Positions 1 through 20,000 are shown, numbered from the stretch's first letter. The stretch: DNA of 20,000 nucleotides from an uncultured virus (IMG/VR IMGVR_UViG_3300025705_000475) (IMGVR_UViG_3300025705_000475); one strand, 5' to 3'. Program-made: numbers and translations. The notes: generated from the letters alone by a model not told the origin.

Positions 1-144
1 CTCCTCACCCTCATCAAACGGGTCTTTAGTGACGTTATTTACCACACCTTTAGTACCACCAGGAACTGGTGAATATGGGTCTTTCATATAAATTAAAATT
101 ATATTATCACCTTCCTTTACACTTGGGTTTACATCTTTAGCCAT
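1..144 (-). CDS. DUF4314-like protein, 5' part (runs off window start)
   Basis: Manual translation from ATG at 144: MAKDVNPSVKEGDNIILIYMKDPYSPVPGGTKGVVNNVTKDPFDEGEE; the G-x-x-I-x-L-x-x-M-x-DP..P.P.GT.G.V pattern resembles DUF4314. Confidence 0.6.
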   Translation of the reverse strand, partial: MAKDVNPSVKEGDNIILIYMKDPYSPVPGGTKGVVNNVTKDPFDEGEE

Positions 145-217
145 TTAAAGTCTTTTAAAATAAATATAACGTATAACAGTTTAGTATTAGTGACATATTT
201 ATAATAAAACATTACAA

Positions 218-847
218 GTGAAAGTTTTAGTTACAGAAGAACAATATCAAGTATTATTAAACGAGAGAATCGGAGAACAAGTAACGTCTACCTTAAAAAG
301 GTTAGATAAATTACTTAAAAAAATAATTACAGACGTAAAACAACAATTTGGTATTAGTACTAAATTCGCTCTAACTTACGGAGCAGGTATCGGTGCACTT
401 ATGGAACCTGTTGAAAAATACCTTAATGGTGAGTTTACAGGTTTAGAATCTTGGCAGGTATCCTCATTGGTTATTGCCGCAATATCTATCGTTTATTTTG
501 AAGGTAAGGAGTATGATAAGCTCAGAGAAGATATTGAACAACAAGGTTTAGATGATGAATTAAAGTCTGCGGTTAGTAAAACACAACAACTTAAAGATAA
601 ATTTAGCTCAATGTTAACCGTTCTCGGTATAAGTGTGTATAGAGGTGGAGATATATTAGCCTACACTTTTTTATTACCTATTTTAGGTATGATTATTAAT
701 GTAGCAAATACTTTTGGTTTTGATTCTGTAGAGATGGCGACATTGTCAACATCATTAGTTCATTCAGGTCTTATAACTGTTTCGTCAGTAGTCTTTAGAG
801 ACGTAATGCAGAAAATAGCTAGTAAGTTATCTAGTCGACACCGATAA
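218..847 (+). CDS. Hypothetical multi-helix membrane-like protein with N-terminal 'VTEEQY..LLNE' motif (possible virion internal protein)
   Basis: 209 aa ORF with GTG start; several hydrophobic segments; upstream TATTTAT at 196-202. Confidence 0.7.
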   Translation: MKVLVTEEQYQVLLNERIGEQVTSTLKRLDKLLKKIITDVKQQFGISTKFALTYGAGIGALMEPVEKYLNGEFTGLESWQVSSLVIAAISIVYFEGKEYDKLREDIEQQGLDDELKSAVSKTQQLKDKFSSMLTVLGISVYRGGDILAYTFLLPILGMIINVANTFGFDSVEMATLSTSLVHSGLITVSSVVFRDVMQKIASKLSSRHR

Positions 848-1163
848 AATTAAAATCTTTATCGACCTCATAGTAGTGTACACTCATAGAGTAGTATAAG
901 TCTTTAACTTTATTTTTTTCTCTTAGTTTACCAATCTGATTTCTTTTATCAGATTCACCCATCATTATACCGATAACTTTTTTACCTTTTGGTGGTTTAT
1001 ATTCAGTTGGTAAACTAACAGTGACTGGTACTGGTTTAATAAAATCTAAAATACTATTAATTAATTTTGTTTTCGTACCTGTACGGTGAAGAGAGTACTC
1101 TTTACAGATTAGTTTAATTTCAACTAATGATAACTTCTTTAAATTTTCTCGTGTGTGTTCCAT
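831..1163 (-). CDS. SAP-domain putative nucleic-acid-binding protein
   Basis: N-terminal LKKLSLVEIKLICKEYSLHRTGTKTKLINSIL fits the SAP pattern; basic protein. Confidence 0.6.
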   Translation of the reverse strand: MEHTRENLKKLSLVEIKLICKEYSLHRTGTKTKLINSILDFIKPVPVTVSLPTEYKPPKGKKVIGIMMGESDKRNQIGKLREKNKVKDLYYSMSVHYYEVDKDFNFIGVD

Positions 1164-1167
1164 ATAA

Positions 1168-1175
1168 CAAATATA
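1168..1175 (-). promoter_or_regulatory. Bacteroidota-type -7 element (TATATTTG), only 4 nt from the ATG, so probably a leaderless mRNA
   Basis: CAAATATA on + strand; ATG at 1163. Confidence 0.5.
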
Positions 1176-1210
1176 CGGATTTAATTGTAATAAAAAAAAT
1201 ATAATATAAT

Positions 1211-1660
1211 TTAATCGGGATAATGTACTATATTCTTTACACTAAACCAATTATATTCGAAACCATATTTTGCTTTAGCGTTATATTCATCATTGTGATT
1301 AGTCCAATCAAAACTACATGAACTTAAAAAACCAACCATATCATCACCCTCATCAGCGGCGGTTTTAGTTACAAATTCCATATTTTCATTTAAGTGATAA
1401 TCGCCAAATGTATTTATCACTGCAGATAAAATTTCATCTAAGGCTTTACATAATGGTCCGTGGTCTGGGTCATCTACCATGAAAGGAATTTCAACTTCAA
1501 AATAAACTGTACCGTTTTGATTAGCACCATATATTTTAGTTATTAAATTTGTCGCCTTTAATTTCCTAAGTAGTGGGGATTTACTTTCAACTACGTACAA
1601 TAGTATTTGTACGGCTCTTCTAGCTACACCTCTAAATTCTTCTTCACTTTTAAATTCCAT
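1211..1660 (-). CDS. Hypothetical protein
   Basis: ORF 1211..1678; start at MEFKSEEE (1660) reduces overlap with the upstream gene. Confidence 0.65.
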   Translation of the reverse strand: MEFKSEEEFRGVARRAVQILLYVVESKSPLLRKLKATNLITKIYGANQNGTVYFEVEIPFMVDDPDHGPLCKALDEILSAVINTFGDYHLNENMEFVTKTAADEGDDMVGFLSSCSFDWTNHNDEYNAKAKYGFEYNWFSVKNIVHYPD

Positions 1661-2504
1661 ATCTTTTTTCGTATTCATCAGATAAGAAAGAGATTAACTC
1701 TAACGAATCTTTATCGTTTAATTTATGAGCATATTGACTTCTTTTAAACCAATCACCTATAACTTGTTTAATTGGTTGATTACGAAGTTTAGCCACCCTT
1801 ATAATACCTTTAAGTTCTGCCGGTATCTCGTGGCTCTGCTTATAGTAGTCTTTACCGCTAGGTTGTTCTTCACCATAACTGTGATGTATTTCATTATCAG
1901 GTCTCATATAATTTTCTTGAAATAGATGTTCTATTTCATGAGCAACTACGTCATTTATATCTGCAATTAAATCGTACATAAGTGAAGGATAATGTTCAGG
2001 ATTAATAATTATTAGTACTGAAATTGTATCTCCGTCAGACATTAATGCCCCATTAATCATGTAGGGTTCTTTTATACTATAATCGGCATTGTAAGTTAAT
2101 TCTATGGAGAATGACGGTATATTGTACGACCTACTTATGTTTAACTTTTTAAAGTCATTATCAAAGTCATATTCAATTTCATTCGTTTCAGTAATGTCTT
2201 CAGGTAAAAAGTATTCACCATAATTTTCACTTTTAACAATATTTGTTATGTCTCTTACTATACGTCTAATTGGTTCATTAATACCCTTAGCCTCATTTAT
2301 GATGTTAGACTCATTGATAGATTCTTTAACAGTTAATAGTAACTCATTTGTAATAGTTTCGGGGTTTTCGTCTTCATAAAACCCTGTTTTTATTCTAAAA
2401 TAGTTGTTCTTACCTAAATTACGCGCATAAGACTCAGAACCTACACTATTAGTTATAGTTTCTATAATACCATCATAATAATCTTGAAATTCATTACTTA
2501 TCAT
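1650..2504 (-). CDS. HExxH zincin-like putative metallopeptidase
   Basis: VVAHEIEHLFQE followed by YYKQSHEIPAE; likely start MISNEF at 2504, just after TATTTAT (2509-2515). Confidence 0.65.
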   Translation of the reverse strand: MISNEFQDYYDGIIETITNSVGSESYARNLGKNNYFRIKTGFYEDENPETITNELLLTVKESINESNIINEAKGINEPIRRIVRDITNIVKSENYGEYFLPEDITETNEIEYDFDNDFKKLNISRSYNIPSFSIELTYNADYSIKEPYMINGALMSDGDTISVLIIINPEHYPSLMYDLIADINDVVAHEIEHLFQENYMRPDNEIHHSYGEEQPSGKDYYKQSHEIPAELKGIIRVAKLRNQPIKQVIGDWFKRSQYAHKLNDKDSLELISFLSDEYEKRYGI

Positions 2505-2517
2505 ACTAATAAATATA

Positions 2518-3000
2518 TCAGTATCTGTTAAGTAGAAAAGGAATTGATAAACCCGCACCAAATTCTATAGTATTAGAAACATTTAGAATCAAAGCAATGT
2601 CTATTGAACGTGAATTTTGAGTAATAAGTTTAATTGGGTGTAGTCTAATCATTACATCGGGGTAAAAATCCGCAGGTTCACTTGTATAAAGAACCATTTT
2701 ACCCCCAACCCCTACATTGATACCGTTTCTTAAAAATCCATAATTAATACCTAACCTATTTGGGTAGGCTCCCGTTTGATTTATAATCGGGACCCCTCCA
2801 GTGTTAATTATATTTAATTGGCCCGTAGTATATATTCCCCATGGGGCATATGGGTTACGACTATTGATTACAGATGTGTTAATATTATCTGTGGAAAGAA
2901 ATAAGTCTCCACTACCAAATAACACACCAACCGTAGATGATTGTGAATAAACATTAGATATTGTCAGAAAAAATGTAATAATAATTGTAGTAAATCTCAT
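2518..3000 (-). CDS. Secreted or outer-membrane beta-rich protein with signal peptide
   Basis: MRFTTIIITFFLTISNVYS/Q signal peptide; alternating Gly/aromatic strands (RLGINYG, INVGVGGK, IEFGAGLSIPF); ATG at 3000 lies downstream of a promoter. Confidence 0.6.
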   Translation of the reverse strand: MRFTTIIITFFLTISNVYSQSSTVGVLFGSGDLFLSTDNINTSVINSRNPYAPWGIYTTGQLNIINTGGVPIINQTGAYPNRLGINYGFLRNGINVGVGGKMVLYTSEPADFYPDVMIRLHPIKLITQNSRSIDIALILNVSNTIEFGAGLSIPFLLNRY

Positions 3001-3020
3001 AAATGTTTTTTTTAATAAAA

Positions 3021-3052
3021 CAAATATAACCACAAAAATTTAAATAAACAAA
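3021..3052 (-). promoter_or_regulatory. Bacteroidota sigma70-type promoter (TTTG-N20-TATATTTG)
   Basis: CAAATATA at 3021-3028 and CAAA at 3049-3052 on + strand. Confidence 0.6.
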
Positions 3053-3904
3053 TTACAGACTCTTTAACATTTCAATTAAAGGTGGATAAGGGTAAACGTC
3101 AAATTTGTCCTTACGATAATTGGTATGACTCCATATCCCAACACCCCCATGATTTGCTAACTTGTTAAATTCAAATGGTCCCCAATCACTTCTATCAGCA
3201 TCATTGTATGTTCTTACAGCGTACTTGGTATTTCCTCCGTTAAGTCCATCTTCGGTTAAAACTTTACCATTTAATCCTAAGTAACCTTTTTCATTTAAAA
3301 ATTGTTGTTTCTCCAAAACATTTAAACCTTTAAATGATTGTTTAGTATCAAACAGTTCAACCATACCTTTACAAACATCAATACCATATTCTAAACTATA
3401 TTTATCTATCAAAAATTTAACAGACTCTATTTGTTTGTCGGTATATTTTTGATAGTATCGATATCCTCTCCAATTTTTACCTAAATCTACAACATCCTCT
3501 TCAGGTACTTTACTATTAACATATGTGAAATATTCCCCCTTAACTGATTTTACTAATGGACCATAGTTACAAATTTCTATACCTATAGATTGTTCATTTA
3601 ACTCTCTATTATTAGAATTCTTAGTACCTAAATGATGTGCCCATTGTTCAACAGGTAAACCTTGTACAACTACCCCGTCCCAATCGGTATTACCATCTCT
3701 AGTGGACTTTCCTCCAATAACGAACTGAGTGGCAACTCTTAGTGGTCTACCTCCTTTAGTTCTATCTCTGTCCCACGAACTAAATACCCAATCTGGTCTG
3801 TGACTTCCTGCCGTATGGTGTAAAACTATGGTTTTTTTGTCTGTTTTATTTGAATAATACTCATCCCCCTCTAAATATTGTTTTTTTATTTCAATTTTTT
3901 TCAT
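3053..3904 (-). CDS. N-acetylmuramoyl-L-alanine amidase (Amidase_2 endolysin) with inserted peptidoglycan-binding domain
   Basis: IVLHHTAG, WAHHLG, SIGIEICNYG, YTDKQIES and terminal GIWSHTNYRKDKFD motifs; QQFLNEKGY..LTEDGLNGGNTKYAVRTYN resembles PG_binding_1. Confidence 0.85.
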   Translation of the reverse strand: MKKIEIKKQYLEGDEYYSNKTDKKTIVLHHTAGSHRPDWVFSSWDRDRTKGGRPLRVATQFVIGGKSTRDGNTDWDGVVVQGLPVEQWAHHLGTKNSNNRELNEQSIGIEICNYGPLVKSVKGEYFTYVNSKVPEEDVVDLGKNWRGYRYYQKYTDKQIESVKFLIDKYSLEYGIDVCKGMVELFDTKQSFKGLNVLEKQQFLNEKGYLGLNGKVLTEDGLNGGNTKYAVRTYNDADRSDWGPFEFNKLANHGGVGIWSHTNYRKDKFDVYPYPPLIEMLKSL

Positions 3905-3936
3905 ATCTTTGTCTATGTATAATAATAAATATAACT

Positions 3937-4362
3937 ATGAACAATATTAATTTTTTCGCAGATAGACTTAGAAAAATTGGCGACGAAGCACTAAAGGAAG
4001 CGTTGTACCTAAATTTGAATGTTAACGAAGTTTTATTATCCTATGAAATTGCGGGAATCCCTTCACCAATTATGGTTAAGAAAAATACGTGGGCCGACAT
4101 GGGAAGAGGATGGGGTAACGGTTATGTTAAAATTATTCCCTCACATAAAGACTACGGAAAGGGTTATGACGATATTGATGTAAGTGTACATGGAGGTTTA
4201 ACATTTTCAGAAACCATACTATCAGGTGATGAATGGCCTGAAGGTCATTGGGTAGGTTTCGATACCGCACACTCAGGGGATGACATCAAATCGTGGCCTA
4301 AAGAATCGGTTTTAGATGAAACTAAAGATTTATTTAGTCAGATTTATAATATTAAAAGATAG
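3937..4362 (+). CDS. Conserved phage hypothetical protein (GYV..VHGGLTF..GFDTAH family)
   Basis: Motifs NGYVKI, VSVHGGLTFS, WVGFDTAHSGD; ATG at 3937 avoids overlap with the divergent amidase. Confidence 0.7.
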   Translation: MNNINFFADRLRKIGDEALKEALYLNLNVNEVLLSYEIAGIPSPIMVKKNTWADMGRGWGNGYVKIIPSHKDYGKGYDDIDVSVHGGLTFSETILSGDEWPEGHWVGFDTAHSGDDIKSWPKESVLDETKDLFSQIYNIKR

Positions 4363-4369
4363 TGAATTT

Positions 4370-4963
4370 ATGAAGATTTTATTTAAACTATTTTTAATAA
4401 TTTTAACTTTACCATTACATAGTCAAACATTAACTATTGAAAATGATACCATAAAAACTGATATATTTGATGTTATATACTCTGAAGAATTAGAACAACC
4501 CTTATGGATAACATATAAAGTATTGTGTCCTATGGGAACTCAAAGTAGAAGTGGTTTAAACTTCTACACAAATGATAGTATTCATACTTCAAACAACGAA
4601 GATTACAAAGATAATATTTGGGATAAGGGTCATTTAGCTCCGGCATCGGCATTTAATTGTGATAGAGAAACACTTAAAAAAACGTTTACCTATTTAAATT
4701 GTGTGTTACAACATGAAGGACTTAATAGAGGACCATGGAAAGAGTTAGAACGATTCGAGGTAGGACTATCAAAAATATTTGAAAGTGTGATAGTGGAGAT
4801 AAAAGTATGTTTTGAAGGTGAGTTAGGGGTCGTTAGTGGTGGAGCGACAATACCATCTGGATTTAAAAAGACTATAAAATTTGACAATAAGGAAATTATA
4901 TTCTATTTTCCTAATGTTGATGTCTCTGGTAAGGATTGGGGACACTTTAAAATAGAAGAATAA
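4370..4963 (+). CDS. Secreted DNA/RNA non-specific endonuclease (NucA/EndoG-like, His-Me)
   Basis: WDKGHLAPA, NCVLQHEGLNRGPWKELE, IPSGFKK; signal peptide MKILFKLFLIILTLPLHS/Q starting at 4370. Confidence 0.9.
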   Translation: MKILFKLFLIILTLPLHSQTLTIENDTIKTDIFDVIYSEELEQPLWITYKVLCPMGTQSRSGLNFYTNDSIHTSNNEDYKDNIWDKGHLAPASAFNCDRETLKKTFTYLNCVLQHEGLNRGPWKELERFEVGLSKIFESVIVEIKVCFEGELGVVSGGATIPSGFKKTIKFDNKEIIFYFPNVDVSGKDWGHFKIEE

Positions 4964-5350
4964 ATGGAATTACTAAATACTCATCCCATAAAAAAATCCG
5001 ATTTAGGTTTTCATGGTAATCTATTTGGAGGTAAGTTATTAGCGTGGTTAGATGCAAGTGCCGCCGCGTTTGCGATGCAAGTCGCTGACACACCAAGAAT
5101 GGTAACAGTTAAGATTGATGAGTGTCTTTTTAAGAAACCCGCCAAAGAGGGTCAACTAATAAAGATGTATGGTAAGGTAGAAAGTATTGGTATAACATCA
5201 TTAACTCTTTACATGGAAGCTCGTTCACATAATGTTTATTCAGGTAAACAAACAATTATATTATCGACTAAAATTAAATTCGTTAGAATTGATGAAACGG
5301 GGGACCCCATCCCAATATCTCAAAGGGTTAAAGATAAATACATTAAATAA
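4964..5350 (+). CDS. Hotdog-fold acyl-CoA thioesterase (YciA-like)
   Basis: DLGFHGNLFGGKLLAWLD, MVTVKID, FKKP, FVRIDETGDPIP. Confidence 0.9.
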   Translation: MELLNTHPIKKSDLGFHGNLFGGKLLAWLDASAAAFAMQVADTPRMVTVKIDECLFKKPAKEGQLIKMYGKVESIGITSLTLYMEARSHNVYSGKQTIILSTKIKFVRIDETGDPIPISQRVKDKYIK

Positions 5351-5367
5351 ATTAAATAACAAAAAAA

Positions 5368-5799
5368 ATGAAAGTAGAAAAAGGTAACAACGTTAAAGTT
5401 CACTACACAGGAACTTTAGAAGACGGTAAAGAATTTGACAGTTCACGTAAACGTGGTGAAACACTTAATTTTGCAGTCGGCACTGGACAAATGATTGCAG
5501 GTTTTGATGCTGCTGTCGAGGGTATGGAAGTAGGTGAGATAAAGGACATAACTTTAGAACCAACTCAAGCGTACGGGGAAAGAAAAGATGAGGCGGTAAT
5601 GCCGGTTAATCGTAAGAACTTCCCTGAAGACTTTAAAGTTGAAGTAGGTGGTATGGTTCAAGGTCAGACTGAACAGGGTATGCCGATTCAAGCAACTATC
5701 GTAGGTGAAGATGAGGAAAATCTAATTTTAGATATGAATCACCCACTCGCTGGTAAGTCACTAAATTTTAATATTGAATTAGTAGAAATAGTAGAATAA
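5368..5799 (+). CDS. slyD: FKBP-type peptidyl-prolyl isomerase, SlyD/SlpA-type
   Basis: VKVHYTGTLEDGKEFDSS, GQMIAGFD, AYG, LDMNHPLAGKSLNFNIE; no His-rich tail. Confidence 0.92.
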   Translation: MKVEKGNNVKVHYTGTLEDGKEFDSSRKRGETLNFAVGTGQMIAGFDAAVEGMEVGEIKDITLEPTQAYGERKDEAVMPVNRKNFPEDFKVEVGGMVQGQTEQGMPIQATIVGEDEENLILDMNHPLAGKSLNFNIELVEIVE

Positions 5800-6236
5800 T
5801 GGTTTATTGGTTTACAGGACAGCCGTCACATGGTAAGACCGTGTTGGCTAATATGTTTAAAGAATCTCATCTACCTACCGCATATAGAATTGATGGTGAT
5901 GAGATGAGAGAATTGTTTACTAATAAAGATTATTCGATTAAAGGTAGGGTAACTAATGTGGATGCTGCTCAGAAAATTTCACATTATTTACACAATCAAG
6001 GAGATGACGTAATAGTTTCTTTAGTTTCACCTTATATAGACCAAAGAGAGGAATTTAAAAAACTATTAGGTGATGATTTAGTTGAAATTTATATTCACAC
6101 ATCAGAACCTAGAGAACGAGACCATTTTAAGTCTGAGGCGTATGTCGCACCTAAAGAAAACTTTATCGATATCGATACCACTGTAGATACACCTGAAGAA
6201 TCTCTTCAAAAAATTATATCTAAATTAGGATGGTAG
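5799..6236 (+). CDS. cysC: Adenylyl-sulfate (APS) kinase-like protein
   Basis: YWFTGQPSHGKT P-loop, IDGDEMR, DYSIKGR..N, VIVSLVSPY..QRE; shorter than cellular CysC. Confidence 0.8.
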   Translation: MVYWFTGQPSHGKTVLANMFKESHLPTAYRIDGDEMRELFTNKDYSIKGRVTNVDAAQKISHYLHNQGDDVIVSLVSPYIDQREEFKKLLGDDLVEIYIHTSEPRERDHFKSEAYVAPKENFIDIDTTVDTPEESLQKIISKLGW

Positions 6237-6598
6237 ATAAGAAATCGACAATATTTTGTGACATAGATGGAACGATATTCAAATATCGAAAGTTTGAAAC
6301 GTATGAAACTTCATCAGTCGAAGTTTTACCTGAAGTAAAAGAAAAGTTGGAGTCGTGGAGTAAAGATGGTCATATGGTAATTTTAACTACCGCAAGACCT
6401 GATTACCTCCACGACCACACCGTTAAAGAATTACAAGAGAACGGAATAATGTATGACCGTTTAATTACAGGAATTGAGAGGGGTCCGAGAATCTTAATTA
6501 ATGATATGGACCCTAATAAACCAGGTCAAAGAGCGTTTGGAGTAAACCTTAATAGAAATGAGGGGTTCCAAAGTATCGATTGGTCTAATTATATTTAA
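6230..6598 (+). CDS. Small HAD-superfamily phosphatase-like protein
   Basis: IFCDIDGTI (motif I), LTTARP (motif II), ILIND. Confidence 0.75.
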   Translation: MVDKKSTIFCDIDGTIFKYRKFETYETSSVEVLPEVKEKLESWSKDGHMVILTTARPDYLHDHTVKELQENGIMYDRLITGIERGPRILINDMDPNKPGQRAFGVNLNRNEGFQSIDWSNYI

Positions 6599-6607
6599 AT
6601 TTAAATT

Positions 6608-7000
6608 ATGAGTGATTGGAGTAGTAAATTTCACGTAGAATCATCAATGCCGGCTAGAGATGGTCAGTACGCGATGTTTGTAGGTAGATGGCAACCTTTA
6701 CATAAAGGACATCAAGAGTTATTTAAACAAGCAATGGATAAAGGTAAAAATGTTTTAATTTGTATTAGAGATGGAAAACCTAATGAAAAAAATCCATTTA
6801 CGGCGACAGAAGTTAAAGAAAACATTATGAATCATTATTCTTCCGAAGTTGAATCAGGTAAAATTGCAGTAACGATTATCCCTGATATTTGTTCAATTGA
6901 ATTTGGTAGAGGTGTTGGTTATGATATTATTGAACACACACCCCCTTCTGAAATCGGAGATATCTCAGCGACTAAGATTCGTAAAGAAATGGGTCTTTAA
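6608..7000 (+). CDS. HxGH nucleotidyltransferase (cytidylyltransferase-like)
   Basis: MFVGRWQPLHKGH, NPF and ISATKIR motifs. Confidence 0.85.
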   Translation: MSDWSSKFHVESSMPARDGQYAMFVGRWQPLHKGHQELFKQAMDKGKNVLICIRDGKPNEKNPFTATEVKENIMNHYSSEVESGKIAVTIIPDICSIEFGRGVGYDIIEHTPPSEIGDISATKIRKEMGL

Positions 7001-7018
7001 GGTCAAAAATCAAATAAT

Positions 7019-7054
7019 TGGGGCTCATTTTTTAATCTAAGTGAGCTCTATTTT
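7019..7054 (+). terminator. Probable intrinsic terminator
   Basis: TGGGGCTCATTT/AAGTGAGCTCTA 12-bp stem with G-U pairs, followed by TTTT, after the NTase gene. Confidence 0.5.
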
Positions 7055-7077
7055 ACTAATTAGTAAGCCAAAAAAAT

Positions 7078-7674
7078 ATGAAATTTAATAAGAAAGAATT
7101 GTTTTATTACTGTAGTAATGAATTACGATATAAAAAATTAAATAAAATAAAAGTACTAATCCCTTCATTAGCCTTATTAGTTATATTTTTATTGTTAATC
7201 CCTATTAATGAATCATTAATTGGTAATGTATCGAATCATGATAATTTTGAATCTGATATTTCAGTAATTAATATTAATGATACTTTAAATGATTTCTCGG
7301 AAGATAAATTAATAGATATGTTAATTTCTTTAAATATTAAGTTCCCACATATAGTATTGGCTCAGGCTAAACTCGAAAGTGGTAACTACTCATCTAAAAT
7401 ATTTAAGGAGAACCATAACCTTTTTGGTATGAAAGAGGCCAGAGTTAGAATACATACATCTAAGGGTACTCAATTTAATCATGCATATTATAGTCACTGG
7501 AAAGAATCGGTGTATGACTATGCATTTTATCAGTGTCGATATCTATCGACCTTACACACAGAAAAAGAATATTATAGTTACCTATCTAAATCTTACGCTG
7601 AAGCAAATAACTATGTAGACATATTAAAATCTATGGTTATTAAAGAAAACTTAAAAGAAAAATTTATATATTAG
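7078..7674 (+). CDS. Membrane-anchored glucosaminidase/GH73-like peptidoglycan hydrolase
   Basis: N-terminal TM segment; IVLAQAKLESG, NHNLFGMK, YAEANNY motifs. Confidence 0.8.
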   Translation: MKFNKKELFYYCSNELRYKKLNKIKVLIPSLALLVIFLLLIPINESLIGNVSNHDNFESDISVININDTLNDFSEDKLIDMLISLNIKFPHIVLAQAKLESGNYSSKIFKENHNLFGMKEARVRIHTSKGTQFNHAYYSHWKESVYDYAFYQCRYLSTLHTEKEYYSYLSKSYAEANNYVDILKSMVIKENLKEKFIY

Positions 7675-7707
7675 AATTTTATGTTTATATTAGCCCAAAG
7701 AAATAAA

Positions 7708-8385
7708 ATGAAAATCACATTCATATCTGATACACACACAAAACATCATCAGGTAACATCACAGTTACCAGGTGGTGATTTACTAATTCATGCTGGGGAT
7801 TTAATGAATAGTGGACATAATAAAAATGAGATTAATTATTTCTGTGAATGGTTTGAGTCTCAAGATTACAAACATAAAATTTTTATTGCCGGAAACCATG
7901 ACAAGATGTTTGAAGACCACCCATTGGAATCAAACACAATTGTAAACAACTATGATGTTACTTATCTACAAGATGATGAAGATATTATTGATGGTATAAA
8001 AATTTATGGAAGCCCTTGGCAACCTGAGTTTTATGATTGGGCATTTAACTTACCTAAAGATGGTGTTGAATTAAAACAAAAGTGGAGTCTAATACCTACA
8101 GGTACAGACATATTAATAACTCATGGACCACCATATGGTCATTTAGATACCGTAGTTGGGCAGTACAATAATCTTGGGTGTAAGATGTTATCTGAACGAA
8201 TTGAAGTAGTTAAACCTAAGATACATGTCTTTGGTCACATTCATAGTGGATACGGATATAAGTTTGAAAATGGTACACATTACATTAATGCGTCTGTTTT
8301 AGGTGAAGATTACATTTTTAAAAATAAACCCTTAACAGTGGAGTGGGACCCAAATACGAATAAAATTGAATTTTTAGATTATTAA
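7708..8385 (+). CDS. Calcineurin-like metallophosphoesterase
   Basis: SDTH, HAGD, GNHD, ITHGPP, FGHIH motifs; likely start MKITFISDTH at 7708. Confidence 0.92.
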   Translation: MKITFISDTHTKHHQVTSQLPGGDLLIHAGDLMNSGHNKNEINYFCEWFESQDYKHKIFIAGNHDKMFEDHPLESNTIVNNYDVTYLQDDEDIIDGIKIYGSPWQPEFYDWAFNLPKDGVELKQKWSLIPTGTDILITHGPPYGHLDTVVGQYNNLGCKMLSERIEVVKPKIHVFGHIHSGYGYKFENGTHYINASVLGEDYIFKNKPLTVEWDPNTNKIEFLDY

Positions 8386-8390
8386 TTAAA

Positions 8391-9002
8391 ATGAAATACA
8401 AATTAGAAGTTTACGGATGGTCAATGGAGGCGATGGCTCATTCATTAAATGACCAACAATTAGAGGATGTGGATATCCTTATGAAAGACAATAACTGTGA
8501 TGAACTATGGCAGATTAGGTCTGAGTTAGAAGACGTTGTTGACGATATGTGGGGACCCGATTTATTTCATATGAACGCACCTTTTTATAACGGTAGTACG
8601 TTCTTTAGAGTTGTAGATGAAAATGAAAAAGTAATTTTAGAATTTGATGAGAAAGATTTGGGTGACTTATATGAAAATGTTGAAGATGTTGATGATTTAT
8701 ACCCCTATGAATCCCATTTCGCTTCACCTAATTACCGTAACGATGGTGTTAAACATATTATGTTAGTTGTTGATGAAAATAAAGGTGGATTTTGTGAAAT
8801 GTTATTTGAATCTGACGAGGAACTTAAACCTGAAGATTTTTCTGTAATGGGAGGTGGTATTGATACACCTTTAGGTGAATGGGATTTTATCTCACGTATT
8901 TTCTTTAAAGATACCCTACTTGAGATTGACGATTGGTTAGATAATCGAGGTAAAGCGGCAACATTAGAGATTTATGCTGAAGATGGGAGAATCATACATT
9001 AA
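8391..9002 (+). CDS. Hypothetical highly acidic protein
   Basis: 203 aa D/E-rich ORF in operon context. Confidence 0.75.
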   Translation: MKYKLEVYGWSMEAMAHSLNDQQLEDVDILMKDNNCDELWQIRSELEDVVDDMWGPDLFHMNAPFYNGSTFFRVVDENEKVILEFDEKDLGDLYENVEDVDDLYPYESHFASPNYRNDGVKHIMLVVDENKGGFCEMLFESDEELKPEDFSVMGGGIDTPLGEWDFISRIFFKDTLLEIDDWLDNRGKAATLEIYAEDGRIIH

Positions 9003-9124
9003 TGAAACTAACTAAAATTAAATTAAATAATCAGAATCGTATGTTACGTATTGGTTTTGGTTTAAATAAAGGAAATAAATTCTTTAGAATTGATTTATGG
9101 TGGATAGGTTACAGATTATCCTAA
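9002..9124 (+). CDS. Small hypothetical basic protein (40 aa)
   Basis: Manual translation MKLTKIKLNNQNRMLRIGFGLNKGNKFFRIDLWWIGYRLS; TAATG stop/start overlap with upstream gene. Confidence 0.6.
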   Translation: MKLTKIKLNNQNRMLRIGFGLNKGNKFFRIDLWWIGYRLS

Positions 9125-9131
9125 AATAAAA

Positions 9132-9162
9132 TTTGACAATTGAAATAACTTAACTATATTTG
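9132..9162 (+). promoter_or_regulatory. Bacteroidota sigma70-type promoter of the tRNA operon
   Basis: TTTG (9132-9135), 19-nt spacer, TATATTTG (9155-9162); also contains TTGACA. Confidence 0.75.
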
Positions 9163-9195
9163 TAGAGTACAAACAAGTACAAAACTATTTTAAAA

Positions 9196-9267
9196 ATGAA
9201 TAAACGAAACACACATAATATAATATTAAGAAACTTATCAAGGATAAGAATCTTTAGTGTTATGTGA
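9196..9267 (+). CDS. Putative attenuator leader peptide MNKRNTHNIILRNLSRIRIFSVM
   Basis: A-rich initiation region; codon run ATA ATA TTA AGA AAC TTA TCA AGG ATA AGA (9220-9249); double stop TGA TAG; lies between promoter and terminator. Confidence 0.6.
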   Translation: MNKRNTHNIILRNLSRIRIFSVM

Positions 9268-9319
9268 TAGTTCGGTAAAACATAATGTAAAAAATAGACT
9301 TAAAGCTATGAAAAAGAAG

Positions 9320-9353
9320 AAGCCCGAACAGAGATGTTCGGGTTTTTTGTTTT
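9320..9353 (+). terminator. Intrinsic terminator (attenuator) upstream of the tRNA cluster
   Basis: AAGCCCGAACA-GAGA-TGTTCGGGTTT stem-loop followed by TTTGTTTT. Confidence 0.85.
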
Positions 9354-9364
9354 ATATTAGCAGT

Positions 9365-9376
9365 GTTCTTTGACAT
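9365..9376 (+). promoter_or_regulatory. boxA-like antitermination motif (GTTCTTTGACAT), copy 1
   Basis: Similar to rrn boxA consensus (TGCTCTTTAACA); exact copy at 10323-10334. Confidence 0.55.
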
Positions 9377-9413
9377 CAAGATTAAGTAACGACACAGTAT
9401 TCGGTAAAATACT

Positions 9414-9486
9414 GACCTCTTAGCTCAGCTGGTAGAGCATCACACTTTTAATGTGAGGGTCCAGGGTTCGAACCCCTGAGGGGTCA
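9414..9486 (+). tRNA. tRNA-Lys(UUU)
   Basis: Cloverleaf: GACCTCT/AGGGGTC acceptor, TCACA-CTTTTAA-TGTGA anticodon arm, TTCGAAC T-loop; no CCA. Confidence 0.95.
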
Positions 9487-9546
9487 CTATCGCCAATACT
9501 AAATCGAGTTTTGCGCCTCTACATAAAATATGGGTGTTTTCAACAT

Positions 9547-9620
9547 GGGGATGTAGCTCAGTTGGTTAGAGCAGGACTCTTATATGGTCAAGGTCGTAGG
9601 TTCAATTCCTACCGTCCCTA
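9547..9620 (+). tRNA. tRNA-Ile(UAU)
   Basis: GGGGATG/CGTCCCT acceptor; GGACT-CTTATAT-GGTCA arm with anticodon TAT at 9581-9583; TTCAATT T-loop; discriminator A. Confidence 0.88.
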
Positions 9621-9696
9621 CAATTAAATTAATTTAATAAAATAGTTGTTACTTAATCATTTGTACCGTACATTTACAGTATTGGAAGATATAGAT

Positions 9697-9782
9697 GCCG
9701 AAGTGGTGGAATTGGTAGACACGAGGGACTTAAAATCCCTTGGACAGTAATGTCCGTGACGGTTCGAGCCCGTCCTTCGGTA
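9697..9782 (+). tRNA. tRNA-Leu(UAA)
   Basis: GCCGAAG/CTTCGGT acceptor; AGGGA-CTTAAAA-TCCCT; long variable arm GGACA-GTAA-TGTCC. Confidence 0.95.
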
Positions 9783-9785
9783 CAC

Positions 9786-9844
9786 AGATAGGGAGTTATC
9801 CAATACGCGTTGGAACTAGATAACTTTAAAATAGAACCCTATCT
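9786..9844 (+). ncRNA. Unassigned structured RNA element A
   Basis: AGATAGGG/CCCTATCT closing stem, inner AGTTATC/GATAACT stem and CCAA-TACGCG-TTGG hairpin. Confidence 0.45.
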
Positions 9845-9869
9845 TTTACATGTACCCAACATACAGTTT

Positions 9870-9958
9870 AAGAGAGGTAGTGAAGCTACAATGATATAGA
9901 AAAAGGTAAGGGTTAACCTCTATATCGTAGTAACCCCGAAAGACCCGAAACCTCTCTT
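9870..9958 (+). ncRNA. Unassigned structured RNA element B, possible pseudoknot
   Basis: AAGAGAGGT/ACCTCTCTT, GCTAC/GTAGT, GATATAG/CTATATC and AGGT/ACCT nested stems; loop GGGTTA complementary to TAACCC (9931-9936). Confidence 0.5.
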
Positions 9959-9964
9959 TTACAT

Positions 9965-10038
9965 GCACCCATAGCTCAGCTGGATAGAGCATCTGCCTTC
10001 TAAGCAGACGGTCTCAGGTTCGAATCCTGATGGGTGTA
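9965..10038 (+). tRNA. tRNA-Arg(UCU)
   Basis: GCACCCA/TGGGTGT acceptor; TCTGC-CTTCTAA-GCAGA; TTCGAAT T-loop. Confidence 0.95.
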
Positions 10039-10241
10039 CTAACGTGTCAAAGTAACATTGACTAATGCGTCATACATGAAGAGAAATAAGGTAGAATCCT
10101 TATAGTGACTAATCAACTAGTGAGAATGCTAGTCGGAGTTTGAGTTCTCCTAATAAATAAAAACTTTATTCCTAACCAATATTGTTTATACTCTATTGGG
10201 ACATCCGTGACAGTTGTAGTTGGATAAAATAGACTGTTAAC

Positions 10242-10315
10242 GGACTTTTAGCTCAGTTGGTTAGAGCACCGCACTCATAATGCGTAGGTCGATGGTTCGA
10301 GTCCATCAAGGTCCA
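10242..10315 (+). tRNA. tRNA with CAU anticodon, probably tRNA-Ile2 (lysidine) rather than Met
   Basis: GGACTTT/AAGGTCC acceptor with C4-G69, resembling Bacillus-type Ile2 as recalled; CCGCA-CTCATAA-TGCGT arm; lacks initiator features. Confidence 0.85.
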
Positions 10316-10322
10316 CTAGTGA

Positions 10323-10334
10323 GTTCTTTGACAT
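10323..10334 (+). promoter_or_regulatory. boxA-like motif (GTTCTTTGACAT), copy 2
   Basis: Exact 12-nt copy of 9365-9376, just after the tRNA(CAU). Confidence 0.5.
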
Positions 10335-10360
10335 AAAAAATAAATTAAAAAATAGAAATT

Positions 10361-10696
10361 ATGGAAATAACATCATTTATTTTAGGTGTATGTACAGTCA
10401 TTGTATTAGTAATGGTTGTGGGTACGTTTGTGAACTATATGACAACAAAGTCCTTAAAAGAGGAAATAAACCGACTGAATCGAGAAAACGAAAATCAGTA
10501 TAATGAATCTGAAAAGATTAGAAAAGAACTAATAGATTATGTGGATAGTCTACATAATATTAGTGAAAATAACATGAACGAAGTCTATCGTCATATTGAC
10601 AGTAGAATCGACAAAACTGTAAATAATATGAGCGAACACGTTGCAGAAATTTATAGACAATTAGATAATAACAAAAAATCCGTAGTTAACGGATAA
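10361..10696 (+). CDS. Hypothetical protein with N-terminal TM helix and coiled coil
   Basis: Hydrophobic residues 3-26 followed by a charged heptad-like region. Confidence 0.75.
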   Translation: MEITSFILGVCTVIVLVMVVGTFVNYMTTKSLKEEINRLNRENENQYNESEKIRKELIDYVDSLHNISENNMNEVYRHIDSRIDKTVNNMSEHVAEIYRQLDNNKKSVVNG

Positions 10697-10774
10697 TAAG
10701 TAAAACGTTAAAGAACTCACTTTTTTAATTATGTATGAAAAAACCATCATTAGGTAAATTTTTTAAACTTAATG

Positions 10775-10805
10775 TTGGTTTTTTCATGCATTTACCATAT
10801 ATTTG
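10775..10805 (+). promoter_or_regulatory. Bacteroidota-type promoter (TTG-N20-TATATTTG)
   Basis: TTG at 10775-10777, TATATTTG at 10798-10805. Confidence 0.55.
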
Positions 10806-10826
10806 TACTCTAATAAAAAAACACTT

Positions 10827-11042
10827 ATGGGTAATATACTTAGTAAAATTGCAGACATGGAAGAAGATGGTACACTACCAAAATTTGACCCTAACTATTA
10901 TGTTGACGTTTTAAACTTAGCCAGAACGAAAGGACTAAGATTAGAGGTTATGTATACAGCTATGGATATTGTTAGAGAGCAACCTAATTTAACTAATGAG
11001 GTCGCCATTATTCAATCGGCTAAAAAATGGAATTTAGTATAA
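10827..11042 (+). CDS. Hypothetical protein
   Basis: ATG at 10827 (MGNILSK...) downstream of the promoter; the TTG start in the ORF track lies inside the -7 element. Confidence 0.7.
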   Translation: MGNILSKIADMEEDGTLPKFDPNYYVDVLNLARTKGLRLEVMYTAMDIVREQPNLTNEVAIIQSAKKWNLV

Positions 11043-11045
11043 AAA

Positions 11046-11119
11046 GCTTCCTTAGCTCAGTTGGCTAGAGCAGCTGATTTGTAATCAGCAGGTCGTGGGT
11101 TCGAGTCCCTCAGGAAGCT
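11046..11119 (+). tRNA. tRNA-Thr(UGU)
   Basis: GCTTCCT/AGGAAGC acceptor; GCTGA-TTTGTAA-TCAGC; one T-T mismatch in the T-stem. Confidence 0.93.
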
Positions 11120-11134
11120 CAAAATTTATTTATT

Positions 11135-11434
11135 ATGAGTCTTAAAAAAATACAAGAGGAATATAGAGAAACACCAAACAAGGAGTTAGTTAGTGCTGTG
11201 TTCGATAATTTTATATTTGGTCTACTTGGGGCAATCTTAGTTGTCTTTATCGCAGAAAGAGTGGATATATTAGTACTTTTAGGGTATATGATTTACTACT
11301 TTTTCTTAGGGAGAGTTGTTAATAGACCTAAATACGTAACAAGTTTAGGTAAATTTATTATATTTCCTGTACCAACCGCAATAGGGGCGTTTATAGGATA
11401 TAAATTAGCTTATTATTTAACACTTTTATTTTAA
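11135..11434 (+). CDS. Hypothetical membrane protein (about 3 TM)
   Basis: Three hydrophobic segments in 99 aa. Confidence 0.75.
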   Translation: MSLKKIQEEYRETPNKELVSAVFDNFIFGLLGAILVVFIAERVDILVLLGYMIYYFFLGRVVNRPKYVTSLGKFIIFPVPTAIGAFIGYKLAYYLTLLF

Positions 11435-11438
11435 AATT

Positions 11439-11576
11439 ATGAAATTTTCAATATCAAATATAGTATCTCAAATTTATCTTATACCGTATATCAAAATAAC
11501 TTACGATAGGTATCTAAACGGTGATTTAGAGATGTGTATAGGTTGGATTAATAAAGAAATCGTCATATCAATTTAA
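11439..11576 (+). CDS. Small hypothetical protein (45 aa)
   Basis: Manual translation MKFSISNIVSQIYLIPYIKITYDRYLNGDLEMCIGWINKEIVISI; starts 4 nt after the previous stop. Confidence 0.55.
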   Translation: MKFSISNIVSQIYLIPYIKITYDRYLNGDLEMCIGWINKEIVISI

Positions 11577-11617
11577 AAAAAAATAATATTTTTAGTAAAA
11601 CTTAAAGAAATATTACT

Positions 11618-11625
11618 TATATTTG
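11618..11625 (+). promoter_or_regulatory. Bacteroidota-type -7 element TATATTTG
   Basis: Intergenic, 38 nt upstream of ATG 11664; TATATTTGTA context matches 9155 and 10798. Confidence 0.55.
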
Positions 11626-11663
11626 TACCAACGAAATAATTAAACATTTAAAAAAATAAAAAC

Positions 11664-11843
11664 ATGGGTAAAGAAGAAACAATTGCACCTGAGGTGAAGT
11701 CAAAAGTAGAAGAGTATGCTTACAAGCACTACAAAATGTTCAAAAACAAAACACTTTTAATTAGTGAGAAAGAGAACTGTTTTCTCGTGTCTACACACAA
11801 AGATGGTTCACCACTAGTATTAGGTAAATCAATTTTAAATTAA
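11664..11843 (+). CDS. Small hypothetical protein (59 aa)
   Basis: Manual translation MGKEETIAPEVKSKVEEYAYKHYKMFKNKTLLISEKENCFLVSTHKDGSPLVLGKSILN; A-rich start context. Confidence 0.65.
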   Translation: MGKEETIAPEVKSKVEEYAYKHYKMFKNKTLLISEKENCFLVSTHKDGSPLVLGKSILN

Positions 11844-11852
11844 ATAATTAAT

Positions 11853-12140
11853 ATGGCATATAAAAATCAAAAGGGTGAAAACCTTTATCTATTTGGTTGG
11901 TTGGAAGCACCTGCGGGAACGACAGGAACTAAAGACTTCCGACCAACCAGCGGGGGTAACAACGAATGGGGGATGACTAAACGTGACGCAATTGCTAAAG
12001 TAAATCGTGAACGAAAAGAGTCCGAAAAGAAATACCCTACTCATGTTCGTTTACGTGTAGACCCTAAGACTGTTAGGAGAGCTAAAACCTATGAGGAGTT
12101 CGCATCTTTTGATAGAGGTCTAATTATGATGACCATTTAA
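11853..12140 (+). CDS. Hypothetical basic protein
   Basis: 95 aa ORF in the operon. Confidence 0.7.
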   Translation: MAYKNQKGENLYLFGWLEAPAGTTGTKDFRPTSGGNNEWGMTKRDAIAKVNRERKESEKKYPTHVRLRVDPKTVRRAKTYEEFASFDRGLIMMTI

Positions 12141-12168
12141 CGTTTTTTGGGAACCAATAATGTGATTA

Positions 12169-12229
12169 TAAGAAGGTAAGTTTTGTATTTATAGTGTTAA
12201 ACTAAACAATTCAAAACTTATCTCTCTTA
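12169..12229 (+). promoter_or_regulatory. Long hairpin covering the translation initiation region of the T9SS-CTD gene
   Basis: TAAGA-AGGTAAGTTTTG pairs with CAAAACTTATCT-C-TCTTA; ends 3 nt before ATG 12233; TATTTAT in the loop. Confidence 0.55.
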
Positions 12230-12232
12230 ATA

Positions 12233-13837
12233 ATGAAAAAAATACTATTTTTATTAATCTTCCTAAACACATTTTTAGTAAAAGGTCAATGTGACATTTC
12301 AATTAATGACTTTAATTTTACCACAGGAGAATTAGTGGTGGAAGTCATTAACTCAGAAAACTGTGGATGTAATGACCTCACCGATATTGAAACCTCCTGT
12401 AATACTTCAAGTAGTGGTTCTATTCAAAATAATGAAACAATAAGTCATATTGTTTTAGGTTTACACTTAGATGGTTTTGATTACCAATGGACTGATTGCG
12501 TTAGTGGTAATAACCATCCAGGGTGGACCTTTAAAAGTAAAAGTTTTTTTGGTAATTCTGTTTTAGAAACAGGCGACACATGGAGTACTAACATCTATGA
12601 TTTTTATGTCCCCACCAATGACTGCTGGTCCGATATTTTATCAAATAATGAAGAGTGTGTTGAATTAGTTATTTGGCAAATTAACCTATCTCAAACTTCT
12701 GAAGTTGCAGATGGAGGATGGGCAGTTAATCCTAATGTGGCTAATCAAACTCAAAATTATCCTGATTTTAATTTATTAGACAATGTGGTTACTATGTGTC
12801 CTGTGGTTTTCCCTGGTTGTACCGACCCTTTTGCACTAAACTATAATGAGGACGCAACAGAGGATGACGGTACTTGTGTTTTTTCAATAGGTCCCGACCC
12901 AATCATAATTGATGTTACTATTTCTGAAGAAGAATGTGAAGTATTTGATGCGGGTATTTTATCATCATTCGTTTATGAAGCGACTTTAGTAAACATAGGG
13001 ACTGAAGCGGTTACAAATTTTTGCCTTAGTGATTTTTTAGGTACTACTTTTAATTGTTTTAATGGGGTTTCTAATTTAGCAGTTTGGATTCAACCTGGAG
13101 ATACTATTACCGTGAGTGGTACGATTAATGGAGCGGGTACATGGATATCAGGACAAGGTAATTACTTTACAATTACGAGTGTACCTAATGAAATTATTAC
13201 TGGTAATAATAACTTTGTATTTAATATGGTAACCGGTGTTGATTGTGAACTACCTCCACCCTCATGTGATACGATATACGTAACTGAAACAGAATTCTTA
13301 ACTGACACTATCTACGTAACTGAAACAGAATTCTTAACTGACACTATCTACGTAACTGAAACAGAATTCTTAACTGACACCCTTTATATAACACAAACCC
13401 TTACGGATACAGTAGAAGTCTTGGTGGATAATTACATTTATGAAACTGATACACTAACAGTTATTGAAACTCAGTTAATTGATTGTGAAACTGGAGAAGA
13501 ATGTGTTGACCCACCAGGATTAAGTGAATGTTGGCCTTGGACAGTTTATATCCCAAATACGTTCACCCCAAATAATGACGGAATTAATGATATATGGCAA
13601 ATTATATATGATTTAGATTGTTGGGTTGACGTGGAGTTTAAAATTTTTAATAGGTGGGGGTCTCAAATATATTATGGATTTGTTGAGGATTTTGAAACTT
13701 ACCCGTATTGGGATGGGAGTATAAATGGTGGAGATTATTATGTTTCAGATGGGGTATATCTTTACACTTTTTATGGTCGTAAAAGTGATTCACCTGAGAT
13801 TTTAGAGGAGTCTGGACATATAACAATATTTAGGTAA
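12233..13837 (+). CDS. Secreted protein with gliding-motility-associated (T9SS type B, CHU_C-like) C-terminal domain
   Basis: Signal peptide ..VKG/Q; GCTDPFALNYNEDATEDDGTC repeat motif; Thr-rich linker; C-terminal IPNTFTPNNDGINDIW..IFNRWG..WDG..DGVYLY..GHITIFR. Confidence 0.85.
   Translation: MKKILFLLIFLNTFLVKGQCDISINDFNFTTGELVVEVINSENCGCNDLTDIETSCNTSSSGSIQNNETISHIVLGLHLDGFDYQWTDCVSGNNHPGWTFKSKSFFGNSVLETGDTWSTNIYDFYVPTNDCWSDILSNNEECVELVIWQINLSQTSEVADGGWAVNPNVANQTQNYPDFNLLDNVVTMCPVVFPGCTDPFALNYNEDATEDDGTCVFSIGPDPIIIDVTISEEECEVFDAGILSSFVYEATLVNIGTEAVTNFCLSDFLGTTFNCFNGVSNLAVWIQPGDTITVSGTINGAGTWISGQGNYFTITSVPNEIITGNNNFVFNMVTGVDCELPPPSCDTIYVTETEFLTDTIYVTETEFLTDTIYVTETEFLTDTLYITQTLTDTVEVLVDNYIYETDTLTVIETQLIDCETGEECVDPPGLSECWPWTVYIPNTFTPNNDGINDIWQIIYDLDCWVDVEFKIFNRWGSQIYYGFVEDFETYPYWDGSINGGDYYVSDGVYLYTFYGRKSDSPEILEESGHITIFR
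13277..13380 (+). repeat. In-frame 36-bp tandem repeat, about 2.9 perfect copies (YVTETEFLTDTI)
   Basis: Unit TACGTAACTGAAACAGAATTCTTAACTGACACTATC at 13277, 13313 and 13349. Confidence 0.95.
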
Positions 13838-13838
13838 T

Positions 13839-14258
13839 ATGAAAACATTACTAATTCCATTACTTCTCTTTATACCATTTAACTCCATTTCCCAATGTCA
13901 ACAATATGTGTTTTCAACTGTTCCCGCAACGGAATGGTCCACATGGACATATGTCAATTGTGAAACATTAGATACTAACACATTTAGTATACCATGTTGT
14001 CAATATACTTTACCTCGTTGTGCAATCATAGGTTCACCAACTTTAATCGAAGGGGACGGGTTCCATGCCCTAATGGTTAATCCTGTAGGGGAACCTTGGG
14101 AAGATTGTGAACAATACAATGAGGAACCATGTGTTGGTGACATTGATGGTGACGGAATCATCACTGTTTTGGATTTATTATTATACCTTTCAGAACCGTA
14201 TGTAGGTATAGGTGATTTAGAAGGTATTATTCAGAATTTTGGAAATCAATGTGATTAA
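13839..14258 (+). CDS. Secreted Cys-rich protein with C-terminal dockerin/EF-hand-like motif
   Basis: Signal peptide ..SIS/Q; CVGDIDGDGIITVLDLL...NFGNQCD. Confidence 0.7.
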   Translation: MKTLLIPLLLFIPFNSISQCQQYVFSTVPATEWSTWTYVNCETLDTNTFSIPCCQYTLPRCAIIGSPTLIEGDGFHALMVNPVGEPWEDCEQYNEEPCVGDIDGDGIITVLDLLLYLSEPYVGIGDLEGIIQNFGNQCD

Positions 14259-14316
14259 TTTAAAATATTAATTTACTGATAAGTTTTTTTATCTTATATT
14301 ATTACAAATTAATAAT

Positions 14317-14703
14317 ATGAGATTAGCACTTATTGCTCATGACGGTAAAAAATCAGATATGGTAGCGTTTGTCATGAAACGTTTAAAATTCTTTAACAAC
14401 AACAACGTATCATTAGTAACCACAGGTACAACAGGTAAAAAAATTACACACGCAGGTATCGATAAAGTTGAAGCAGTAAACAGTGGTCCTTTAGGTGGTG
14501 ACGCAGAAATTGGAGCGATGGTTACTCGTGGAGAAATAGACGGAGTAATATTCTTTAGGGACCCGTTAGATAAACATCCACACGATGTAGATATTTCAAT
14601 GTTAATGAGGTTATGTGACGTACATAATATACCATTAGCCACCAACTATACGAGTGGACATATAATGGTTAAATATTTTGATTCTAAGTTGAATGTGAAT
14701 TAA
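14317..14703 (+). CDS. mgsA: Methylglyoxal synthase
   Basis: LALIAHDGKK, TGTTG, SGPLGGDAEIG, FFRDPLDKHPHDVDI..LMRLCDVHNIPLATN. Confidence 0.95.
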   Translation: MRLALIAHDGKKSDMVAFVMKRLKFFNNNNVSLVTTGTTGKKITHAGIDKVEAVNSGPLGGDAEIGAMVTRGEIDGVIFFRDPLDKHPHDVDISMLMRLCDVHNIPLATNYTSGHIMVKYFDSKLNVN

Positions 14704-14726
14704 ATTTTTACTATAATTAAAACGTT

Positions 14727-15317
14727 ATGAACACTAAAAACAAAAAACATCTTATAGTTATTGGTCACCCCGACCACAAATCATTTTGTTATAATGGTAT
14801 CTTTAAGACTATCATTAACGAATTAGAAAATGGTGGTGAAACGTATAAAATAATTGATGTCTATGAAGATAAATTACATAGAAACAAAGAAGAGCTGATT
14901 AAAGAATATCAAAGTTTAGTAACGTGGTCAACTCACATTTATTTTATATCTCCCGTTTGGTGGTTTAGAATGGTACCTAAAATGGAAACGTTTTTTGATG
15001 AGGTTTTTACACCTGGATTCGCTTATAAATTTGTACCTTTATTTGGTATGTATGCATACCCAAAACCATTTCTTAGTGATAAAAAAGTTAGAACATATAT
15101 TACACACGGGGCACCAATGTTACCTGTTATTACATTGTATCTTAATTCAGTTAAGTTGAGATTAGTGATGGGGGTTTATACTTTTGTTTTTGGTTGGAGC
15201 CCATCAAGATGGCGTAAAACTAAACAGTTTTGGTCTGTTCCTTTTGTTAGTGACAAAAAACGTAAGAAATATTTAGAAATAGTTAAAAAAGACATTAAAA
15301 GAGATTTAAGAAAATGA
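14727..15317 (+). CDS. Flavodoxin-like-fold NAD(P)H:quinone oxidoreductase (MdaB/KefF family)
   Basis: IVIGHPDHKSF, FISPVWWFRMVPKMETFFDEVFTPGFAY, ITHGAP. Confidence 0.85.
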   Translation: MNTKNKKHLIVIGHPDHKSFCYNGIFKTIINELENGGETYKIIDVYEDKLHRNKEELIKEYQSLVTWSTHIYFISPVWWFRMVPKMETFFDEVFTPGFAYKFVPLFGMYAYPKPFLSDKKVRTYITHGAPMLPVITLYLNSVKLRLVMGVYTFVFGWSPSRWRKTKQFWSVPFVSDKKRKKYLEIVKKDIKRDLRK

Positions 15318-15454
15318 AAAATTTGAAAAAGGTATTTAACCGACAAGGTAAAACTGAGTCACAGATGAAAGCAAGTTATCTTGGAGCATTTGTAGGTTTT
15401 GTAGGTATGTTAGTATTAGGAGTAATTTATTTATTAATGAAATTATTAGCTTAA
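15314..15454 (+). CDS. Small single-TM hypothetical protein (46 aa)
   Basis: ATGA overlap; MKNLKKVFNRQGKTESQMKASYLGAFVGFVGMLVLGVIYLLMKLLA. Confidence 0.6.
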   Translation: MKNLKKVFNRQGKTESQMKASYLGAFVGFVGMLVLGVIYLLMKLLA

Positions 15455-15456
15455 GT

Positions 15457-15996
15457 ATGACAAAAATAATTAACTTGTTTGGTGGACCCTGTTCAGGAAA
15501 GTCTACTATATCATCTGGTTTATTTTACGAACTTAAACGAAGGGATATAAGTTGTGATAACCCTTATGAGTTTCCTAAGCAAGTTGCTTGGGAAAAAAAT
15601 GATTCTCAAATAAATGACCAACTATTCATATTTGCTAATCAACATAGAGGTATAGTACGTTCTTACGGTAAAGTAGATTATATTATTGTGGACTCACCCA
15701 TTTTACTTTCTTTAGCGTATAAAAATGGTTATGAAAGTGGTTATCCATCCACATTATATAACGACACTTTTGATAAAATGGTTTTAGACGTATTCAACAA
15801 GTATGAAAATATAAATATTTTTTTAGACCGACCTGATAATTTTCAAGATGAAGGTAGATTACAAAACCATAAAGAGTCTTTAGATTTTGACAATAAAATA
15901 AAATCAATAATGGATAAAAACGAAATAAGTTATAGAACATTAAAAGTTAATGATAAAACTATAGAATACATATTAACATTTATGTTAGGGTTATAA
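15457..15996 (+). CDS. P-loop kinase/ATPase, AAA_28 (NadR-like)
   Basis: INLFGGPCSGKST Walker A, YIIVDSP, GRLQ. Confidence 0.8.
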   Translation: MTKIINLFGGPCSGKSTISSGLFYELKRRDISCDNPYEFPKQVAWEKNDSQINDQLFIFANQHRGIVRSYGKVDYIIVDSPILLSLAYKNGYESGYPSTLYNDTFDKMVLDVFNKYENINIFLDRPDNFQDEGRLQNHKESLDFDNKIKSIMDKNEISYRTLKVNDKTIEYILTFMLGL

Positions 15997-16008
15997 TAAA
16001 ATAATATT

Positions 16009-16176
16009 ATGGAACACAGACGACTATACGAAATTAAAATAGAGACTCTTGAGAAAGAAAACGAGTCATTAAAAAAAGAACTTGAAAAACAAGAACTTAT
16101 CAAAGAAGGTTATAAGGAGGAGATTTCAAAATGGAATAAAAAATATAAAGACTTACGAAAACAAATAACAGGATAA
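16009..16176 (+). CDS. Small coiled-coil hypothetical protein (55 aa)
   Basis: Manual translation MEHRRLYEIKIETLEKENESLKKELEKQELIKEGYKEEISKWNKKYKDLRKQITG; fills the intergenic gap. Confidence 0.65.
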   Translation: MEHRRLYEIKIETLEKENESLKKELEKQELIKEGYKEEISKWNKKYKDLRKQITG

Positions 16177-16179
16177 GAT

Positions 16180-16425
16180 ATGGGATTTCATAAAAGATGG
16201 ATTACTGAAGAAGTATTAGTTGATAGGTACAGAAAAGGGGGTATTAAAGAGATAGATACCTACTTAGGACACGCCGATGCGTTTGTTACAAGTGATGAAT
16301 TATCGGGTAAAGTTATTGAGTTGTTTAATACTCCACATTTAGATAATATTGAAAGGTGGGATTTGATTTCTAATTTAATCTCAATTAGAATTGTGGAACT
16401 TGATATGAAAGATTTTAATTATTAA
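16180..16425 (+). CDS. Hypothetical protein
   Basis: 81 aa ORF closing the operon. Confidence 0.7.
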   Translation: MGFHKRWITEEVLVDRYRKGGIKEIDTYLGHADAFVTSDELSGKVIELFNTPHLDNIERWDLISNLISIRIVELDMKDFNY

Positions 16426-16429
16426 TGGT

Positions 16430-17491
16430 TTAGTCAGGTAAAAGAGAATAAACTTTCCCTAGTTTCTTAATTAGTTTTTTTGATGTGGTTTTTAAATATT
16501 TTTCTATATCAGTATAGAATTTCATAACATTATTTTCATACTTATCAAACCCTTTTTGGTAATTATCAAATTGTTTGGCTTTATCCCCCATAAAACCTAT
16601 TTCAGCTTCTAAATCGTTATCAACTAATGAGTCACCATAATTTTGTCGTCTATTGTTAGATGCACTTATGTACGCAATACGTAATACTAAATTAACTTTT
16701 TCATCGTCACTCAAATCATTTAAGTCTGTACCAATATCAACTTGACTTAATAGTTCATCTACAGAATCCATATTGGAGTATATTTCCTTTACCATTTCAT
16801 CCACACTAAATCTCATTGATTCCATAACTATAAAGTATTCTTTTTTAAGGAAATCTAAAAATCCAGACTTACCAATACCTTTAGTTTTTAATTTGGCATA
16901 AAGTTCTGTTGGTCTTACAGAATTTTCTATCTCATCTAAATAATATAAATCATAGAACATTCTTTGTATCGCACTTATTGGGAAGTCAAACATCTCAGTA
17001 TTTGCTTGGTACTCTGAAACTTTTTCAACATTAGTATACGGTGTTTTTAAATCGTCAAACTCATGTTTTAATTCGTGAGATAGGGCACTTACTGTTTGTA
17101 CTTTTGATTTATTTATTGAATCTATCACATCTTTTACCGACCAATCTTCAGGTACTGGTTTATCTATAGATAATATAACCTTACCATTTTTATTAACTTT
17201 CATCAAAACATAATCGCTACCTACCTTACCTATAGTATTTTTTCTATAAACCATCATATTAGCCTCACCATACTCATCACTATCGGGTCTGAGTGTTAAA
17301 TCTATTTCTACATCATTTATTTCTTCATCACCAATCATATAGGGTTCAACAGGATTAAAATTAACTTTATATTCGGTTTGACCATCTTTTATCATAGGGG
17401 TAACCTTTGACTTAAAATCGTTATATAATTTTTCGCCAGCATCTACAATACCTTTTGGAACTCCAACCGCTTCGTTTAATTTTATACTCAT
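16430..17491 (-). CDS. HExxH zincin-like putative metallopeptidase (probable paralog of 1650..2504)
   Basis: ALSHELKHEFDD followed by YYLDEIENSV; N-terminal KLNEAVGV. Confidence 0.65.
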   Translation of the reverse strand: MSIKLNEAVGVPKGIVDAGEKLYNDFKSKVTPMIKDGQTEYKVNFNPVEPYMIGDEEINDVEIDLTLRPDSDEYGEANMMVYRKNTIGKVGSDYVLMKVNKNGKVILSIDKPVPEDWSVKDVIDSINKSKVQTVSALSHELKHEFDDLKTPYTNVEKVSEYQANTEMFDFPISAIQRMFYDLYYLDEIENSVRPTELYAKLKTKGIGKSGFLDFLKKEYFIVMESMRFSVDEMVKEIYSNMDSVDELLSQVDIGTDLNDLSDDEKVNLVLRIAYISASNNRRQNYGDSLVDNDLEAEIGFMGDKAKQFDNYQKGFDKYENNVMKFYTDIEKYLKTTSKKLIKKLGKVYSLLPD

Positions 17492-17563
17492 ACTTTTCTA
17501 TTTGGCATTTTTTACTTACCTTTGTTACTATAAATATAACGTTAAAACTAAAATTAAAAAAAT

Positions 17564-18235
17564 ATGGATTACGGAAAAGATTTTCAAAAATACGCAATGA
17601 GCGACCATAACGTGTCGTCACTAACAATGCACCATTATCAAAAAGAACTACAAGGTTCAATGACCCCCTACATTTTAGAGGAGAGAGAGATGAGAGCAAC
17701 TCAATTAGATATATTCTCAAGATTAATGAGAGACAGACTATTATGGGTCGCAGGTACAGTAAATGACGCAATGTCAACAGTAGTACAAGCTCAACTAATG
17801 TATTTAGATTCTGTAGATAATATGGATATTACGATGCACATCGATTCACCAGGTGGTTCAGTAAAGTCAGGACTATCTATGGTAGATGTTATGCATTATA
17901 TAAAATCAGATATCGTAACAGTTAATACGGGTATGGCAGCATCAATGGGTTCGATTCTTTTAGGTGCGGGAACTAAAGGTAAACGCTCATCTTTAAGGTT
18001 CTCAAGAACTATGTTACACCAATCATCAGGAGGTGCGGTTGGTAATATACAAGACGCGGAAATTACTATGAGAGAATGGACTAAGTTAAATGACACTTTG
18101 TTTAACTTATTAGGTGAATTTTGTGATAAAGATGCTGAGGTAGTAAAACAAGACGCATCTCGTGATTTATGGTTATCTGCTGAAGACGCTTTAGAGTATG
18201 GAATTATAGATGAAATCATAAAGACTAAAAAATAA
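17564..18235 (+). CDS. clpP: ATP-dependent Clp protease proteolytic subunit
   Basis: LDIFSRLMRDR, IDSPGGSV, GMAASMGS (catalytic Ser), MLHQ, RDLWLSAEDALEYGIIDEI; extended N-terminus of Bacteroidota type. Confidence 0.95.
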   Translation: MDYGKDFQKYAMSDHNVSSLTMHHYQKELQGSMTPYILEEREMRATQLDIFSRLMRDRLLWVAGTVNDAMSTVVQAQLMYLDSVDNMDITMHIDSPGGSVKSGLSMVDVMHYIKSDIVTVNTGMAASMGSILLGAGTKGKRSSLRFSRTMLHQSSGGAVGNIQDAEITMREWTKLNDTLFNLLGEFCDKDAEVVKQDASRDLWLSAEDALEYGIIDEIIKTKK

Positions 18236-18248
18236 CAATTTAGTGGTC

Positions 18249-18278
18249 AAAACCCTCATATTTGTGGGGGTTTTATTT
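18249..18278 (+). terminator. Probable intrinsic terminator after clpP
   Basis: AAAACCCTCAT-ATTT-GTGGGGGTTTT hairpin followed by ATTT. Confidence 0.55.
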
Positions 18279-18313
18279 ACTTTAGTATATTATACTCACA
18301 TATTTACGGTATT

Positions 18314-18538
18314 ATGAGTAAGACTAAGGTAAATATTAAAAGACATATACTTAAAACTGTCACATGGAGAATTGTTGGGACTATCGACACCATATTAATT
18401 GGTTGGGTCGTTTCTGGTGACCCCTTAATTGGTTTAACCATCGGTTCATTTGAAATAATAACCAAAATGATACTCTATTTTATACATGAACGTATATGGT
18501 ATAAAATTAAATTTGGGACTAAAAGGGTTACCAAATAG
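18314..18538 (+). CDS. DUF2061-family small membrane protein
   Basis: RHILKTVTWRIVGTIDT..E..TKMILYFIHERIW signature. Confidence 0.85.
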   Translation: MSKTKVNIKRHILKTVTWRIVGTIDTILIGWVVSGDPLIGLTIGSFEIITKMILYFIHERIWYKIKFGTKRVTK

Positions 18539-18586
18539 AAAAAACTCCGTAAACTAAGATATTTATTACTTATAAATAAAGATTTA

Positions 18587-19210
18587 ATGGATTGGATAAG
18601 AATATTAGAAGTATTAGTTACCTCGGTTAGCTCTATAATTGTGGCTTTAGTAGGTGCTGGTTTCTTTAGACAAATGAGGGACAAACAGGAGAAAAATAGG
18701 TCTAAAGAGAAACTAATGGAACAAATCAAAAAAGACGAGATAGTACATCTCGCAATAAGAGACGTTAGACGAAGTTATAACGCCGATAGAGTATATATAT
18801 GGCAATTTCATAATGGGGGTAGTTTTTATACGACCTCACCGATGCAAAAATTATCAATTACTTATGAAAGATGTTCCGATGGATTAGAACGAAAAGCCGA
18901 AAAAAATCAAAATCATTTAATAACTAGTTTTACAAGTTACATCAAAGACACTATGAATGGTAAAATGTACTTTCCTAATGTCGAGGATATGAATGATATA
19001 GGTTTAAGGTCATTAGCTTATTCAAGTGGAACAAGAGGTCACTGTGCCGTACCTATATATGATAAAGACAAGCATTTAGTCGCTATACTTTGTTTAGATT
19101 GGGTTTTTAGTGAAATACCTAAACAATATTTAAAGAAAGATGGTAAGTTTACCCAAGAATTTATAGACGAATTTAGTACTGATGCTGACACATTAGACCC
19201 ATACTTATAA
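18587..19210 (+). CDS. N-terminal TM plus GAF-like domain protein, candidate T4 gpT-like holin
   Basis: TM at residues 6-27; ADRVYIWQF, SITYE and AVPIYDKDKHLVAILCLDW GAF-like strands. Confidence 0.55.
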   Translation: MDWIRILEVLVTSVSSIIVALVGAGFFRQMRDKQEKNRSKEKLMEQIKKDEIVHLAIRDVRRSYNADRVYIWQFHNGGSFYTTSPMQKLSITYERCSDGLERKAEKNQNHLITSFTSYIKDTMNGKMYFPNVEDMNDIGLRSLAYSSGTRGHCAVPIYDKDKHLVAILCLDWVFSEIPKQYLKKDGKFTQEFIDEFSTDADTLDPYL

Positions 19211-19211
19211 T

Positions 19212-19463
19212 ATGTTTAATAAACATTTAAAACATTGTCTAAAATATCAAAAAGTTATATTAATCTTTTTGAGTTTATCATTATTATCTGTGGTAGACAC
19301 TATAAAAGGTTATATAATAAGTGAATGTGGATACACAAAAGAATTCTGGATGGTAGAGTCAATTTCTTTACTATTATCTGTATTTTTACTATACTACTTA
19401 TGGAACAATATCAATGATGGTTATTGTTACACTAAGAAAAAAGAAAGTAAAAATATAGATTAA
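19212..19463 (+). CDS. Small two-TM membrane protein
   Basis: Two hydrophobic segments and a basic C-terminal tail; 1 nt after the holin-like gene. Confidence 0.65.
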   Translation: MFNKHLKHCLKYQKVILIFLSLSLLSVVDTIKGYIISECGYTKEFWMVESISLLLSVFLLYYLWNNINDGYCYTKKKESKNID

Positions 19464-19465
19464 AC

Positions 19466-19714
19466 ATGAAATTCACTTTAGACACTACAGAAAAAACCAT
19501 TACGATAGAAGGTAATTTTACAAAAGTAGAGATGACCCAACTATTCGATATACTAGATATCGAAAATATAGAGGACTATGCCGTTCAAACAAAATCTCCC
19601 GATTTTTGGTATCAAACCAACACGTATAATCCTGATATACAACTATACTCAACAAATAACACATTCGATAATAACTTAAAAGTCGTATATAAAAATATAG
19701 TAGACTCACTATAG
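19466..19714 (+). CDS. Hypothetical protein
   Basis: 82 aa ORF in the operon. Confidence 0.65.
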   Translation: MKFTLDTTEKTITIEGNFTKVEMTQLFDILDIENIEDYAVQTKSPDFWYQTNTYNPDIQLYSTNNTFDNNLKVVYKNIVDSL

Positions 19715-19745
19715 TATAATTATATTTTAGTTTATATTTATTGTT

Positions 19746-20000
19746 ATGGGCACTTCAATGGAAAAATTCTTAGATAAAACTAAATCAGACAATAAAATTG
19801 TAGATATGTATACTGACGTAAGAAAATGGTTACAGTCAGAAGGTCATACCACAATAACATCACAATCTATAAGTAAAGCTCCACACGATATATGGAGATT
19901 AATGGAAAATCTTAGAGGTGAAGTTTCAGTCTTAAGAGACACGTTAAGAAGATACGGTATTTTAGAGTCTGACGAGGTCTATGAGGAATGGTTGAAAAGT
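19746..20000 (+). CDS. Hypothetical protein, 5' part (runs off window end)
   Basis: Open from ATG 19746: MGTSMEKFLDKTKSDNKIVDMYTDVRKWLQSEGH...; TATTTAT at 19735-19741. Confidence 0.65.
   Translation, partial: MGTSMEKFLDKTKSDNKIVDMYTDVRKWLQSEGHTTITSQSISKAPHDIWRLMENLRGEVSVLRDTLRRYGILESDEVYEEWLKS

Follow-up and report, generated by a model that had tools for sequence, protein, structure and literature searches.

Genomic Context and Features of the Locus

The window, by which we mean the whole 20,000-nt stretch of uncultured viral DNA analyzed here, is part of a large phage with a Bacteroidota-type host. Its genes specify lysis enzymes, nucleotide-sugar enzymes, and a ClpP-like protease, as well as a protein that carries a CHU_C type IX secretion sorting domain. 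A 198.8-kb viral contig was near-identical to the window yet is a different record, and it contains an additional 245 bp between tRNA-Arg and tRNA-Met. DNA and protein searches of phage collections identified no cultured relatives, returning tRNA matches only or nothing. Marine metatranscriptome runs contained approximately half of the words sampled from positions 8400 to 10400.

A promoter, a short open reading frame (ORF), an intrinsic terminator, and a boxA-like element precede a tRNA array in the window (Table 1). The tRNA genes start at 9414 (Lys-UUU), 9547 (Ile-UAU), 9697 (Leu-UAA), 9965 (Arg-UCU), and 10242 (Met-CAU), with Thr-UGU starting at 11046. The array serves A/U-ending codons that the phage uses heavily, with AAA accounting for 80% of Lys codons, TTA for 64% of Leu codons, and AGA for 57% of Arg codons; in this respect it is like the phage tRNA clusters regarded as codon supplements or as protection against tRNA cleavage. 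An Rfam scan of positions 8900-11300, with E values up to 1, gave only tRNAs above the gathering score. Neither the T-box covariance model nor the Rfam Trp, His, Leu, and Thr leader families had a match in that interval. A match to the MicC small RNA over the leader scored 29.5 bits against a gathering score of 90 and was taken as chance.

Table 1. Positions of the features of the leader and tRNA locus in the window. Types A, B, and C are the leader types of the close lineage described in the text.
Feature	Position	Strand	Remarks
-33 element TTTGACA of the leader promoter	9132..9138	+	Kept in types A, B (as TTTGATA), and C
-7 box TATATTTG, TAnnTTTG type	9155..9162	+	Identical in all three leader types
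Leader ORF, 23 codons plus TGA, peptide MNKRNTHNIILRNLSRIRIFSVM	9196..9267	+	At least one codon for each of six tRNA species
Intra-ORF hairpin (9218-9231 with 9251-9265), ending at the stop codon	9218..9265	+	Minimum-energy and consensus structure
Alternative "stop hairpin" (9258-9265 with 9280-9287), GTTCGG in loop	9258..9287	+	Alignments
Putative antiterminator strand GTTCGG, complementary to CCGAAC at 9324-9329	9270..9275	+	Duplex -8.3 kcal/mol
Intrinsic terminator, core CCCGAAC/GTTCGGG with A/U extension and T run	9317..9353	+	Type C 3' arm has one G.U change
TATATTAG, 5-of-6 match to the -7 box, overlapping the T run	9353..9360	+	Possible weak second promoter
boxA-like element GTTCTTTGACAT	9365..9376	+	Twelve bases past the terminator T run
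Hairpin CAGUAUU/AAUACUG adjoining tRNA-Lys +1	9395..9414	+	5' arm and loop repeat UUCGGUAAA
tRNA array Lys-UUU, Ile-UAU, Leu-UAA, Arg-UCU, Met-CAU	9414..10316	+
Second copy of the boxA-like element, following the array's last tRNA	10323..10334	+
tRNA-Thr-UGU	11046..11120	+	Past three small ORFs

Leader Promoter and ORF in the Window

An earlier note on this DNA had claimed a promoter at 9132-9162, a 23-codon ORF at 9196-9267, and a strong terminator before the first tRNA gene, and each of these was confirmed. The promoter is of the Bacteroidota type, with 19 nt between the TTG of TTTGACA and the TA of TATATTTG. The latter matches TAnnTTTG, which is described in PMC9723704 as the -7 box consensus of flavobacterial sigma-A. 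The promoter ranked first of the 101 sigma-70-like sites in the window, with 11 of 12 matches, and the total number of such sites was not above that of shuffled sequences (mean 107.8).

The ORF begins 33 nt downstream of the -7 box with an ATG at 9196 and runs to a TGA at 9265-9267. Its start lies in an A-rich context that lacks a Shine-Dalgarno sequence, which fits a phylum with members described in PMC6847099 as having none.

The same note had counted 10 of the 22 codons after the ATG in a set consisting of AAA, ACA, ATA, TTA, AGA, and AGG, including 8 of the 10 codons in the run at 9220-9249, and our recounts agreed with both figures. When all codons readable by the six tRNAs were considered, the leader contained 11 of 22, compared to 24.4% of 5218 gene codons (binomial P = 0.008); the earlier note had proposed a comparison with genome-wide usage, and the one made here came out in favor of enrichment. 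Of 4588 gene windows of 22 codons, 69 reached 11 readable codons, and the two other frames of the leader had 6 and 7. All 6 tRNA species of the array were covered by the leader (P = 0.032). Among codons for amino acids served by the array, with Met and Trp excluded, 10 of 12 were read by the array compared to 6.7 expected. The codon signal from the window alone is modest; across relatives, as described below, it is strong.

Terminator and Alternative Pairings

The terminator was the best of 10 terminator-like sites in the window. Its stem of 14 pairs spans 9317-9348, with CCCGAAC at 9323-9329, GTTCGGG at 9336-9342, and the T run extending to 9353. Folding of the transcript from 9168 to 9353 gave -43 kcal/mol (z = -6.46), and none of 200 shuffled sequences folded as well.

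The strand GTTCGG lies 2 nt downstream of the leader stop codon, and the paired strand occupies positions +1 to +9 after the stop. Its complementarity to CCGAAC of the terminator 5' arm had been pointed out in the earlier note, and both segments are where that note had placed them (9270-9275 and 9324-9329). In modelled nascent RNA, before the 3' arm emerges, the helix between them had a probability of 0.67 and was part of the minimum-energy fold. With a ribosome modelled on codons 9 to 17 the probability was 0.61 to 0.89, and with a ribosome modelled at the stop codon it was 0, a result that holds by construction. The helix has only 6 bp, with a z of -1.6 compared to shuffled sequences. For the finished transcript, the terminator was favored by approximately 21 kcal/mol (-48.0 kcal/mol, versus -26.6 kcal/mol with the antiterminator helix enforced).

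Three further hairpins were noted. The intra-ORF hairpin had 1 compensatory pair in the lineage described below, and several of its pairs were broken in type C. The helix 9258-9265/9280-9287, also described earlier, exists and has two G.U pairs at its outer end; this stop hairpin is kept in types B and C by means of G.U and A-U changes and is longer in type C. The third adjoins tRNA-Lys, and the 9-mer UUCGGUAAA occurs twice at the locus, at 9271-9279 in the loop of the stop hairpin and at 9400-9408 in the hairpin abutting tRNA-Lys.

The boxA-like Element

The element GTTCTTTGACAT occurred as exactly 2 exact copies per record in 3 of 3 relatives, and the copies bracketed the array. We scanned bacterial genomes for its first 10 bases with a tRNA D-arm motif downstream and obtained 121 loci, 54 of which had a real tRNA after the pattern. 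Twenty of the 121 were located in rRNA spacers, within 400 nt after the 16S 3' end and before tRNA-Ile-GAU. We regard the element as boxA-like in view of the 10-mer that it shares with bacterial rRNA spacers, and a role with NusB/NusE is presumed. It also resembles the boxA consensus of Escherichia coli and Bacillus subtilis. The element was absent from the earlier note.

Two other readings of GTTCTTTGACAT, a phage promoter and a repeat marking a cassette boundary, were rejected. There are only two copies per record, no -7 box follows the element, and its first 10 bases recur in bacterial rRNA spacers; a sequence that is present exactly twice and always brackets the array is not a general phage promoter.

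Three Leader Types in the Close Lineage

Exact-pattern scans yielded a lineage set of 16 loci, 4 from viral contigs and 12 from metagenomes, which collapsed to three independent, diverged leader types. The promoter, ATG, and open frame were retained in all three despite insertions and deletions. Also kept across the types were the promoter boxes themselves and the whole stretch between 9268 and the tRNA, including GTTCGG and the terminator. Type A is that of the window, and in one subtype the stop codon is TAA, in an unchanged position, instead of TGA. In type B, the promoter is preceded by unrelated sequence and the ORF carries a deletion of 13 nt; its frame is shifted yet open, continuing through GTTCGG to a stop 14 nt beyond, for a total of 26 codons. 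The type C leader is 83% identical. Its ORF of 23 codons likewise ends 2 nt ahead of GTTCGG, and the encoded peptide shares 11 of 23 residues with that of type A. The earlier note had proposed that the ORF, the spacing from stop to GTTCGG, and the stems be examined for conservation. The ORF, the promoter, and the stems were conserved in the three types, whereas the spacing was not, as it differs in type B.

Type C also differs in its tRNA genes. Its array has an additional tRNA-Ser-UGA and tRNA-Tyr-GUA, for a total of eight tRNAs, and its leader contains TAC, TAC, TAT, TCG, TCA, and TCA, which are 3 Tyr codons and 3 TCR codons, compared to 0 and 1 in the window. Counted together, Tyr and TCR codons numbered 6 of 22 in type C, compared to 3 of 25 in type B, 1 of 22 in the window, and a gene baseline of 7.3% (P = 0.004). 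In total, 18 of the 22 type C leader codons were readable by the tRNAs of its own array (binomial P = 1.8e-6), a number reached by none of the 4588 gene windows, and the leader covered 8 of 8 tRNA species. The other two frames of the type C leader had only 9 and 6 readable codons of 22, which argues that base composition is not the cause of the codon match.

The antiterminator helix of type C had a probability of only 0.02 to 0.05 in nested folding; pairing there would be a pseudoknot, and the low value is not decisive because nested folding cannot score pairing between a loop and the terminator arm. In one of the 16 loci, L046 (a 4.5-kb contig with 1.7x coverage), unrelated sequence replaces the promoter and ATG, and the locus retains the leader's 3' half together with the terminator, boxA, and the tRNAs. 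Rfam tRNA matches in three large records all fell within the array region. An extra tRNA-like gene in the relatives was given inconsistent anticodons by ARAGORN with introns.

Leader Families in Viral Contigs

A scan of viral contigs for boxA followed by a tRNA gave at least 117 loci, to which the window and 3 lineage loci were added. For each locus, the terminator was defined as the closest perfect hairpin that had a T run and lay no more than 330 nt upstream of boxA, and the leader as the longest ATG ORF of 15 to 60 codons that ended no more than 100 nt before that terminator. Among the matches listed, together with the 4 added loci, 67 had a terminator, and 66 of these had a short ORF. Clustering of the peptides at 60% identity gave at least 28 leader families, all sharing this layout. 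Each of the 28 clusters among the matches listed had an ORF of 22 codons or more, compared to 23% of shuffled upstream regions. An exact -7 box was found at a distance from the leader ATG similar to that in the window in 12 of these 28 families (matches listed).

Codon content was tested in the 17 clusters, among the matches listed, that had at least 5 downstream tRNAs, and the 11 clusters with fewer were left out. Long ORFs of the same loci were used as the gene comparison. The mean fraction of leader codons read by the leader's own array was 0.574 in these 17 clusters of listed matches, compared to 0.398 in genes of the same loci, and the leader was above the gene baseline in 16 of the 17, with L096 as the exception. 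The other frames of the leaders gave 0.346 (17 clusters, among the matches listed). When arrays were permuted among leaders of the 17 listed clusters, which share ancestry and are not phylogenetically independent, the mean was 0.428 ± 0.023, and none of 20,000 permutations reached 0.574. Both levels of choice contributed among the matches listed: 345 of 525 residues were amino acids that fit the array compared to 280.8 expected (z = 6.1), and 274 of 317 synonymous choices fit it compared to 238.0 expected (z = 6.4). Among the matches listed, 92% of the tRNA species in an array had a codon in its leader, compared to 63% for gene windows of equal length, and all species were covered in 8 of the 17 clusters; some of these arrays are truncated by contig ends or by the 3-kb flank. 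The leaders resemble lists: one of them, MQTQMNHIIENCFSQVAYAKWTGNDRDLGFRS, precedes an array with tRNAs for Phe, His, Ser, Ile, Arg, Cys, Trp, Asn, Lys, Val, Tyr, Gln, Thr, Ala, and Glu. For the leaders of the window and of type B, their own arrays ranked only 5th and 9th of 17, respectively (among the matches listed). These results, together with those for Tyr and Ser codons within the lineage (type C), bear out the proposal in the earlier note that leader codons would covary with the anticodon set, both in the lineage and across the 17 families among the matches listed.

The match between leader and array has limits. At their N termini the leaders have a pattern in common, M-K/N-x-x-S/T-H-N-I/V, which bears no relation to tRNA content. 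In the largest cluster, among the matches listed, one identical leader peptide accompanied differing arrays, which indicates that codon tracking is loose on short time scales, and a complete array in this cluster lacked tRNAs for several of the leader codons.

For the 28 clusters among the matches listed, we then calculated the most favorable duplex that the terminator 5' arm could form with the 70 nt surrounding the stop codon. The mean was -12.2 kcal/mol with the cluster's own terminator arm and -7.9 kcal/mol with the arms of other clusters, and none of 20,000 permutations reached the observed preference (28 clusters, matches listed). The paired strand was always located between -31 and +16 from the end of the stop codon in the 28 listed clusters, which is where a terminating ribosome would cover the strand or would just have unwound it. 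Terminator stems vary by family, and the upstream copy follows them, as in AGTTCAGGGTT, TCCGAGGT, GTCGGGT, and GGGCTTA; this matched variation is covariation for the predicted antiterminator helix. The window and type C had the joint weakest helix among the 26 clear-leader clusters of the matches listed, and weaker ones were seen, among these matches, only in the doubtful clusters L075 and L096. The parts and their order, the codon match, and the covariation of strand and arm are shown by the sequence and its comparison among relatives.

Proposed Attenuation Mechanism

We consider it probable that transcription of the tRNA array is set by a ribosome-mediated transcription attenuator, which would act as negative feedback on the supply of phage tRNAs. 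The earlier note had read the locus as a tRNA-sensing attenuator from the window alone, and the comparison lends this reading support through conservation of the ORF and stems, covariation of codons with arrays, and covariation of the strand with the terminator arm. What we infer is that the ORF is translated, how the ribosome and polymerase are timed relative to each other, in which direction control works, and what boxA does.

The host RNA polymerase would start at the strong leader promoter, and a ribosome would translate the 23-codon leader with its one or more codons for each phage tRNA. If decoding were fast, the ribosome would reach the stop codon while the polymerase was approximately 50 to 80 nt ahead, and GUUCGG would be covered. 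The terminator hairpin could then form, transcription would end, and the array would be off. If the ribosome lagged on any of the listed codons, or if there were no translation, GUUCGG would be free to pair with CCGAAC of the 5' arm, which would delay the terminator and allow the polymerase to continue. A polymerase past the terminator would then transcribe the boxA-like element, presumably recruiting NusB/NusE, so that the long untranslated transcript would be protected and the tRNAs made. Because the element lies downstream of the terminator, it could not defeat the regulated terminator itself and would protect only those polymerases already past it.

An alternative is that the attenuator reports general translation status, whether ribosome availability, ribosome-polymerase coupling, or host translation shut-off, and that the codon match is a by-product of preferred codons. 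We regard this as unlikely. Several observations are in keeping with it: the ribosome-free default is predicted to be read-through (helix probability of 0.67 in untranslated nascent RNA), by which any translation block would switch the array on; identical leaders occur with different arrays inside one cluster; and the common N-terminal pattern has no relation to tRNA content. Against it, leaders among the matches listed lie above the baseline set by genes of the same phage in 16 of 17 clusters, match their own array better than others (0 of 20,000 permutations), are biased toward that array in synonymous choice (z = 6.4), and include 92% of tRNA species compared to 63% in gene windows. Type C, moreover, gained Tyr and TCR codons along with the matching tRNAs.

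It is quite unlikely, in our estimation, that the promoter, ORF, and terminator form a separate unit, either a gene for a 23-residue peptide or an RNA of approximately 180 nt, with the tRNAs transcribed from a weak promoter at TATATTAG or by constitutive leakage through the terminator. The 5-of-6 match to a -7 box lies between the terminator and boxA, 4 nt before the latter, but sequence inspection found no TTG at the proper distance upstream of it. Among the matches listed, an exact -7 box follows the terminator, ahead of the first tRNA, in 5 of 28 clusters, so that a second promoter may exist in some members; in one of the five, L181, the box is at the same place as TATATTAG in the window. 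In contrast, 23 of the 28 clusters have no exact box there, and in 7 of the 28 (matches listed) the first tRNA begins only 8 to 17 nt after the terminator, too close for a second promoter to fit. The strength of the terminator, and the retention in L046 of terminator, boxA, and tRNAs in the absence of the leader promoter and ATG, would be compatible with a separate unit. Such a unit, however, would leave unexplained both the tracking of the terminator arm by the strand at the stop codon and the sampling of array codons by the ORF, and the peptide is not conserved, being frame-shifted in type B by the 13-nt deletion.

Direct binding of a tRNA or protein to the conserved hairpin loop (A)GUUCGGUAA(A), as in a T-box-like or protein-dependent antiterminator with an incidental ORF, has the duplication of UUCGGUAAA in its favor but is very improbable, given that no T-box or other non-tRNA Rfam family was found in 8900-11300, that other families among the matches listed have unrelated sequence at this place, each fitting its own terminator arm, and that the ORF is retained and codon-biased.

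If the attenuation mechanism is extended to the class as a whole, the phages of Bacteroidota-type hosts that carry the at least 28 leader families could run their arrays under a tRNA homeostat, in which the speed of the ribosome on a list with codons for nearly all tRNAs of the array sets read-through and which could also sense tRNA-targeting immunity. We judge this broader proposal about as likely as not. Were it true, a phage would top up whichever of its own tRNAs ran short, including when a host defense cleaved the matching host tRNAs.

Comparison With Known Systems

The mechanism we favor is attenuation of the trp/his type; what differs is the tRNA-array target, the multi-codon list, the phage setting, and the boxA that follows. 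As in the trpL, hisL, pheL, thrL, and leuL attenuators, a promoter-proximal short ORF is rich in codons related to the regulated product, an intrinsic terminator lies ahead of the regulated genes, and a strand at the end of the ORF can pair with the terminator 5' arm, so that the position of the ribosome would decide the outcome. Attenuation by leader peptides has also been proposed as likely for amino-acid operons of a flavobacterium, as described in PMC9723704. In contrast to the amino-acid attenuators, the product regulated here would be a tRNA array rather than enzymes, and the ORF samples one to a few codons for each of many tRNAs with no run for a single amino acid. The window, as modelled, would need no anti-antiterminator, and the untranslated state is therefore predicted to read through. 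Further differences are that the element is from Bacteroidota phages, that boxA follows it, and that it matches no Rfam leader family.

T-box riboswitches are similar in that tRNA status is converted to terminator read-through by way of a short antiterminator helix. They differ in binding uncharged tRNA through a specifier loop and a T-box sequence, with no ORF, and neither the loop nor the T-box sequence was found in 8900-11300. T-boxes regulate synthetases and amino-acid genes and are not known to regulate tRNA genes.

The locus is also like the boxA/Nus antitermination sites of rRNA operons and the nut sites of lambda, in that a boxA-like 12-mer stands ahead of a long, untranslated operon for stable RNA, with another copy further on. 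The E. coli rrn operons are described as carrying two boxA copies, and boxA as binding NusB/NusE and shielding untranslated transcripts from Rho (PMC4807359). Unlike the rrn and lambda sites, the element here comes after the regulated terminator and could not suppress it.

The published phage-tRNA work represented by PMC10264068 addresses why tRNAs are carried and not how their level is set. A full-text literature search, taken at the level of abstracts, gave no description of phage tRNA genes preceded by an attenuator or a leader peptide, and the searched literature likewise held no description of control by a phage of its own tRNA levels. If the proposed mechanism is true, attenuation has been put to a new use, as feedback on tRNA supply in which many codons are sensed at once. 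It would also offer a handle on why phages carry given sets of tRNAs and on how they respond to depletion or cleavage of host tRNAs, and the leader sequence would predict the codons that are limiting for each phage. The module is compact, at approximately 250 nt, and could be transferred to reporters.

Repeated and conserved elements of the leader and tRNA array

Leader ORFs at five other loci (L093, L099, L092, L165, and L180) share with that of the window the N-terminal pattern M-K/N-x-x-S/T-H-N-I/V. These ORFs belong to different families, and the pattern is unconnected with tRNA content; it may act as a signal in the RNA or in the nascent peptide. The 9-mer UUCGGUAAA occurs twice in the window, with one copy within the loop of the hairpin at the leader stop codon and the other spanning the 5' arm and the loop of a second hairpin, which adjoins tRNA-Lys +1.

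The sequence directly 5' of tRNA-Ile-UAU, GAGTTTTGCGCCTCTACATA...GGTGTTTTCAACATGGG, was conserved in L010, L017, L018, and L022, phage contigs that are otherwise unrelated. The 5' flanks of tRNAs are not usually conserved across phage contigs in this way. tRNA-Leu and tRNA-Arg are separated by a 181-nt spacer that had a predicted fold of -43.7 kcal/mol, more stable than mononucleotide shuffles (z -3.5), and contains repeats of CTTTTACATG(T/C)ACCCA, the second copy of which extends into the 5' end of tRNA-Arg. This spacer may be the site of a folded RNA module.

Coordinates of the features described
Feature	Record	Coordinates	Location	Rfam tRNA score (bits)
N-terminal pattern	window	9196-9225	leader ORF	
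9-mer, copy 1	window	9271-9279	stop hairpin	
9-mer, copy 2	window	9400-9408	hairpin before tRNA-Lys	
Conserved flank	window	9505-9546	5' of tRNA-Ile-UAU	
Spacer	window	9784-9964	tRNA-Leu/tRNA-Arg	
tRNA-like gene, L070	G002	101849-101964	directly 3' of tRNA-Arg	39.4
tRNA-like gene, L072	G004	122087-122203	directly 3' of tRNA-Arg	38.1
Three small genes	window	5799-7000		
CHU_C protein	window	12233-13837		

Additional tRNA and tRNA-like genes in relatives and the class

Two relatives carry a tRNA-like gene of 116-117 nt whose anticodon region contains an insert of 35-41 nt; ARAGORN anticodon calls for this gene were inconsistent. The window lacks this gene because of a 245-bp difference; its leader is nevertheless the same as that of G002, which does possess the gene. 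Within the class, ARAGORN called a Stop-UUA tRNA in 2 arrays, L136 and L138. This possible suppressor tRNA would decode the stop codon UAA as sense.

Other genes in the window

Three neighboring small genes encode an APS-kinase-like P-loop kinase, a HAD phosphatase, and a cytidylyltransferase-like protein; the trio resembles a split nucleotide-sugar or polynucleotide kinase-phosphatase module. A phage protein of 534 residues possesses a C-terminal CHU_C type IX secretion sorting domain, which suggests export via the host T9SS and a host belonging to the Bacteroidota.
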